A stretch of 64,000 bases of DNA. Origin: an uncultured archaeon (lineage in GTDB: Archaea > Thermoplasmatota > Thermoplasmata > Thermoplasmatales > Thermoplasmataceae). Shown one piece after another: positions 1 through 64,000 of this stretch. Position numbers and translations under genes: made by a program. The number at the start of each line of letters is the position of its first letter. Positions within the stretch are counted from its first letter, which is position 1. Location of the stretch: NCBI GenBank assembly GCA_000965745.1, contig CP009479.1:832001-896000 (forward strand). Direction: 5' to 3'. The notes under the pieces were generated by a model. The model did not search any database. It saw only the letters and a list, made by a program, of their open reading frames with translations, and was not told where the DNA came from.

Positions 1-195
1 GTCGTTTACTGCGGCATACCCGTTTGCTGATATTGCAGTAACATCATAGAGTGAATCAACTGATTCCTTGTTCAGGGTCTCTATATCTTTTACGACCTGA
101 TCGTAATCAAAGTTGCATTTGATCTTCCCCTCGAACATTGCGTAAAACATGAATGAATCGTCTGGATCCGGAGTATGGGCGACTACTAGCTTCAT
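1..195 (-). CDS. mqnD: MqnA/MqnD family menaquinone biosynthesis protein (5' part only; runs off window)
   Basis: Manual translation MKLVVAHTPDPDDSFMFYAMFEGKI...DIETLN...YDVTAIS matches the MqnD N-terminal signature; not in ORF track. Confidence 0.75.
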   Translation of the reverse strand, partial: MKLVVAHTPDPDDSFMFYAMFEGKIKCNFDYDQVVKDIETLNKESVDSLYDVTAISANGYAAVND

Positions 196-319
196 CGACA
201 CTCTATCTTCACATGCTACAAAATGGTTTCACATTAATCTTTCAGTGTGTGAAAGGCTACCGAAATTCCAGACATTTTTATAATCCTGTGTGATGCTATT
301 CCTCTCTTTCGGTGATTCT

Positions 320-1255
320 ATGGAGAGAATTGTTGTAGCTCTTGGAGGAAACGCACTGCTCCACAAAGGAGATCCGTTTTCGTTTGAAATCCAGCTTGAC
401 CGCGCTACCCAGGCCTTTGAGAACCTTTACAGGCTTATATCTGAGAATGAAGTAGTGATAACCCATGGAAACGGACCGCAGGTAGGAAATATTCTTCTCC
501 AGAACGAATATTCGTCCAAGGTTGCCAACCCAATGCCCCTTCATAGCTGTGGATCTATGTCCCAGGGGCTGATAGGGGAGGTGCTCACTCTCGCATATGA
601 CAGGGTGAAGTTTGCAAGGGGAGTATCCAAGGAAATGGCCATGATACTGACACGGTCAGTTGTGAATGAGGCTGATCCGGCGTTTAAGAACCCATCAAAG
701 CCTGTTGGGTCATTCTACACAGAGGCAGAAGCCTCAAGGATGAAGGAAGAGCGTGGATGGGCCGTCAGGGAAGAGCAGGGAAAGGGATGGAGAAGGATAG
801 TTCCATCACCGGTTCCTGTTGACATACTCGAAAAATCAGCTATACTCGCACTGCTTGCAGACGGTTTCCTGCCTGTCTGCACCGGAGGTGGTGGCATCCC
901 GGTTGTCAGGCATGAAACATCGTACTTTGGGGCTGATGCAGTGATCGACAAGGATCTTGCGTCATCTGTACTGGCCACAATAATAGGGGCAGGATCACTC
1001 ATGATCCTCACCGACGTGGATGGTGCGTATCTGAATTACGGAAGCCCTGATCAACAGCACATTGGAAAGGTTAAATTGTCGGAGCTGAAGGAATTCAGGG
1101 GCCGCGGGGAATTTTCCAGCGGAAGCATGGGCCCTAAGATAGACGCGGTTATCAGATTTGTCGAAAAAGGGGGTAAAAGAGCCCTGATAACATCACTGGA
1201 AAATGCCCATCAGGGAATGAAGGGGCAAAGTGGTACAATAGTTGTTCCAGATTGA
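320..1255 (+). CDS. arcC: Carbamate kinase
   Basis: VVALGGNAL, THGNGPQVG, GGGGIPV, DKDLAS and GSMGPK motifs; start moved to ATG 320 behind a GGTGA SD. Confidence 0.95.
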   Translation: MERIVVALGGNALLHKGDPFSFEIQLDRATQAFENLYRLISENEVVITHGNGPQVGNILLQNEYSSKVANPMPLHSCGSMSQGLIGEVLTLAYDRVKFARGVSKEMAMILTRSVVNEADPAFKNPSKPVGSFYTEAEASRMKEERGWAVREEQGKGWRRIVPSPVPVDILEKSAILALLADGFLPVCTGGGGIPVVRHETSYFGADAVIDKDLASSVLATIIGAGSLMILTDVDGAYLNYGSPDQQHIGKVKLSELKEFRGRGEFSSGSMGPKIDAVIRFVEKGGKRALITSLENAHQGMKGQSGTIVVPD

Positions 1256-1257
1256 AT

Positions 1258-1905
1258 TCAGGTCTGCCTTGCCCACTTGCCATTCATAAGAGTTACCTTG
1301 TCAACCTTCTGAAACTCTTCCATCAGCCCTTGGAGATTTATCCCATTGGTATTCAGCTGGTAATCAGTTTCCAGTGTCGTTTTCAACTCATTGGTATCCA
1401 TCGGCTTGACAAGTGATCGGCCTACCAGGTTGTCAAGGTCCTCATATATGTTCCAGGGAAAGATAAACCAGGTCCATGCCTTTTCCTCAATCGCCTCGGC
1501 ATAGTAGTCAGGCAAAAATCCTGATCTTGTGATATGGAGCATTGTTGCAGTCTTGAGAGATTCAGGTTTGAGGGACTTGACATGTTCTGAAGCTATTCTA
1601 AGGCTCTCTCCTGTATCGGTGATATCATCAACTACGAGCACTCTCTTTCCTTCAAGGGTCCCGTTGAGACTGTCCTTCAGGGTTGCTTCGCCGTCTTTTG
1701 TTGCGGTTATTCCCCAATGCTCTGTCTTGACTGAAAGCAAATCCTTGATCCACATCCTGTCTGAAAGAATTCTTGCAGGAACAAGACCACCTCTGGCAAT
1801 TCCAATAATTGTATCGGGAACGTAATCTTCCATGACCTTGTGCCTGATCCTGTCACACCAGTTCTCTATGTCCGTCCAACTGACAATCTTTGCTCTGAAT
1901 TGCAT
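1258..1905 (-). CDS. Type I (purine) phosphoribosyltransferase
   Basis: IARGG and VLVVDDITDTGES PRPP-binding motif. Confidence 0.9.
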   Translation of the reverse strand: MQFRAKIVSWTDIENWCDRIRHKVMEDYVPDTIIGIARGGLVPARILSDRMWIKDLLSVKTEHWGITATKDGEATLKDSLNGTLEGKRVLVVDDITDTGESLRIASEHVKSLKPESLKTATMLHITRSGFLPDYYAEAIEEKAWTWFIFPWNIYEDLDNLVGRSLVKPMDTNELKTTLETDYQLNTNGINLQGLMEEFQKVDKVTLMNGKWARQT

Positions 1906-1988
1906 TATTTTACCGGTGACTTATGTTGTTACAAGTCTTAATCATTTCGCAGGTAGCAAAAGTGAACTCTCTCAGGCAAAGCAGGTCA

Positions 1989-2642
1989 CTACTGCTTTTC
2001 CCACGAAAGATCATCCTTGAGCTTCCAGAGGTACAAAGAAGCGACTGAGCAATACGGATGCCAATTCTCCGAAATTCTTTCTATCGTTTCACGGTCCGGC
2101 TTGTCCTTGAGATGGTATATTGTTCTTATCGAGTTGATCACTCCAAGGTCTTCATGCGGGAGGACATCTGTTCTGCCAAGCGAAAAAATTAGGACCATCT
2201 TAGCGGTCCATGTCCCAACTCCTTTAATTCTAACCAGCTGGCTTATTATCTCCTCATCCGTCATTCTGTTAAAGTGGTTGGAGCTTATCGAGCCATCAAG
2301 AATACACTCAGCAACATTCCTTATGTAAGATATCTTCTGCTTCGAAATTCCGCAGGATCTAACTTCATCATCATTGAGCCCAAGGAGGGCATATGGCGTG
2401 ACATATCCACCTGGAAAGAGGGACACAAATCGCTTAATTATTGAGTCTGCCGCTTTAGGGGTGAGTTGCTGGGAAAGAACTGATTCCACCAGGCTGAAGA
2501 AAAGGTCCTCATTGGGCGAGAATTCAAGCACTCCAAGCTTTTCAATTATCTTACCAAGCCTTTCATCCACCTCCGATAGATGTTTGGCAGCTTTCTGGAA
2601 AACACTGTTTAGCTTGAGTGAAAGAGGCGAGTTGAATGACAT
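1989..2642 (-). CDS. alkA: DNA-3-methyladenine glycosylase II (HhH-GPD)
   Basis: SVLSQQL, IKGVGTWTA HhH, DVLPHEDLG, WHPYCSVASLYLW. Confidence 0.9.
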   Translation of the reverse strand: MSFNSPLSLKLNSVFQKAAKHLSEVDERLGKIIEKLGVLEFSPNEDLFFSLVESVLSQQLTPKAADSIIKRFVSLFPGGYVTPYALLGLNDDEVRSCGISKQKISYIRNVAECILDGSISSNHFNRMTDEEIISQLVRIKGVGTWTAKMVLIFSLGRTDVLPHEDLGVINSIRTIYHLKDKPDRETIERISENWHPYCSVASLYLWKLKDDLSWEKQ

Positions 2643-2793
2643 GCTTTCACTTGATGCGTATCAGAAATTTATCTTTGACGCGAAAACGTGACTCTTCATT
2701 TTTATGGCGACCTGGCAGCCAAACTAATTCTGGAACGCAATTTTCAACCATTCTCTGCGAAACCTTTATTACTGCTGTACGGGTATACTTCCC

Positions 2794-3624
2794 ATGACGG
2801 GATTGGACATTTTTCTTATCGTTATTCTTGTCATTGTATTGTTGATTCTTATTTCCGGAATACACATTCTCCGGGAATGGGAACGGGCTCCAGTTTTGAC
2901 ACTGGGGAGGTTTTCCGGCCTAAAGGGCCCAGGAGTAGTCTATGTCTGGCCTATTATCTCAAAGATGCCTCTGAAACTCAGCACAAGAATTCAGGCGGTC
3001 TCATTCAAGACAGAGGCAACATTTACACAGGATAACGTACCACTGAATGCGGACGCTGTGATGTACTTTCAGGTGATAGACCCTCAGAAGGCTTTCCTTA
3101 ACATAGAGAATTATGTTACGGGAACAAACCTCTCTGCTCAGACAACGCTCAGAGAAGTGCTTGGAAAATCAACATTCGATGAGGTGCTTTCCGAAAGGGA
3201 GAAGATCGGTGAAGCTGCAAGGGAGATTATCGACGAAAAGACAGAGCACTGGGGCGTTAAAGTTTCATCAGTCGAAATCAGGGATGTAATAGTGCCATCA
3301 CAGCTGCAGGAAGCAATGTCGAGGCAGGCATCAGCTGAAAGGGAGAGGAGATCCCGTGTAACCTTGGCTATAGCTGAGGTAGAGGCTGCTCAGAAAATGG
3401 TTGATGCAGCCAACCAGTACAAGGACAATCCTATTGCATTCCAGTTGAGATGGATGAACATACTCTATGAAATCGGCCTTGAAGGAAAAGGTACTCTGAT
3501 GATGATACCAGCCCATACACCTGAAGTCGGTGCAATGGAACCCCTCGCGCAACTTGGCCTCCAGGGAATTACCGACAGGTCAAAACTCAAGGGCGGCGAT
3601 TCAGGCTCTTCGCAACAGAAATAA
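2794..3624 (+). CDS. SPFH/Band 7 (stomatin-like) membrane protein
   Basis: N-terminal TM; TQDNV, AQTTLREVLG, WGVKVSSVEIRDV, QASAERERR. Confidence 0.92.
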   Translation: MTGLDIFLIVILVIVLLILISGIHILREWERAPVLTLGRFSGLKGPGVVYVWPIISKMPLKLSTRIQAVSFKTEATFTQDNVPLNADAVMYFQVIDPQKAFLNIENYVTGTNLSAQTTLREVLGKSTFDEVLSEREKIGEAAREIIDEKTEHWGVKVSSVEIRDVIVPSQLQEAMSRQASAERERRSRVTLAIAEVEAAQKMVDAANQYKDNPIAFQLRWMNILYEIGLEGKGTLMMIPAHTPEVGAMEPLAQLGLQGITDRSKLKGGDSGSSQQK

Positions 3625-4336
3625 AGTCATCAAGAGTTAGCTCCCCAGGGCGTTTTTCTTTTAACCCTTCGGGGCACTCCTTTATCACTGTGCCAACCAT
3701 TTTTCTTCTATTTGAAAAGAGTTTTACTAGGATATCATCGAGAAGTTTCGGTTCGATTCCAAGCTCAACTCTCTTTGGCTTTAGAATTATGACAGCTGAG
3801 TCAACTTTTGGAACCGGATTGAAGTCGTCCCTGCTGACTATGCGGACAATCTTCGTATCAAAGCGGTAAGAGCAGTTTACGGACAGCCTTGAATATCCCT
3901 CTTGCCCGGGCAAGGCTATCATTCTCTCGGCAAAGTCTTTCTGAACCATTAGCACAGCGTGCTCAAATTCGAACCTGGAAAGGCTGAAAATAATGTCCGA
4001 GGAAATGTGGTACGGTATATTCCCTATGATTCGGTCGTATTTTCCGGGCTCGATATCAAGAAAACTTCTTTTTATTATCCTGAGTCTGCCAATTTCCAGG
4101 TATTTGCTGAACCTTTGGCTCAGAAACTCGACAAATCTTCCGTCAGGCTCAACACAATCCAGATTAACATCCTTCTCAAGGAGGAGTTCCGTCAGAACAC
4201 CTTCGCCCCCACCTATCTCCAGGACCCTGCAGTCCGGAAAAACATCAAGTGATCTGACTTCAAATTCTGCAATACTTACATTCTTGAGAAGAACCTGGCC
4301 AAATCTCTTTGAAAAAAGTCTGCGGTCAGTCTTCAT
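3587..4336 (-). CDS. ksgA: 16S rRNA dimethyladenosine transferase
   Basis: FGQ, VLEIGGGEG, GNIPYHIS, MVQKDFAER, PVPKVDSAV. Confidence 0.93.
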   Translation of the reverse strand: MKTDRRLFSKRFGQVLLKNVSIAEFEVRSLDVFPDCRVLEIGGGEGVLTELLLEKDVNLDCVEPDGRFVEFLSQRFSKYLEIGRLRIIKRSFLDIEPGKYDRIIGNIPYHISSDIIFSLSRFEFEHAVLMVQKDFAERMIALPGQEGYSRLSVNCSYRFDTKIVRIVSRDDFNPVPKVDSAVIILKPKRVELGIEPKLLDDILVKLFSNRRKMVGTVIKECPEGLKEKRPGELTLDDFISVAKSLNRRP

Positions 4337-4881
4337 TTCGCTACGAAGAGTTTGTGTTTCTCGGACCGATCTTCCAGTTCCTCAACGATTCTCCCGGATA
4401 TCATCCTGAGTGGGTTGTGTACAGTCTTGACCCTTTCAGTAAGTTCCCCGAATGAATCAAAAAGCTTCTTCTTCCTCTCGTCCACAATATTCCACATGGT
4501 CTTATTTCCCAATCCCGGGAGAAGCTCTAGGCTGTGAAGTCTGGCATTGATTGGCTGAGCATCATTGAAAAAACCCACGAATCTTGCCTCATTTTCCTTT
4601 ATGATGTTCTCAAGAACGTAGGGCAGTTCATTCATTGCTGCGTTTGTAAGTTCCCTGTATGCAATCCTTCTTTTGACCGAGAGTACCTTTTCCCTCATCT
4701 CGGGACTCTTGCCAATGTATATTCTTTCTCCTACTGCGACAACAACATTGCTTTTTGGGATTACCTCCAGGAGCTTGAACTCAACTTCCCCTACAACTAT
4801 CATTAGCGGGGTCTTTTTGTAAACCTTGTCCTCAGTCCTTCCCTGGGGCAGGTAGTCTAACACATAGGCGTACTCTTCCAA
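4333..4881 (-). CDS. DUF655 family nucleic-acid-binding protein
   Basis: EEYAYVLDYL, RLHSLELLPGLG; conserved rpl21e-rpoF-DUF655-ksgA order. Confidence 0.88.
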   Translation of the reverse strand: MEEYAYVLDYLPQGRTEDKVYKKTPLMIVVGEVEFKLLEVIPKSNVVVAVGERIYIGKSPEMREKVLSVKRRIAYRELTNAAMNELPYVLENIIKENEARFVGFFNDAQPINARLHSLELLPGLGNKTMWNIVDERKKKLFDSFGELTERVKTVHNPLRMISGRIVEELEDRSEKHKLFVAK

Positions 4882-4904
4882 AATTATTAACCTCTTTATA
4901 TAAA

Positions 4905-5210
4905 TTAGTCGCTTGTAAAATAATCTATCAGGTTATTTAAATCTTTTTCAGAAAGCATAAGGTTGTACGACGAAAGTATTGCTGTCATTTCTTCTTTGGT
5001 TTTTGGTTTGAGATCTATAAGTTTTATCGCTGCATTTATTGGTAAATCTGCAACTGCCTCAACTTCCTCCATTACTTTTGCAATGCTCTTGCGGCCATAT
5101 CTGTTAAGCAGTTCCGTGTACTGGAGGTTTTCCTTCTCTATCTCGTTGGGTTCCTCCTTTTCGGAAAGAATCTTGAAAGCTTCGGCAACAGTGATGAATT
5201 TTCTTTTCAT
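4905..5210 (-). CDS. rpoF: RNA polymerase subunit Rpo4 (F)
   Basis: Size, AIKLIDLKP motif, position between rpl21e and DUF655. Confidence 0.85.
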   Translation of the reverse strand: MKRKFITVAEAFKILSEKEEPNEIEKENLQYTELLNRYGRKSIAKVMEEVEAVADLPINAAIKLIDLKPKTKEEMTAILSSYNLMLSEKDLNNLIDYFTSD

Positions 5211-5509
5211 TATTTACCTTCTATCCTTTTCAAGTGCACGGGGGCAGAAAGAATATTCTTGGTTACCCCTCCCACCTTCACTGTAACCAAATAGCAATTT
5301 CCTTGCATTCTGGAGATTCTTCCAGTGTATCCCTGAAAAGAGTGGTGAGGCATGCCATCATGTACTGACGGTTCTATATCTATCGCTGCCAATTCTCCAA
5401 CTTCGAATTTCTGCATTAATCTGTTAACCGAAGGCATGCCCTTTTCCTTGATTGATTTGGTCATTTTCTTTCTTGACCCTGATCTTGGGCCGTGTGACAT
5501 TCTGGCCAT
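5210..5509 (-). CDS. rpl21e: 50S ribosomal protein L21e
   Basis: [29 protein letters not shown]. Confidence 0.96.
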
Positions 5510-5511
5510 AG

Positions 5512-6681
5512 TTATTTACCTCTGTTGATTTCAACGACATCGAGCTCAGCAACCGCCAAACTCTCACCATACTCTGAGGAGAGGCTCGGATTTGTTCTCT
5601 GGTTGTCGCCATTTACTAGTTCCTTGATATACATACCAGACTCGGCCTTTAAGAGTAGTGTTGCAGTTTTTCCCGTTACCTGTTCAATGGCTGACTCTCT
5701 TATCGATCTCTCTCTTATAAGATCTGCTCTCCTGACAGCCACTCTTAATGGCGTTCTCTGATAAATAACTTTTCCCGTGATATTCTGTAAAGCCGTTTGA
5801 AGGCGTTCTCCATCGAGATCATTGCCTGAATGGACAACAACTCTGTATGTCTTGTCAAAAGTTGTGCTCTTTACCTCCTTGACTCTATCCTTTGAACAAA
5901 ATTCAAGTCCTCTTACAGAAACACCACTCCCAGCCATGTTGATGGTTTTTTCGAGGGCTCCCAAGTTCAGGTCCCTCTTCTTCGGCCTCGAAATCTCAAG
6001 GACAAAATCCCTCCCTTCTCCTAACATTCTTACATCCACATCTTCCCGTCCTGCCGCATGAAGAAAGAAATTCTCTCCATGGGATGCTTCTGAAACGGGC
6101 TCTCCAATGTAATATTCTACTGATTCATTGTTTTCAGGCTTGTGAATCCACCTTGTCTGGGGAAGGTCTCTCCTGAATTTGTTGTACCTGCCGCATATGT
6201 ATATGCTCCGTATGTCTGTTTTGGCAAAGTCATACCTGGTATCCACAATCACGGTCAGGTCCGGTTCACTGAAGCTAACTTCCTTTCCAGTGATTTCAGA
6301 GAAGTGCTTGCCAAACTCCCTGTTGAATTCTTTCTTTATGCTTTCTCCTCTGGACCCGAATATTGATTGAATTTCTTCCTCTCTTATAATTACGGATTTT
6401 TCAAATACAGACCCGATGAGAAATGAGTTGTATTCAACCCCTTCAATCTCATCCATCACTATGCTCATGTATTTTTCAAACTCGTCAAACACTCCATTGC
6501 AAAGAGGGCACTCATTGCTGTCCGTTATTGATAACGTCGCTTCCGGATGAAGCGATTTTATTGTAAAAAGTAACATCTGCCCCCGCTGAACATTGTCAAG
6601 GGACTCGCCAACGGAGGCAAAAACCCGTCCAAGACACCTTGTGCAGATACCCAGATCAGATAATGCGATTAGATCAGGCAT
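5512..6681 (-). CDS. pus10: tRNA pseudouridine(54/55) synthase Pus10
   Basis: CxxC..CxxC zinc site, [12 protein letters not shown] catalytic motif, GMYIKEL; start moved to ATG 6681. Confidence 0.93.
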
Positions 6682-6685
6682 CTGA

Positions 6686-6817
6686 CTATCTTGCAACGAC
6701 GTCCTTTGTTATGTTTGGCCTCTCTTTAACAAATACCCTGGATCCGCATTCACACTCAATCTCTGCAGTACCGAATGACTTCTCCAGCGGTCTCTTGCAT
6801 CTGATACACTTATACAT
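6686..6817 (-). CDS. rpoP: RNA polymerase subunit Rpo12 (P)
   Basis: Manual translation [43 protein letters not shown] (43 aa, below ORF-track cutoff), directly after rpl37ae. Confidence 0.92.
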
Positions 6818-7067
6818 CCTTGTGCATCTCCTCAATTATTTTCTGCGAGTATTCAGGCGTATAAGAACCACCAGCGAATTTGTAGTCGCAGTGCCTGCAC
6901 TGCCATATTCCCGATGCTATTCTCCTGACCTTTTTCTGTTTGCATGAAGGGCAAACATACTTCGCAGTCTTGAGTTTGTATATCTCGTTCCAGGCCTTCC
7001 TTACAGTAACACCGTATCTGGGACCGAATCTCCCTGCGGCGCCAACCTTTACAGTTCTTCTTGCCAT
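6810..7067 (-). CDS. rpl37ae: 50S ribosomal protein L37ae
   Basis: [25 protein letters not shown]. Confidence 0.96.
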
Positions 7068-7072
7068 GGTGA

Positions 7073-7855
7073 TCACTTGAAGTATTTATCTCGAAGTTGT
7101 GCACCGATATTGCTGGACAACTTTATAGCTTTTCGGATATCTTCAAGGTCTAGGGATCCTGTGTCACCTTTCTGCATAGCTCTTATGTGGCCATCCTCCG
7201 TGGTGGATACTGTAAGCCTGACTGATCCGAGCTGTTCTTCTTCAAGATCGGGATCACAAACAAGCTCATCGCCTATCTTTACCATGGTAACGGCCACCGG
7301 AGTGTTCTTTACAGGGAGGGGAAAGTCCTTTCCGCCTTCTTTTGATGCGGGAACAATGGCACTCCTGAGTGCTGCAAGTGCTCCGTACGAACAGGCGTCT
7401 ATCAGGTTGCCGTCAAAATCGATAACATCTATGTCGATGAAGACTATCCAAACCTTCTTTCCAGCTTCTATCACTAGATTTTCTACGTCTAACATCTTGC
7501 TTTCTCTGATCCCTCTGTCTACAACTCTGGCAATCTCTATTGAGGTCTCGTTTGGAGGTCCTGCTTCAAAAGTCGGGAACGCCATTGGAAGGAGCTCGAC
7601 ATTGGTAGTCATTACTCCCTTGTTCGGGGTGTCCGGGAATGGCTCCCCTGTTTCAATTTTTACACCTGCAAGTATTCTTGTCTTCCCGAGCTGGACAAGG
7701 GCTGACCCTTGGGCCCTCGGCACATATCCGGTCTGTATACTGAGTTCTCTGCATTCATCCGGCTTTCTTCCGTCGGCCCTTACTCCTTCCTTAAGTTTGC
7801 TGACTATGTAACTTCTTTTGATTTCAGAAAGTATTCCTGCTGCGTCTTTCGGCAT
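7073..7855 (-). CDS. rrp42: Exosome subunit Rrp42
   Basis: RNase PH fold, [18 protein letters not shown]. Confidence 0.95.
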
Positions 7856-8605
7856 TTATTCACCACCTTCCTCTATTTCAGCAACAAAACGTGTAGACAG
7901 AGCCTCTCTCTGAATCTCGTTGATCCTCTTTGTTGCAGTAAGGATCATCTCGGTGGCCTGATCGAACTCCTCGACCGAAAGGTCTCCGTCCATCTGGAGC
8001 AGGACAACCTTGCCTGACTTTGAGAGTACTGCCATAGGAAGGTCGGCTTGCCCGAAGTTGTCTTCTTCCTTTGAAAGGTCCAGGACTACTTTTCCTTCAA
8101 CTTTCCCCGCGGTGCAGCCGACAACAAAATCCTTCATCGGTATCCCGGCAGAAGCCACAGCAACAGTCGCCGCTGTAAGCCCGGCTATTCTCGTTCCTGC
8201 GTCAGCCTGAAGAACCTCAATGAAAACATCTATCTGAGTTCTTGGAAACTGCTCGACCATTATCGCTTGATCCAGTGCTTCCGATATGACCTTGGAGATC
8301 TCGATTGACCTTCTGTCAGGACCCGGCCTCTTTCTCTCGTCGACTGAGAATGCAGCCATGTTGTACCTGGCTTTCACGATAGCCTTGTTTATGTTCTGCG
8401 TGTGCTTCGGGTATGCTTCTCTAGGGCCGTACACCGCCACAAGTATCTTGTTGCCGCCCCACTCTATATATGCGGACCCGTCTGCTCTGTTCAGAACTCC
8501 AGTCTCAATCTTGATCGGCCTCAGCTCTTCATTAGTTCTGCCATCAAGCCTGCGGCCGTCTTTCGTCAATAATTTAATATCACTCGCTGTTCCCAATATT
8601 ATCAC
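7856..8605 (-). CDS. rrp41: Exosome subunit Rrp41
   Basis: RLDGR, ADGSAYIE, VYGPRE, QADAGTR; exact start uncertain. Confidence 0.95.
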   Translation of the reverse strand: MIILGTASDIKLLTKDGRRLDGRTNEELRPIKIETGVLNRADGSAYIEWGGNKILVAVYGPREAYPKHTQNINKAIVKARYNMAAFSVDERKRPGPDRRSIEISKVISEALDQAIMVEQFPRTQIDVFIEVLQADAGTRIAGLTAATVAVASAGIPMKDFVVGCTAGKVEGKVVLDLSKEEDNFGQADLPMAVLSKSGKVVLLQMDGDLSVEEFDQATEMILTATKRINEIQREALSTRFVAEIEEGGE

Positions 8606-9269
8606 CTACTTTTGTCTTTAAATACTCATCCACTCTATCTGTTAGACCCACTGTGTGGGCTTCTTTCTCTACCATTTTAATAGCCGAAATGGCTATCATA
8701 ACATTTTCTGGGGTGCCGTCAACCCATATGAGCCCGTTCTGACCCACTATTATCCTGGTCTGGGTTGCATCCTTTATCATATTAACCATCGATCCGCCTT
8801 TTCCAATTATTCTTGGAACCTTTGGAGCAGAAATTCCCGTGATATGCCCCCCTTCCAGTTTTCTCAGGCCCACGTCCTTGAGTGTTACCCAGCTCTCCTT
8901 GATCTCGTTCAGGGACATGACCTTTGCATATACGTAATCTCCAAGGTTCAGATACCTCTGCAGGTCTCCTGACTGTGTCCTCCACGGAGTATCATTCATG
9001 TGAAGCAATGAATGGTACGATGAATTTAGATCAATTGTCCACATGGAGGGCCCTATTTCGATTACCTTCCCTATTACCTTGTCGCCTTTTCTAGGAAAAT
9101 ACGGTCCAGAAAAAGGAACTACGTCTACATACTGGTCGCCCTTCTGTACGACACCAAAATACTCTGAACAGTATTTATCGTCGGCACACTTATAGACCCC
9201 GTTTCTGGGCTTCAAGCCCTCAGGTTCTATTGAATCTCCGGGCATTATAATTTGCCTTATCTTACTCAT
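8580..9269 (-). CDS. rrp4: Exosome RNA-binding subunit Rrp4
   Basis: S1 plus KH (PRIIGKGGSM, VGQNGLIWV). Confidence 0.95.
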   Translation of the reverse strand: MSKIRQIIMPGDSIEPEGLKPRNGVYKCADDKYCSEYFGVVQKGDQYVDVVPFSGPYFPRKGDKVIGKVIEIGPSMWTIDLNSSYHSLLHMNDTPWRTQSGDLQRYLNLGDYVYAKVMSLNEIKESWVTLKDVGLRKLEGGHITGISAPKVPRIIGKGGSMVNMIKDATQTRIIVGQNGLIWVDGTPENVMIAISAIKMVEKEAHTVGLTDRVDEYLKTKVGDNIGNSE

Positions 9270-9556
9270 TGAATCACCTTGAAGCTAAGAAGAAAAATCA
9301 AGGCAAGGACCGGTTAAGCCCTTTTCAAAGTGAAACCCTATAACATTAGGCTTCAGCAAATACCTATACCATACAGGCCGGAAACCAAAATTACCGGAAA
9401 CGCTCACCTGATTGTCTCTCTTCACTTCCACTCTTTGCTGAACAGATAATTATTAAATATATAATGATTCCCTGCGACTAATCAGATCGTACAAATGCAC
9501 CGGGCTGGAACTGGATCTCAGATTTCAAGACTGTGGGTGAAAGACTGAATTGAACC

Positions 9557-10264
9557 TCATATCTTGCTTCTGTCCTTCAGAATTTTTATCTCGGCCCCGT
9601 CCTTTGCCTTTCTTGTTATGGAATCCATTATTTCGCCTTGCATTCCGGAAGGGATTTCGAGGAGACCTACCCAGGAACCGTCACTGCCCCATTCTTCCTT
9701 GATTATGTAACCACTCTTAGCAAGGTCCCCATATACTTTTCCGTAAGCCTCTCCAATAAGCTTTACCGCCATCTTTGTTTTTTCAAACCTGATAGGTATT
9801 ATGGGCCTGAGTGCTTTCAGAACCATATCTACCTGTTCATTGGCGGTTTTGAATGGGTCCACGTGAACCTTGGCGTCCTCCATCGCCTGAGAAATCCTGG
9901 CAGGGGGGTGTGGGGCGTTAGTCTGGGGATTAATGCTCTCCCTTGAGATTATTTCCACTATCTGTTTCCTCCTTTTCTCGTACATGGCACGCCTCTGGTC
10001 AGTCGTAAGCTGAATCTGCCCCTTCTTCACAATCTCGGTGGCAACGGCAGAAATGTCTGTGGTGCCAAATACTTCTTTAATGGCATCGTCCCCAATTTTC
10101 TCGCCCTTTCTGGCATCTTTGAAAACCTGCTCTAGTGCGAGATCATTTTCAACGTCAATTTTGCCTGCCCTTATTCTATCCGTTGAATCCGGGTCGACGA
10201 GAATCTCGAACTTGTGACCGTGTGACTCCAGTCGGGCAACGATGGAATCCTCTACTCTGACCAT
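9557..10264 (-). CDS. Ribosome maturation factor SBDS/SDO1
   Basis: GHKFEILV, IQLTTDQRR, NPQTNAPHPPARI. Confidence 0.95.
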   Translation of the reverse strand: MVRVEDSIVARLESHGHKFEILVDPDSTDRIRAGKIDVENDLALEQVFKDARKGEKIGDDAIKEVFGTTDISAVATEIVKKGQIQLTTDQRRAMYEKRRKQIVEIISRESINPQTNAPHPPARISQAMEDAKVHVDPFKTANEQVDMVLKALRPIIPIRFEKTKMAVKLIGEAYGKVYGDLAKSGYIIKEEWGSDGSWVGLLEIPSGMQGEIMDSITRKAKDGAEIKILKDRSKI

Positions 10265-10300
10265 ACTCTATAATCAGGTATAAAAATAAAAACAATTTCA

Positions 10301-10582
10301 TTACTCCTTCTCGCTTGTCCCTTCGACTCTCGAGATGGGATGTTTACGCCGGTACCATTTCCTGAGTGCAAACAATGCCCACACTCCCTCAATTATCCCA
10401 AAGGGCCATGTACCAGACAACCAACCGTAAATGGAGGCTCCGAAGGAGGATATGCCAAAAATGAATGTGTATACCGTTCCCCTCTCCTCAGCAACATATG
10501 AAACCATCATCACAGTAACAGCCGCGGCACCGAATGCGTTGAGTGTACTTAGAAAAACCATGAATCTGAAAACGGTATTCAC
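10301..10582 (-). CDS. Small hypothetical membrane protein
   Basis: Three hydrophobic segments, GTWPFGIIEGVW; start uncertain. Confidence 0.6.
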   Translation of the reverse strand: MNTVFRFMVFLSTLNAFGAAAVTVMMVSYVAEERGTVYTFIFGISSFGASIYGWLSGTWPFGIIEGVWALFALRKWYRRKHPISRVEGTSEKE

Positions 10583-10728
10583 AAAAAAATTGTCGTTTGG
10601 ACAGAAGATAACCTGCAGTTCTAAAGCTTTACATCAGTATAATATTCAAGATACTTTTATTCAAAAATACTGTATAAAATAAAAAAAATTAACTACTCAA
10701 GAAGAAATGGAAAGATTGTTACCCGATC

Positions 10729-11430
10729 TTAAAGAAACTTTGCAACTTCTTCAGCCGAATATACTTTGAATTTCTGCCCTTCAGCAATTGAAGCCACTTC
10801 TGGAGACCTGAATTCAGAGTCTTCCTCAACTGATGCCTTCAGCGCCTTGATTGCAAGTGCTATTGCATCCTTCTCCGAAAGATCATCTTTGTACTCCTTC
10901 TCCAGGAAGTTTGTAACAGCCTCCTTGCCAGCCCCTATAGCAACGGCCTTGTACTCGTTGATAGTACCTGCAGGATCACAGTCAAACAGTCTCTGTCCTA
11001 TACCGTCATAACCTGCAAAGATCATGGACACACCATAGGGTCTTACCCCGCCGAACTGCGTATATTGCTGCATTTGGTCTGCAACCTTCTTTACGAGGTT
11101 CTCCATGTTGACCAGAGAGCCGTATGTTATCTTCTCCTGCTGTGTGCCTATTCTTGCAAAATCAATAAGAACCCGTGCATCTGCAACCAGGCCAGAGGTT
11201 ACCGCAGCGACGTAGTCGTCGATAAGCTGAATCTTTTCTAGTGAGTTGCGTTCAACCAGTTTGCTTCTTATCTTTTTGTCTGAGATTAAAGCCACACCGT
11301 TTTTGAACTTAATACCTAAGGCAGTAGAGCCCTTTTTAACTGCTTCCCTGGCATATTCAACTTGGAATAGCCGTCCGTCGGGAGAGAAGACTGTAATGGC
11401 TCTGTCATATGCCATCTGTCCCTGTTGCAT
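10729..11430 (-). CDS. psmA: Proteasome alpha subunit
   Basis: [20 protein letters not shown] signature. Confidence 0.98.
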
Positions 11431-11605
11431 TTGGTTTCACCTTTTGTCCAATAGGTCATTTAAGCTATAAAGGTTTTCTCGCTTCTACGTAAACAATGAC
11501 ATTACTTAACAATCCCATTAGTTACAATCTCACTAGTCTGGGAAGTCCAGTGAGCACAGAAAAATAAAATACTCTTTGTATCTGTTTGATTAGAGGGAAT
11601 ATCGT

Positions 11606-12793
11606 TTGCTTCCATATTGCAGAAAATGCAAGGGGTACACAAAGAAGTGCACCCTTGACTCATGTCCGATGCTGAACATTAAGGTTAAAGCGTCAGGCAA
11701 TCTTCCCATCGGAACTGGCCAGATAGCTTCCTTTACTCCTCCGGGCATTTTCATCGGGACATATAATTACCCTAACGTTTTTGCCGGTCCCCTTGCGGTA
11801 GCAGACCCTGAGGCGGGATATCCCTCTGGCAAGGAGTACGGGAAGACCATTGAGGATGTAATTTCCCTCAACAACAATGTGTACCGTGCTTCTCAGAAGA
11901 CAAGAGTCAAGGATATGGGGGCAGGATTCACCATTTCATTGCAGGAATCTACGATGTCTTTGGACTTTGTTGACATGGAACTGGATGTAGCGAGGCATCT
12001 TCATGCTACCACCGATATGGACAGAATTTCAGAGGCCCCAATGAGATCAATGGTAGAGCTCAACTCAATGAAGATTACATCCAACCCCAGGATTCCTAGA
12101 AGGGTTGACTATTTCCATGGAGACACTGACCTCAAAGCTGAGGACGCCGTATGGGCACTTTACAAATCCGGGTTAGGCATCACATACCTAGAAGGAGTCC
12201 TTTCATCGGGGTCGCTTGGAATAGGGAGGAGAAGAAGGCTGGTTCCAACCAGATGGTCAATAACCGCTGTAGATGATATTATCTACAGGAACATGAAACA
12301 GGAGATCATTGACTTGCCAATAATTCCCGGGATAGAGGTATTCAAAAAATCATACCTTGGAAATGATTTCACAATTGTCCTGCTTCCATACTCCATGGCA
12401 TATGAAATGCAGGAGATGTGGAACAGCGGTTTTTCAGCCACCAATAAAAATGTGAGTATAGATCATGAGTTCATGGAGGGGAGGAAGAAATATGCCAGCA
12501 ATGTCGGGGGGGCTTATTACGCGGCCAGACTTGCAGTGTTTGAATACCTCACGCGGATACGGAGGCAGGCCTCAGTCATAGTCCTCCGGACCATCGGAAG
12601 TGAATATTACACCCCACTGGGCGTATGGCTCGTCAGGGAGACTGTCAGGGATGCATTTAAGACCAGGCCTGCCAAATATGCTTCAGTTGAGGATCTGGTC
12701 AGGAATGAACCCACAGGAATAAAAAACTGGCACGGCTTGTCCAAAGTTCTCAGGAACACCTATGTTCAGAAGAGCATATTCGAGTATATCTGA
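11606..12793 (+). CDS. nreA: Nre family DNA repair protein (DUF650/DUF651)
   Basis: N-terminal Cys cluster, RLVPTRWSITAVD, GGAYYAARL, C-terminal PIP box QKSIFEY. Confidence 0.85.
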   Translation: MLPYCRKCKGYTKKCTLDSCPMLNIKVKASGNLPIGTGQIASFTPPGIFIGTYNYPNVFAGPLAVADPEAGYPSGKEYGKTIEDVISLNNNVYRASQKTRVKDMGAGFTISLQESTMSLDFVDMELDVARHLHATTDMDRISEAPMRSMVELNSMKITSNPRIPRRVDYFHGDTDLKAEDAVWALYKSGLGITYLEGVLSSGSLGIGRRRRLVPTRWSITAVDDIIYRNMKQEIIDLPIIPGIEVFKKSYLGNDFTIVLLPYSMAYEMQEMWNSGFSATNKNVSIDHEFMEGRKKYASNVGGAYYAARLAVFEYLTRIRRQASVIVLRTIGSEYYTPLGVWLVRETVRDAFKTRPAKYASVEDLVRNEPTGIKNWHGLSKVLRNTYVQKSIFEYI

Positions 12794-13636
12794 GTGAATA
12801 TCATGGAGTTATGGGACATTATTTTCGACAACCACATGCATCTGAGGGAAGACGGGTATAACATAGAAGCCGCAAGACAGTTTGAACACAGTGGGGGCAC
12901 AGCATTCAACCTGGTGAATCTTCCAAATCACGAATTACCTGCGGCAGATTACTATGAGAACGTTTACCGCAAAACCTTGAAACTCGCGGAAATGGTCAGG
13001 CGCGAAACCGGAGTGAAGGTTGCCGTTACACTGGGACCGTACCCCCTGGACTATCTTCATTTCTCAAGCCATGTAGGGAACATCAAAGAGTTCATCCTTT
13101 CCGGAATTGACAGAGCCGTGGATCTCATACTGAAAGGGGAGGCCGATGCTCTGGGGGAAATAGGAAGGCCTCATTTCGTGACCGATGAGAAGACAGTTGA
13201 GGACGCAAATGACATTCTAGAATACGCTATGGAAAAATGCTCAGACCAGGACATTCCAATAATACTCCACACGGAGGATCTGACTGGAGATTCCTATAAA
13301 GAACTGGGTGAAATGGCTCGGAAGGCGGGATTCGACACTGGCAAACTCATAAAGCACCACGCGCATCCGAAAGATTTCTCCATCGACAGCATTCTGCTGA
13401 AATCTGTCCTGGCAACCAGGAAGAATGTGAGGGAGTCATTAATCATGAGCAGGGGATTTTTCCTGGAAACTGATTACGTTGACGACAGGTCCAAGCCAGG
13501 GAAAGTGATTCCAGCAGATTCTGTGCCTAAAAGGGCCTTGATGATAAAGAACCAGTATGATGACTGGGAAGATATTTTTGAATCAATCTTCAGGGATATT
13601 CCAGTTTCAGTATTCGGAGAAGACACGTTATTCTGA
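12794..13636 (+). CDS. TatD-related metal-dependent hydrolase
   Basis: DNHMH, GEIGRPHF, ILHTE, KHH, FLETDY. Confidence 0.85.
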   Translation: MNIMELWDIIFDNHMHLREDGYNIEAARQFEHSGGTAFNLVNLPNHELPAADYYENVYRKTLKLAEMVRRETGVKVAVTLGPYPLDYLHFSSHVGNIKEFILSGIDRAVDLILKGEADALGEIGRPHFVTDEKTVEDANDILEYAMEKCSDQDIPIILHTEDLTGDSYKELGEMARKAGFDTGKLIKHHAHPKDFSIDSILLKSVLATRKNVRESLIMSRGFFLETDYVDDRSKPGKVIPADSVPKRALMIKNQYDDWEDIFESIFRDIPVSVFGEDTLF

Positions 13637-13693
13637 AAGGAATGTTGCCAACAGGTGAAACAAATTTAATAATTCAAACGCATATAAAACAGA

Positions 13694-14353
13694 ATGACTC
13701 TCACCCCCGCTCAGATCGATCACATAGCTAACGATCTAAAATCCTTGATAAGAGTGGAGAAGAAGTCAAAAAAGGTAAAAAAACTCGATGGCGGCTTCTA
13801 CAAAGGTGTAGTCGATGCTCTGGAGACTCTCAGGTCAGAATCGGAGAAGCATTTGAAAAACCAGGATATTTCGAGCTACATAAACATCAACAACAGGATC
13901 CAGGACATTGAGAGGGATTTCAAGGACTTTTTCCAGAGGCGCTTCAGCAAGATGGCAATCCTCTCCCTCTACGAGCTCGACTCGGACCTCATGAACTCAC
14001 TCACCGGGGAGGAGAGGGAATTTGTGATCAGGCTTCATAACATGATGCAGGATGAATTCAACAGGCTTCTTCTGAAAGAGAGAGTGGCCCACGAAGAGGA
14101 GGTCGAAGAGCCCGAATTGCAGCCCGCAGATGAGAAAGAGGAACCAGTTCGGCAGCAAGAGATCCGTGAGACCCACGAGCAGGCTGCAGAAAAGAAGTTC
14201 ATCCTCGTTAGAATCGTGGGGGATCAGCCTCCTATCGCCCAACCTGAAAGAGATTACTATCTTCATGACAACGATCTCGTATATCTACCCGAGAATTTCG
14301 CTGAACTTCTAGTTAAGCGCAAGACTGCTGTCAAGGTTAACATCAGGATATAA
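13694..14353 (+). CDS. DNA replication complex GINS protein (A-domain, acidic linker, C-terminal B-domain)
   Basis: Helical A-domain (RRFSKM..LTGEER), acidic linker, beta-rich B-domain ILVRIVGD..YYLHDNDLVYLPENFAELLVKRKTA. Confidence 0.82.
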   Translation: MTLTPAQIDHIANDLKSLIRVEKKSKKVKKLDGGFYKGVVDALETLRSESEKHLKNQDISSYININNRIQDIERDFKDFFQRRFSKMAILSLYELDSDLMNSLTGEEREFVIRLHNMMQDEFNRLLLKERVAHEEEVEEPELQPADEKEEPVRQQEIRETHEQAAEKKFILVRIVGDQPPIAQPERDYYLHDNDLVYLPENFAELLVKRKTAVKVNIRI

Positions 14354-15121
14354 CCATGGGAACGAAGGGTGTTGCATCACTCATGCCATAACCCAGTCCA
14401 CGATCAGGAGAGCTATAATAATAGGATATTGTACTTCCACAATGAATCAATAGCCAAATGGATGAAGAATGCCTGAATATCAGTTTTTGCACACTCTGTT
14501 TGTATCTCTCTCTTACTATATTATTATAATCATGGTGTTCCAATTCCACGATGGCTCGCGTCAAGTACCGGCACAATTGGTGATGCTTATTATGTAACCA
14601 CTATGCCTACCAAGTGCAGTTTATCACTGATCGGTTCGGGTGAGAATAATCATGGGACATCAGGAGATGATAGGAAACAGAGGAAGGTAACTAATTTTTC
14701 ATTGTTTTCTTCCTGCAGGAATGCACTACGAAACTTCTCATTACCATTAATCGCCTCAAGATGGCTAAAGAGAGGGATGAGCGCGATTACCAAACAAATG
14801 ACGAAACAAGAAAGAGAGAGTGCAGTTCGTGGTGCAAATGCTGTCCGGACGGAGAGTACTGGATCCGACCCACTGGAACTTAGCACCTTGGGGGCGTTAA
14901 CATGCAGAATGTTGGACAGGGCCTTCTTTATTGTATTCTTTATAGAACAAAACATGAAGAATCCACATTTAATCGGTGAACATCGCTTTTGACCTGAAAT
15001 TCAAATCAAGTGGACAGTGGTTAAACATGTGAGGCGCACTTCTATCCTGCACACTCTTTGAGTTATGCAACTCAGGTTCAGTAGTGCAAAGCTTAAATCT
15101 GCAGTCGCATAGGGGGATTCA

Positions 15122-15421
15122 GGAAAAGCCCGAGGGCAACTAACGCTTGCAAAAGTGAGGAAAGTCCCCCCTCCTCGGCAGAATTCAGCCTGTGCAAGCA
15201 GGTGTTCTGAGAGGGATGGTCAAGGGAAAAGAAATAAACGGATTCCGGTGAAGAGTGACTCGAAGAGAAGACGTTTCCGGAAGTGCCGATGGGAACCCTT
15301 CCTGGATGGAGAAAGTCTAAACGGGCCCTGTGAATCTGCCGTGAGGGCCGGGTAAGACGAATAGTCGAATGTTGCCAACCCTTGTTGGGTGAACAGAAGG
15401 GGGCTTACTCCGGGCATTTCC
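15122..15421 (+). ncRNA. rnpB: RNase P RNA
   Basis: Universal GAGGAAAGTCC and AACAGAAnnnnGCTTA motifs; terminal P1 pairing GGAAAAGCCCGAG/CTCGGGCATTTCC; TATA-like CTTAAAT about 25 nt upstream. Confidence 0.95.
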
Positions 15422-15427
15422 AATATT

Positions 15428-16063
15428 TTATCTTCTTGGGAATCTAACCACGAATCTGCATGCCCGAGATCCTGCCACAACGCGGTGTGTAGACTCTACA
15501 TCTGCCTCAAGGACATTTGTAAACAGCTCATTTTCAGCCTTGCAAGCCTCGCCATATTTTTGTGAAATAGCCAGTATTGGGCAGTTGTACTCAGTTATCT
15601 CAAAAGTGCTCTCATCAAGCTGCCTCCACTCAGACATGTAGCCCTCGTGGTCCCTCAAGGATGTTAGTTTCTTGATCTTGTCCCTTTCGGAGTACTTTCT
15701 AAGAGTCTCCCTGTATTCAGGCAGCTTCTTCTCAGTTCTCAGATGAAGAATGTTCCCCACATATTCTCGCCCGAATATGTTGTCAACGTAGTCCATGGTA
15801 TCTGTAACAATATCCTCGTAACCTTTCTGGAAAGAATTGTTTCCCTTCTCTGAAAGTGAAAAATAACACTTCGGCCTCCCTCTGCCGGAAGGAATGTACC
15901 TCCTCCTGACGAGTTCATCTTTCTCAAGGTTTCCAAGATGCTTCAGGGCGGCCACCTTTGAAATATCGAATTCCTTGCCAATCTCTTCAAGAGTAGCTTC
16001 GCTATTTCTTTTCAGGAAGTGTACAATTCCAGTCTTTGTAGAAGGTATCTCCTTTCCGCCCAT
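15428..16063 (-). CDS. Winged-helix transcriptional regulator, SufR-like
   Basis: N-terminal wHTH (HLGNLEKDELV, GRGRP), C-terminal EYNCPI..C..C Cys ligands. Confidence 0.8.
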   Translation of the reverse strand: MGGKEIPSTKTGIVHFLKRNSEATLEEIGKEFDISKVAALKHLGNLEKDELVRRRYIPSGRGRPKCYFSLSEKGNNSFQKGYEDIVTDTMDYVDNIFGREYVGNILHLRTEKKLPEYRETLRKYSERDKIKKLTSLRDHEGYMSEWRQLDESTFEITEYNCPILAISQKYGEACKAENELFTNVLEADVESTHRVVAGSRACRFVVRFPRR

Positions 16064-16221
16064 TTATTTAACATTATGTACTGATATTATAATTATTCGC
16101 TAAGTATTCTGATTTCAGGTTTTGATATCACTTTCATTCCTGAATAAATTAACATTGAGAAATACGAAAATGTTAGATAAAAAAAATATTAAGCATAAAC
16201 CAATAGTATGTTGGATACCAT

Positions 16222-16413
16222 ATGTCTGAAAAAACCTGCCAGGTAAAAGGCTGCTCAGAAATGAGTTTCAAAACAGTGGACGCATCGCTTGCGAAAAAAG
16301 TTCTGTCTGTGGAGGAGGACAAGACAAAAGTGCACCTCTGCAAGGCACACTATAAAGAATACAAGAAAGGAACCAAGAAGGATAGGGAAATTCAAAGAAT
16401 GGACTGGGTCTGA
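16222..16413 (+). CDS. Small putative zinc-binding protein
   Basis: CxxxxC...LCxxHY; upstream TATA-like sequence. Confidence 0.7.
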   Translation: MSEKTCQVKGCSEMSFKTVDASLAKKVLSVEEDKTKVHLCKAHYKEYKKGTKKDREIQRMDWV

Positions 16414-16429
16414 TTCAGGGTTACGATCA

Positions 16430-17251
16430 ATGCCGGACTCCGAGCTAGGTATTTCTGTTGTTATTACTACTTACAATGAGGGACGCTATCTTAAGGATTT
16501 ACTGGACAGTTTCGTGAAACAGCAGGGTCCAATGGAGGTACTTCTTGTTGACTCCATGAGTACCGATGAGACGGAGAGCGTTGTAAGAGAGTTCCAGAAC
16601 AAGCATAACTTCCTGAGGTACATCAGGCAGCAATGCTCAAGGGGGGAAGGCAGAAACATTGGTGTGAAAAACGCAAGTTATGATCACGTTCTCTTTACTG
16701 ATGGGGATGCTATAGCAAACCCGTTCTGGTTAAGAAAAATGAGGGAGACATTCAGGGAAGGCTACGATGTGGTAGCCGGAAAAACAATTCAGATGGGATA
16801 TGAACCATTTGAGAAGCTTGGAAGAGTGGAGCTTTATTTTGAAGATTTCGAGGTTACGTCCCCCTCTGTCAATCTTGGCTACTCAAAGAAACTCTTTCAG
16901 GAAATAGGTGGCTTTGACGTGAATTTCATAACTGCAGAAGACATAGACCTCAACATCCGGGCAGTCAAGGCCGGGGGCAAGATCGGCTTCTGCGAGGACT
17001 GCATCATTTACCACCGCACGAGGAGCACATTTGTTGGATTCATAGAACAGGCCTTCTGGAACGGATTCGGAAGAAAGCAATTGAACAATAAGCATCTGGA
17101 TGTCTGGTCCCACTTCAGATTCTCTGAAATTTTCAAGCCTGACGTCATAAACTTCTGGTATGTTGTGAGGGCAGCAACTGCTTTGCTAGGGTATACGACC
17201 TGCAAGCTCTTTGGCGATGATTTTGCAAAGCGCAGGGCGTCCGGATCCTGA
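16430..17251 (+). CDS. Glycosyltransferase family 2
   Basis: SVVITTYNE, VDSMSTD, FTDGD, GGFD..EDIDL; start moved to ATG 16430. Confidence 0.92.
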   Translation: MPDSELGISVVITTYNEGRYLKDLLDSFVKQQGPMEVLLVDSMSTDETESVVREFQNKHNFLRYIRQQCSRGEGRNIGVKNASYDHVLFTDGDAIANPFWLRKMRETFREGYDVVAGKTIQMGYEPFEKLGRVELYFEDFEVTSPSVNLGYSKKLFQEIGGFDVNFITAEDIDLNIRAVKAGGKIGFCEDCIIYHRTRSTFVGFIEQAFWNGFGRKQLNNKHLDVWSHFRFSEIFKPDVINFWYVVRAATALLGYTTCKLFGDDFAKRRASGS

Positions 17252-17345
17252 TCTCCACGGAACACGCATCCGGGACTTCATCATTAAAGCCTTTATAAGA
17301 TCGGAAAAAACCGCAAACATATAAATCCGCAAATTCACTCATGAT

Positions 17346-19070
17346 TTGATGGACAAAGTGGACGGGGATTATTGGAAAAAGAAGATTGAGAAACTTCAAA
17401 ACGACAATCCCGGGAACAATCCCGAATATTCCAGATGGAAGGAGAGTACTCTTGAACCATGGAATAAGAAGACCAACTTACAGGAAAAAGAATACATAAA
17501 TTCATCAGATATCAGCATTAAAGAACTCTATAACAGCGGAGACCTTAGGAAGGGCCAGGAAGAAACCTATCTTGGCTCTCCAGGGGAATATCCGTTTACG
17601 AGGGGAATCTATCCTAACATGTACAGGGGCCGCCCCTGGACGATGAGAATGTTTTCAGGATTCGGCACTCCCGGCGACACCAACTCCAGGCTCAAGTACC
17701 TTATTTCTCACGGCGAGTCCGGGCTCAGCATTGCCTTTGACATGCCAACTCTTTACGGCTATGACTGCGACAGCAAAAGGGCAGACGGGGAGATCGGAAG
17801 GTGCGGTGTAAACGTATCATCACTCAGAGACATGGAGGATATATTTGACGGAATAGATCTTGGAAAAGTCAGCACCTCAATGACAATAAACGCTCCAGCA
17901 GCTGTTCTCACTGCTATGTACATTGCTGTTGCGAAGAAGCAGGGGGTGCCGCTGGACAAGATCGCAGGAACTGTTCAGGCAGACATACTGAAGGAATACA
18001 TCGCACAGAAGGAGTGGATATATCCGCCCGAAGCACACTTGAGGCTGATAAGAGACATGATGGTCTATTGCACAGAAAACACCCCAAAGTGGAACTACAT
18101 AAGCATTTCAGGCTATCACATACGGGAAGCAGGTTCAAGTGCTGTCCAGGAACTGGCGTTCACACTAGCTGACGGATTCTATTATGCAGAAATGGGAAAG
18201 AAAGCAGGGCTCGACATTGACAAATTTGCGCAAAGGCTCTCTTTCTTCTTCAACTCCTCAATCAACTTCTTTGAGGAGATAGCAAAGTTGAGAGCAGCGA
18301 GAAGGATCTGGGCAACCGTCATGAAGGAACGCTACGGCGCAAAAAGTGAAAGGAGCATGATGCTCAGGTTCCACACGCAGACCTCAGGGTACTCACTGAC
18401 CTGGCAGCAGCCCCTGAACAATATCATAAGGACCACGATCGAAGCAATGGCAGCAGTTCTCGGAGGTACACAGAGCCTGCATACAAATTCATATGATGAA
18501 GCGTGGGCACTCCCATCCGAAGAGGCTGTTAAAATAGCTCTAAGAACACAGCAGATAATCGATGAGGAATCAGGCATGGCCGATACCATCGATCCTCTTG
18601 GCGGATCATACTATATGGAATGGCTCACCAACAAACTTGAGGAGGAGGCATACAAATATTTCGACGAGATAGAAAAAATGGGCGGCATCCTTGAGGCAGT
18701 CAAGAAGGGTTATATCCAGAGGGAAATAGCCAAGACTTCATACAGAAGGCAGACCAGGCTCGAAGAGGGGAAAGAAGTCATGGTCGGAGTTAACAAACAC
18801 GCTGAGGAGGAAGAGCAGCCCATAAGCTATCTCAAGATTAGCCCGAAGGCCCAGGACGACCAGATCGAGAAACTGAGGAAGGTTAAGAAAGCCAGGAACG
18901 AAAATGAGGTCAAGAAAGCGCTTAAAGATTTGGAGAAGGCCATGCTGGACGAGGAAGTGAATGTGATGCCATACATCATAAAAGCTGTTGAAGAATACGC
19001 GACACTTGAAGAAATATCAAACGTAGGGAGGAAGGTCTTTGGCGGATGGAAAGAACCAGTCATTGTTTAA
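17346..19070 (+). CDS. Methylmalonyl-CoA mutase, substrate-binding subunit
   Basis: PGEYPFTRGIY, ISISGYHIREAG, GGTQSLHTNSYDEA. Confidence 0.96.
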   Translation: MMDKVDGDYWKKKIEKLQNDNPGNNPEYSRWKESTLEPWNKKTNLQEKEYINSSDISIKELYNSGDLRKGQEETYLGSPGEYPFTRGIYPNMYRGRPWTMRMFSGFGTPGDTNSRLKYLISHGESGLSIAFDMPTLYGYDCDSKRADGEIGRCGVNVSSLRDMEDIFDGIDLGKVSTSMTINAPAAVLTAMYIAVAKKQGVPLDKIAGTVQADILKEYIAQKEWIYPPEAHLRLIRDMMVYCTENTPKWNYISISGYHIREAGSSAVQELAFTLADGFYYAEMGKKAGLDIDKFAQRLSFFFNSSINFFEEIAKLRAARRIWATVMKERYGAKSERSMMLRFHTQTSGYSLTWQQPLNNIIRTTIEAMAAVLGGTQSLHTNSYDEAWALPSEEAVKIALRTQQIIDEESGMADTIDPLGGSYYMEWLTNKLEEEAYKYFDEIEKMGGILEAVKKGYIQREIAKTSYRRQTRLEEGKEVMVGVNKHAEEEEQPISYLKISPKAQDDQIEKLRKVKKARNENEVKKALKDLEKAMLDEEVNVMPYIIKAVEEYATLEEISNVGRKVFGGWKEPVIV

Positions 19071-19485
19071 GGGCAGGCCGATAAAAATATTGTTGGCCAA
19101 GCCAGGCATTGACGGTCATGACCGTGGGATACTCGTCCTCGCAAAAGCTTTCAGGGACGCTGGAATGGAAGTTCTTTACGCAGGGCTCCTCCCAACCCCT
19201 GAAGAGGTTGTAGAAACCGCAGTAAACGAGGATGTTGACGTCATCGCCCTCAGCCTCCTAAATGGTGCGCACATGACCGTATTCAAGAAAGTGGCCGATT
19301 TTCTGAAGGAGAAGAACATAAACGATATTTCAGTGGTTGGAGGTGGCACCATACCCGACCCTGACAAGTCAAAGCTTGAAGAGATGGGGATAACGGGCAA
19401 TTTTGGTCCGGGAACTACACTGTCTGTGATAATTGACCATGTTACAAAACGGGCAGCGGAAGCAAGAGAGTTGAAGATGCTCTAG
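19039..19485 (+). CDS. Methylmalonyl-CoA mutase, cobalamin-binding subunit
   Basis: KPGIDGHDRG (DxHxxG) motif. Confidence 0.95.
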   Translation: MADGKNQSLFKGRPIKILLAKPGIDGHDRGILVLAKAFRDAGMEVLYAGLLPTPEEVVETAVNEDVDVIALSLLNGAHMTVFKKVADFLKEKNINDISVVGGGTIPDPDKSKLEEMGITGNFGPGTTLSVIIDHVTKRAAEARELKML

Positions 19486-19488
19486 CAG

Positions 19489-20451
19489 GTGCTGCTGTTG
19501 AATACTGATAGAATTGTAAGTGGAGTTCTGGCAGGGGAAAAGCAGAGCATTGCAAGGGCCATATCGGTAGTGGAGGATCCCAGGCTGTCCCCGGAATCCA
19601 GGCAGATCATCAAGGGGATCTACAACCACACGGGAAAGGCCCATGTTCTAGGAATTACCGGTCCACCCGGAATAGGGAAGAGCACAATGATCGGCATGCT
19701 TTCAAAGATGCTGTCCCAGAAAGGGCACTCAGTTGCAGTTCTTGCGGTAGACGCATCAAGCCCCTTTACAGGCGGCTCTCTTCTTGGAAACCGGATCAGG
19801 ATGCAGGAGTCTCTCTCCAAATTTGGAGTATACATGCGCAGCCTTGCAAACAGGGGTCTGAGCGGTGGACTTTCAAGATCGGTCTGGGATTCCGTTATGG
19901 TACTCGACGCTGCTGGGTTTGATTTTATCATCATTGAGACTGTCGGGGCAGGTCAGGCCGACCTGGATGTAGTATATCTCGCCGACACTATTGTTGTTGT
20001 CCTTGCCCCGGGCCTAGGGGACCAGATACAGGCAATCAAGTCCGGCATCATGGAAATAGCTGATATCTACATAGTTAACAAGATGGACAGGGAGGGCAGT
20101 TACATAGCCCTCAAGGATATAGAGGAGTTCCTTGCCTATTCAGTCCAGGGAGAATGGAAGGTTCCGGTGATAGGAACAAATTCCCTGACCGGCGAGGGGT
20201 ATGAAGAGTATATCTCCAGGATAATAAGCCACAGGGATTTCACAGGAAAAGACAGCAGGACAAGGCTGAGAAGATACAGGTACGAACTGAAGCTCGCCCT
20301 GGAGGATGAGATGAAACAGAAGATAGACAGTGAAATAAGAAGGCTCGTCAACGAAAATGCCATAGAGGACATGATGTCGTCCAGGACTGACCCATATACT
20401 GCTGCTGAGTCTATCCTCGAAGACCTGCTCTCATCAGACAGTGCCGATTGA
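19489..20451 (+). CDS. meaB: MeaB/ArgK family GTPase chaperone
   Basis: GPPGIGKST, GGSLLGNRIRM, IETVGAGQ, VNKMD; follows the mutase genes. Confidence 0.92.
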   Translation: MLLLNTDRIVSGVLAGEKQSIARAISVVEDPRLSPESRQIIKGIYNHTGKAHVLGITGPPGIGKSTMIGMLSKMLSQKGHSVAVLAVDASSPFTGGSLLGNRIRMQESLSKFGVYMRSLANRGLSGGLSRSVWDSVMVLDAAGFDFIIIETVGAGQADLDVVYLADTIVVVLAPGLGDQIQAIKSGIMEIADIYIVNKMDREGSYIALKDIEEFLAYSVQGEWKVPVIGTNSLTGEGYEEYISRIISHRDFTGKDSRTRLRRYRYELKLALEDEMKQKIDSEIRRLVNENAIEDMMSSRTDPYTAAESILEDLLSSDSAD

Positions 20452-20576
20452 TCTGGAACCCTGCCAAACCTTTCCGCTGTGTGAAGAAATGAAATCAGTG
20501 AAACAGGGCGGGAACGGATATTCTTGACCAGTTTAAAACTGCAATAAGGTTATATAAGTTTTAGACATTTTTTATT

Positions 20577-20966
20577 ATGGCAGATATGTACGGTCCTCTG
20601 AGATATTTTACTTCAGAAATGGTAAAGAACCTTGGTGACAGGGCCAAGGAAGTAATGACATTCATGTACCCGCCGGTCACTGTTTATGAAGAAGGCGGCG
20701 AGCTTGTAGTAGAGGCGGACCTACCCGGTTTTGACAAGAAGGATGTGAAGGTGAGGCTGGAGAAAACCTCACTCTCGATAAGTGCCTCACGAACTCTTGA
20801 GAAGAAGGGAATGGTCTTTATGGATCAGAGACCAGAGGAAGTGTCCAAAAGAATAAAGCTTCCGATGGAAGTTGACCAGGACGCTGCATTCTCGGCCAAG
20901 TACCTGAACGGTGTCTTGACAATCAAGATACCCGTAAAGGGATCAAGGTCAATAAAGGTAGAATAA
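20577..20966 (+). CDS. Small heat-shock protein (Hsp20)
   Basis: ADLPGFDK, AKYLNGVLTIKIP. Confidence 0.93.
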   Translation: MADMYGPLRYFTSEMVKNLGDRAKEVMTFMYPPVTVYEEGGELVVEADLPGFDKKDVKVRLEKTSLSISASRTLEKKGMVFMDQRPEEVSKRIKLPMEVDQDAAFSAKYLNGVLTIKIPVKGSRSIKVE

Positions 20967-20996
20967 GAACTCGGCCCCACCAGCCAATACAACTTT

Positions 20997-22577
20997 TTAT
21001 TTTCTCGTCATAAGAACAGCGAAAGCTATCAGGTCAGCGACAATGACAATGTATGAAATAATAGGGTGAAGATTCATCACATAAATTGACCCGAGCAGTA
21101 TGAACCCCAGGAAGAGGGAGCCAGGCACCTTGTTTGAAGTTTTCTGCTGTTGAGGGGCTTCAATATCCTCTAGCCTTCTCTTGAGCATTGGAATGACGTC
21201 CAGCCCTTTCTCTATGGAGACTGCTGCCCTTTTTACAAATTCAGACATCTGCTTCCTGTACAGCTCATCCAGGAGGCCTTCCCTGTAAAGCAACTCCCTC
21301 ATGACCCTCACAAACTTGAACTCAGGATCAAGCGTCTTGCATATACCTTCAAGAAGTGAGGACATTCTCATGTAAAGGACAAGCGATCTCGGGAGTCGGA
21401 AAGGAAACTCGAAAATAACGCCATTTGCGATCTCCATGAGCTCCCTTATTTCCGCATCGTTTGCGCTTCTTCCAGATAGGCTCGTCATGGCAATTTCTAT
21501 GCTTCTTCTTATCACACCTCTGTTTGCTGCGGGGGAGAGTGCATTAAGGCTCAACAGAGCATCTATTATGAGTTCCGGATCCTTCTTCATAAGCCCGTCA
21601 TAGAGGGACAGAAGGGAGAATCTTGTCTCATCATCTAGGTTTCCGACCATTCCAAAATCGTATAGAATGATCCTTCCCTCCGGAGTAACCGAGATGTTTC
21701 CGGGATGGGGATCAGCATGAAATATATCGTCCCTTAGCAGCATGCGCATAAATGCCAGATCCACCCTGAATGCAAGGTCCTGCATATCCACATTGTTCTT
21801 CTTCAGGCCTTCTATGTCCGTGATCTTTGTGCCTATGATATATTCCGTGACCATTACTTCCTTTCCGGAGATCTCATTTATGACGCGGGGAATCAGGGCG
21901 TCTTCTCTTTTCAGCAGGTTTTCCCTTATCCTGTTCGAGTTCTCTGCCTCTTTCCTGTAGTCTATCTCGTCGTATATCCTGCCCTTGAAATCGATGATTA
22001 CGTTGCTAACGCTGATATAAAGGAAATTCTCTATCCGCCTTCTAAGGAGTTTGAGAAGACGGCTGATGACCTCCAGATCCCTCTTGAGTATGAACTCTAT
22101 CCTCGGCCTGTTTACCTTAACTGCCACATTCTGACCCTTGTACTTTGCAAGATAGACCTGGCCCAGGGAAGCACCGGATATGGCCTCCTCGTTGAACTCC
22201 TCGAAGACATCATCTATCTTTCCGAGGTTTCTCTCGATAATCTCCTTTGCATGGGAAAATGGGGCTGGAGGAACACGATCCTGCAACTGCTCAAAAGATG
22301 CAATGTACTCCTTAGGAAGCAGGTCTGGCCTCGCTGACAGGACCTGGCCCAGTTTAATGAACGTGGGTCCTAGAGAAAAAAAAGTTTCCACAGCTCTTTG
22401 CCCATTTCTTTCCCTCATCGTGCTCCAAGCTGCTTCTTCGTTCTCTTCACGAGCCCTTCTCCTGTCTTTCAAATAACGCCTGATGATCGGTGCCAGCTTC
22501 AGGAAAACACGCAATTCCTGTCGCCTCAAGCCTTTGAAAGGATCGTTACTGTCAGGCATTCTGCTCCCTATCCGCAT
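20997..22577 (-). CDS. ABC1/UbiB atypical kinase
   Basis: LGPTFIKLGQ, ASLGQVY, VAVKV, FHADPHPGN, DFGM; C-terminal TMs. Confidence 0.93.
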   Translation of the reverse strand: MRIGSRMPDSNDPFKGLRRQELRVFLKLAPIIRRYLKDRRRAREENEEAAWSTMRERNGQRAVETFFSLGPTFIKLGQVLSARPDLLPKEYIASFEQLQDRVPPAPFSHAKEIIERNLGKIDDVFEEFNEEAISGASLGQVYLAKYKGQNVAVKVNRPRIEFILKRDLEVISRLLKLLRRRIENFLYISVSNVIIDFKGRIYDEIDYRKEAENSNRIRENLLKREDALIPRVINEISGKEVMVTEYIIGTKITDIEGLKKNNVDMQDLAFRVDLAFMRMLLRDDIFHADPHPGNISVTPEGRIILYDFGMVGNLDDETRFSLLSLYDGLMKKDPELIIDALLSLNALSPAANRGVIRRSIEIAMTSLSGRSANDAEIRELMEIANGVIFEFPFRLPRSLVLYMRMSSLLEGICKTLDPEFKFVRVMRELLYREGLLDELYRKQMSEFVKRAAVSIEKGLDVIPMLKRRLEDIEAPQQQKTSNKVPGSLFLGFILLGSIYVMNLHPIISYIVIVADLIAFAVLMTRK

Positions 22578-22658
22578 TTTTTATAATAATTGATCCAAAA
22601 AGGTGTAATAATTTCGCGAATAATCCACTCGACGCACTGCATGTCCTTCAGCTCCTGC

Positions 22659-23000
22659 CTACTGCGATTCTGCAAGGCTTGACAGGAACTCCCTGACCTT
22701 CTCTTCTTTGAAGTACCCTGTCTTTTTTCCAACAAGTGCACCATCATGGAACCCCAAAAGAGCAGGGAGGGCTCGAACACCAAATCTTTCGTACACTTCG
22801 GGAGACTGATCTGCGTTCACCCTCATAATCCGGTATTCTGAAAAATCTCCATGCGAAATGACCCTTTGGAGCACCTCGATCATGAGCTCGCACGGATAGC
22901 ACCATGGGGCCCACAGATCAATAACCGCAAATTTGTGCCTTTCAACTGTCTCCATGGCTGTTTTAAGGCCAACATCAGGAATATACTCTGTATTCGTCAC
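22659..23000 (-). CDS. Thioredoxin family protein
   Basis: WAPWCYPC active site, FGVRALP. Confidence 0.88.
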   Translation of the reverse strand: MTNTEYIPDVGLKTAMETVERHKFAVIDLWAPWCYPCELMIEVLQRVISHGDFSEYRIMRVNADQSPEVYERFGVRALPALLGFHDGALVGKKTGYFKEEKVREFLSSLAESQ

Positions 23001-23065
23001 TCTCTATCAGATCAGTGTAGAAGAAGATCAGGCAGAATTAAAAGAGATCGTTCTGGTAAGGCTAA

Positions 23066-23596
23066 CTACCAGTAGTCTTTGTTGACGAAATCGTCGTAAA
23101 GCTCTGCGATGTAGTTTTTGTTGTTCAGCTGATTGTCCGCCAGAGTCTTGAGAACGCCTGAAACTTTGGCATCACTATATTCGTTCGACATCAGCTCCAG
23201 CACATTGTGAATGTCGTTAGACATCTTCATGGCCTTCAGGAGCACACTTTTCATATCATTGGCATTAACATCCGCCAAGTCCTGGGTAACCAGATGATCA
23301 AGCATTTCGAAGCTTCTGGCATCAGACGGTTCCTGCACCTCTTCAAATTCTCCTTTGTCCAGGGCATCCCTTATCATTACCAGATCTCTCTCTTCGTTTT
23401 CCAGAAGAGTCTCGAGCATCATTCTCACATGATCCACGCTGGATTCTTCATACAGTTCCCTGTACCTGTCCACCATCTTCTCCTTAAGGCCGAATGCTTT
23501 TTTCAGAAGATTTTCCCTAACTTCTCCAGATTCTTTTCCAGATATTGTCGAATTGGCTTTTGTCACTGACTTCCTCCTAACATAAATTATAACCAA
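23066..23596 (-). CDS. Ferritin/rubrerythrin-like helical protein
   Basis: Duplicated four-helix pattern with degenerate ExxH ligands; start uncertain. Confidence 0.55.
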   Translation of the reverse strand: MVIIYVRRKSVTKANSTISGKESGEVRENLLKKAFGLKEKMVDRYRELYEESSVDHVRMMLETLLENEERDLVMIRDALDKGEFEEVQEPSDARSFEMLDHLVTQDLADVNANDMKSVLLKAMKMSNDIHNVLELMSNEYSDAKVSGVLKTLADNQLNNKNYIAELYDDFVNKDYW

Positions 23597-23724
23597 TCAA
23601 GCTTATAACCTTTGCCATGCGCCTTATACAGAGGTGAACGCCTTTTAAACCAGAAAATGGAGACTGTCAATTGTTAGTTGAAATTCTGTGATTTCCAGTC
23701 TCTCGACCGCAATCATGAAACATA

Positions 23725-24925
23725 ATGAGTACATCACATTCCATGCGGATACGCCGGATCCCAGGCATATCTAGGGTCGTTATTACAACAAACCTTGATG
23801 ACTATTCCGGTGATCATCCATCCTCGCCTCTCAGGCTGGAAGATCAGCCCACAAATATCAGGTTCAGCAGTGACGGCACTCCCATACTGCACTACAGGGA
23901 CCCTATCTGTCCCAGATGCTTCTCCAGGGATGTCTCAAGGAACGGTACATACATGAGGGAAGTGCAGGGCCACAGTGTGAAGATACAGAAATACATCTGC
24001 AATGCCTGCTCCTTCTCCTTCGAGGCAAGGCCTCCGGGATACGGGTACGGAAAGCATATCCCTGAGGATCTGAGGGAAAAGACCATGAAATCTCGCGTGC
24101 TCTCATCCCTCAGGAAGGCTGCACAGATGTGCGGCATATTCCTCGGAACATCAGTTTCACACGAGTCGGTGAGGACATCTGTACCTGACATGCCTTTCCG
24201 GCATGAAAGGGAATCCTCAGGATATTTCTCATACGACGAGCAGTACGTGAAGATCAACGGCCAGAGAAGATACAGGTTCCTACTCAAGGATACTGTCACT
24301 GGTGAGTTTCATGAGGACATCCTGCTGGATCTGGGTGAGGATTCCACCACCTCATTCATCCTTGACGCACTCAGGAGATTCTCCATTGGTTCTGAGATAA
24401 CAGTGACAACAGACGCTTATCACTACGAGGACGCATTCAGGAATGTCTCCCGGCAACTTCACATAAGAGTTAGGAGGCAGAGGTGCCTCTTCCACCTCCT
24501 CAAGGACCTGAGGAAGAAGGCATATGATTCAGGCAGGAAGGATGAGCTGACTTCAGCACTGGGTCTCATAAATTACACGTTCTTCCAGACTCCTGAGAAC
24601 CTGGAGAAGCTTGGAAAAAATGCGGAGCCTGTCAAGAGGAAGGTCTCAGGAAAGTCTGAAAAGGAGGCGACATTCATTCTCCTTGGTCTTGTGAGGGATC
24701 TCTATTCCGGCGATCCTGTCATAGGTAAATTTCTGAAGCAGATAAGGAAGAACAGGAGGGAGATATTCTGGTATCTCGAAGATCGGAAGGTCAACAGAAC
24801 AAACAACGTTGCCGAGCATCATTTCCCCCAGAGATCTGAACCTCCTTAAGAGGAGGTTCAAGACCGATGATGGACTGCTCAGGACATCCTACTGGTACCA
24901 CCGGTACTCATCAACCGGAAGTTGA
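23725..24925 (+). pseudogene. DDE transposase, Mutator/IS256-like CxxH type, with a late frameshift
   Basis: N-terminal CPRC..CNAC zinc finger, YDEQY, VTTD, QRCLFH, TNNVAE; ORF stops at 24849 but the +1 frame from 24842 reads LLKRRFKTDDGLLRTSYWYHRYSSTGS to a stop inside IRR1 (24923-24925). Confidence 0.8.
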
Positions 24926-24932
24926 CGACGTC
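24908..24932 (+). repeat. IS right end, copy 1
   Basis: TCATCAACCGGAAGTTGACGACGTC; 22/25 identical to 26571-26595. Confidence 0.9.
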
Positions 24933-25306
24933 CCCTTTTGAAAGAACTTGTATACTAACGAATAATTGATTAACGATGCAGGCCAGAATGCTATTAACCT
25001 GCTGCCATCAACAATCCCTACAAGAAAGAGGAGTATTGGAATTATCTGAAGAGTAATCGCCATCCACTTTATTCTAATTCCAAGAAGCCAAAGTACAGGG
25101 ATCAGGAGCAGGAAAAATGACATGAATATGTTATATCTTAATGTTGCAGCTCCATTAATTGGATCAGAGTAATACATTCGTTGAGAATAGAATGCCAAAA
25201 TAGTTGCAATTATTGATATGATTGCAATTAGATTCCATACCAGGTTGCTTCGAAAGTGGGAGCGCCTTAATCCCTTAACCTCATCTTTTTCCATTTCTAA
25301 CACCAT
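24911..25306 (-). CDS. Small multi-pass membrane protein (IS cargo; possible immunity protein)
   Basis: Three to four hydrophobic segments; TGATG overlap with upstream gene; last codons and stop lie within IRR1. Confidence 0.7.
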   Translation of the reverse strand: MVLEMEKDEVKGLRRSHFRSNLVWNLIAIISIIATILAFYSQRMYYSDPINGAATLRYNIFMSFFLLLIPVLWLLGIRIKWMAITLQIIPILLFLVGIVDGSRLIAFWPASLINYSLVYKFFQKGTSSTSG

Positions 25307-26517
25307 CAAAGTATGTTTTGCGTATATTGCTCGTCGTAGTTATTTGACACATATTGGTTATAAAGGACACTTGAGGACCATGTGTCCCAACTAGCAGTAA
25401 CACCGTTCCAATATTTAATGGTGTTACTGATGTAAACATGGCCATTCCCCTGATTATTTATAGTGACAACTATGTTTGGGAAAGCCTCCCAGTATGTATA
25501 TCCTTGGAACGGAAATTGAGCATACAGTTCGATGTAATAGGATGAAGTTGCAGAAGTAGAACTATGCTGGTAACTATCCGTGATTATGGTCGGGTAAGAA
25601 TATTCCCAGTAGTAATAATCAAGAGAATAATAATTATCATTGGCTCCACTCACATAGCTTCCACCTTGTCCACTCCAAGTCACAGCCAGTGATGCAGTAG
25701 CATCCCACAAATGTATACCTGGCACTACAGTGTGATCCCATTCAGGAAGTGTTCCTGTTACGGAAGTTCCAAAATTAGAACCTCCGCCGCCACCTGGTGG
25801 GGTGGGCGCCAGTGGGGAATTAACAACGAAGTTAGTACTCTTAGCGTTAGATGAAACAATACCCTGCCCGCTCGCAGGCAAGAACTGTGGTGCGAATAAG
25901 TAGGCCATTGTGGGATCATAATTAATTGAGGCAAAGAATTGACTGAATCCTGATGAGGCAGTCTTATGCACAGTCAGAATGTTAAGGTTACCAGTTTTTG
26001 AATGTAGCAAGCTCATATATACGTAATCAATAAGATTGTCCTTTGAATGAGATATCACTGTCGCATACAAAACCCCATTCGACATATAATCAGGAATCTT
26101 GGATGAATTGTAATATGACGATTGATTCTTAAATGACTCAAATTGACGCACCTGAAATGTGGAATGAGAGTATCTAGACGTACCGTTGTTTGTCAACGTT
26201 GAACTCAAAGTCACGTTGTTTTTATCAGATAAATTGTAAGATACTATTGTGTGAACAAGATATGTTGTGCTATCATTTGAATCACCCATTGTTATCCTAT
26301 AGCTAACTTGAGCCGTCAATTGAATACCTGATGTCAGGTTTGTCAAATTGCTATTATTACCGGAGATAGCAGAGGTTACCAACGCAGGTTGAGAATTTAC
26401 GTCTGCCGTGTTTGTAATAGCCGAATTGTTGTGATACGATGTTATAATTGCAAAAGATGCACCGATCATCACTGAAGAGAGAAGAAGAGAAACCATAATT
26501 TTTATTTTATGGCTCAT
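25306..26517 (-). CDS. Secreted S/T/N-rich protein with PTPPGGGGG linker and aromatic C-terminal domain (IS cargo)
   Basis: Signal peptide MSHKIKIMVSLLLSSVMIGASFAII; many N-x-S/T sequons; AT-rich codon usage; start moved to ATG 26517. Confidence 0.78.
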   Translation of the reverse strand: MSHKIKIMVSLLLSSVMIGASFAIITSYHNNSAITNTADVNSQPALVTSAISGNNSNLTNLTSGIQLTAQVSYRITMGDSNDSTTYLVHTIVSYNLSDKNNVTLSSTLTNNGTSRYSHSTFQVRQFESFKNQSSYYNSSKIPDYMSNGVLYATVISHSKDNLIDYVYMSLLHSKTGNLNILTVHKTASSGFSQFFASINYDPTMAYLFAPQFLPASGQGIVSSNAKSTNFVVNSPLAPTPPGGGGGSNFGTSVTGTLPEWDHTVVPGIHLWDATASLAVTWSGQGGSYVSGANDNYYSLDYYYWEYSYPTIITDSYQHSSTSATSSYYIELYAQFPFQGYTYWEAFPNIVVTINNQGNGHVYISNTIKYWNGVTASWDTWSSSVLYNQYVSNNYDEQYTQNIL

Positions 26518-26570
26518 TAAATTAATAACCAAGTTCTGTATATATATATATATATTTCTATCTTGCGTAA

Positions 26571-26595
26571 TCATCAACCAGAAGTTGACAATGTC
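26571..26595 (+). repeat. IS right end, copy 2 (distal), followed by target duplication
   Basis: TCATCAACCAGAAGTTGACAATGTC then AGAAAATG. Confidence 0.9.
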
Positions 26596-26639
26596 AGAAA
26601 ATGCAAAAATGGTTAAGAGAAGTTTCCATCAGGTCTTGC

Positions 26640-27284
26640 ATGCTGGTTTCACCATCGATTATCTCTTCAGACCTGAGGGTGTTGCAGAACCAGATTGAAG
26701 AATGCGAAAGGCATGGGGCTGCATCATTCCATCTTGATGTGATGGACGGACACTTTGTTCCCAACCTGACAATGGGCCCTGACATAGTAAAAGCAGTTAG
26801 AAAATCTACAGAACTGCCGTTAGAGGTGCATCTCATGATTGACAGGCCAGACAGATACTACACCAAGTTTGCAGAATCTGGCTCTGATATCCTCCTCATA
26901 CATTACGAATCTCCAGTCAATCTGAGGGGCCTTTTCAACAACATGAAGAATGAAGGCTTGAAGTATGGCCTCGTCATCAATCCCGGGACAGAATTCAGGG
27001 AGGTCTCTGATCTTCTCGATGGAACGGAAATTCTCCTGATAATGTCAGTGCATCCCGGGTTCTCTGGCCAGAAATTCATTGACGTGACTGACAAAATATC
27101 GGAAGCATCAGCCTTCATCAAGGACAACGGGCTGGGCACGAAGATAGAAGTGGACGGTGGAATCAACCTTGAGACTGGAAAAAAATCGGCCAAGGCCGGA
27201 GCGGATATCCTGGTGTCTGCATCCTACATATTCTCTGGAACCATAAAAGAAAGAATAGGGAGCCTTAAAAGACTCACCAGGTGA
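26640..27284 (+). CDS. rpe: Ribulose-phosphate 3-epimerase
   Basis: SPSII, HLDVMDGHFVPN, MSVHPGFSGQKF, VDGGI; start moved to ATG 26640. Confidence 0.95.
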   Translation: MLVSPSIISSDLRVLQNQIEECERHGAASFHLDVMDGHFVPNLTMGPDIVKAVRKSTELPLEVHLMIDRPDRYYTKFAESGSDILLIHYESPVNLRGLFNNMKNEGLKYGLVINPGTEFREVSDLLDGTEILLIMSVHPGFSGQKFIDVTDKISEASAFIKDNGLGTKIEVDGGINLETGKKSAKAGADILVSASYIFSGTIKERIGSLKRLTR

Positions 27285-27285
27285 A

Positions 27286-28263
27286 TCAGGCCTCCAGTAT
27301 CAGCCTGCCGTCCTTGACTTTCGGGAAATAGTCCAGGGCTTCTTTTATGTCGGCGAGCTTGAAGCGCTTTGCCACTCTCACCTTGAGACCCTTCCTGGCT
27401 GTGATGTCAGCGAGGTCGAGAAGCTCCTTTCTGGACCCACCTGTTGAACCAATTATTGTCCGTTCTGCAGTATACAGGGCGGCTATGTCAACCTCAGCCT
27501 CTTTGCCGGTCAGCACTCCGAACGTCACCAGGCTGCCTCCGGCAGAGAGGTGGCTCAGGGAATCCTTCCAGAATTTTTGCCCCAGTGAATTCATGACAAT
27601 ATCCACTTTCAGGTTTTCGGGCACGCTGTCTGGATCGTAAACTTCAGAAGCGCCATAATCCTTTACCCACTCCTTTCTTGATACGGCATGGACTTCCATG
27701 CCGAAATGTGACGCAAGCTGTGTGGCAAAAATACCGGTGTTTCCGGAAGCGCCATATATCAGGATCCTTTTCTCATGGCTCGCTCCTGCTCTAATGAGGG
27801 CATGGTAAGCAGTCAGGCCACCTATGGGCAGGCTGACTGCCACATCAGGGTCCATTCCCTGCGGCATCTTAAACAGGTTATCCTCGTTTATGTTGAACTC
27901 TTCTGCATACCCGCCGTTTGATACCACTCCCCAGAGACCTCCGTTTGTGCACATGTATTCTCTTGAAGTGAGGCACATATCACAGTTTCCGCAGAAAATT
28001 CTCGGGTAGATTATGACTTTGTCCCCTTTCCTGATGCGCTTTCCATCGGACTTTGCTACACCCATTACTTCTGAGCCTGGTATGTGAGGAAAAGGGGCGA
28101 GGCTGTAAACTACCTTTCCGGCCACTACGTTGTAGTCTATGGGGTTCATTCCCGCTCTTTCGAATCCGACTCTTATCTCTCCCTTTCCGGGTTCAGGCAC
28201 ATTTACATCCTCGAATTTCAGGTTCTCCTTTCCAAGAGGCTTGTATACAACAGCACCTTTCAT
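27286..28263 (-). CDS. Zinc-binding medium-chain alcohol dehydrogenase family protein
   Basis: PGSE, CGNCDMC..C structural zinc site, YGASGNTG. Confidence 0.9.
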   Translation of the reverse strand: MKGAVVYKPLGKENLKFEDVNVPEPGKGEIRVGFERAGMNPIDYNVVAGKVVYSLAPFPHIPGSEVMGVAKSDGKRIRKGDKVIIYPRIFCGNCDMCLTSREYMCTNGGLWGVVSNGGYAEEFNINEDNLFKMPQGMDPDVAVSLPIGGLTAYHALIRAGASHEKRILIYGASGNTGIFATQLASHFGMEVHAVSRKEWVKDYGASEVYDPDSVPENLKVDIVMNSLGQKFWKDSLSHLSAGGSLVTFGVLTGKEAEVDIAALYTAERTIIGSTGGSRKELLDLADITARKGLKVRVAKRFKLADIKEALDYFPKVKDGRLILEA

Positions 28264-28359
28264 ACCTTAAGATGTCAGCATTATTCTAAAGTCTAGCTGT
28301 TTTCTTTTTGAACCGGAAAGACAGCAAAATACTTATTTAAACAAACATTGGAATAGAAG

Positions 28360-29211
28360 TTGAGTTCTGCCTCTGACGAATTGTATGAAAAATTCCAGTC
28401 GTATCTGACAGGCGAAAGGAAGAGCAGGTACACTGTCAGGCAGTACTCCTACATGGCAAAGGGATTCCTGTCTTTCCTGAACAAGCCTCTCGCCGCAGTC
28501 GATGAGGATGACATAGATGAATACAAGAACCACCTCGTTTCAGTAAAGAACTATTCCAAGGCCAGCCAGCACCTGGCCATAAATGCCGTGAAGCTCCTTC
28601 TCAAGTCGAACAGAATAAACCCGCCTATGAACCTGACAGCTCCAAGAAGGTCAAGAAAAATGCCGGTTTATCTCTCCCAGAGGGAAGCTTCAGCACTTCT
28701 CGAACATTCAAGCGTAGACCATAGAATAAATGCCATCATAAACACTCTTATTTACACGGGCATAAGGGTCGGCGAACTTTGTGCTCTCGATCTTGACGAC
28801 ATTGATCTGGACGAGAATATAGTTCGCATCAGGAGCGGGAAGGGGGACAAGGGACGAATAGTAGTGATTCCAGACGAATGCAAAGCATCTCTTGAAAAAC
28901 ATCTCGAGTACAGGAGACGACTACGCCCTGCAACTAAAGCATTATTTGTGAGCAACAAGAGATCGAGATATGACACATCATCAATAGAAAGAATAGTGAG
29001 GGAACTTTCCCGGACAGCTGGAATAAAGAAGAAAGTGACACCTCACGTTCTTAGGCACACATTCGCAACAACCGTTATGAGAAATGGCGGTGATATACGT
29101 TTCATACAGGAGCTTCTGGGTCATGCAAGCGTTGCAACCACCCAGATTTACACCCACATAGATGAAAACACACTCAAAGAGATGTATAACAGGCACAGAC
29201 CGAGATTCTAG
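28360..29211 (+). CDS. xerA: Chromosomal tyrosine recombinase XerA
   Basis: TGIRVGEL, GKGDKGR, TPHVLRHTFAT, LLGH..TTQIY; housekeeping context. Confidence 0.88.
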   Translation: MSSASDELYEKFQSYLTGERKSRYTVRQYSYMAKGFLSFLNKPLAAVDEDDIDEYKNHLVSVKNYSKASQHLAINAVKLLLKSNRINPPMNLTAPRRSRKMPVYLSQREASALLEHSSVDHRINAIINTLIYTGIRVGELCALDLDDIDLDENIVRIRSGKGDKGRIVVIPDECKASLEKHLEYRRRLRPATKALFVSNKRSRYDTSSIERIVRELSRTAGIKKKVTPHVLRHTFATTVMRNGGDIRFIQELLGHASVATTQIYTHIDENTLKEMYNRHRPRF

Positions 29212-30293
29212 TTCTGCCTCTGGATTATATAGTCAGCAAACCATTCAAGAAATCCTTTGATTTCAGAATTTCCGTCCATCTTCCTCACATAGTCCTTGCT
29301 TCTTGAAACGAGTTTTCTCATCACGTCCCTGGAATAATCAAGAGACCCGGTCGATTTCACCAGTTCCTGGAGCCTTCTGAAATCGTTGTCAGAAACGTTC
29401 CCGGATGCAAGGCATTTTCTGATGAACTCCCTTTCACTGTCTCCCGACCTCTCCATAGCCTTGATCATGAGAAGGGTCTTCTTTCCCTCGTTAACATCGC
29501 CCTTTATCGATTTGCCAGTCTGCTTCTCTTCACCGAAGAGCCCAAGTATGTCATCATGAAGCTGAAAGGCAACACCGAGGAGGTAGCCGTAGTGGCTGAG
29601 ATAGGAGAAGTCCTTCTTAGTCCCGCTTAGCAATGCACCAAGGACAAGCGGACCCTCAATCGTGTACTTGGCGGTCTTCCAGAGGTGAAGGCGCATCAGG
29701 TCGTTCTGGACGAAGGAATCATGGATGGAGGAGTAAACGTCCAGGAGCTGGCCGTATCCTGTAGTCTCTATTATTCTGGACAACTCGACACTGGCCTTGA
29801 GGGTTTCCTCGCTCCCGAAACCCGCATCAAAAAGCGCCTGGTGGGAATAGCTGTCTGCAAGGTCTCCTGCAACAATTGCGAGGTTCTCAGACAATCTTTG
29901 AGCATCATCATGTGTAAGGTTCAGCCTGTTTCTTATATCCACATGGAAGCTTGGCATTCCTCTCCTCAAATCGCTCTGGTCCATGATATCGTCGTGTATA
30001 AGGAGATAGGTCTGAGTCAACTCCATAGAAATGGACGCTTTGACTATCTTGTCGTTCTCATCTGCAAACAGGTTATGGCCAAGTACCATAAGTATGGGCC
30101 TCAGCCTTTTGCCGCCTCTCAGGGTGAAATCCCTTATGGTTTCCACAACGGTGGAGGTAAGGGAATCCCAGTTGCTGGACATCTTATTCCTGAAGAAATC
30201 CTCAAGCTGAAGATCGATCTTCTCCTTTGTTCTTAACATGAAGGTTTTGTAGTCTTCCACTTGGATCACTGACTTATGATAGGTGCGTAACAT
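29208..30293 (-). CDS. idsA: Geranylgeranyl diphosphate synthase
   Basis: GGKRLRP, LIHDDIMD..RRG, GQLLD, FQLHDD. Confidence 0.9.
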   Translation of the reverse strand: MLRTYHKSVIQVEDYKTFMLRTKEKIDLQLEDFFRNKMSSNWDSLTSTVVETIRDFTLRGGKRLRPILMVLGHNLFADENDKIVKASISMELTQTYLLIHDDIMDQSDLRRGMPSFHVDIRNRLNLTHDDAQRLSENLAIVAGDLADSYSHQALFDAGFGSEETLKASVELSRIIETTGYGQLLDVYSSIHDSFVQNDLMRLHLWKTAKYTIEGPLVLGALLSGTKKDFSYLSHYGYLLGVAFQLHDDILGLFGEEKQTGKSIKGDVNEGKKTLLMIKAMERSGDSEREFIRKCLASGNVSDNDFRRLQELVKSTGSLDYSRDVMRKLVSRSKDYVRKMDGNSEIKGFLEWFADYIIQRQN

Positions 30294-30359
30294 GCCTATA
30301 TATATTAAGATTCTTTGTAATACGGATTAGTGCCAGCACGGCATGAAGCAAGTGTTTTT

Positions 30360-31010
30360 ATGACATCACAACCAGGCAGGAAAAGTGTGGCCTGCGGGAT
30401 AGACGAGGCCGGACGCGGCCCTGTATTAGGGCCTATGGTGATATCTCTGGTCTGTGCTGATGCGGATGTACTGCGGGAACTCAGGGTGCGGGATTCCAAG
30501 ACGCTGTCAAGGAGCAGAAGGGAAACACTTTACACCAGAATCCTAAGCGTGGCGAACAGGGTTGAGCACACAATCATCTCAGTTGAGGAGATAAATGACC
30601 TGATGAATGAGAAGACACTCAACGAAATAGAGCTGCAATTTGCCGTAAAGCTCGCTGGACTAGCGGATGGTGAGATAGTTGTCGACTGCTTTGATGTCAA
30701 TGAGAACAGGGCATCAGAAAGAATGTCGCGCGAATCCGGGAAAACAGTAAGGTGCATCCACAAAGCTGACAGGGATTACCCTGCAGTTTCAGCAGCCTCC
30801 ATAGTTTCAAAGGTGATCAGGGACAGGGAGATTGACAGGATCAAGGAAAAGTATGGAGAGATCGGCTCCGGCTACCCGGCCGATCCTGTTACAAGGGATT
30901 TCATAGAGAGGGCAATGACCCAAGGGCTCGACATAAGCCAGATAATAAGGACCCACTGGGACACAGTAAGGCAGATCCGGGAAAAAGTCCGAACCTCAAA
31001 ACTGTACTGA
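30360..31010 (+). CDS. rnhB: Ribonuclease HII
   Basis: GIDEAGRGPVLGP, DSK, SAASIVSKV, GSGYP. Confidence 0.96.
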   Translation: MTSQPGRKSVACGIDEAGRGPVLGPMVISLVCADADVLRELRVRDSKTLSRSRRETLYTRILSVANRVEHTIISVEEINDLMNEKTLNEIELQFAVKLAGLADGEIVVDCFDVNENRASERMSRESGKTVRCIHKADRDYPAVSAASIVSKVIRDREIDRIKEKYGEIGSGYPADPVTRDFIERAMTQGLDISQIIRTHWDTVRQIREKVRTSKLY

Positions 31011-31076
31011 CTGTTTGATCAACATTAGCTTAGTACTATAGTTAAAATTAAAATATGGCGTACGACTGCGAGAAAT

Positions 31077-31775
31077 GTGCCAAGCAATTTCCAACCTACA
31101 GATAAAGATGAAATGGCAGATGACTACAATGAAAGGGGCATTTCATATTTCAACCTGAAAAAGTACCCTGAAGCTATCGAGCAGTTCACAAAAGCCATAA
31201 AGGTAGTTAACAACGAACCTGACTATTATTTCAACAGGGGACTGGCCTATTATTCCATGAAGATACTTGACCAGGCGATCAAGGACTACCAGAAATCCGT
31301 CGAGATATATCCCGATCACGCAGATTATTACAATGCACTAGGAGCTGCACTGGAGGATGCCGGAAGGCTCGAAGAGGCACTGGAGCAGTTCAACAAGGCC
31401 ATAAAGCTTGAGGGAGATGTTCCCGATTACTACTACAACAGGGGAAACCTCTACTGGAAAATGGACAATATGGAAGACGCCCTCAAGGATTTCAACAAGT
31501 GTGTCAGGCTGAACTCAACCGACCAGATATTCATATACAGAAGGCACGAGCTGCTTGTTGCAATGGAAAGGTATGATCAGGCGCTTGCAGACCTGGATGA
31601 GGCTCTGAAACTGGTTCCTGAGAATTACAATTACTATATTGCAAAATCTGAAATTTATGAAAAAATGGCCAAGTACAAGGACGCGGTAAGAGAGATAGAG
31701 GAAGCCCAGAAGTTCCTGCCTGAGCCTGAGGCCCTGTCTCCAAAAAAGGCTGAGCTTGAAGAAAAAATGGAGTAA
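31077..31775 (+). CDS. Tetratricopeptide repeat protein
   Basis: Repeated 34-aa YxNRG..Y...A...F..A units. Confidence 0.9.
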   Translation: MPSNFQPTDKDEMADDYNERGISYFNLKKYPEAIEQFTKAIKVVNNEPDYYFNRGLAYYSMKILDQAIKDYQKSVEIYPDHADYYNALGAALEDAGRLEEALEQFNKAIKLEGDVPDYYYNRGNLYWKMDNMEDALKDFNKCVRLNSTDQIFIYRRHELLVAMERYDQALADLDEALKLVPENYNYYIAKSEIYEKMAKYKDAVREIEEAQKFLPEPEALSPKKAELEEKME

Positions 31776-31800
31776 TGCCTGCAGGCATTCCCATCGGTCT

Positions 31801-32796
31801 CTAATTTTTCCAATCTAGTAATACTGAAGTCCTGCTGTCATAAAGAAGAGGGGTAACCTTGCCCTCAATCACGAAATTCTTTGCGTCCGCAGTTTCAGAA
31901 ATTTCCCTGATCTCAGGATACTTTGAGATCATCACCCACAATTTGTCCGGGATCGTAACCATTATCTGGTTGCCCTTAAGTATGTGGGGAATCTCGACTT
32001 TTCCAATACTTTCCTTTATGAGATCCAGCTCAGTCTGCCCGCTCTCCCCGGATTGCCCAAGGAGGAGCCTTAAGACACTGTTTGATATCAGTAGAAGTGG
32101 TGTGGACACATAACCTGCTCAAATCAGTTTTTCCTTGGTTTTGAAAACGTCCTCAAGTACCTGTCCTGACTTCGACCGGTCTCCGGGTTTCATCTTTTCT
32201 GATCTCTTGCCGTGGGACAGTTCGTGATCGGTTAGAAGTTCATTTCCGAGAAGCAATTCAAATTTTCTGACGTTTTCTTTTTCCTCCTCTTTCATGTACG
32301 CCTCGACACCGCCTTTTCTCAATGAAAAATCGTGAACAAATCGCTTTAATGGAAGAATTCTCTTCTCATCCTCAGGAGGGGGAATTCCGTTTCCTGACCA
32401 CTCACTCTACAAACCTGAAACTCTTGAAGGGGCAGCATTTTACCCTCATTATTTCCCATCTTGGAATCACCTCTTGGGATGGCTCCGAATCCTTCCGGAG
32501 CATCTCCCGTTGACAGCAGGCCGGACGCCTCGTCCCACCCTTCTTTCATCTTCCCGAACTCTTCAGGTTCGTGCTCATAAAGGAGCCTCATAAACTCGCC
32601 AAAGTGCGTTATCTCTTCCTTCGCTATGTCTTCATGGGCCTTCTTGAATGCCCCGTCCGGAATAAGGCTGGACTGCTGTTCATAGAAGTTAATGGCGTCT
32701 AGCTCTGCAGCAAGCGCAAGCCTTATGGAGCGCGTAATTTCTTCAGGGCTCATCTTTTCCTTTCTTGAAAGCTCACTCGGATCCTTAGAATAACAC
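31801..32796 (-). pseudogene. Degenerate ferritin-like (Flp)-family 1 encapsulin fusion gene
   Basis: AELDAINFYEQ..IAKEEITHFGEF Flp motif; frameshift near 32410; in-frame TGA at 32119-32121 in KLI*AGYVSTPLL; total span about 330 codons. Confidence 0.75.
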
Positions 32797-32966
32797 CAAC
32801 AACCACATTTTCATAATCTTAATTCGTATTAACGGTCTTCGGACAGCCTGATTATGGCACAAAACAGCTACCTTTATCCCAATGGGTGGTTTGAAGTTCT
32901 CCAGCCAAATTCACGCAGGAATTACGATATAAATTTATAACTGCATAGTTTACTAAAATTGATATT

Positions 32967-34829
32967 TTGAACATTCCTTACGAACTCAGAGATTACCAGA
33001 AGAAAACCATAGATTTCATCACAAGGTCAATTTCAAGCAACGTTGGCGCAGCCGTAGAATCGCCCACGGGATCCGGAAAGACACTCATGGGCCTGATCTC
33101 AGCAATGAAATATGTTGAGTCAAACCCCGGTTGCAAGATCCTTTATCTTACGCGGACAAACTCTCAGCAGGAACAGGTTATAACGGAACTCAGGGAGATC
33201 AACCGCACCTTCAGAATAAAAGCGCTCCCATTTCAGGGCCGTGGAAATTTGTGCACACTCTATCATGAAATTGAAGGAAATGATGAATTCAATTCCGAAA
33301 GTCTTTCAAAGTTCTGCTCTGCCAGGAAAAAGAAGGTCATGGCAGGAAACCAGAAGGCATGCAGGTTCTTCAATGAGAAGGTGAAGTCCGAGGAAACTTC
33401 AGAGAAGATATTTTCAGAACTTCCGACTGCAGAGCAGCTTTACAGGTACGGGATTAAGAACGTCGTCTGCCCGTACGAGTCCCTGAAGTCGGCGATGACA
33501 AAGTCAGATGTCGTGGTGGCCCCATATGCATTTTTCCTTAATGTTCCAGTGGCCGAGAGGTTCCTTAACCACTGGGGCGTAACGAGAGACAATCTTGTAG
33601 TGGTTATGGATGAAGCACATAATCTTCCTGATCTGGCTAGGGAGGTTTCATCGTTTGAAATATCAGTCAACCAGATAAACATGGCAGAAAAGGAAGCGGT
33701 CGAGTTCGGGGACATAGAGCTTATGCCAAGGGTACGCGCATCAGACTTCACGGAGATGATCAGGTCAGGCATGCTCAGCCTCGTTGATGACAGGCTCGAA
33801 GGAAGGGAAGATACGCGAATCAGATTTGACGAGTTCAGGGAGTATGTAATGATGACAAACTCCGTGAACAGTGAAAAATTCAGGAATCTTATTGTGTATC
33901 TCAGCATCCTCGGCGAAGATATCCTGTCCAAGAAAGAGAACGAGGGGAAAGTTCCAAGGTCAAGGGTAAACGCCCTTGCGGAGCGACTGCAGATGTGGGA
34001 GGACGTGGACGACGATCGCTATGTTGCTATCCTCTCTAACAGAAAAAACGGCTCTATTGAAGCGTTCTGCCTTGACCCCTCCCTGATCCTCTCTCCCCTG
34101 AAGGAGTCCAAGACCATACACATGTCAGGAACGCTTGAACCGGTTGAGATATACAAGAATGTGACTGGGTTCCAGTCCATAAAGCACAGATCAATCCCTT
34201 ACATGTTCCCCGACGAGAGAAGGTCTGTGATTTACTATGAAGGTGTTACTACCAAATTTGACGAGTTTGACCGCAATGAGGTGACAAAGATGAGAGACCT
34301 CATCTCGGAGCTTGTCAATACAGTAAAGAGGAACAGCATCGTATTCTTCCCTTCGTACAGCACTCTCGACAAAGTGGCAGAAGCTGGATTCGATTTCCCG
34401 TACCTATCGGAGAAGAGGGGATCATCCCAGGTGGAGTCCATGGACATGGTAAGGAAATTCAGGAAAGGTGGAAAGCCGATTCTTGCTGTTGCAGGAGGGA
34501 AACTGTCAGAAGGAATGAATTTCCCGGGGAAGGAACTGGAAATGGTAATAATTGCAGGGATACCTTATCCCAGGCCCGATGCCCGTCAACGTTCAGTCTA
34601 CGGCTACTATGAACATCTCTACAGGAGAGGGTGGGAATATTCTGTCACTTTCCCCACGCTTATCAAGCTGAAACAGGAAATAGGGCGCCTTATAAGGACT
34701 GAGGAAGACACTGGCATGGCGGTCATACTGGATAAGCGAGCCTCGTATTTCAGGAGCTACATACCGTTCATGATGCTCAGTGAAGATCCTGTACGAGACG
34801 CATTCAAATTTTTTAACAGATTCGAATAG
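32967..34829 (+). CDS. xpd: XPD/Rad3 Fe-S DNA helicase
   Basis: ESPTGSGKT, Fe-S Cys residues, DEAHN, SGTL, SEGMNF, QEIGRLIR. Confidence 0.95.
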   Translation: MNIPYELRDYQKKTIDFITRSISSNVGAAVESPTGSGKTLMGLISAMKYVESNPGCKILYLTRTNSQQEQVITELREINRTFRIKALPFQGRGNLCTLYHEIEGNDEFNSESLSKFCSARKKKVMAGNQKACRFFNEKVKSEETSEKIFSELPTAEQLYRYGIKNVVCPYESLKSAMTKSDVVVAPYAFFLNVPVAERFLNHWGVTRDNLVVVMDEAHNLPDLAREVSSFEISVNQINMAEKEAVEFGDIELMPRVRASDFTEMIRSGMLSLVDDRLEGREDTRIRFDEFREYVMMTNSVNSEKFRNLIVYLSILGEDILSKKENEGKVPRSRVNALAERLQMWEDVDDDRYVAILSNRKNGSIEAFCLDPSLILSPLKESKTIHMSGTLEPVEIYKNVTGFQSIKHRSIPYMFPDERRSVIYYEGVTTKFDEFDRNEVTKMRDLISELVNTVKRNSIVFFPSYSTLDKVAEAGFDFPYLSEKRGSSQVESMDMVRKFRKGGKPILAVAGGKLSEGMNFPGKELEMVIIAGIPYPRPDARQRSVYGYYEHLYRRGWEYSVTFPTLIKLKQEIGRLIRTEEDTGMAVILDKRASYFRSYIPFMMLSEDPVRDAFKFFNRFE

Positions 34830-35937
34830 TGCAGTATTAGGTGTTATCATAGGTATAATAGCTGGACTGGGCTCACTTGCTCTTTACTACGCAATAGAAA
34901 TGGTGACAAATCTGTTTTTCACAGGAGTGGACTGGCCTGACTCTCCCCGATCCTGGAGGTGAGGGAGGTTCCCTTAACTGCTCTTTCGGGCACTATGGGA
35001 GACTGTTAATACCGGTTTCAACAGTTGCCGGAGGCCTGATCTCTGCTTTCACTGTATACCGGTTCGCCCCGGAGACAGAGGGCCATGGGACAGACGCGGC
35101 AATAGCAGCTGTCCACAGGAGCACCAAGATCAAACCCCAGATACCGAGTGTAAAGCTTCTGTCATCAGCAGTCACCATAGGGACCGGCGGAAGTGGAGGA
35201 AAGGAAGGCCCTGCCGCCCTGATTGCTTCCGGATACGGCTCTTTTGTTGCAGATGTTTTCCACATGAGCGATCATGACTGAAGAATTGCCATGGCTGCAG
35301 GCATAGGTGCTGGCATTGGCAGCACTTTCCTTGCCCCTTTCGGTGGAGCCTTGCTCAGCACAGAAATACTCTACAAACAGGATTTTGAAGCTGAAGCACT
35401 GATTCCTTCACCACAGCCATCGCATACTTTGTTTCAGGCACTGGCAACACCATTTACAGGGCACAGTATCTGAACAGGGCTGCCTCTCCTGCGCACAGGC
35501 TGGAATACCCGAAGCCGGTAATGGAGGAAGTAGCCGTCTATGATGCAATGGAAAGGAATTATGGAAGAGTCTCACCAGAAATGGGTATGAGGGAAGCCCT
35601 CATCATTCTTCATTCCACCAGGACCAAGGGTGTTGTGGTTAAGAGAGATGGGGAGCTTGAGGGATACCTCTCCCTTGAAGACGATAAATATGGCATGGAT
35701 CTCTACGGCATCTCAGTAAGCGACATCACGTCAAGGGACCCACTGACCATTTCCAAGGATGAAAACATAAACGTGTCATTGAATCTGCTGACAAAATCCA
35801 CTTCCGGAAAGCTTATCGTAGTGGAAGAAGACCTTCCAGGGAACTCTCGTGTTTGGGGACGTTGCAGAAGCATACAACAGGGAGATCAGACTGATCAAGT
35901 CCAGGCTCATGGCGGAATAGTCGCGAATATGCAATAA
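34830..35937 (+). pseudogene. ClC chloride channel/CBS-domain pseudogene
   Basis: GHGTDAAI, GGSGGKEGP and APFGGALL motifs spread across frames; TGA at 35278-35280; missing N-terminus and central TM region; CBS remnant 35521-35937. Confidence 0.85.
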
Positions 35938-36005
35938 TATGGCGCCGTTTTGCCAAAAATGGCAAAATAGTAATACCTTGAATTGCAATATGAAAGAATA
36001 CTGTA

Positions 36006-36464
36006 ATGGCACTGAAGAGCGAGGATATTGGCAAGATCAGGAACGCTGAAATCTCAGATATCGAGAGAGTGGTTGAAATTGCAAACTCGTCTCTTACTGA
36101 GTATTACACCACAAATCTGATGATGGATCTGTATCATTCCTGGAGGGATGCCTTCATGGTTTACACCCTCAACGATCGCATCATAGGTTTCATAGCAGGG
36201 GGAAAATTCTCAAGGACTGAGGCACGCATACTTCTCCTTGCGGTTGAAGAAAAGTTCAGGCATCTGGGAATCGGTAAAGCCTTGATGAATGATTTCATTG
36301 ATTTGTGCAGGATGCACAACATAATGAGTATAAGGCTTGAGGTGAGGACCGACAACACAGAAGCAATTCATTTCTACCAGAAATACGGGTTCTCCACTAT
36401 ATCCACAATAAGGGCCTACTACAGTGACTCATCAGACGCCTATCTTATGTGGAAATTAATATAA
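36006..36464 (+). CDS. RimI/Ard1 family N-acetyltransferase
   Basis: AVEEKFRHLGIG, LEVRTDNTEAIHFYQKYGF, YYSDSSDAYLM. Confidence 0.9.
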   Translation: MALKSEDIGKIRNAEISDIERVVEIANSSLTEYYTTNLMMDLYHSWRDAFMVYTLNDRIIGFIAGGKFSRTEARILLLAVEEKFRHLGIGKALMNDFIDLCRMHNIMSIRLEVRTDNTEAIHFYQKYGFSTISTIRAYYSDSSDAYLMWKLI

Positions 36465-36473
36465 AAAAGGGAT

Positions 36474-37676
36474 TTAGAATACAGACAGCTTGCCGTCAAC
36501 AAACATCTGTGTGAGGTCTGTTATGTGTGCAAGTCTTTCATCTGCAATTCTTCTTATGTTGTTCTTGTGCTTTGACTCGTCCACGCCATCTGCATATATT
36601 GCATGAATGCTTGCCACGTGCGGGTCATCGATCGGCCTTCCGATCTGGGACACGATCCTGACAAGAACCTCTTCCACATCATTGCCTGTTTCCTTGACAA
36701 TGTCCTGTGCTATTAGGTTTGAAAGAACATTGTAGAGCTTTCCGACGTGTGTTACAGGATTCTTTCCTGCAGCGGCTTCCATACTCATCGCTCTGTATGG
36801 CGTGATAATGCCGTTTACTCTGTTTCCTCTTCCAACTGACCCGTCATCCCCGTTCTCCATGGAAAGGCCAGTGACTGTGAGATAGGTCGCCGATTTTTCA
36901 TCGCCCTCTTCATCCGCTGTGTTAACGAATACATTTACATCCTTGTCCGTGAACTTGACAGCATTGTCTTTCACCATGTTCATGAGCTCTTCCTTGATGG
37001 AGAAATACTCTTTTCTGTCCTTGACGTATTTGTCCACATAAGCTGCAGCTATGGTCAGGTTTATTGTATCTTTCTGCCTGAACCCCATTACCTTCACATC
37101 GTATCCAATCGCGGGCAACTTGCTCTTAAGGGCCCCATTCACATAGTTTTCGGTTTCAAGGACAAGCCTCTCTGTATCACTGTAGGGCGCGAAACCGACG
37201 CCGAATGAAGTATCATTTGCCCTCAGCTTTGAAGTGTCATACACATCAATAAGATCTATTGAGCCGTGGCCAATTCTGGAATCTATCATTATGTCGGAGT
37301 CAAGGTCAAGGTGCTTGAAATTGGAAGAAAGGTAGCTCTTGGTTGCTTTTATTGCAAGAGACTTGAAAGGTATCCTGTCCTTCCCGACTGTTGTAGTAGC
37401 CCTACCGCTCAACAGAATATATGTCGGCTCAAGAACAACACCGCCGCCAAACTTAGGTGCTGACTGACCTCCCACGACCTCTACCTGGTCTGTGTTATGG
37501 TGAAGTATCCTTCCATATTCTTTGAGGTAATATTTGCTGAGTTCTCTGCTTACTGCTTCTGCAATGCCATCAGAGACACTATCCGGGTGACCTTTTCCCT
37601 TTCTTTCTACTATTTCGACCTCTTTTTTCGCTGTTGGAATCTGACACAGTGTTTCTACTGAAATGTTTCTAGCCAT
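36474..37676 (-). CDS. mat: Archaeal S-adenosylmethionine synthetase
   Basis: [33 protein letters not shown]. Confidence 0.96.
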
Positions 37677-37853
37677 TGTGCTTCCTCTTCCGTTCATATT
37701 TAAAGAATATTAAATCTTTTGTTGTCGTCTTTGTGAAAATTACCCATATCATAAAAATATTACTAATGGTAATACAATGTGTGACAAGGTCTTTCAAGCA
37801 GTGTGTCCGGTAATAATTACAGTATTATTCAGGAGAATATTGCCCGGGCATTA

Positions 37854-38108
37854 TTAGCTGCTGGGTTCGGGCCCATATTCCGGAAGATCGGAAAGGCTCA
37901 TGTCCGGGTGTTTCTCCCTCCATTCCTCCTCATGCATCTTGCCCTGTGGCCTGACCTGGTCAAAGGCTTTTTTTCCGCATATCGGGCACTTGAAATAAAG
38001 CTCCGCGAAAATATGTGGCCTCAGAATGTCAGATGCCCTGAATTCATGCAAAAATTCATTGCTGCAGGAAGAACACCTGATCTTCCAGATATGAACCATT
38101 CTTTCCAT
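37854..38108 (-). CDS. Small zinc-ribbon hypothetical protein
   Basis: CSSC...CPICG; upstream TATA-like sequence. Confidence 0.65.
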   Translation of the reverse strand: MERMVHIWKIRCSSCSNEFLHEFRASDILRPHIFAELYFKCPICGKKAFDQVRPQGKMHEEEWREKHPDMSLSDLPEYGPEPSS

Positions 38109-38209
38109 TATTATATAACAACGAGGAGTTTATTAATATTACTTCGGCCGCAGTTCCCGGCGGGGGCGGGATAAGTCATTTTAATATTGGAAAGGCACAT
38201 TACTTTACG

Positions 38210-39712
38210 ATGAAGGTTTTCATTAGCGTCTTCGACAAAACTGGCCTTGTACAATTCATAAAAGGAATTTCAAACCACCTGGACGAGATATATTCCACCG
38301 GGGGGAGCTACAAGCACCTCAAGGAAAATGGAATCGACGTGAGGAACAGTTCGGAACTCACCGGTTTTGGAGAAATACTTGGGGGGAGGGTCAAGACACT
38401 GCATCCGAAGGTCTTTTCCGGAATCCTTTCAAACAGGGACCAGAAGAGCAGAGAGGAAACTGACAGCATTGGCGCACCCGAGTTTGACATGGTAGTGGTT
38501 AATTACTATCCTTTCGAAAAGGCAGCATCAAGCGGAAACCTCGACGAAATGATCGAAAATATTGACATAGGGGGGGTCTCACTCGTAAGGGCAGCTGCAA
38601 AGAACTACAGGAATGTGATCGTGCTCACCGACCCCTCACATTACAAAGTAGTGTCGGAAGAACTGTCACAGATGGGCTCAATCTCCATGAGGACAAGGGA
38701 GATGCTTGCCATGAGGGCAATGGCGAGGACAGCTGAGTATGACGTGAATATATACAACTCGCTCTACAGGAAGCTGAACAACACAGTTCCTGAGGAACTT
38801 TTCCTGCATTACAAGGGGAAGGAGGAGCTCAGGTATGGGGAAAACCCGGACCAGAAGGGATACCTTTTCTCTGACGGAAGCAGGAATGGCATTGCAAACG
38901 CTGAGCAGTTGAACGGGAAGCAGCTTTCATACAACAACCTTGTTGATGCTGATGCAGCCTTTGAGACAGCACTTGAATTCGATGAGACAACCGCGGTTGT
39001 GGTAAAACATAACACTCCATGCGGAGTGTCTTCAGGAAACACACTTGCGGAAGCACTGAGGAAGGCAATCGACGCTGACAGTGAGTCTGCATACGGTTCA
39101 GTGATTGCACTGAACCGCAAGGTTGACATGGCTACGCTTGACGAGATGAAAAAGCGCTTCATAGAGGTGCTTATTGCACCGGATTATGATGAAGATGCAC
39201 TGGAGCGCCTTAGAACCAGGAAGAACTTGAGAGTCCTGAAGGTTCCGTTCATCAGGGACGATTCCCTCAGGTACAAGGCCATCTCAAACGGAATAGTTGC
39301 CCAGACTCCTTTAAGGTCAGATTTTGGCACGCCCATACTCAAGACCAAGAAAGAAGCAGGCAAGGATGTCATGCGGGATATGGAGTTTGCCTGGAAGGTT
39401 GTAGCGCACTGCAGGAGCAATGCAATCGTTCTTGCGAAGGACAGGACCACGGTCGGAATCGGCGGAGGCCAGACATCCAGGATTGAGGCAATGAGAATAG
39501 CAACCGCAAAGGCAGGAGAAAAGGCAAGGGGGGCAGTCCTGGCATCAGACGCATACTTCCCGTTTTCGGATAATGTGGAACTTGCTGCAGAGAGCGGCGT
39601 GTCGGCTATCATTCAACCCGGAGGCTCAATCAGGGACGAGGAAGTTATAGACGCCTCTGACAGGCTTGGCGTGCCTCTTTACTTCACGGAAAAGAGAGTC
39701 TTCCTACACTGA
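38210..39712 (+). CDS. purH: Bifunctional AICAR transformylase/IMP cyclohydrolase
   Basis: ISVFDKTG, GRVKTLHP, DIGG, LRYGENP, ASDAYFPF, IQPGGS. Confidence 0.97.
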   Translation: MKVFISVFDKTGLVQFIKGISNHLDEIYSTGGSYKHLKENGIDVRNSSELTGFGEILGGRVKTLHPKVFSGILSNRDQKSREETDSIGAPEFDMVVVNYYPFEKAASSGNLDEMIENIDIGGVSLVRAAAKNYRNVIVLTDPSHYKVVSEELSQMGSISMRTREMLAMRAMARTAEYDVNIYNSLYRKLNNTVPEELFLHYKGKEELRYGENPDQKGYLFSDGSRNGIANAEQLNGKQLSYNNLVDADAAFETALEFDETTAVVVKHNTPCGVSSGNTLAEALRKAIDADSESAYGSVIALNRKVDMATLDEMKKRFIEVLIAPDYDEDALERLRTRKNLRVLKVPFIRDDSLRYKAISNGIVAQTPLRSDFGTPILKTKKEAGKDVMRDMEFAWKVVAHCRSNAIVLAKDRTTVGIGGGQTSRIEAMRIATAKAGEKARGAVLASDAYFPFSDNVELAAESGVSAIIQPGGSIRDEEVIDASDRLGVPLYFTEKRVFLH

Positions 39713-39792
39713 GGAGATGCCTCTTTTCCCAAATGGGAACACAATTCTTCCCACCCGGTAAATGGTTTTAAGGGTTCCCGGATTGTCAAAAC

Positions 39793-40722
39793 ATGGATTA
39801 TGTCACTCTTGGAAAATCTGACCTGAAGGTACCAGTCGTAGGTTTTGGTGCCTGGCAGGCAGGAAAATCTGGCTGGGGGGAAGACTACACGGATGAGGAC
39901 AGCATCAAGGCAATCAGGTACTCTCTGGACCATGGGGTAAATTTCATCGATACCGCAGAAGTCTATGGCTACGGCCATTCTGAAGAGGTTGTGGCAAAGG
40001 CAATGGAAGGTTATGCCCGTGATGACGTTGTCATTGCAACCAAGGTAGCAGGATACCACTTTCGTTACAAGGACGTGATCAAGGCAGCAGAGAACAGCCT
40101 TAAGAGGCTGAATACCGATTATATTGACCTGTACCAGCTTCACTGGCCGGACAACTACACCCCTGTCGGAGAGACGATGTCTGCAATGGAGCAGCTGGTC
40201 AAAGAAGGAAAAATCAGGAACATAGGGCTGTGCAACTTCCCAAGGCCACTTGTAGAGGAGATATACGCCAAGAAGAGCCCTGACCTGCCCATTGTATCAA
40301 ACCAGATGAGATACAATATGATTCAGAGAGAGGTTGAGGGTGAACTGTATCCCTATATGAAGCAGAAGGGAATCAGCATGATTGCATGGAGCCCCATTGC
40401 CAAAGGTCTTCTTACCGGCAAGTACAACGAAGGAAATATTCCCGGTGATGAAATAAGGAAAGGAGATGCCCTTTTCACGAAGGATAACCTGAAAAGGCTT
40501 ACCGGCCTGTTGAACGAGATCAGCGAGATTTCGGAAAAGCACGGAAAAACAATGGCACAGGTTTCTTTGAACTATCTCATTTCCAAGGAAGCGATTGTGA
40601 TACCGGGGGCAAAAAATGTCAAACAGGCAGAGGAAAACATGGGTGCTGCTGGCTGGAAACTGTCCAAATCGGAAGTCGATTCACTGGACAGGGCTTCAGA
40701 CGTGGAACTCACATATTCCTAG
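39793..40722 (+). CDS. Aldo/keto reductase
   Basis: FIDTAEVYG, ATK, DLYQLHWP, AWSP. Confidence 0.95.
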   Translation: MDYVTLGKSDLKVPVVGFGAWQAGKSGWGEDYTDEDSIKAIRYSLDHGVNFIDTAEVYGYGHSEEVVAKAMEGYARDDVVIATKVAGYHFRYKDVIKAAENSLKRLNTDYIDLYQLHWPDNYTPVGETMSAMEQLVKEGKIRNIGLCNFPRPLVEEIYAKKSPDLPIVSNQMRYNMIQREVEGELYPYMKQKGISMIAWSPIAKGLLTGKYNEGNIPGDEIRKGDALFTKDNLKRLTGLLNEISEISEKHGKTMAQVSLNYLISKEAIVIPGAKNVKQAEENMGAAGWKLSKSEVDSLDRASDVELTYS

Positions 40723-41597
40723 AAAACGTTGAACATGAGGTAGGCAGCGAGAAATCCCAGTATAACACCTGAATTTATGAAAGGCAGGCCAGGGGCCGGC
40801 TTCTTCACAAGGTCGGAGAAGAGAAGTATCATTCCGATGATCCCTCCCAGGAGTGGTAGCAGTATGAACCAGATCATATGGTCCCTTCCGAACATTGCGG
40901 AGGAAACAACCATTATGCTTGGAAGGGCGACATCACCAAATCCAAGCATCAATGCCCTCCTCTCCCCTTCCTGGTCTATCCTCACGTCCTCAAGTTTCAC
41001 ACCTCTCTTTGTAGGCATAACAAAAAGGAGGGGGAGTGACTCATTGATGGCTACCTCTGCCAGGCTTACCATGTGCTTCGTCTTGTAAACTGAGATATAA
41101 TCATACACGGCAAAGGCAATAAGGAAAATTACTGCCGCCCATATGCCTACTATGACACCCCATATGGCAGAGACCCCGGCTGAAAGGAAGAATCCGGCCA
41201 GGTTGGTAACAAACCAGTTGTTCCTGAATATCAGGAAGTAGGCATAAATCAGGGGCGCTGCTATTATTATGATGTAATACTGGAGATACGTGTTGGCTAT
41301 CACTGTTCCGACTATAAGGAACACGTAGAACACAACATAAATGATAAGAAACAGGAATATTGCCCTCATTATCCGCATTTTCTTCTTCTTTGCAAGATAG
41401 AGGATAAAAAACGTCACAGCTATGGCAAACACCATGTAAACAAGGACAGTACTGATCCCGGTTGTCGGCGTGGTATTTGAGAAGCCCGCATTCTGCTGTA
41501 TCAATATGGTCGCAAGGAATATTGCAAAGAGGGAAGAGAGGACAAATAGGACAAGTGTGGAAATCTCAGGAACTCTTAGCCTTATCAGACTTCTCAC
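40719..41597 (-). CDS. Presenilin-family intramembrane aspartyl protease
   Basis: AVYDYISV, LGFGD and PGLP motifs, multiple TMs; start near GTG 41597 uncertain. Confidence 0.88.
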   Translation of the reverse strand: MRSLIRLRVPEISTLVLFVLSSLFAIFLATILIQQNAGFSNTTPTTGISTVLVYMVFAIAVTFFILYLAKKKKMRIMRAIFLFLIIYVVFYVFLIVGTVIANTYLQYYIIIIAAPLIYAYFLIFRNNWFVTNLAGFFLSAGVSAIWGVIVGIWAAVIFLIAFAVYDYISVYKTKHMVSLAEVAINESLPLLFVMPTKRGVKLEDVRIDQEGERRALMLGFGDVALPSIMVVSSAMFGRDHMIWFILLPLLGGIIGMILLFSDLVKKPAPGLPFINSGVILGFLAAYLMFNVF

Positions 41598-43884
41598 CTT
41601 TCTTGTCTGTTTTTTTCTTGTTGAACTCACAATCCATCTTGGGGCAGAATTTCCACTTTCTCCTGCTCCTGGTAGCGACAATCAGCGGAGACCCGCAATG
41701 CTCGCACTTCTCTCCTGTTGCAGAAAGTAATCCCATCTGGGGAAGTGGGTAGGTCACAGTGCAGTCCGGGTAGTTCGAGCAGCCAAGGAACCTCTTTCCA
41801 TACCTGGACTGCCTGACAACAAGGTTTCCCCCGTCAGATGGGCATGAGCCGAAGTTGTCCTTCCTCTTGTTGAACTCACAGGATGGATCGATGCACCTGT
41901 AATCCGGGGACTGTCCTCTCCTGATGGCTTTAATCTGCGGCAACGAACAGACAGGGCATTCCTTGTCTGTAAGCTGGATAAGGATCCGTGCAGGAGCCTT
42001 GAAATCTATCTTGCAGGTGTCATCCTCGCACTTCAGCCTTGAGAATGACCTTTCCTTAATGTGGAGTATATTCTTTCCTTTGTGAATTGGGCATTCCCCT
42101 ATGGGTGAACCCATTCTGAGGTGCTCCCTGATAGTATCCTTTATGACCGATTCATTCTTCTTGAGATCGTTCAGCACATTGTGGAGCATTTTCCTGGACA
42201 GATCGACAACCTCTGTTTTCTTTATCTCGCTGTTTGCGATCTTGTCCATGTCAACTTCCAGGGCAGCAGTCATTTCCGGCTCGGCTATCTGGGACTCCAC
42301 CGTGAGTATTGACTTGATTAGGCCTATACCTAGGGGTGTCGGCCTGACAGGGTTCCCCTCTATAAAACCCCTGTTCTGGAGTTTGGCAATAATGTCATGC
42401 CGCGTGCTCTTGGTTCCTAGATTCAGATCCTCCATCTTCTTGAGGAGCGAAGACACATCGTATCTCCTGGGCGGTTTCGTGAAATCCTCATTCTTCTGCC
42501 AGTCTCTGGCCTCAACCTCCTCTCCCTCTTCAAGATCGGGGTGGAAATTCTCCTTGGGGTGGTAATACGTGTAGATGCTCAGCCACCCTTTCTTCGTTAT
42601 CCTCACGCCCTTGGTCAGGAAATTATAGTCTGCGACCCTGATGGTTGCCTCCTTGATCTCCCTCCCGCCTTCCTCGTAAAGTGTCGCGAGAAACCTCTTG
42701 GTGACAAGCTCGTAGACTTTTGCGTAGTCACCTTTCAGGGCACCTTTCTTAGCAGCTCCCGTAGGGTAGATCGGAGGATGGTCTGTTGCCTCTGTCCTCC
42801 CTCTGGAAGGCCTGATCTTTTCCTGTGAAAGGACCATGTCAACCTCCTTTGAAAACTCTGTTTCCTTGAGCTTGTTAAGAACACTCTTGAGATTTATTGA
42901 CCTCTGGTAAACGGTGTTGTCAGTTCTCGGGTAACTGATCAGACCCCTCATGTAAAGTGATTCCGCTATATTCATCGCCTTCGCAGGGGCAATCTGGATC
43001 CTGGAAGCCTCCCTTAGAAACTCGGTAGTGTTGAAGGGGGGAGGCCTGCCTATACGCTCATTTCTCTTTTCGAACTGAATTACTGATCCGTTCCTTCCGT
43101 TAATGGAATTGAATATCTTTTCGGCCTCCTCTTCATCGAATATGTCCCCGCCCTCATACTCTCCGGTAAAATCGCCCTCCTTATGGAAGACTACCTGTAC
43201 CTTCCAGAATTGCTGCGGGACGAAGGAGTTGATTTCCAGTTCTCTGTTTACAATGAGGCCGAGGGTGGGGGTCTGAACCCTTCCGACTGAGAGGAAATCC
43301 TTTCCGTACCTGTTTGAGACAACAGATATGAACCTTGTTAGGACTGCCCCCCACATCAGGTCTATCTCTTCCCTTGCGGAAGCTGAGTCTGCAAGGTTAT
43401 AATCAACCTCGATGAGGTCATCAAACGCGCTTGTGATCTCATCCTTGGTGAGTGCACTGAACTTGGCCCTTCTGATGCTGGGTGTAGTCTTGCTTTTCTT
43501 CTGTGCATCCTTTATGATGTCCAGGGCTTCCACCCCGATGAGTTCTCCCTCCCTGTCATAGTCGGTTGCGACTACAACTGTATCAACATCCTTGGAAAGG
43601 GCCTGAAGGGTGTTTACTGCATTCCTGTTCTTGGAAACATGGATTATGTCCGCATCTATCAGTTCACTGAAGTCTACAGACTTCCAGTCCTTCATGGTCT
43701 CCGGAAAATTGATCTCAACAATATGGCCGCTTAGAGGGATTAGATAGTAATGTACCCCATCTTTCTCGAACTCTATATAACTCATTCCCTTGGGCCTTTT
43801 CTGCTTTGAGGAGCCTTCCGACAGGAAGTAGGCAATCCTTCTGCCGGCATCAGCCTTCTCTGCAATTATGATCTTATTGGACAA
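41566..43884 (-). CDS. topA: Type IA DNA topoisomerase with C-terminal zinc ribbons
   Basis: IAEK, ATDYDREGE, SVGRVQTPTL, ISYPRTD. Confidence 0.96.
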   Translation of the reverse strand: MSNKIIIAEKADAGRRIAYFLSEGSSKQKRPKGMSYIEFEKDGVHYYLIPLSGHIVEINFPETMKDWKSVDFSELIDADIIHVSKNRNAVNTLQALSKDVDTVVVATDYDREGELIGVEALDIIKDAQKKSKTTPSIRRAKFSALTKDEITSAFDDLIEVDYNLADSASAREEIDLMWGAVLTRFISVVSNRYGKDFLSVGRVQTPTLGLIVNRELEINSFVPQQFWKVQVVFHKEGDFTGEYEGGDIFDEEEAEKIFNSINGRNGSVIQFEKRNERIGRPPPFNTTEFLREASRIQIAPAKAMNIAESLYMRGLISYPRTDNTVYQRSINLKSVLNKLKETEFSKEVDMVLSQEKIRPSRGRTEATDHPPIYPTGAAKKGALKGDYAKVYELVTKRFLATLYEEGGREIKEATIRVADYNFLTKGVRITKKGWLSIYTYYHPKENFHPDLEEGEEVEARDWQKNEDFTKPPRRYDVSSLLKKMEDLNLGTKSTRHDIIAKLQNRGFIEGNPVRPTPLGIGLIKSILTVESQIAEPEMTAALEVDMDKIANSEIKKTEVVDLSRKMLHNVLNDLKKNESVIKDTIREHLRMGSPIGECPIHKGKNILHIKERSFSRLKCEDDTCKIDFKAPARILIQLTDKECPVCSLPQIKAIRRGQSPDYRCIDPSCEFNKRKDNFGSCPSDGGNLVVRQSRYGKRFLGCSNYPDCTVTYPLPQMGLLSATGEKCEHCGSPLIVATRSRRKWKFCPKMDCEFNKKKTDKKGEKSDKAKSS

Positions 43885-43973
43885 TTCGTTCCCTCAATAC
43901 TGGTGGAGTAGGTAGAATCAACATATCTTATATATTTTTACACATAAAACCACAGCGCAGCCAATGGCCCATA

Positions 43974-44936
43974 TCACTTGAAAAGCTCCCTGACCTGCTC
44001 ATCTGGTGAGTTCCCTCCCGTAATAATCAAGGCTATTTTCTTCCCCTTTATCTTTTCCTTCATCTTAAGTGCCGCCGCTATGGAGGATGAAGATGCAGAT
44101 TCCGGGATGATGTGGGCCTTCTCAGCTACAAGCCTCATGGACACCTTTATGTCATTATCGCTGACGAGTGTAAATTCATCGAGGTGCCTTCTCATGATCT
44201 TCTGGGTGAATTCATAACCTTCGGCGGTTGAAAGGCCTTCAGCATATGTCCTGTTTTCAGCCTCAACTATTCTTCCCTCCTTCCACGAAAGGAAGGCTGC
44301 CGGGGAACTTTCAGACTGGACTCCGATAACTTCAATTCCGGAATTAACAGCCTTTGCCACTATGGAAGCGCCGCTCGCACCGCTACCTCCACCTACAGGC
44401 ACTATTATGGCATCTATGTCCGGCACTTCCTCGAGAACCTCGAGTGTGAGGGTACCAACTCCCGCGACAAGATCGGGCTCGTTTGCCGAATGTATGTACC
44501 TGTACCCCTCTTCTCTTGAAAGTGACTCTGCGTATATTCTTGCATCATCAAATCTGGGGCCATGGAAAATTATCTCACCTCCAAGGCTCCTCGTTGCCTG
44601 AACCTTTTCCGGGTTTGACCCCTCAGGCATTACAACCATGGCATGGGTCCCGAACAGCCTTGAAGCATAAGACACTCCTTGGGAGAAATTTCCAGTGGAT
44701 GCTGCTATCACACCTTTCCTCCTCTCTTCGGCACTCAGTTTTGAAATAAGGTAGGTGGCGCCCCTCACCTTGAAAGAACCAGTCGGGAGCATGTTTTCGA
44801 GCTTCAGGTAAGTTTGAGCTCCCAGTTCCGAATCCAGGGCGGGGAAGTTGACCAGTGGGCTTGGAGGAAAATATCTGCGCAGCACCTTTCTCGCAAGCAT
44901 TACATCATTCAGTTTCGGGACCATGTAGTCAGGCAT
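43974..44936 (-). CDS. PLP-dependent threonine/serine dehydratase (short form)
   Basis: TGSFKVRG, STGN, PVGGGSG, TGGN. Confidence 0.9.
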   Translation of the reverse strand: MPDYMVPKLNDVMLARKVLRRYFPPSPLVNFPALDSELGAQTYLKLENMLPTGSFKVRGATYLISKLSAEERRKGVIAASTGNFSQGVSYASRLFGTHAMVVMPEGSNPEKVQATRSLGGEIIFHGPRFDDARIYAESLSREEGYRYIHSANEPDLVAGVGTLTLEVLEEVPDIDAIIVPVGGGSGASGASIVAKAVNSGIEVIGVQSESSPAAFLSWKEGRIVEAENRTYAEGLSTAEGYEFTQKIMRRHLDEFTLVSDNDIKVSMRLVAEKAHIIPESASSSSIAAALKMKEKIKGKKIALIITGGNSPDEQVRELFK

Positions 44937-45080
44937 GTTACACGCATATAGGAGTAAGTGAATTTAAAGTATTCAAATAATACAAAGAGGCGTTTGGCCT
45001 GAACCGAAAACAGGCAAACTATTTGAGCCAAATAGGAATGCATTGCCAGTAATCTCCTGTTCCGGCTGAAGAAATTAGAT

Positions 45081-45647
45081 ATGAACATGAACGGCAAACT
45101 GAATATTGAAACTTGCAAAGGGGTATATGAGCCCGCAGAAGACAGCTATCTTATGATCAAAACTGCCAGCTGCGGTAAGAAGGTACTAGAAGTTGGTTCA
45201 GGAAGCGGAATCGTGTCAGTGCACTGTGCCATGCTTGGATCAGAGGTTGATGCGGTTGACATTAATGGACAGGCGGTTGAGTGCACCATTAATAATGCCA
45301 GGAAAAATGGGGTGGAAGTTAACACTTTTGTTTCAGACCTGTTCAATGAAGTGGAAATCGGGATAAAATATGATACTATCATCTTCAATCCGCCTTATCT
45401 TCCGACAGACGACAATATTCCGGGAAGTGAGCAATGGGATGGTGGTCCTGACGGATTCAGGCTGGTTCGCCTATTCCTGAGGGAAGCGCCCGTCCGTCTT
45501 TCAGACCGTGGTGAAATATATCTTATTCTTTCAACGCTTACCGACATTGAGGGCCTGAAAGAGGAATTTTCACATCTCAGATTTGAGGAAGCCGGAAGTT
45601 CCAGCTTCTTCTTTGAAAAGATTTTAGTCTTGAGAATCACTTCATAG
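45081..45647 (+). CDS. HemK2/PrmC-like protein methyltransferase
   Basis: VYEPAEDS, EVGSGSG, FNPPYLP. Confidence 0.9.
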   Translation: MNMNGKLNIETCKGVYEPAEDSYLMIKTASCGKKVLEVGSGSGIVSVHCAMLGSEVDAVDINGQAVECTINNARKNGVEVNTFVSDLFNEVEIGIKYDTIIFNPPYLPTDDNIPGSEQWDGGPDGFRLVRLFLREAPVRLSDRGEIYLILSTLTDIEGLKEEFSHLRFEEAGSSSFFFEKILVLRITS

Positions 45648-45689
45648 GGCAGCTTCGGAATACAGTGAACATGAATCTGGAAGGAAAAC

Positions 45690-46778
45690 ATGGGCGGCAT
45701 TGAAGACAGGATAAAGGATATCGAGGAAGAACTCAAGAAAACTGAGTACAATAAGGCTACAGAGCACCACATCGGTATTCTTAAGGCTAAGCTTGCAAAG
45801 CTTCAGGCCGAGGCGAATGAGAGGCATGGCAGCGGAGGCGGAGGGTTTGCAATACCAAAGTCCGGAGACGCAACAATTGCGCTCGTAGGATTTCCCAGCG
45901 TTGGAAAGAGCAGCCTCCTGAACGCTATGACCGGGACGGAGAGCAAAGTTGGAAGCTTTGCCTTCACGACCCTTAAGGTCATCCCCGGAACGCTTGACTA
46001 CAGGGGTGCACAAATACAGATTCTCGATCTGCCAGGAATCATTGAAAATGCAGCTCTTGGATCAGGCAGGGGGCGCGAAGTCCTGAGCATGGTCAGATCT
46101 GCAGATCTGATACTCATCATTACCGACACTGATATGAAAGGCATAGACAGGATCGTTTCAGAGCTGGAGAAGGTGGGAATTGTAGTAAACAGGCGAAAGA
46201 AGAACATTGCAATGAAGAAGGCAAATAAAGGTGGAATAAAGATCCACAAGCCCAAGAACGTTAAAATTGACAATGGAGAAATTAAGGCGGTCATCAAAGA
46301 ATTCAAGATAACAAATGCAGACCTTTACATCAGGGAGAACGTCACAATGGAAGATATCATAGATTTTCTTAGCGGGAACAGGGTCTATGCAAAATCTCTA
46401 GTGGTGGTGAACAAGATTGATATACCCCACGACACCAGAAAGGTGAAAAGGGAATCCGCAAAGTACCCAAGGGTAGTGAAGGTTTCAGCCTCAACTGGTG
46501 TTGGGGTGGAGGAACTCAAAGAGAAGATCTACGACGAGCTGGATCTTGTAAGGGTGTATCTAAGGAAGAAATCAGGCGATGTTGATTTTGAAAGACCGCT
46601 CGTTCTGACCCGTGGTGCCACAGTTCGCGAAGTCTGCAGGCGAGTGAGCAGGGAGATGCTCAGGTCGTTCAGGTATGCATTGCTGACTCGGAACAACAAC
46701 AAGGTTATTGACCAGCGTGTCGGCCTGGATTATGATATTGAGGATGAGGACATCGTTACAATAGTCAGCAGGAACTGA
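45690..46778 (+). CDS. DRG/OBG family GTPase with TGS domain
   Basis: NKATEHH, GFPSVGKS, FTTL, DLPG, NKID. Confidence 0.93.
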   Translation: MGGIEDRIKDIEEELKKTEYNKATEHHIGILKAKLAKLQAEANERHGSGGGGFAIPKSGDATIALVGFPSVGKSSLLNAMTGTESKVGSFAFTTLKVIPGTLDYRGAQIQILDLPGIIENAALGSGRGREVLSMVRSADLILIITDTDMKGIDRIVSELEKVGIVVNRRKKNIAMKKANKGGIKIHKPKNVKIDNGEIKAVIKEFKITNADLYIRENVTMEDIIDFLSGNRVYAKSLVVVNKIDIPHDTRKVKRESAKYPRVVKVSASTGVGVEELKEKIYDELDLVRVYLRKKSGDVDFERPLVLTRGATVREVCRRVSREMLRSFRYALLTRNNNKVIDQRVGLDYDIEDEDIVTIVSRN

Positions 46779-46821
46779 CGGATCGTTACTATTTTAATTC
46801 ATAAGGCATACTCAGCATCGT

Positions 46822-47094
46822 ATGCCTTTAACCAAGAGAGTCAGATTTTACGGAAGGGTTCAGGGCGTTTACTTCAGGAGGCGCACAAGGGATGCTGCTT
46901 CTGAGTACGGTGTGTCCGGATGGGTGAAGAACTTGCCGGATGGGTCCGTAGAAGCAGAGTTATCCGGTGATACAGATAAGGTTCAGAGGCTGATAGACTA
47001 CTGCCAGAACGAGATGCCTGTGGCAAGAGTAGACAGGGTGGAAATTACTGACATGGGCTATATTGACCACATCGGTTTCAAGATCAAATACTGA
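46822..47094 (+). CDS. acyP: Acylphosphatase
   Basis: GRVQGVYFR, GWVKNLPDGSVE. Confidence 0.95.
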   Translation: MPLTKRVRFYGRVQGVYFRRRTRDAASEYGVSGWVKNLPDGSVEAELSGDTDKVQRLIDYCQNEMPVARVDRVEITDMGYIDHIGFKIKY

Positions 47095-47096
47095 CT

Positions 47097-48329
47097 TCAG
47101 AAATCAGAAGAAGTGAGCACATCGAACTTGTACCCTATTTCCCTTAGCTTCCCGAGGAGTTCGGAAAGATGATCCTGTCCCCTCAGGCTGAGAGTGAACA
47201 TGATGCTCTGAAAGCCTATGGGCGTATCCTGGATCAGGTTGTCTACCTCGGCGTGGAATATGTTCGCGCCAGTCCCCGAAATGGCTGCACTGATCTTCTG
47301 CAGCGTCCCCGGCTTGTCCGGTATCTTGCACATGATCCTTACCAGCTCAGAGTTGTTTTCAAGGCTTTTGAATATTATTTTTGAGAGCAGTAGGAAGTTT
47401 ATGTTTCCTCCTGAAAGAATAACTGCGACGTTCTTTCCTGCCACGTTAACCTTACCCTCCATTATGGCAGCAAATCCGGCAGCCCCGGATGGCTCAACTA
47501 GGGTCTTGTTTCTTTCCAGAAGCTTGAACAATGCCTTTGCAATCCCTTCTTCAGTTACGGTTACTACTTCATCCACATATTTCATTGCAACTTTGAGATT
47601 GAGCTCTCCAGGATACTTCACCGTTATCCCGTCCGCTATGCTGTCATAGCTCACCTTTGGGACAAGTTTCCCCTCGAGCATGGACAGGCGCATTGAATCT
47701 GACAGTTCGGACTGCACTCCTATGATCCTGACGTCTTTTTTGAGGTATTTTGCGCCGAGCGCAACCCCTGCTATGAGACCTCCTCCTCCGACAGGCACTA
47801 CTATGGTGTCGACATCTGGGAGGTCTTCGAGAATCTCCAGGCCTATTGTAGCCTGCCCTGATATGATGGCAGGATCATTGAATGCTTCTATGAATACCCT
47901 ATTCTCATTCTGTGCGATCTCATCAGCCTTTTCCCTGGCCTCCGCGTAGTCGCTTCCATGCAGGATGACCTTAGCCCCGTAGCCAAGTACAGCGTTTGCT
48001 TTAGCGGGTGTTGCAAACTCCGGCATCACAATTTTCGCGTCTATACCGTTCACCATTGCAGAATATGCAAGCCCCTGTGCGTGATTCCCGGCACTGGCAG
48101 TGGTCACCCCCCTCTTTTTCTCCTCTTCTGTAAGATTTGAAATCCTGTACATGGCCCCTCTTGTTTTGAAAGAGCCCGTCTTCTGCAGGTTTTCCATCTT
48201 GAAATGAATATTGCCGGAATAGGTCTTGCTCATAGTGCTTGAATAAAAAAGAGGGGTTCTGTTTATCTTCCCCTTCAGGTATTCCTGCGCCTTTCTTATA
48301 TCATCCAGTGTCGGGATCTCGCCTTCCAT
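47097..48329 (-). CDS. ilvA: Threonine ammonia-lyase with C-terminal ACT domain
   Basis: ENLQKTGSFKTRG, SAGNHAQG, SGGN, PDKPG ACT domain. Confidence 0.92.
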   Translation of the reverse strand: MEGEIPTLDDIRKAQEYLKGKINRTPLFYSSTMSKTYSGNIHFKMENLQKTGSFKTRGAMYRISNLTEEEKKRGVTTASAGNHAQGLAYSAMVNGIDAKIVMPEFATPAKANAVLGYGAKVILHGSDYAEAREKADEIAQNENRVFIEAFNDPAIISGQATIGLEILEDLPDVDTIVVPVGGGGLIAGVALGAKYLKKDVRIIGVQSELSDSMRLSMLEGKLVPKVSYDSIADGITVKYPGELNLKVAMKYVDEVVTVTEEGIAKALFKLLERNKTLVEPSGAAGFAAIMEGKVNVAGKNVAVILSGGNINFLLLSKIIFKSLENNSELVRIMCKIPDKPGTLQKISAAISGTGANIFHAEVDNLIQDTPIGFQSIMFTLSLRGQDHLSELLGKLREIGYKFDVLTSSDF

Positions 48330-48392
48330 CAGAAACACTCCAATGAATCCCACATGGTGAAAAAAGGGCTATGAATTTTTCGCACAAAGTCT

Positions 48393-50036
48393 TCAGAATA
48401 GACCAGTGATCTCACCATTTTCATCTACGTCTATCCCCTCGGCGGATGGGTGGGTTGGAAGGCCCGGCATGGTCATTACCGATCCCAGAAGCGGCACAAC
48501 AAAGCCTGCTCCTGAAGAAATCGAGACTGAAGTCACCTTGATCCTGAAATCCTTGGGGGCGTTCAGCAGTGTCGGATCGTCGCTAAATGAGTACTGGGTT
48601 TTTGCCAGGCAGACCGGAGCTTCCTCCATTCCGACTTTCTTGAGGTTTCTGATATCCTTCAGTGCGCCTTTCTCATATATTACACCCGAGGCGCCATAAA
48701 TCTCCGTCGCGATCTTTTCTATCTTCTCCTTGATATCGTCATCATCGTTATAGGTCCTCTTTATCTGGATATCCTTCTCGGGGATGCTTCCGATAACTTC
48801 CTTTGCAAGGTCGATTCCACCATCCCCCCCTTTGGCGAAGACTTCTGAAAGCGCGAATTTTATGCTGTTCTTCTGCAGTATTTCGATCAGGGCTTTTATT
48901 TCGTTCTCAGTATCCTTGGGGAACCTGTTTATCGCTACAACCGGCTCGAACCCGAATTGGCGCATGTTCTGCACGTGTCTGATCAAGTTTTCTGATCCTG
49001 ATTCGAGCGCTTCAACGTTTTCCTGGTTGATATCCTCGGCCCTGCCATGGTGCTTCAAAGCCCTGATAGTTGCGACTACTACCACCGCATCAACCGGAAG
49101 ATTGCCTATTTTGCTTGCGAGGTTCATGAACTTCTCGGCCCCGAGCTCAGAGCCGAAACCCGCCTCAGTTATCAGATAATCTGTAAGCTTCAGTCCTAAC
49201 TTGTCTGCAAGGATGCTCGATGTTCCATGGGCAATATTCCCGAATGGCCCAGTGTGAACGAAAGCTGGAACTCCTTCCTGAGTCTGGACAAGATTTGGCC
49301 TCAAAGCATCCCTCAGAAGCGCAGCCATAGCACCTGCAGCCTTTAGGTCCCCTGCGAACACAGGCTTGTTGTCTGTTGAATATCCCACAAGTATCTTCGA
49401 GAGCCTTTCCTTAAGGTCAGAGTAACTCTGGGAAAGCCCAAGGATTGCCATAATTTCTGAAGCGGGAGTAATCACAAATTTGTCATTGGTTATTGCACCG
49501 GTGTCCCTTCCTCCTACTCCCACAATGATCTCCCTGAGGGACCTGTCATTCATATCTATCGTTCTTGGAAAGAGTATCTTCTTCGGGTCTATATTTAGCG
49601 GGTTTCCATGGTGAATGTGGTTGTTGATCAGCGCAGAGAGCAGGTTGTGTGCAGCTGAGACTGCAGGAAAATCAGAAGTGAACAGAAGGTTGATCCTGTC
49701 GCTTGGCTCCACGGTGGATTTTCCGCCACCGGTAGCACCTCCCTTAATGCCGAAACATGGACCCAGAGAGGGCTCCCTGAGTGCTACCGCCACATTCTTT
49801 CCCAGTTTCTGGAAAGCCTGGGAGAGACCTATGCTTGTAGTGGTCTTCCCTTCCCCCGCCGGTGTCGGGTTTATTGCAGTTACAAGTATGAGTTTCCCTC
49901 TTTTTCTCCCCTCCCTCCTAGACAGGGCCGAAAGCGAGACTTTGGCCATGGTTCTCCCGTAGGGTTCGTACTCATCCTTCCCAAGCCCAAGCTTGGATGC
50001 TATTTCGGATATTTCCCTCAATTCCATCTCATTCAT
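48393..50036 (-). CDS. fhs: Formate--tetrahydrofolate ligase
   Basis: TPAGEGKTT, GIKGGATGGG, GPFGNIAHG, TMPGLP. Confidence 0.97.
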   Translation of the reverse strand: MNEMELREISEIASKLGLGKDEYEPYGRTMAKVSLSALSRREGRKRGKLILVTAINPTPAGEGKTTTSIGLSQAFQKLGKNVAVALREPSLGPCFGIKGGATGGGKSTVEPSDRINLLFTSDFPAVSAAHNLLSALINNHIHHGNPLNIDPKKILFPRTIDMNDRSLREIIVGVGGRDTGAITNDKFVITPASEIMAILGLSQSYSDLKERLSKILVGYSTDNKPVFAGDLKAAGAMAALLRDALRPNLVQTQEGVPAFVHTGPFGNIAHGTSSILADKLGLKLTDYLITEAGFGSELGAEKFMNLASKIGNLPVDAVVVVATIRALKHHGRAEDINQENVEALESGSENLIRHVQNMRQFGFEPVVAINRFPKDTENEIKALIEILQKNSIKFALSEVFAKGGDGGIDLAKEVIGSIPEKDIQIKRTYNDDDDIKEKIEKIATEIYGASGVIYEKGALKDIRNLKKVGMEEAPVCLAKTQYSFSDDPTLLNAPKDFRIKVTSVSISSGAGFVVPLLGSVMTMPGLPTHPSAEGIDVDENGEITGLF

Positions 50037-50679
50037 CTCCTATTGCGGCTTCAACGAGTTGGAGGACTTCGGATTTAAGCCCGTCACAGTCTTTCATGAA
50101 AATGGACATCTTAGACTTCTCCTCACGGGCAAACTCTTCATCCTTCACAGAGTTGAGATTGATCTTTACGTTGTAGAGTACTCCTTCTATTGCAGAATGT
50201 GCAAAGAGAGCAGCACAGCCGGCATCAGTGACGGCATTCCTGTTCCCATGCCTGGCAAGAGCCAGCGCGAGCTCAAGGACTTCCCGTGAGGCTGAGGCTA
50301 TCTTCCACGGTACCCGTATTGCCCCTTTCGAAGCCTCCACAATCTTATCTTTTCTCTCTTTGACCTCTTCGTCAGAATTCTTTGGCATTTTCAAGGCTTT
50401 TATGATCTCATTGAAGGCATCTTCATCATCCTTCATGAATTTCCTGAGGTCAGCATCTATCTTCTTGCTCTTCTCAATGATTGAATTCATCTCGCCTTCG
50501 TATTCCTCGTATTTTCTCTTGTTGACTGTAAGCGAGGCAACCATCTGATTTAGTGATGAGGCGACTATAGATACCATTGCACTTGCTGCCCCTCCACCAG
50601 GAGCAGGGGATGAGCTTGCAAGCCTTTCCAGAAATGTGTCATAGCTTTCCACATAATCACTTCCACAGTTTTCTCTCAA
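50029..50679 (-). CDS. Formiminotetrahydrofolate cyclodeaminase
   Basis: SPAPGGGAASA, NAVTD, NVKINL; start uncertain. Confidence 0.9.
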   Translation of the reverse strand: MRENCGSDYVESYDTFLERLASSSPAPGGGAASAMVSIVASSLNQMVASLTVNKRKYEEYEGEMNSIIEKSKKIDADLRKFMKDDEDAFNEIIKALKMPKNSDEEVKERKDKIVEASKGAIRVPWKIASASREVLELALALARHGNRNAVTDAGCAALFAHSAIEGVLYNVKINLNSVKDEEFAREEKSKMSIFMKDCDGLKSEVLQLVEAAIGDE

Positions 50680-51553
50680 GGATCTGGTCGTTCTTGAATG
50701 AATTGAGCTGCAGGTAGAATTTTGTTGCCTCTATCATGGCATCCATTGGAACAAGTCCAACGATTTCCGATTCCACCACAGAGACTCCATATCTTGCAGC
50801 CTCCATTTTGACCATTTCGAAAACTCGATATATGGGGGTTTTCTTGTAATTTGTCAGGTTCATGGAGATCTGCACCATCCTCTTATCCTCAAGGTAGAAT
50901 GCCAGCGATTTCACAAAGGCGAACCCCCCGTCTTTCGCGCGGAGCGCCCTTGCTATTTTTTTCCCGAGATTTATGTCCACGGTGTTGAGATTGACATTGT
51001 AGGCTATTAGAAAATCCCTGGCCCCAATTATTGTGGCTCCTGCACTGCCAACTTTCTGCGGACCAAAGTCAGGCTTCCATTTTTCTTCATCTATGGATGC
51101 CTTTAACTGTTCAAACTGAAATTTCCGGCCCCTGATATCCTCAAGGCTCTTCCGTGATGGGACGAGTGCAGCGTCACTGTATAGGTAAACCGGAATATTG
51201 AGCTCCTCCCCAACTCTCTTTGCTAACATTCTTGCGAGCTTAACGCAGTCATTCATGTCTGCTCCGCTCAACGGTATGAATGGTACAACATCTGTTGCCC
51301 CAAACCGGGGATGCTCTCCCGAGTGCCTGTTCAGGTCAATGAGCTCTGCAGCCTTTTTTATGCCCTGAAATGCAGCTTCCACCACATTTTCATAATCTGC
51401 AGTGAATGTAACAACACTCCTGTTATGGTTTTCGTCCATCTCCATATCGAGAATGGTAACACCCTTTACAGAAGAAATTGCAGAAACTATCTGTTCAACC
51501 CTGTCCTCTTTTCGACCTTCACTGAAATTAGGGACGCACTCGATCAATTTCAT
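50657..51553 (-). CDS. Glutamate formiminotransferase
   Basis: IECVPNFSEGR, HNRSV, HPRFGA, LIAYN. Confidence 0.95.
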   Translation of the reverse strand: MKLIECVPNFSEGRKEDRVEQIVSAISSVKGVTILDMEMDENHNRSVVTFTADYENVVEAAFQGIKKAAELIDLNRHSGEHPRFGATDVVPFIPLSGADMNDCVKLARMLAKRVGEELNIPVYLYSDAALVPSRKSLEDIRGRKFQFEQLKASIDEEKWKPDFGPQKVGSAGATIIGARDFLIAYNVNLNTVDINLGKKIARALRAKDGGFAFVKSLAFYLEDKRMVQISMNLTNYKKTPIYRVFEMVKMEAARYGVSVVESEIVGLVPMDAMIEATKFYLQLNSFKNDQILERKLWK

Positions 51554-51840
51554 AGTAAGTTATCGGACGAATGGTATTAAATTTGATTAGGTATATTTCA
51601 TGGGGTGAATAATAATTATTGAGCGTTCTAATTTTCATGTTTTACTGTTTTCATAAGTTATTTACAGATTTCATTTTCCATTAGGAAGCGCTTGATTTCT
51701 ATATTATGATCCAGACATGGTAATCATTAGGGTAGGTTATATATGATCGAATTTGCATTCAAAGCTAATAAAATATCAAATAATACAAACTCTATTATTT
51801 GATTTACAGATGGTTAGGTTACCATCTCGGAGGCTTATGA

Positions 51841-54186
51841 ATGATAAACCAGATCGTTAAGAGGGACGGAACAGTTGTGCCGTTCGATAAGACAAAAATC
51901 ACCAGGGCTATCTACAAGGCGATGCTCTCGGTGAAAAATGGCACCATGAATGATGCCGAAAAAATAGCCGACAAAGTAGTCAAGGAACTGGAAAAGAAAA
52001 AGGGAACGCCAACAGTTGAACAGATTCAGGATCTGGTAGAAAGTACCCTGATGACCACCAAGATTAACAACCAGCCCTTCAAGAACGTTGCAAAGACATA
52101 CATCCTTTACAGAGAAAAGAGAAGAACAATAAGGGAAGAGAAGGAGAGACTGGGCGTAAAAGATGATCTCAAGCTTTCAATAAACGCTGTTAAGGTGCTT
52201 GAAGCAAGATATCTTCTTAAGGATGAAGAAGGTAAGATTATAGAAACACCACGCCAGATGTTCAGAAGAGTTGCAATGCATCTAGGAATAGTGGACTCCC
52301 TTTACGATTACAAGTCATTCCAGAAAACTGGAAACGTCAGAAAAGACGGCAAAAAACTCTCATATCTGTCAAATACTCAAATAGAGACCCTCAATCGGGC
52401 GTTCGACAGCATGGTGGAGGATGGAGACCTGACAGGTTCGTTCGAAGAGTTTCTGGATTTTGTATATACAAACTACACCACTGCAGAAGAAACGATCAAC
52501 GAATTCGAGGAGATGATGCAGAACCTTGAGTTTGTGCCAAACTCACCAACCATGATGAACGCAGGCGCTAGGCTTGGCCAGCTTTCAGCATGTTTTGTGC
52601 TTCCAGTTGGCGACAGCATAGAAGACATCTTCGATGCAGTCAAGTACACTGCCCAGATACACAAGTCCGGCGGTGGAACTGGGTTTGCCTTTTCGCGCCT
52701 TAGGGCAAAGGATGACCTAGTAGGATCAACAAAGGGGGTAGCCTCCGGTCCGGTCTCCTTCATGCAGATATTCGACAAAACCACTGATGTTATAAAGCAG
52801 GGTGGAAAGAGAAGGGGAGCAAACATGGGAATCCTGAGGTATGATCATCCTGACATAATGGATTTCATCATGAGCAAGGACAACCAGAACACCAAATTGG
52901 CCAACTTCAACATATCAGTCGGAATGGAAGACGAATTCTTCGAAAAACTTGATCAGGATGGTTATGTAGAGCTCAGAAACCCAAGGTCAAGGAAGGTAGT
53001 CAACAGGATCAAAGCCTCCACTATGTGGGATGCAATCGTCAACCAGGCATGGAAGACCGCAGACCCCGGGCTGATCTTTCTGGATGAAATAAACAGGAAG
53101 AACCCGGTAAGGCACATCGCAGATATAGAGGCAACCAACCCGTGCGGAGAACAGCCTCTTATGCCCTATGAATCCTGCAACCTGGGCTCAATAAACCTTG
53201 CAAAGTTTGTCAAGGACGGGGAAATTGACTATGAGAGATTGAGGAGGGTGATCAGGCTTTCAACAAGATTCCTCGATAATGTAGTAGATGCGAACAACTT
53301 CCCGGTCGATCAGATCAAAAAGATGACAAGGAGCACCAGAAAGATCGGCCTAGGTATAATGGGATTCGCAGACATGCTGATAAAACTCGGCGTGAGATAC
53401 AACAGCGGGGAAGCGCTCGAAATGGCCGAGAAGATTATGAACTTCCTTCAGGAGGAATCACACATGGAGTCTGAGAGGCTCGCTGAAGAGAGAGGCGTCT
53501 TCCCTGGCTGGTACGGCTCAACCTGGCAGGAGATGGGCGTGAAGATGAGAAACTCTACTACAACTACCATAGCTCCGACAGGAACAATCTCAATAATCGC
53601 AGGTTGCTCATCAAGCATAGAGCCTATCTTTGCAATAGCATTCATGAGGCATGTCTTGAACGGTCAGGAACTTATTGAGGTCAACCCGCTGTTTGAATCA
53701 TATCTCAGGGAAAGGAACCTTTACTCGGAAGACCTCATGCACGAAGTAGCCAAGACAGGCAACCTGCACAACGTTGAACTTCCGCAGGAAGTCAAGGAAC
53801 TCTTTGTCACATCACACGAGATAGAGCCGGAATGGCATGTTCTTATGCAGGCCACATTCCAGAGGTATTGTGACTCCGGTGTTTCAAAGACAATAAACCT
53901 TCCAGCAGAGGCATCTCCGGGAGATATCGCAAAAGCCTACAGGATGGCAAAGGATCTCCACTGCAAGGGAATTACGGTCTACAGGGACAGGAGCAAATCT
54001 GAACAGGTTCTATACTCCGGAACAGAAAGCAAGAAGACGGAGGATAAGAAAGAAAGGGTCAAGGACGCACCTTCACATGAAGAGGAGGATAAAGTCATAG
54101 AACTTATAACGAAGGTTCCTGACAAGTACCTGAAGGTTGATGCAACCTTCGATCCTGCCTGCCCCACTGGAAAGTGTGACAAGTAG
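51841..54186 (+). CDS. nrdJ: Class II (B12-dependent) ribonucleotide reductase with ATP cone
   Basis: VKRDG ATP cone, PNSPT, LSACFV, TNPCGEQ, IAPTGTIS, C-terminal CxxxxC. Confidence 0.95.
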   Translation: MINQIVKRDGTVVPFDKTKITRAIYKAMLSVKNGTMNDAEKIADKVVKELEKKKGTPTVEQIQDLVESTLMTTKINNQPFKNVAKTYILYREKRRTIREEKERLGVKDDLKLSINAVKVLEARYLLKDEEGKIIETPRQMFRRVAMHLGIVDSLYDYKSFQKTGNVRKDGKKLSYLSNTQIETLNRAFDSMVEDGDLTGSFEEFLDFVYTNYTTAEETINEFEEMMQNLEFVPNSPTMMNAGARLGQLSACFVLPVGDSIEDIFDAVKYTAQIHKSGGGTGFAFSRLRAKDDLVGSTKGVASGPVSFMQIFDKTTDVIKQGGKRRGANMGILRYDHPDIMDFIMSKDNQNTKLANFNISVGMEDEFFEKLDQDGYVELRNPRSRKVVNRIKASTMWDAIVNQAWKTADPGLIFLDEINRKNPVRHIADIEATNPCGEQPLMPYESCNLGSINLAKFVKDGEIDYERLRRVIRLSTRFLDNVVDANNFPVDQIKKMTRSTRKIGLGIMGFADMLIKLGVRYNSGEALEMAEKIMNFLQEESHMESERLAEERGVFPGWYGSTWQEMGVKMRNSTTTTIAPTGTISIIAGCSSSIEPIFAIAFMRHVLNGQELIEVNPLFESYLRERNLYSEDLMHEVAKTGNLHNVELPQEVKELFVTSHEIEPEWHVLMQATFQRYCDSGVSKTINLPAEASPGDIAKAYRMAKDLHCKGITVYRDRSKSEQVLYSGTESKKTEDKKERVKDAPSHEEEDKVIELITKVPDKYLKVDATFDPACPTGKCDK

Positions 54187-54252
54187 TCTGCCATAATCCC
54201 CCCTTTTCTTTTTTTTTGATTTTTCAATAGCAGGATAAGTATAATATCTGGT

Positions 54253-54696
54253 TTGCTCATGCTATCTGGTATGGCAGAAAGGTCCAATTTGATAAGTATG
54301 CTTATTATGATCCAATTCACACTTCTCATTGTGGAATTTCTCGTAGGAATGTACCTCAACCTGTTTCCCCAAATAAATTTCCCACTCTCCATGGGGTCAG
54401 GTTTCAGCTCAGTGATGCTTTCTCTTGCTCCACACATGGCAATAGGAATACTGCTTTTCGTCATTGGCCTAGTGATAGTGATAATATCCGTAAGGGGAAA
54501 GGACCAGAGAATAAGGACAAGTTCAATACTCGCACTGCTGTTCATTATTCTTGCAGGAGTGGCTGGCTATATGTTTGCATTCCAGTCCGGATCAGACCTC
54601 ATGTCTTTCTCAATGGCAACAGGATTCGTCCTTGCGCTGATAATTTACATGATCCCCGTATCAGTTCTGATGAGATCCACTGGTCAGGTAGCATAA
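54253..54696 (+). CDS. Four-TM hypothetical membrane protein
   Basis: Four hydrophobic segments; start uncertain. Confidence 0.7.
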   Translation: MLMLSGMAERSNLISMLIMIQFTLLIVEFLVGMYLNLFPQINFPLSMGSGFSSVMLSLAPHMAIGILLFVIGLVIVIISVRGKDQRIRTSSILALLFIILAGVAGYMFAFQSGSDLMSFSMATGFVLALIIYMIPVSVLMRSTGQVA

Positions 54697-54819
54697 CAGG
54701 GCATCAAGAAATATTAACGCAGTAGGAACAGATCATGGGATCAAAGTGGATTCGGTGAGAACATATCCGCCTGCGATACAGTAAATTAAATATTGTATCT
54801 ATTAATCCCTTTCAACAAA

Positions 54820-54904
54820 GCAGGGGTTGTCGAGATTGGTCAAAGGCGCTAGATTGAGGGTCTAGTCCCGTAGGGGTACGTGGGTTCAAATCCCATCCCC
54901 TGCA
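54820..54904 (+). tRNA. tRNA-Leu (anticodon GAG); probable integration site
   Basis: GCAGGGG/CCCCTGC acceptor stem, CTAGA-TTGAGGG-TCTAG anticodon arm, long variable arm, GGTTCAAATCC T-arm; TATA-like sequence upstream. Confidence 0.96.
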
Positions 54905-55166
54905 TACCTCCAAATGTTCAAAACACTACACCAGCAAACGATCCATTTTTGTAACTCTTTAAATACTAAGCGTAATTCATACTACTATATTCATATTTAA
55001 ACATCACTAATTGTGTTTTAAACACATACTCTTTGAGAAGGAATTGTCGGAATTGGCATAGGAAAATGGTTTCCCCATTCTATTAGGTTGAACCTTACAG
55101 CGGCATAGAAAATTCCAAATTTCCGCCTTGTAGAGAAAAATATTAACGAAGATTTAAATTATTGGG

Positions 55167-56237
55167 GTGCCTGTAATACGTAAGGATATGATCGAAGAAA
55201 GCAATCCAGCAGAGGATTCAATTCGACACTTTGCGGCCCAGGCATCTGCTTTTAAAAGTCACAAGAAAGCAAGGGACGCTGCATTTAAAGCTTGGAGAAC
55301 AATGAGAGCTAGAGAGCTTGAAATAGCTTCTAGGGGAGTTCCAAGGCTAGATAAATTCAACAAAGACGCATACCTAGTTCCAGAAGGCGTCAGCTTCTCG
55401 ACATACAGGACTTCTTCTCCTTTAGTTAAAACCTCAAAGCTAACGAGCAAGGAAAATGGCGGTGTTGGGAAGGAACTCTCAGACGGTTGGGTAGCAAATT
55501 ATGCTACAGGATGCACTCATGGATGCAAATTCTGCTACGTGGATGCAATCCATAAAAAATTTGGTCAGAAAAGGGTTGGCAGTATTGTGTATGATGACTG
55601 GGGAGATTACTTTGCTATCCCTTCCAATCTGGACGAGGTTATTGAAAATACTAAGTGGAAGAGGTGGAGCGGGACTGAAGTGATGCTTTCATCAACTCAT
55701 GACCCATATCTTCCTCAGGTTAACAAGTACACAAGAAAAATCCTCGAAAAGGCTCTTCCCGAAGGGGTAAAATTCTGCATACAAACGAGAAATCCACTTG
55801 TGGAGCGTGATATGGAGCTTATAAGTCAATACCGGGACCAAGTGAGACTTCAGGTGTCCATAGCATCAATGAATGAGGATCTCTCCAGAGCTATAGAACC
55901 AAGGGTAGTTAAACCAGAAAGAAGACTGCAAATCCTCGAAAAGGCTAGAGAACATGGGCTGAATACCGGAGTCATAATAGCTCCTGTATTCCCGGAACTA
56001 AAAATCAGACCACACGTTTATGCAGACATAAAAGCCATTGCCTCAAGACTAGAGACATTTAGGCCAGACCACATATATGGCGAATCACTGCATCTAAGGG
56101 GAATAAACATAGCATATGTTGAAGATGCACTTGGGCAAGCAGTGAATATCGATGGGTTTGACAAAAAGGCGGAAGAATGGTTCCACAAAGCCTTAAGTTG
56201 CTATAATCTGAAAGGAATTTGGTGGAAGGAGTTTTGA
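55167..56237 (+). CDS. Radical SAM protein, SPL/SplB-related
   Basis: NYATGCTHGCKFCY (CxxxCxxC), SSTHDPY, IQTR, IAPVFP. Confidence 0.85.
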   Translation: MPVIRKDMIEESNPAEDSIRHFAAQASAFKSHKKARDAAFKAWRTMRARELEIASRGVPRLDKFNKDAYLVPEGVSFSTYRTSSPLVKTSKLTSKENGGVGKELSDGWVANYATGCTHGCKFCYVDAIHKKFGQKRVGSIVYDDWGDYFAIPSNLDEVIENTKWKRWSGTEVMLSSTHDPYLPQVNKYTRKILEKALPEGVKFCIQTRNPLVERDMELISQYRDQVRLQVSIASMNEDLSRAIEPRVVKPERRLQILEKAREHGLNTGVIIAPVFPELKIRPHVYADIKAIASRLETFRPDHIYGESLHLRGINIAYVEDALGQAVNIDGFDKKAEEWFHKALSCYNLKGIWWKEF

Positions 56238-56244
56238 ACTATTC

Positions 56245-57255
56245 TTATTCAGTATCAAACTTCAGGGTCTGTTGTTCAAAACATTTGTTAAGGGCTGTCT
56301 CAGCATCTTGTCCAGTGACATTTTCAAGATGGTAGGCTATCCAGTTAACAGACTTGACCCAATCACTTCCGGTTAGTGTATTTCTCGTGTAATAACCTAA
56401 GTGATATACGGGTGTATTTTTACGGGAATAAATTGGGAAAGCTTGCCCCTTCTCTTTTCCTATGCTATCTTCGAATTGTTTGTTCAACAGGCTTCTATAG
56501 GTTCCCTTCGAGTTTAGGTCGTTCATTTCAACATCAAGTATTTCCTTCAACTCCTCTGGGGTTTTGCCCAAACTGGTGCATATTGCCTTTACATAACCTA
56601 GATTACCTTTCTTCAGGGCACCATAAACTCGTTCAGATCCAGAGCTAATATTCACTAGGTAATCAACCCCTAAGTATTTTGAAGATAGGTATCTGTAAGT
56701 TCTCCAGTCAGTTTCCATTCCTTCTTGGTCCCCAAGGGCAAAAATAAGTGGCTTTTCAAATTTTTCTTCTATCAATTTGACGGCTTCACCGATTTTTTTA
56801 TTACAGTTGCCCTCGATTACATGAAACTTATCTTGAAGCCCCATTTGACCAACCCTACTTTTCAAGAGGCGAGCTCTCTCTTCGTTGCTCTCAATAAATA
56901 TCGCCATGTCAAATTCTCTGTTTCCCTCTTGTTCCACGGTTGCCGCAAAAGGAGATCCCACAACAGCTCTAAGTTTGCTACCTCTCTTGCCTCTAGTGAC
57001 AGTAAGGCCACCTCCCGCGTACAGGTCAAGATAAATAGCTCCGTCATAATTTGCAGAAATAGCTTTTTCTCCCTTAGCTACCATCAGAAATCTGCTTGCA
57101 ATGCTCCTCACTGCAACCAGTTTAGACAGCGTATAGGGCTTATAACTCACATCGTGGCTCGATGGTTCAAACACTTTTGCTAGCCTGACAATAGTTTCTA
57201 TTCTGTCGCTTAAATATTTGATAGAGGCATCAATACTCGGTTTCCTGACTTCCAA
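56245..57255 (-). CDS. TcmP-like (three-Cys-motif partner) SAM-dependent methyltransferase-fold protein
   Basis: YLDLYAGGG, GSP, FIE..ER...L, GNCN, DQEG..W, PVYHL pattern. Confidence 0.7.
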   Translation of the reverse strand: MEVRKPSIDASIKYLSDRIETIVRLAKVFEPSSHDVSYKPYTLSKLVAVRSIASRFLMVAKGEKAISANYDGAIYLDLYAGGGLTVTRGKRGSKLRAVVGSPFAATVEQEGNREFDMAIFIESNEERARLLKSRVGQMGLQDKFHVIEGNCNKKIGEAVKLIEEKFEKPLIFALGDQEGMETDWRTYRYLSSKYLGVDYLVNISSGSERVYGALKKGNLGYVKAICTSLGKTPEELKEILDVEMNDLNSKGTYRSLLNKQFEDSIGKEKGQAFPIYSRKNTPVYHLGYYTRNTLTGSDWVKSVNWIAYHLENVTGQDAETALNKCFEQQTLKFDTE

Positions 57256-57387
57256 TTTAAAGATCAGTTTATATCATGAAACTGACCATAAAAAAATGTA
57301 TCGGTCAAGCAGCCCTTGAATATTTCTCAATAGACTTCTTAATTGATGACATGACTTCAGAGAAACAAGTGCTGCTTACTAAGAGTT

Positions 57388-57407
57388 TTTGATACCATAG
57401 TATCAAA
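57388..57407. promoter_or_regulatory. Palindromic operator-like site A
   Basis: TTTGATAC-CATA-GTATCAAA; related to site B at 63711. Confidence 0.5.
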
Positions 57408-57594
57408 TTTGTGGAGTTAGCGGAATACCATCTCTCCGAGAAACAGTTTTTTGTAGAGACTGACTGCTAACGATTATTAGCAGAGTAATCGCTTTGAAAA
57501 CCAGTATCAGAAAGGGTTTGCAGAGGGGGATAATGCCAGGGTATATTACCCCCTTTGACAATTATATAAGTAGAACACAGGAAGTGATGAGAAA

Positions 57595-57801
57595 ATGGTT
57601 GACAGAATAAGTGTAGCTTGCCATGATGACTTCTTGGAAAGTCTTGATAAGCTTTCAGAAAGGCTTACGCTCTCCAGAAGTGCAACGCTAAGGCTAGGAG
57701 TGTATGAGTTGGCTAAAAAGGAAGGTATGGGCCCTGGTGACGTTAACACCAGGAATCCCGTGGACAGTTCCCAGGAGTTGAACCAAGGAGAGTCCGTATG
57801 A
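57595..57801 (+). CDS. Ribbon-helix-helix (CopG-like) regulator
   Basis: RISVAC strand, LDKLSERL helix, SRSATLRLGV helix; TATA TTATATAA about 30 nt upstream. Confidence 0.75.
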   Translation: MVDRISVACHDDFLESLDKLSERLTLSRSATLRLGVYELAKKEGMGPGDVNTRNPVDSSQELNQGESV

Positions 57802-57932
57802 AAGATACAAACTTTGCTAATAAACATTCGCAATCAGACCGTAAAAATACAGGTTCTCCAGCTAACAATAGGGCTGAACGGATGAAAGAATACATGGATC
57901 TCCTGGACGAGCTCTTTGAGGGTGTTGAGTGA
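57798..57932 (+). CDS. 44-aa hypothetical protein
   Basis: ATGA overlap with RHH stop; GGAG SD; manual translation MKDTNF...MKEYMDLLDELFEGVE. Confidence 0.5.
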   Translation: MKDTNFANKHSQSDRKNTGSPANNRAERMKEYMDLLDELFEGVE

Positions 57933-57943
57933 GGAGGACCAAA

Positions 57944-60094
57944 ATGCAACCAAGTGGTTATTCTGCACTTTCAGTGGCCTTAAGTCCTGGTCAGATAGAT
58001 GAGTTTGAGAAACGCCTGCAGTTCCTCACAGAAGGTCGTTCAAAGAAATTCAGCGAGGTTTTGTCACAATATTCTGCGGTCGCAATCACTTTGCATCAGG
58101 CAAAGGAAATTGATCGCCTGAGAGGGATTCAAAGCAAACTGGTCAGGGTGTATGACATTTACAGCGGATATGACCAGCCCGACCCCGCTCCAGAGCTAGT
58201 TGAGGGATGGATGGAATCTGTAAGAGAGGAGGTCATCAATAAGAACGAAGTTGACCGTCAAAAGCTAGCCCAGGAAATAAACGAGGAATACGGGTTTGCC
58301 AATCTAAATGGTGTCGAGTTCCTTAGATACGATGATGCTGAAGGATATTGGAAGCCTGATGCTGAGTTGTTCATAGGGAAGATAGTCAGACATGTTCTGC
58401 CCGATGAGTCCACACAACATATTGTCAATGAGGTTTGCCATTGGATTAAGGACTATAGACTATTAGCAAACCCTTCTGAATTTGAGAAAGTCCCTGATGG
58501 GTTGATAAATATGCCAAGAGGTGTGTTCAACATCAGAACGGGAAAGCTGGAACCCCACAATCCAGACTACCACTTCAGATATGTGTTGCCTTTCAACTAC
58601 AATCACAGGGCCAGGAAGTCCAAGTTCATGAAGGTCCTTTCCGAGATTACTGAGGATGACCCCCGTAAAGCTGTTAGGGTTCTAGAGATGTTTGCATGGG
58701 TCCTCATTCCTGGATATCCCATACAGAAAGCTATTGCACTGTATGGGAACGGAAACAATGGAAAATCAGTGATTTTGGGAGTTCTGTCTGCATTTGTAGG
58801 CTCCCTAAATGTCTCTGGCGTCACTATGCAGCAGTTATGTGACAACAGATTTGCCGCAGCAAATCTTAGAGGGGCCCTTGCCAACATCTCAGGAGATGTC
58901 GGTGCAGGTGCATTACTGGACACCTCTCAGTTCAAGCAGGCAACGGGAGGGGACAGAATAGATGCGGAGAAGAAGGGCGTTCAGGAACCCTTACGGTTCT
59001 GGAACACAGCTAAGATGATCTTCTCCTTCAATACTCTTCCAAGAACCAGAGATACCACTAATGCGTATTTCAGGCGGTTTGAGTTAATTGAGTTGGTACA
59101 GGACTTTGAAGGCAGAGAGGACAAGAAGCTTCTGAGCAAGCTCACAACAGAGGATGAGTTGCAGTCCATATTCAACACAGTCAGTTCGGTATTCCTGCCA
59201 GCGCTCCTGGATAAGCTGGAGTTCGAGTTCGGAAAGAAGGCTGATGAAATCAGGACAAATTACGAATTGAATGCAAATTCCGCTCTTGCATTCATAGATG
59301 AAAGAATAGCGCCTAACAGCATTGGACAGATACTTTCCCAAGACCTATATGCCAAATATACTGAATGGTGCAAGGAAAAAGGAGTTGTTGCACTCTCAGA
59401 GGAATCCTTCGGAAGTGCACTCATCAAGCTGTCAGGCATAGAAGGGGTTTTTAAGTCTCGAAAGCAGGAGAACGGTGTCAGGAAAAACTACTACGTTGGA
59501 ATATCTTTGACAACACCTGAGAATGATTCTAACAAACCTAAAAACAAGGAAGAGACCCCGACCTATGGCACGTTTGAAGAGGCAGTATTAGACTATATTT
59601 CCAATCACTTCAAGGACCGGAGTGCCATAGGTGGCATAGTATCTGTACTCCCGGATGGTTTGGGAAACGGTACGAGAGTACAAAACCCATGCCACCTATG
59701 GCAGCAAAAGAGAACCATACTCTCAAAAGATGCCGTAATAGCATCTCCAGAGAAGTGCCATAGCTTATCGGTACCTATGGCAGAAGATGATTCCAAAGAC
59801 TGTGTCTCCCCATCTGAAGTTGACGACATCAGCGAAAGTAATGAAAACGAGGGAGTGCAGACAGATACTGAAAAATCACTGCTTGAAAGAGTTATCGACC
59901 TTCTTACTGATTGTACATACAACACCACAGAGAAATTCAGATCTGTTCAGTATCTTGCTGAAGCAGCAATAGACGGAGACATCACACATAGCACAATCTA
60001 CGAGGCTCTGGAGGAAGGGGTTAGCCGGGGACAGGTAGTCAAGAAGGGTGCAAAGTACGGATTCAAGTGTTACGTTGGAGGTGATTCAACATGA
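57944..60094 (+). CDS. D5/P4-type SF3 replicative helicase (D5_N + SF3 + wHTH)
   Basis: INMPRGVFNIRTG..PHNPD D5_N, Walker A GNGNNGKS, FKQATGGD, FSFNTLP, AYFRR, LYAKYTEWC; start moved to ATG 57944 behind GGAGG. Confidence 0.9.
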   Translation: MQPSGYSALSVALSPGQIDEFEKRLQFLTEGRSKKFSEVLSQYSAVAITLHQAKEIDRLRGIQSKLVRVYDIYSGYDQPDPAPELVEGWMESVREEVINKNEVDRQKLAQEINEEYGFANLNGVEFLRYDDAEGYWKPDAELFIGKIVRHVLPDESTQHIVNEVCHWIKDYRLLANPSEFEKVPDGLINMPRGVFNIRTGKLEPHNPDYHFRYVLPFNYNHRARKSKFMKVLSEITEDDPRKAVRVLEMFAWVLIPGYPIQKAIALYGNGNNGKSVILGVLSAFVGSLNVSGVTMQQLCDNRFAAANLRGALANISGDVGAGALLDTSQFKQATGGDRIDAEKKGVQEPLRFWNTAKMIFSFNTLPRTRDTTNAYFRRFELIELVQDFEGREDKKLLSKLTTEDELQSIFNTVSSVFLPALLDKLEFEFGKKADEIRTNYELNANSALAFIDERIAPNSIGQILSQDLYAKYTEWCKEKGVVALSEESFGSALIKLSGIEGVFKSRKQENGVRKNYYVGISLTTPENDSNKPKNKEETPTYGTFEEAVLDYISNHFKDRSAIGGIVSVLPDGLGNGTRVQNPCHLWQQKRTILSKDAVIASPEKCHSLSVPMAEDDSKDCVSPSEVDDISESNENEGVQTDTEKSLLERVIDLLTDCTYNTTEKFRSVQYLAEAAIDGDITHSTIYEALEEGVSRGQVVKKGAKYGFKCYVGGDST

Positions 60095-60282
60095 TCCCTT
60101 CACTTGAATCATTCGAGACCAAACAGCAGGACACCATGATACTGGTTGCCATTTCGCAGGACTTCAATGTTGCCTGGAAGGACCGGGACTGGTATCTGCA
60201 CGAACAGGGCCTCGTATATCTTGATGTGGAGCTCGCTGAAATGCTGATTCAGAGGGGCATTGCCAGGAGGGTGAGAAGATGA
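60091..60282 (+). CDS. Stand-alone GINS B-domain homolog
   Basis: 21/46 identical by hand alignment to the C-terminal domain of host GINS (13694-14353); ATGA overlap with helicase; GGAGGTGA SD. Confidence 0.8.
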   Translation: MIPSLESFETKQQDTMILVAISQDFNVAWKDRDWYLHEQGLVYLDVELAEMLIQRGIARRVRR

Positions 60283-60638
60283 AACGAGGACTGAATCCGG
60301 GGAAATCGCTCGCAGACAAGCTCCAGCTATTGCCCAAGAAGGTCCCCAGACTCATCCAGGAAAACCTGGATGGGATAGCATCTCCATACCTTGGAAATAT
60401 TGTGGTTATCTCTGACCAGGGGCAACAGGATGCACTGGGCAGTGAGATTATCAGTTTTCTTGAGGCCGAGGGGTTTGCTCTGGAGGCCGCACCCGTATAT
60501 GTGCGACACAAGGATCACATTGGAAAGGTCTGGAAGTTTTCGCTGGGGCTCTATGTCAGTCTGTTCTACCGCGTACAGGAAGCAAATAACATCTCAATCA
60601 CTGGAAGGATTGCAAGGGTCCAGGGGAGGTTCCCATGA
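60279..60638 (+). CDS. Hypothetical protein (element)
   Basis: ATGA-coupled, SD present. Confidence 0.65.
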   Translation: MKRGLNPGKSLADKLQLLPKKVPRLIQENLDGIASPYLGNIVVISDQGQQDALGSEIISFLEAEGFALEAAPVYVRHKDHIGKVWKFSLGLYVSLFYRVQEANNISITGRIARVQGRFP

Positions 60639-60838
60639 AATTCGGAAAATACTCTGTCTCGGAGGTTCAGAAATTCAAGGGCCAACTCGTGAAGGTCTAT
60701 TACTTCGATGTCAACAAGGGCCTGGTCACCCACGCTGGCGAAGTGCTGAATCGTTCATTCAAGTATCTGCCCGTAGAATCTCGGACCTGGAGGAAGAGGA
60801 TACCCCTGGAGCAAATCGTGGAGGTCCAGGAAATATGA
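60635..60838 (+). CDS. Small beta-rich hypothetical protein (element)
   Basis: ATGA-coupled, GGAGGT SD. Confidence 0.6.
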   Translation: MKFGKYSVSEVQKFKGQLVKVYYFDVNKGLVTHAGEVLNRSFKYLPVESRTWRKRIPLEQIVEVQEI

Positions 60839-60969
60839 CTCTCAGAAAGCTACTCATCAGAATATACGAGAACTATCTCTGGCTAGCATACTACAGGCTG
60901 AAATCACGCATTTTCGGGGAGCCTGAATACATATTTCTTGGGGAGGATGACAATGCAGATCGCCCGTGA
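60835..60969 (+). CDS. 44-aa hypothetical protein (element)
   Basis: ATGA overlap, GGAGGT SD; MTLRKLLIRIYENYLWLAYYRLKSRIFGEP... Confidence 0.5.
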   Translation: MTLRKLLIRIYENYLWLAYYRLKSRIFGEPEYIFLGEDDNADRP

Positions 60970-61213
60970 GGAAAGGGAAAGGGCCCGAATCCTTTGGCTG
61001 GTGAAAGAGTCAGAATGGCAATCGGCCAAGCATATAGCTGCGAGATACCAGGAACTGTATCACGAAGAGATGAGCGTCCAGAAAGTCAAGAATATCCTGC
61101 AGCTCTTCATAGATGAGGGTCTCATAAGAGCCAAATCAACAAGACAGCGGAATTTCGCCAGGAATGTCTATTCCAGGAATGAGCCAACACTTATAAGCGA
61201 GGAAAAACTATAA
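60953..61213 (+). CDS. Winged-helix DNA-binding protein
   Basis: RILWLVKE..SAKHIA..SVQKVKNILQLFIDEGLI..VY pattern; GGAGG SD. Confidence 0.72.
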   Translation: MQIAREERERARILWLVKESEWQSAKHIAARYQELYHEEMSVQKVKNILQLFIDEGLIRAKSTRQRNFARNVYSRNEPTLISEEKL

Positions 61214-61250
61214 TTTATTAGGTGTTGAACCAACCATTGTGAGGCAACTC

Positions 61251-61275
61251 TGGGGCAGAGTCAACCACTGCCCCA
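61251..61275. other. GC-rich hairpin between replication and structural operons
   Basis: TGGGGCAG/CTGCCCCA 8-bp perfect stem followed by T-rich sequence. Confidence 0.45.
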
Positions 61276-61404
61276 ACTCCTATTCTTATCATTTTTCAAA
61301 ACCTAACTTATCCTTGAAAACACTGACTTTCCAAACGATTTTATGGCTAAAACATACGAGGTAGGTATATATATGGTTGGCAGGCTGTTTCAGCCAGGTG
61401 ATCT

Positions 61405-62271
61405 ATGGAAAAATTGAAACCTAAACTAAAACGGTTCACCATTTTCGGGTTCCTGGCGGTCATGATCGCCGTGATTGCGCTGCCAGTGGGAACCTCGTTT
61501 GCCCAGGGCATCAGTGGGCATGGAAACACTCAACTGTACTCCACTCAGTTCGTGTCAGAGGCCCTGGCAATGCAGAATGGTACAACTACCTACAGCGCAC
61601 TGCCCTTCAGTTCTGTGAATGGTTCATATACCATTTCAAACAGCTACCTGGTCGCAGGAGTCAACAACACAACTTTCACGGAGAATTACGGTGTAGTCTA
61701 TCTTGCATCGAATATAACATTCAGCGAACTTTCATCTCACTCAGTCAACAAGCTTGTTGCACACATATCTCCAGTCTCCAACATCACAGCAGAACTTGGA
61801 TTTGGGTCTGCATCAGTGACACCTAACGGAACATCTCTCTCATTCACGCCACTGCTTTCACAGAACACCACGGGAACAAATGGCTCTGCAACAATGACAT
61901 TCAACCTTAACCCAGCTGAGCTCTCTGAAAACTCAACAGATGTTGTCGTTCTCAAGCTCCAGTTCACCAATGCATCATCATCGTTTTCAGCCTCAGGCTA
62001 TGTTCTAGGCACCCAGAACGCTGAACCATGGTACATAGCAGGCGAATCTGCAGCCTATGCAGTTGGCGGAACTCTGCTCTTTGCATTCGGATTTCTTGCA
62101 CTCCCACACCTTGACATCAAGGTCAACAAGGCTAAGCTCCCATCGCTCCCAAGGAAGAAGTCCAAGTCATCACGGAAGACACAGACAACTCAGTACAGGC
62201 AGCAGGTCCAGAGAGCAAAACAGGTGAACAGCAGCAACAGAAAGAACTCGAAAAAAGGAGGTCGAAAGTAA
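61405..62271 (+). CDS. Type I membrane glycoprotein with strongly basic C-terminal tail (putative virion protein)
   Basis: Signal peptide, about 11 N-x-S/T sequons, C-terminal TM, 18 K/R and no D/E in the last 50 aa; TATA-like GGTATATATAT upstream. Confidence 0.75.
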   Translation: MEKLKPKLKRFTIFGFLAVMIAVIALPVGTSFAQGISGHGNTQLYSTQFVSEALAMQNGTTTYSALPFSSVNGSYTISNSYLVAGVNNTTFTENYGVVYLASNITFSELSSHSVNKLVAHISPVSNITAELGFGSASVTPNGTSLSFTPLLSQNTTGTNGSATMTFNLNPAELSENSTDVVVLKLQFTNASSSFSASGYVLGTQNAEPWYIAGESAAYAVGGTLLFAFGFLALPHLDIKVNKAKLPSLPRKKSKSSRKTQTTQYRQQVQRAKQVNSSNRKNSKKGGRK

Positions 62272-62738
62272 TGGCAGACACAGACTACATGCTATACAAG
62301 CGGATTATCTCGAAGCGTATGAGTGTCGGTGCAACCATCCTGGCATCATTCCTGGTGCTCATAGAACTTGCACTGCTCTTCTCTAGACCGTCATTCGGAT
62401 TCGCTGGACATACCTACTACGTCAGCCAGGGTGTTGCAGCCTTTGCAATGCTCATTGGTGCACTCTTTTGGGCCATTGCAGAGATGTTCACACCCGCAGG
62501 AAGGACATTCTGGGCCCTGGCATCACGGTTCATAGTTGCATTCCTGATTGGCGGAATATTCGGCGGTATAGTCGGTTCAGTGAGTGATTTCGGGCAGCTT
62601 GTGCTGGTCCCTGCATCAAACGGAAACGGGCTTGCAATATTCATGCTCCTGGGGTATCTCTGGGTATTCATCGTCCTGGTATATTCCGGTGCATGGATGC
62701 ACGCCAAGAACTTTGTCAAGAGAGGTGGTAAGCAGTGA
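62271..62738 (+). CDS. Four-TM membrane protein (putative virion protein)
   Basis: TAATG overlap, AGGAGGT SD, four hydrophobic segments. Confidence 0.75.
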   Translation: MADTDYMLYKRIISKRMSVGATILASFLVLIELALLFSRPSFGFAGHTYYVSQGVAAFAMLIGALFWAIAEMFTPAGRTFWALASRFIVAFLIGGIFGGIVGSVSDFGQLVLVPASNGNGLAIFMLLGYLWVFIVLVYSGAWMHAKNFVKRGGKQ

Positions 62739-63085
62739 ATGTGGTAACGGCAATCGCAGCCAAGGTGCTCCCCGCAACAACAAGCGGCTCAGGGACATCC
62801 GGTCTTGGAATGACCATCTTCAACTCGATCTGGAAGTTGGTGATGGGATTCCTTGGCGGCATACTGGATGGGGTCAACCTTCTCATGAAGGATACCTTTG
62901 GCGGTATCGGCCAAGCGATCATGCAGGTATTCCAGTCCTGGGGATTCTCGGTGAACTCTCAGTTCGGTGTCTGGGCCCCTGTCGGACTCGTCCTGGTGCT
63001 TGGTGTAGCTGGAGCCCTGATATACGTCATGTTTGACGCAATCGGCATAGAGAAGGACGTGCTGCACGGGGAAGAAGACATATAG
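62735..63085 (+). CDS. Small hydrophobic protein, paralog 1
   Basis: Amphipathic helix plus FGVWAPVGLVLVL TM. Confidence 0.72.
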   Translation: MNVVTAIAAKVLPATTSGSGTSGLGMTIFNSIWKLVMGFLGGILDGVNLLMKDTFGGIGQAIMQVFQSWGFSVNSQFGVWAPVGLVLVLGVAGALIYVMFDAIGIEKDVLHGEEDI

Positions 63086-63102
63086 ATGGAGGGTGAAAAT
63101 AA

Positions 63103-63363
63103 TTGACACTCTCCATTCTCACTTTTTTTACCCAGATTTTCCAGTTCATAATTCAGGGATTGTTCGGTCTCATCAGCGGCTCTTTTGACTTCATTCTCTC
63201 GCTGGCAGGCAGCAGCATTCAGTCAGTGTCTGAACAGTTCGCACTGTCTGTTGAGGCATTCGGTATATGGTCCGTTCCGATGCTTGTTGTTGTCCTATCA
63301 ATCACTGCAATCGGAGTATATGCGATCTTATCAGGGAGCGAAATGGTGGAGGGTCTCATTTGA
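63103..63363 (+). CDS. Small hydrophobic protein, paralog 2
   Basis: TTG start with GGAGGGTGA SD; FGIWSVPMLVVVL TM. Confidence 0.72.
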   Translation: MTLSILTFFTQIFQFIIQGLFGLISGSFDFILSLAGSSIQSVSEQFALSVEAFGIWSVPMLVVVLSITAIGVYAILSGSEMVEGLI

Positions 63364-63695
63364 GCGTAGTCAGCTTCTTCCAGAATCTCGGTCAGCAGGC
63401 ATGGGGAGGTCTCACATGGCTCTACAATAATACAATAGGAGCAGGTCTGACTCTCTTTCAGAATGAAGTTCTGTCAGGTGCTGAATCCTTTGTCCTCAGC
63501 ATTGCATCAGCGGCGCTCTCATTCTTTGGACTCATACTGTCCACAATCAATGGGATATTCGCCAGCTTCTTCAGCTCAATAGTGTTTATCTCTGCCAGTT
63601 TGGGAGTTTGGGCATTGCCTGTGGTGGTGTTCATACTCTTGGCTGTTTTCATCGTTATGTACACGTTCATCAAGCTGGTTGTAGACCTTCTGTGA
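63360..63695 (+). CDS. Small hydrophobic protein, paralog 3
   Basis: TTGA overlap with GGAGG SD (start moved from 63267); LGVWALPVVVFIL TM. Confidence 0.72.
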   Translation: MSVVSFFQNLGQQAWGGLTWLYNNTIGAGLTLFQNEVLSGAESFVLSIASAALSFFGLILSTINGIFASFFSSIVFISASLGVWALPVVVFILLAVFIVMYTFIKLVVDLL

Positions 63696-63710
63696 ACTGT
63701 GAATTATTTT

Positions 63711-63726
63711 TGATACTACAGTATCA
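63711..63726. promoter_or_regulatory. Palindromic operator-like site B
   Basis: TGATACT-AC-AGTATCA, with extra half-sites at 63737 and 63914. Confidence 0.5.
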
Positions 63727-64000
63727 TTTTTTAACACAGTATCAGAAATAATGATAGAATGAAGCTCCCTGGCTCTCCCTCCCTGGTAGTCCAACCCTGG
63801 GACATCGAACCAATACATGGGAGACTAGCCCCGTTCCTCCATTTCTGATAGACTAATAATAATATAATAGCCCCAAGTGCGATTTTTTCGCGTACGCGTG
63901 ATCGGAATATTTGTGATACTGACTTTAGAAAGGTTCTCGAAAATACCCTAATCAATGTCTCATTAGTGCCGTATTTCAAACAACAATGTACAAAATATAG

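Follow-up and report, generated by a model that had tools for sequence, protein, structure and literature searches.

A mobile genetic element of 11,196 bp is integrated in the tRNA-Leu(GAG) gene of this Thermoplasmatales-type acidophilic archaeon. Sequence comparison places it in a family of Thermoplasmatales elements that had not been described before and in which a module of membrane-protein genes is the sole conserved core. The best reading of the element, to which we give an even chance, is a temperate, non-lytic agent that would form a virus-like enveloped particle.

Integration in the tRNA-Leu(GAG) gene

The element's right end lies outside the window (the whole 64,000-nt stretch of DNA analysed): 2,101 nt remain past position 64,000, and their positions are given as L001 coordinates (window coordinate minus 54000). 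The target tRNA-Leu(GAG), located with ARAGORN (54820..54904, plus strand), is intact. Its last 11 nt plus one further nucleotide form the attL core, CATCCCCTGCAT (54894..54905, plus strand), and the attR core, again CATCCCCTGCAT, was read at L001 12090-12101 (genome 898090-898101), 2.1 kb past the window end. The two cores make a perfect 12/12-bp direct repeat that runs from the tRNA 3' end to a site beside the integrase gene; within 20 kb the 11-mer of the core has two occurrences, where 0.04 would be expected. The integrase, an intact Xer-like tyrosine recombinase of 434 aa (L001 10731-12035, minus strand), matches PF00589 (8.7e-26) over profile positions 2-169 of 172. Its ORF begins 55 nt from attR; the att core lies outside it, and the ORF is not split by integration. 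The original prediction had placed the integration at this tRNA and proposed a search downstream for a repeated tRNA 3' end and an integrase; the 12-bp repeat bears out the site, and integrase and attR both lie 0.7-2.1 kb beyond the window.

Two congeneric species lack the genes and have an empty site, with the flanking host genes directly after the tRNA, and the tRNA sequence at both sites is identical to that at attL. In one (G001), 66 nt separate tRNA-Leu from the AsnC-family gene; in the other (G002), the element is absent, and the tRNA together with its flank aligns at 96%. Neither an m155 homologue (see below) nor any DNA match to the element was found in the three other species of the genus. 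A fixed, immobile host island coding for cell-surface proteins would account for a GC content (0.450) near that of the genome (0.464; among genome windows of this size, 18% have an equal or lower value). Such an island is nevertheless highly improbable in view of the perfect att repeat, the intact integrase, the empty site in closely related species and the fact that in other genomes the membrane module is always accompanied by replication and integrase genes. Insertion occurred by site-specific recombination, catalysed by the Xer-like integrase, at the last 11-12 nt of the tRNA gene, and the element would also be excised from the chromosome.

Cargo and replication genes

Two convergent genes appear to be cargo. 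The first (55167..56237, plus strand) encodes a radical SAM protein (PF04055, 4e-21) that is nearest to the PA0069, Rv2578c and "mobile pair B" rSAM models, below the cutoffs of all, and has a 52%-identical homologue in the related element L086. The second (56245..57255, minus strand) encodes a TcmP-like protein (TIGR04474, 63.7 bits; cutoff, 53), also picked up as PADLOC candidate PDC-M41A (9.6e-15). Upstream of the replication operon lies a palindrome, GATAC-N4-GTATC (57391..57404), with a second copy at 63712-63725; against these two matches 0.00 were expected, and the pair is a candidate operator.

The replication operon is tightly coupled and comprises, in order, a ribbon-helix-helix (RHH) regulator gene, a 44-aa ORF, a D5/P4-type helicase gene, o63, o119, o67 and a gene for a 91-aa putative winged-helix (wHTH) regulator. 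A TATA-like sequence, TTATATAA, was read at 57562-57569, near the RHH gene (57595..57801, plus strand; CopG type, PF01402, 1.2e-4, above cutoff). The presumed replication protein is an SF3 helicase of the D5/P4 type (57929..60094, plus strand; TIGR01613, 1e-54, 185.5 bits; cutoff, 108.7) with DUF5906, D5_N and Pox_D5 domains (PF19263, PF08706 and PF03288, each above cutoff). These domains are those of the P4/D5 primase-helicase replicons of phages, satellites and plasmids; unlike in such replicons, the N-terminal 140 residues gave no match to an AEP or Toprim primase domain, and the next gene, translationally coupled to that of the helicase, encodes a GINS-C-terminal-like miniprotein. The latter, o63 (60091..60282, plus strand), resembles the C-terminal domain of a 219-aa putative GINS protein of the host (13694-14353), with 40% identity over 57 residues (BLASTP, E 7e-11), and has a homologue in the related element L041. 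The small, translationally coupled ORFs o119 and o67 (60279..60838, plus strand, from the ORF list) have no match in Pfam, PHROG or NCBIfam. The 91-aa protein (60938..61213, plus strand) has a weak PHROG hit (0.0055) as its sole family match. It is conserved alongside the membrane module, and its homologues lie directly upstream of that module in L017 (40% identity) and L041. The helicase would replicate the excised circle together with the host replisome, which o63 possibly recruits.

Among all ORFs of at least 45 aa on both strands of the element, the helicase alone contains a Walker A motif, and Pfam, NCBIfam and PHROGs revealed no other ATPase. Capsid, terminase, portal and VirB4 genes were likewise not found in the element, in keeping with the original prediction, which had reported no HK97 capsid, terminase, portal or conjugative ATPase; nor does a VirB4/T4SS set follow downstream. 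A conjugative element (T4SS, or Ced/Ted-like) was rejected on the ground that the element encodes no VirB4/CedB/TraG-type ATPase and no second P-loop protein. In the proteins scanned from related loci (giant PKD-repeat proteins, replication-module proteins and downstream ORFs; L038-L045 and L076), no Pfam match of the VirB4/CedB/TraG type was obtained.

The membrane operon

A hairpin with an 8-bp stem followed by a T-run (61251..61275, plus strand), a putative terminator, precedes a TATA-like box (61366-61374) that may serve as a promoter. Next come five membrane genes (61405-63695), whose products each have at least one hydrophobic segment of at least 19 residues. The layout predicted earlier, with accessory genes, coupled operon, hairpin, second TATA-like box and five membrane genes, is present in full.

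By hydropathy, m288 (61405..62271, plus strand) consists of a signal-anchor helix, an ectodomain of ~160 aa, a C-terminal TM helix and a basic tail ending in KKGGRK. The ectodomain carries 11 N-x-S/T sequons and is modelled as a single beta-sandwich (AF2 domain pLDDT 75-82) whose fold resembles that of carbohydrate-binding modules (CBM), with VIA Z scores of 8.0-8.5 computed on m288's fused homologue. Six metagenomic homologues of m288 share 39-56% identity. This makes m288 a candidate spike or adhesin. The family's most conserved gene, m155 (62271..62738, plus strand; 75% identity to L017), encodes a protein with four TM helices in its structure model. In distant relatives m155 is N-terminally fused to an m288-like domain, giving proteins of 390-426 aa. 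Its homologues form 53 clusters among 1.84 billion representatives.

The remaining three genes, m116 (62735..63085), m86 (63103..63363) and m111 (63360..63695), all on the plus strand, encode small paralogous membrane proteins (A, B and C in alignment A3) that share the motif [FY]G[VI]W[AS]P followed by a TM helix. The first of these, m116, is kept in all related loci; m86 is devoid of K and R residues and has two hydrophobic segments. The true start of m111 is at ~63360 and not at 63267, since alignment with the homologue in L017 begins only at residue 32 of the 142-aa ORF. The last stretch of the element in the window (63696..64000) contains the second palindrome and an unconserved 82-aa ORF (63731-63979, minus strand). 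Beyond the window lie o105, coding for a conserved soluble protein of 105 aa (L001 10105-10422, plus strand; 46% identity to its L017 homologue), and six GTGAAC iterons (L001 10576-10631). None of the element's membrane proteins has a match in PHROGs, Pfam, IMG/VR (three queries with the membrane module) or among pleolipovirus and spindle-virus structural proteins.

A family with a conserved core and exchangeable modules

Homologues of m155 occur, frequently in several copies, in 14 other genomes (168 in the order). The membrane module is syntenic in L017/L018, a contig from SRR31012003, L041, L045, L042, L080, L083 and L084. The family core comprises the 91-aa regulator, m288, m155, the three small paralogues and o105, and is found in metagenome contigs as well. 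Core proteins are 45-75% identical between members; synonymous sites are saturated, and dN/dS is 0.25-0.38 where computable. The replication genes vary by member (D5, MCM, DUF5131 with an intein, UvrD, or unknown), as does the integrase, for which at least three arrangements were found: Xer-like and intact beside attR in the element described here, a 435-aa protein of unrelated sequence in L017, and a PF00589 gene that spans the junction of tandem units in the 29-kb relative in genome G116. Despite its different integrase, the L017 element (12,092 bp) is also flanked by a repeat that copies 12 nt of a tRNA 3' end. Among the relatives, no contig was circular.

In larger relatives (~18-30 kb) two membrane genes of the module are merged into one, and the small paralogues are directly followed by a gene for a PKD-repeat surface protein of 1,100-2,500 aa; the large protein of L045 contains a CarboxypepD_reg domain. 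They also share conserved ORFans of ~113, ~95 and ~280 aa. Since the 11.2-kb element lacks both the giant protein and the three ORFans, it may need a helper or be non-transmissible. An unlikely explanation along these lines is that the element arose from the larger relatives as a reduced satellite or in defective form and spreads with a helper only or never; its small size and a helicase with no detectable primase domain would agree with this. On the other hand, its genes and both att cores are all intact, the module is present only once in this genome, which leaves no potential helper, and the same compact gene set, under purifying selection, recurs in at least three independent elements (the present one, L017 and the contig from SRR31012003), combined with different replication or integrase modules. 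The shared gene set of these three therefore suggests a stable lineage and not a one-off deletion.

Comparison with archaeal viruses and plasmids

The original prediction had proposed a provirus of an enveloped virus, citing pleolipoviruses and spindle-shaped viruses. The integrated mobile element was confirmed, but no homology of its membrane proteins was detected to the VP3, VP4 or NTPase of pleolipoviruses or to the capsid proteins of spindle-shaped viruses. As in the Pleolipoviridae, including the Archaeoglobi viruses GacPV1, ThalV2 and AvPV1 (PMC10919331), the element falls within the 7-17 kb size range, integrates at a tRNA 3' end and has its integrase beside one att site. The closest viral integrases found are in fact those of GacPV1 and ThalV2 (33-34% identical across 91-92% of the query; E 2e-51). 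The conserved block also resembles theirs in combining a type-I membrane glycoprotein with small integral membrane proteins while replication modules vary. The element differs in that its only ectodomain is a CBM-like sandwich of ~160 aa as opposed to a V-shaped VP4 of ~500 aa, in having three paralogous small membrane proteins with a 4-TM partner, and in lacking a VP8-like NTPase gene, an absence that counts against a viral nature. No similarity to pleolipovirus VP3, VP4, ORF6, ORF7 or NTPase was detected by sequence or profile. Alignment of m288 with VP4 of HRPV-1, HRPV-3, GacPV1 and ThalV2 gave an hhalign probability of 0.1%, and comparison of the three families with VP3 at most 0.8%, the references in the latter case comprising 2-4 sequences of a protein class that diverges fast. 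A VP4-like spike or fusogen with a V-shaped fold is the hallmark of the Pleolipoviridae (PMC10919331). Membership in this family was rejected for want of such a spike and of a VP8-like NTPase.

Likenesses to spindle-shaped viruses (Fuselloviridae SSV1, Halspiviridae His1, Thaspiviridae-like NMC1) include the very hydrophobic paralogues of ~75-110 aa with two hydrophobic helices, the RHH and wHTH regulators and integration at tRNA genes; m86, at ~86 aa with two hydrophobic helices, is similar in architecture to an SSV1 VP1-type protein. NMC1, from a Nitrosopumilaceae record, is the best phage-collection match and has a D5-type helicase, too. Its small ORF33/34 (~88 aa) are followed by the giant ORF35 (2,331 aa), an order that recalls the larger relatives. 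In that record ORF33/34 are unannotated, and they are candidate coat proteins by position only. An alignment of five sequences (SSV1 VP1/VP3, His1 VP21 and NMC1 ORF33/34) returned an hhalign probability of 0.4%, and there was no PHROG match. Unlike these viruses, the compact element has neither a DnaA-like ATPase nor a giant protein. An SSV-type integrase that is split by integration, as in the Fuselloviridae, was ruled out by the intact ORF.

An integrative plasmid is a possible but less probable alternative. Its membrane module might serve cell contact, membrane fusion or particle-free or vesicle-assisted DNA transfer between the wall-less cells of Thermoplasmatales. Plasmid vesicles offer one analogy, and another is the pT26-2 family of Thermococcales and Methanococcales (17-38 kb, with seven core genes including that for the VirB4/HerA-like AAA+ ATPase t26-14p; PMC6972569). 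Its members integrate in tRNA genes and combine swapped replication and integration modules with a conserved core that is rich in TM proteins without homologues outside the family and that includes carbohydrate-binding-type and CarboxypepD_reg domains (PMC6972569), the latter shared with the large protein of L045. A membrane-rich core with exchangeable modules is typical of these plasmids also (PMC6972569). Moreover, D5/P4-type helicases are common on plasmids, and the element has no virion hallmark and no IMG/VR match. Against a plasmid, the VirB4/HerA-like ATPase, a pT26-2 core gene, is absent here and was not seen in the 29-kb relative, and a tblastn search of 72,556 plasmids (PLSDB) with the fused core protein gave no match. 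In addition, it is the replication module that one would expect a plasmid family to conserve, not a surface module. The missing AAA+ ATPase and the negative PLSDB search set the element apart from the pT26-2 family, whose core proteins were compared by description; the host order differs as well.

A possible enveloped virus of Thermoplasmatales

We infer a viral nature from the conserved membrane module, the swapped replication and integration modules and the giant adhesin-like protein of the larger relatives. Counted in its favor are the surface traits (the CBM-like ectodomain of m288 with its sequons, the m155-m288 fusion and the PKD giants) and the absence of a conjugation ATPase. A search for CRISPR spacers matching the element, suggested by the original prediction, found none, and no homology of element proteins to known virion proteins was detected. 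Of the undescribed virus lineage proposed at the outset, the undescribed element family, its membrane proteins unmatched in PHROGs, Pfam and IMG/VR, stands; virus status is a proposal.

For the temperate, enveloped virus-like agent that we favor, the likeliest working scheme is that the membrane operon would load the host membrane with element proteins, that the element's DNA would exit in a lipid-bounded, vesicle-like particle, and that m288, joined in the larger relatives by the giant PKD protein, would bind glycans on the surface of the next cell. We propose that membrane loading, vesicle-like exit and glycan binding would together amount to a pleolipovirus-like mode in an agent that is not a pleolipovirus. 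Its core membrane proteins resemble those of no known virus or plasmid, and the element may therefore represent an undescribed enveloped virus.

Integration site and boundaries of the element

The tRNA-Leu(GAG) gene used as integration target (window 54820-54904) ends in the 12-mer CATCCCCTGCAT (attL; 54894-54905). An identical 12-mer, attR, was found in the complete 2.23-Mb host genome (G000, the window corresponding to G000:C1:832001-896000), 55 nt past the start codon of a gene for a 434-aa tyrosine recombinase (window-equivalent 64731-66035, minus strand; PF00589, 8.7e-26). Within 20 kb, an 11-mer portion of the repeat is present two times, where 0.04 occurrences would be expected. Measured from one core to the other, the element spans 11,196 bp. 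On excision, its circle junction (attP) would read ...TAGTGCA-CATCCCCTGCAT-ACCTCCAAATG..., and the empty-site junction (attB) would join the tRNA to TTCCAAATTTAGCC.

The sequence 3' of attR contains genes for an AsnC/Lrp regulator and a class-II aminoacyl-tRNA-synthetase-like protein. Two congeneric species (G001 and G002) have the same tRNA followed by these flanking genes, and the element is missing there. The empty site of G001 shows a gap of 66 nt after the tRNA; G002 matches the host at 96% identity over the tRNA and left flank, and its sequence following the tRNA, TTCCCAAGAATTT, is similar to the host flank past attR, TTCCAAATTT. The GC content of the element is unremarkable (0.450 vs 0.464 for the genome). 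The att repeat, the integrase and the empty sites together settle the question of integration: beyond reasonable doubt, this is an integrated, recently acquired mobile element. That it represents a fixed island is very improbable. The original prediction, which had placed a provirus at this tRNA, was borne out as regards integration, and neither of the findings named beforehand as speaking against it (no attR or integrase downstream, with genes that are core in relatives; a VirB4/T4SS set) was made. A second integrase-like stretch, whose DNA is 65% identical to the element integrase, lies at G000:C1:1109209-1109676 and could belong to the host XerA or to another element.

Gene content and organization

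Adjacent to the tRNA are two convergent cargo genes (55167-57255), the leftmost encoding a radical SAM protein and the other a TcmP-like protein with a match to PDC-M41A (9.6e-15), a candidate defence family of PADLOC. A 52% identical radical SAM homologue lies within another member of the family (L086 5859-6932), so these two genes may travel repeatedly as cargo of such elements. A TATA-like box then precedes a coupled operon comprising an RHH gene, a 44-aa ORF, a D5/P4-type helicase (TIGR01613, 1e-54), a 63-aa ORF, two small ORFs and a 91-aa putative wHTH. No primase domain was detected in the helicase. The 63-aa ORF (60091-60282), which is coupled to the stop codon of the helicase gene, shares 40% identity (E 7e-11) with the C-terminal ~57 residues of a 219-aa host protein (13694-14353), a putative GINS; a homologue of the ORF is present in the related element L041. 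Among all ORFs of at least 45 aa in the element, a single Walker A motif was found. It resides in the helicase, which indicates that the element encodes no NTPase for packaging or conjugation and none of the pleolipovirus type.

A hairpin with a T-run (61251-61275) is followed by a second TATA-like box; the terminator and promoter roles of these features are putative, being read from sequence. Downstream lie five genes for membrane proteins, m288, m155, m116, m86 and m111 (61405-63695), and, past the end of the window, a gene for a 105-aa protein (o105), an iteron-like cluster and the integrase gene. The cluster consists of six direct GTGAAC repeats within 56 nt, between o105 and the 3' end of the integrase gene (L001 10576-10631 in element-locus numbering; window-equivalent 64576-64631), arranged as three pairs ~20 nt apart. 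These repeats could constitute a replication origin or arm sites for the integrase or the regulator; a 67-aa ORF running over them is probably spurious. The palindrome GATAC-N4-GTATC occurs twice in T/A-rich context (57391-57404 and 63712-63725; 0.00 expected), flanking the replication and membrane operons on both sides. The second copy has matches of 26-28 nt at 93-96% identity in two genomes of other genera (G165 and G113), and the palindrome has the appearance of an operator that has been conserved.

An element family with the membrane module as its core

A search of 5.8 billion proteins returned six homologues of m288 (39-56% identity). Their contigs share the order regulator, m288, m155, m116, (basic 125-aa protein), m86, m111, o105-like, integrase. 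One such element (L017/L018) extends over 12,092 bp between 12-nt copies of a tRNA 3' end and has different, unrecognisable replication genes and a 435-aa integrase unrelated to that of the G000 element. Another contig, from SRR31012003, carries a D5-like helicase and SIR2-type cargo. Between the G000 element and L017, synonymous sites are saturated and the proteins are 45-75% identical, with dN/dS values of 0.25-0.38 where computable. The very basic 125-aa protein that L017, the closest relative, encodes between m116 and m86 (11695-12072) is missing from the G000 element; it might bind DNA as a nucleoprotein-like component.

More divergent homologues of m155 (30-44% identity) turned up in 14 genomes among the 168 others of the order, with multiple copies in several of the 14; all but one of these 14 genomes fall in the same family. 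Counting G000, core-gene homologues are present in 15 of 169 genomes. No m155 homologue was found in the three other species of the genus. An HMM search of 1.84 billion protein representatives yielded only 53 m155 clusters, and the genomes with homologues are labelled as those of Thermoplasmata/Thermoplasmatales archaea, mostly mine-drainage MAGs. DDE transposases lie within or beside the module in some metagenome contigs (L020 6407-7336, L021 2742-3666, L080 7455-8123), where the module adjoins host 2-oxoacid dehydrogenase genes; these copies look like decaying ones. One 2.7-kb contig with the module (L074, DYKN01000113.1) has been placed, probably by misbinning, in a MAG that bears the name Rikenella microfusus.

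Larger relatives carry a fused core protein

In larger relatives, m155 is fused N-terminally to an m288-like domain, giving products of 390-426 aa (L039 9909-11081; L043 9270-10550 and L044 8986-10191, both on the minus strand). In the AF2 model of the fused protein (pLDDT 72), four TM helices are followed by a fifth, then by a beta-sandwich, and a last TM helix lies at the C-terminus. The fusion indicates that the two proteins are functionally linked. The order is permuted: m288 precedes m155 in the G000 element, as separate overlapping genes (61405-62738), and in the distant relatives m155 comes first, within one gene. The larger relatives further encode three small paralogues followed by a PKD-repeat protein of 1,157-2,511 aa and, 3' of it, ORFans (~113, ~95 and ~280 aa) that are conserved but lack a Pfam match. 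Their replication modules vary, featuring MCM, DUF5131 with an intein, or UvrD. A candidate NTPase of these relatives is a conserved ResIII-like/zinc-ribbon protein of ~330 aa (L076 1310-2311, L042 18371-19345). The compact lineage is devoid of genes kept by the large relatives, which counts against a virus-like particle and favors a satellite or defective form, a reading we regard as unlikely.

In the complete genome G116, a 29,432-bp unit occurs in tandem at 99.99% identity (G116:C1:1810703-1869500; L039, L076, L040), and a PF00589 integrase gene (L076 13247-14299) straddles the unit junction, suggesting either SSV-type integration with a split gene or tandem integration. The unit also contains an Eco57I-like restriction-modification gene, a PadR regulator and a zincin-like protein; those of its ORFs that were scanned against Pfam gave no match to VirB4/HerA.

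Comparison with known viruses and plasmids

The membrane proteins have no match in Pfam, PHROGs or NCBIfam (the NCBIfam scan covering part of the module), and no relatives were found in IMG/VR with m288, m155 or the m155 alignment as queries. Likewise, a tblastn search with the fused core protein produced no match in 50,697 phage or 72,556 plasmid records. Profile comparisons by hhalign, made with small reference alignments that limit what they can show for the tiny membrane proteins, were negative for SSV1 VP1/VP3, His1 VP21 and NMC1 ORF33/34, for VP3, VP4, ORF6, ORF7 and NTPase of HRPV-1 and HRPV-3, and for the Archaeoglobi pleolipoviruses GacPV1 and ThalV2. Probabilities against spindle-virus capsid and pleolipovirus core proteins did not exceed 11.5%, the top value reflecting overlap of TM helices.

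The m288 ectodomain is modelled as a CBM/galactose-binding-like sandwich (Foldseek E ~2e-4 with low TM-scores; VIA Z 8.0-8.5). Searches of Foldseek (PDB, BFVD), VIA-wide and ESM Atlas (fold, features) retrieved solely generic sandwiches of this type (Z at most 8.5). The fold is a common one that also occurs in phage receptor-binding proteins. Pleolipoviruses are defined by a V-shaped VP4 fold (PMC10919331), whereas the m288 model predicts a CBM-like sandwich instead. The best matches to the element integrase in the phage collection are the integrases of GacPV1 and ThalV2 (33-34% identity over 91-92% of the query); by sequence comparison, the integrase is the one link to known viruses. The element should not be filed in either Pleolipoviridae or Fuselloviridae. 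No description of the family was found in the literature.

Spacer matches had been proposed as a check on viral origin. The sole CRISPR array of the host genome (G000:C1:1247135-1250876) consists of 57 repeats with 56 intervening spacers (31-35 nt), none of which has a counterpart in the element, elsewhere in the genome or in the fetched related loci. Short DNA matches in the related genomes, all species representatives, lie outside arrays, and the host's repeat type is nearly missing from these genomes. No terminal overlap indicative of a circular contig was seen in L018, L083, L084, L086 or L088.

Mode of transmission

How the element is transmitted we infer from its genes. The conserved core is a surface/membrane module and not a replication module, which argues for a virus-like enveloped particle. 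By analogy, so do the small hydrophobic paralogues followed by a giant adhesin in the larger relatives, a layout that recalls spindle viruses, and the combination of a glycoprotein with small membrane proteins, which recalls pleolipoviruses. In m288, the basic tail is conserved, ends in KKGGRK and might contact DNA. A cell wall is missing from Thermoplasma, Ferroplasma and Cuniculiplasma, a state that would suit budding and fusion if the host is alike. Counting against a virus, searches for spacer matches, for IMG/VR relatives and, among the related contigs, for circular forms found none. The pT26-2 plasmids display the same modular pattern as the element family (PMC6972569), which also weighs against a particle and favors an integrative plasmid. 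We hold the chances of a virus-like particle to be about even and find the plasmid reading possible but doubtful.

A bolder proposal, which we hold to be somewhat less likely than not, is that the module marks a new virus family. Its members would be enveloped and non-lytic, would infect wall-less acidophilic Thermoplasmatales, and would have structural proteins with no relationship to those of known viruses. The spike would be a complex of the 4-TM protein and the CBM-like glycoprotein, encoded by two genes or fused; the basic cytoplasmic tail of the glycoprotein would tether the DNA, and the envelope would owe its shape to the three small paralogues. Two lineages would exist, one compact (11-15 kb) and one large (18-30 kb, with the PKD adhesin), and the former could be satellites of the latter.

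To our knowledge, no virus of Thermoplasmatales has been cultured, and none was found in the literature. Provirus surveys report very few cases in Thermoplasmatota, with ~30 regions in a joint set of 5,041 Thermoplasmatota and 2,275 Nanobdellota genomes (PMC13573593). Elements of the present type are invisible to hallmark-based tools. The family is now recognisable and widespread, and exact boundaries, att sites, a defined core and a complete host genome make the nature of the element directly testable. The family offers a clean case of module swapping around a membrane core, as well as of gene fusion and permutation linking two core proteins.

Follow-up and report, generated by a model that had tools for sequence, protein, structure and literature searches.

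Recruitment of the host replisome is a known strategy of viruses and plasmids: the SV40 T antigen recruits Pol alpha-primase, and SIRV2 PIP proteins bind PCNA. On the archaeal side, the isolated C-terminal B-domain of the GINS subunit Gins51 (Gins51C) binds DP1N, the N-terminal domain of the DNA polymerase D (PolD) subunit DP1, and GAN simultaneously, one on each of two opposing faces, and through tethered PolD unwinding is coupled with synthesis (PMC9023282). The connection between primase and GINS is made by PolD, which then exchanges primase for PCNA, and the cPIP of DP2 in T. kodakarensis binds both PriL and PCNA (PMC8096248). In Gins51C of the same species, residues D163, M164 and I166 of strand 4 are required for GAN binding (PMC5100581).

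Here we describe a Gins51-type B-domain encoded by itself in a mobile element, found in a window of 64,000 nucleotides (the whole stretch of DNA analysed) from the genome of an archaeon of the Thermoplasmataceae. The 63-residue protein, referred to below as the mini, is real and conserved, and is probably a replisome adaptor.

A stand-alone GINS B-domain behind an element helicase

The mini, the helicase gene that precedes it and the GINS gene of the host are arranged in the window as follows.

57944..60094 (+), D5-type SF3 helicase of 716 aa (D5_N, DUF5906, Pox_D5), Walker A at residue 268
59867..60082 (+), additional domain at the helicase C-terminus, winged-helix-like by its sequence pattern, with a DCTYN motif
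60077..60084 (+), Shine-Dalgarno sequence GGAGGTGA, within the helicase 3' end and 6 nt before the mini ATG
60091..60282 (+), mini-GINS-B gene, 63 aa: PIP-like N-terminal peptide, short linker, Gins51-type B-domain
60094..60117 (+), PIP-like peptide, residues 2-9, IPSLESFE (family consensus QxTLDxF; Gln absent here)
60133..60273 (+), GINS B-domain core, residues 15-61: four strands, helix, strand
13694..14353 (+), host GINS, Gins51-type with A and B domains, the B-domain at about 14195-14341

The open reading frame at 60091-60282 is a genuine gene, and both its sequence and its fold show homology to the Gins51 B-domain. BLASTP aligns the mini with residues 159-215 of the host GINS only, at 23 identities in 57 positions with one gap (E 7e-11), and 21 of the 47 core columns are identical, which bears out the alignment with the GINS C-terminus claimed in the original prediction. 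The local alignment score of 91 lies far above that of 5000 shuffles (26.8 ± 4.4, maximum 51), so that chance similarity is excluded, and in the complete 2.23-Mb genome, whose genes suggest membership of the Thermoplasmatales, the host GINS is the sole other clear match. That the gene at 13694-14353 is itself a GINS follows from the family profile, which matches T. kodakarensis GINS (3ANW chain A, E 1.7e-4) and 7YIL. A profile of the element family finds the host GINS at E 4e-23 and gives no score to the C-terminus of the host primase subunit PriS.

The AlphaFold2 model of the mini (mean pLDDT 80) contains one short helix, and in VIA-align its best matches are GINS chains: 9MOJ_D (Z 8.3, rmsd 2.5, 59 aligned), residues 129-186 of 3ANW_A (Z 7.4, rmsd 2.7) and 5GHR_B (Z 7.1, rmsd 2.1). 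These are followed by the C-terminal domain of PriS (PriS-CTD; 1ZT2, Z 7.0, rmsd 4.4, 58 aligned) and then by L9-N, while Foldseek returned a list of mostly GINS chains, none at E ≤ 0.001. Proteins with other roles also adopt this fold (L9-N, PriS-CTD and phage gpFI/DUF7210 proteins); because the fold alone is common, assignment of the mini to the Gins51 B-domain rests on its sequence. An origin from PriS-CTD was rejected, since the host PriS has no sequence match to the mini. Pfam gave no Gins51_C (PF22090) match for the mini, and the host GINS is likewise under the curated cut-off; at E ≤ 0.1, PF22090 is matched by 22 of 36 aligned host and element domains. A word-based protein search with the mini returned only itself, the queries used found no match in IMG/VR, INPHARED phages or PLSDB plasmids, and a PDB sequence search with B-domain profiles found none.

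The mini ATG overlaps the helicase TGA (60092-60094) as ATGA, an arrangement for translational coupling. Fused relatives exist (see below); nonetheless, the mini is a separate gene rather than a frameshifted helicase tail, because its frame is open only two codons upstream and it has its own Shine-Dalgarno sequence. It lacks the helical, tetramer-forming A-domain and is therefore not a GINS subunit. The strong Shine-Dalgarno sequence, the overlap and the missing A-domain had all been predicted correctly.

The integrative element

The mini sits in an 11.2-kb element integrated at tRNA-Leu(GAG) and bounded by a 12-bp direct repeat. Its right end, with attR and the integrase, lies 0.7-2.1 kb past the end of the window.

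54894..54905 (+), attL, 12-bp direct repeat at the 3' end of tRNA-Leu(GAG)
55167..57255 (both strands), accessory genes at the left end: radical SAM protein (+), methyltransferase-like ORF (-, no Pfam match)
57595..57801 (+), ribbon-helix-helix regulator, first in the replication operon (RHH_1, E 1.2e-4, over cut-off)
60279..61213 (+), three small ORFs downstream of the mini, of 119, 67 and about 90 aa, the last wHTH-like
61405..63695 (+), five hydrophobic or membrane proteins in one operon, gene order kept in related elements L041 and L068
genome 896731-898035 (-), tyrosine integrase (E 9e-26)
genome 898090-898101, attR

An empty integration site exists: in two metagenome runs, which are possibly the source of this DNA, contigs break at both att repeats, and one contig joins the tRNA letters directly to the right flank. 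Contig depth is lower inside the element (67 against about 150, and 32 against about 72), although depth does not give a share of cells. With its integrase, att repeats and empty site, this is a tRNA-targeting integrative element. No circular (attP) joint was found among the contigs of four runs, contigs being prone to drop rare forms, and scans for sigma-70 promoters and terminators stayed at chance level.

The D5_N, SF3 ATPase and Pox_D5 domains of the helicase all score above the Pfam cut-off. A primase domain was sought in its 716 residues and gave no match to Pfam or to the primpol profile of related elements, residues 1-130 had no named Atlas match, and no polymerase or primase gene was found in the 11.2-kb element. 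The winged-helix-like DCTYN domain, for which profile search found no host homologue, is found in three Rep types that differ in other respects and that each have a separate mini (the window helicase, L038, L039, L043, L064, L041, L077 and L079). Among the three small downstream ORFs, the last two have homologues in related elements.

The membrane operon (window 61405-63695; L041:3336-6175; L068:1622-3869) includes three paralogous small hydrophobic proteins without a Pfam match and is conserved among elements that use different Reps; it could possibly encode virion or pilin-like proteins. The element cargo comprises a radical SAM gene (SPL/DUF5131-like) convergent with the methyltransferase-like gene.

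Stand-alone and helicase-fused forms

We defined the family by searching the order (169 genomes), the class (401 genomes) and, with a profile, 1.84 billion proteins. Each of the 169 genomes has one GINS, and beside these stand extra copies 47-63% identical to the mini; the family profile recovers the single GINS in most genomes of the class, in which extra copies are almost confined to this archaeal family. With the members added from the 1.84 billion proteins, the family consists of about 25 stand-alone minis and 22 proteins in which the domain is fused to Rep/helicase-type proteins. In all 19 loci with upstream context, the stand-alone mini lies in the same operon as a large Rep/helicase-type gene and zero to two small genes behind it, mostly with a strong Shine-Dalgarno sequence and a stop-start overlap; these counts are not independent trials, since the loci are related. 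The large genes are of the following kinds.

D5 helicases: window, L033, L034, L040, L070, L078
UvrD helicase plus partner: L041, L042, L077, L079
other Walker-A proteins: L037, L068
834-861-aa Rep family related to primpol-helicase: L038, L039, L043, L064, L142
large genes without a class label: L066, L072

The repeated linkage of mini and element helicase agrees with the original prediction, although its restriction to SF3 partners was too narrow, UvrD-type and uncharacterised Reps being partners as well.

In the 22 fused proteins, mostly known as protein only and without genomic context, the domain usually sits at or close to the C-terminal end of a Rep of D5, primpol-helicase or related type. 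Split and fused forms make up related pairs: L037 (split) and P0022 (fused) are 84% identical, the pairs L055/P0130 and L079/P0043 are 42% and 37% identical, and the window helicase is 41-48% identical to the fused proteins P0036, P0065 and L045. To judge from these alignments, fusion and fission of the domain with Reps recur. The module is optional, being carried by 10 of the 29 D5-helicase loci in the family, and it is present also in elements with their own primase-polymerase (L035, L040, P0130).

Several further features of these elements were observed. In L041, L042, L077, L079 and L144, a UvrD/SF1 helicase and a partner of 450-510 aa replace the SF3 helicase in the replication operon. 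The 834-861-aa Rep family (L038:2466-4970, L039:1317-3866, L043:556-3141, L064:2939-5482) has no Pfam or PHROG match, a weak relation to primpol-helicase (E 1e-10) and a conserved 119-aa gene always downstream of it. Damaged copies occur at L044:9526-10008 (half a mini joined to a D5_N fragment), L057:2183-2359 (a truncated mini), and L055:452-718 and L056:1309-1575 (frames that lie behind primpol-helicases and have no clear start codon). A second small domain, unrelated to GINS-B in sequence, ends other element Reps (L112, L072, L049, P0048, P0052), including two more Reps of this genome (G000:C1:1131411-1133471 and 1506932-1508767, both on the minus strand), and L049, P0052 and P0048 have it and the GINS-B domain in tandem. 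The model of this second domain has the same GINS-B/L9-N fold (best match 9MOJ_B, Z 6.2, with L9-N scoring equally). Gins51_C-like proteins of 60-75 aa also form clusters in the Atlas, a hint that the theme is wider than these elements.

A PIP-like peptide on unfused domains

The original description of the ORF missed a PIP-like peptide at its N-terminus, which is present in 24 of 25 stand-alone forms (short matches chosen for a plausible native start) and, next to the domain, in none of the 22 fused forms. The strict pattern, Gln-x-x-aliphatic-x-x-aromatic, is found in 20 of the 25, with an additional internal match in P0064 left out of this count, and a Gln-less form in four more, including the window mini. 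Over a 12-residue span, which contains 19 of the 20 strict peptides, the background among 1895 ORF N-termini of the genome is 6 for the strict pattern and 10 for either. The C-terminal end of host Fen1 has the same PIP pattern, while the window peptide resembles the Gln-less DP2 cPIP, the host DP2 ending in VLESYW plus four residues. Because it is present in split forms and absent from fused ones, the peptide appears to replace the covalent link. In the L037/P0022 pair, the fused form also lacks the last 90 residues of the Rep, a stretch resembling a winged helix.

A second small element protein of about 88 aa (L034:5941-6207, L040:8343-8603, L046:11733-12011, L047:11657-11935, L064:7756-8022) likewise opens with a TLDxF PIP-like motif. 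On the host side, a DNA repair gene of Nre-like type, whose product has a clear PIP box at its C-terminus, lies at window 11606-12793, two genes upstream of the host GINS.

Selection and origin

Compared with each of nine other element copies, the window mini has dN/dS values of 0.10-0.32 at nearly saturated dS; the ratio gives no sign of neutral decay, and by this measure the mini family is under purifying selection. The mini core is 60-68% identical to element copies of other genera and 45% identical to the GINS of its own host, and in a quick tree the mini groups with 16 other element domains (SH-aLRT 95), a larger tree being mostly unresolved. Since identity and tree place the mini with element copies, capture of the Gins51 B-domain is probably old. 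The captured domain foreseen by the original prediction is thus host-derived by homology, but recent capture from this host is disfavoured, though not formally rejected (AU test of a clade with the own host GINS, p 0.06 on 57 columns).

The prediction had also pointed to a sequence shared by the two genes. The 11-mer CTCGTATATCT is indeed found in both, but it is no evidence of recent capture, because it encodes the conserved L-V-Y-L stretch and because an 11-mer in common with the mini ORF turns up in 4% of 660-nt stretches taken at random from the genome. The strand 2-3 hairpin distinguishes element copies from host GINS; P0081 keeps the host-type hairpin and may represent a separate, later capture.

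A proposed link to host PolD

We propose, with a probability of roughly 0.6, that the mini is an adaptor that brings host PolD, via DP1N, and hence primase and PCNA to the element fork, with the peptide replacing the covalent link. The element would open the fork with its own helicase, having no primase or polymerase of its own. The captured B-domain would then bind the N-terminal domain of DP1, and in most family members possibly RecJ/GAN as well, so that PolD would arrive carrying primase and then PCNA, supplying the enzymes that the element lacks. In fused forms the helicase itself would bear the hook; in split forms the PIP-like peptide would serve as a tether, most likely to PCNA or PriL at the fork, or alternatively to the C-terminal winged helix of the Rep. 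In the host genome, the region of DP1N/PolD is at 228598-230028 (minus strand), RecJ at 2099653-2101008 and PCNA at 1230611-1231357. Linkage at every locus with upstream context favours this reading, and it is strengthened by the repeated fusion of the domain to helicases; the binding steps are what we infer.

The predicted complex of the mini with host DP1N, built with an element-only alignment, agrees weakly with such binding. It scored 0.36 against 0.00 for the best control, with runs agreeing in at least 89% of contacts and a partner pLDDT of at least 75; among 80 solved pairs 58 reach the score mark, as do 2 among 110 mismatched ones, but only 7 of the 80 solved pairs do so at scores of 0.60 or below, where both mismatches also lie. 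Since a like complex is already solved, the pass may merely reflect that known structure.

Docking of GAN/RecJ on the B-domain, part of the original prediction, leads to the best surviving alternative, namely that in place of PolD the module chiefly recruits the host RecJ/GAN nuclease (the Cdc45 homologue), or else has host GINS/CMG as its docking site. The host has one DHH-family RecJ-like gene, and T. acidophilum RecJ2 binds GINS51 (PMC11193018). At position 40, which corresponds to D163 by a mapping taken from the range offset of the fold alignment alone, Asp is invariant in host GINS and kept in 89% of the element family; the window mini has Gly, a difference that the prediction overlooked and by which this copy may have dropped RecJ binding. 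Moreover, Gins51C alone gave no stimulation of GAN nuclease (PMC5100581), and fork progression in vitro gained from PolD but little from GAN (PMC9023282). We regard a chiefly RecJ-directed role as unlikely.

Still less probable is a decoy that titrates PolD, PCNA or RecJ from host forks and slows host replication, the other function that the prediction had entertained. A free B-domain without an A-domain could compete with GINS, its PIP peptide could compete for PCNA, and Gins51C together with DP1N seemed to inhibit growth in yeast two-hybrid experiments (PMC9023282). Fused forms fit such titration poorly: repeated fusion to the element's own helicase, with the peptide lost exactly on fusion, speaks for positioning, the mini is translationally coupled to the helicase, and small elements need the same host enzymes. 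A comparably low probability attaches to the idea that the domain has been repurposed to bind element proteins or DNA only, for instance in helicase loading or oligomerisation. The divergence of element copies at the strand 2-3 hairpin would suit it, as would the unrelated second family of the same fold at the ends of other element Reps and the other roles of this fold in phages. Nevertheless, residues common with host GINS are retained across a broad range of elements, and the module is passed among Reps that are not homologous, a mobility that a constant host partner fits better than a changing element partner. Decay of the window copy within a functional family is very improbable: it lacks the PIP Gln and Asp40, has the shortest linker, and broken copies occur elsewhere (L044, L057), but its frame is open behind a strong Shine-Dalgarno sequence, helicase, integrase and both att repeats are intact, dN/dS is as low as in other copies, and the Gln is also missing from the peptides of three other minis and from DP2 cPIPs.

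Returning to the PolD adaptor, a wider reading is that these proteins form an undescribed adaptor class, in which a captured Gins51 B-domain, fused or PIP-tethered, connects host PolD-primase-PCNA with element helicases of several unrelated kinds (D5/SF3, primpol-helicase, UvrD-type and uncharacterised Reps), giving CMG-like coupling without MCM or a GINS tetramer; we consider the chances of this to be about even. Elements that fuse or tether a captured hook suggest a new way for parasites to plug into host replication. The mini is a 63-residue candidate, with named partners and residues, for how archaeal elements without a primase or polymerase engage the host replisome, and the DP1N-Gins51C contact has a conserved eukaryotic counterpart in Dpb2-Psf1. 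If the element uses only this hook, the B-domain would be a portable polymerase-coupling module independent of MCM, and the fused and split pairs are natural experiments on its tethering. Possible yields include replicons with which to do genetics in Thermoplasmatales, and a small inhibitor that blocks assembly of the archaeal replisome.

Comparison with known systems

The mini has the same fold as archaeal Gins51C (PF22090; 3ANW, 5GHR; PMC9023282) and clear homology to the host domain; isolated Gins51C suffices to bind DP1N and GAN (PMC9023282). Unlike Gins51C within GINS, the mini has no A-domain, and hence forms no GINS tetramer and makes no MCM contact; the element encodes no MCM gene. Also unlike the host domain, it is encoded by mobile elements and either carries a PIP-like peptide or is fused to non-MCM Reps. 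The PriS C-terminal domain (PMC2861644) shares the small fold, whereas host PriS has no sequence match. With respect to the PIP box and DP2 cPIP (Fen1, Nre, DP2; PMC8096248), the family peptide fits the host Fen1 pattern and its Gln-less form fits the DP2 cPIP, but the peptide is N-terminal, its second aromatic is usually aliphatic, and it occurs only on unfused domains.

Archaeal primpol-SF3 or MCM replicons (PMC6563490, PMC3914693, PMC4889955) are likewise small and integrative, with their own replicative helicase and a dependence on host enzymes. Unlike the primpol-SF3 elements, the SF3 helicase here has no primase, and surveys of these elements mention no GINS domain borne by an element (GINS has 0 occurrences in PMC4889955 and PMC6563490). 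More generally, an element-borne GINS B-domain was not found in the literature searched, which included surveys of viral and archaeal element replication, although coverage was incomplete and absence is unproven; to this extent, the expectation that the pairing of helicase and mini-GINS is undescribed held.

As with SV40 and SIRV2, a helicase or a small viral protein would bring host replication enzymes to the fork of the parasite. The difference from both lies in the hook, which here is a captured domain of the host replisome itself, fused or split, across unrelated helicases.
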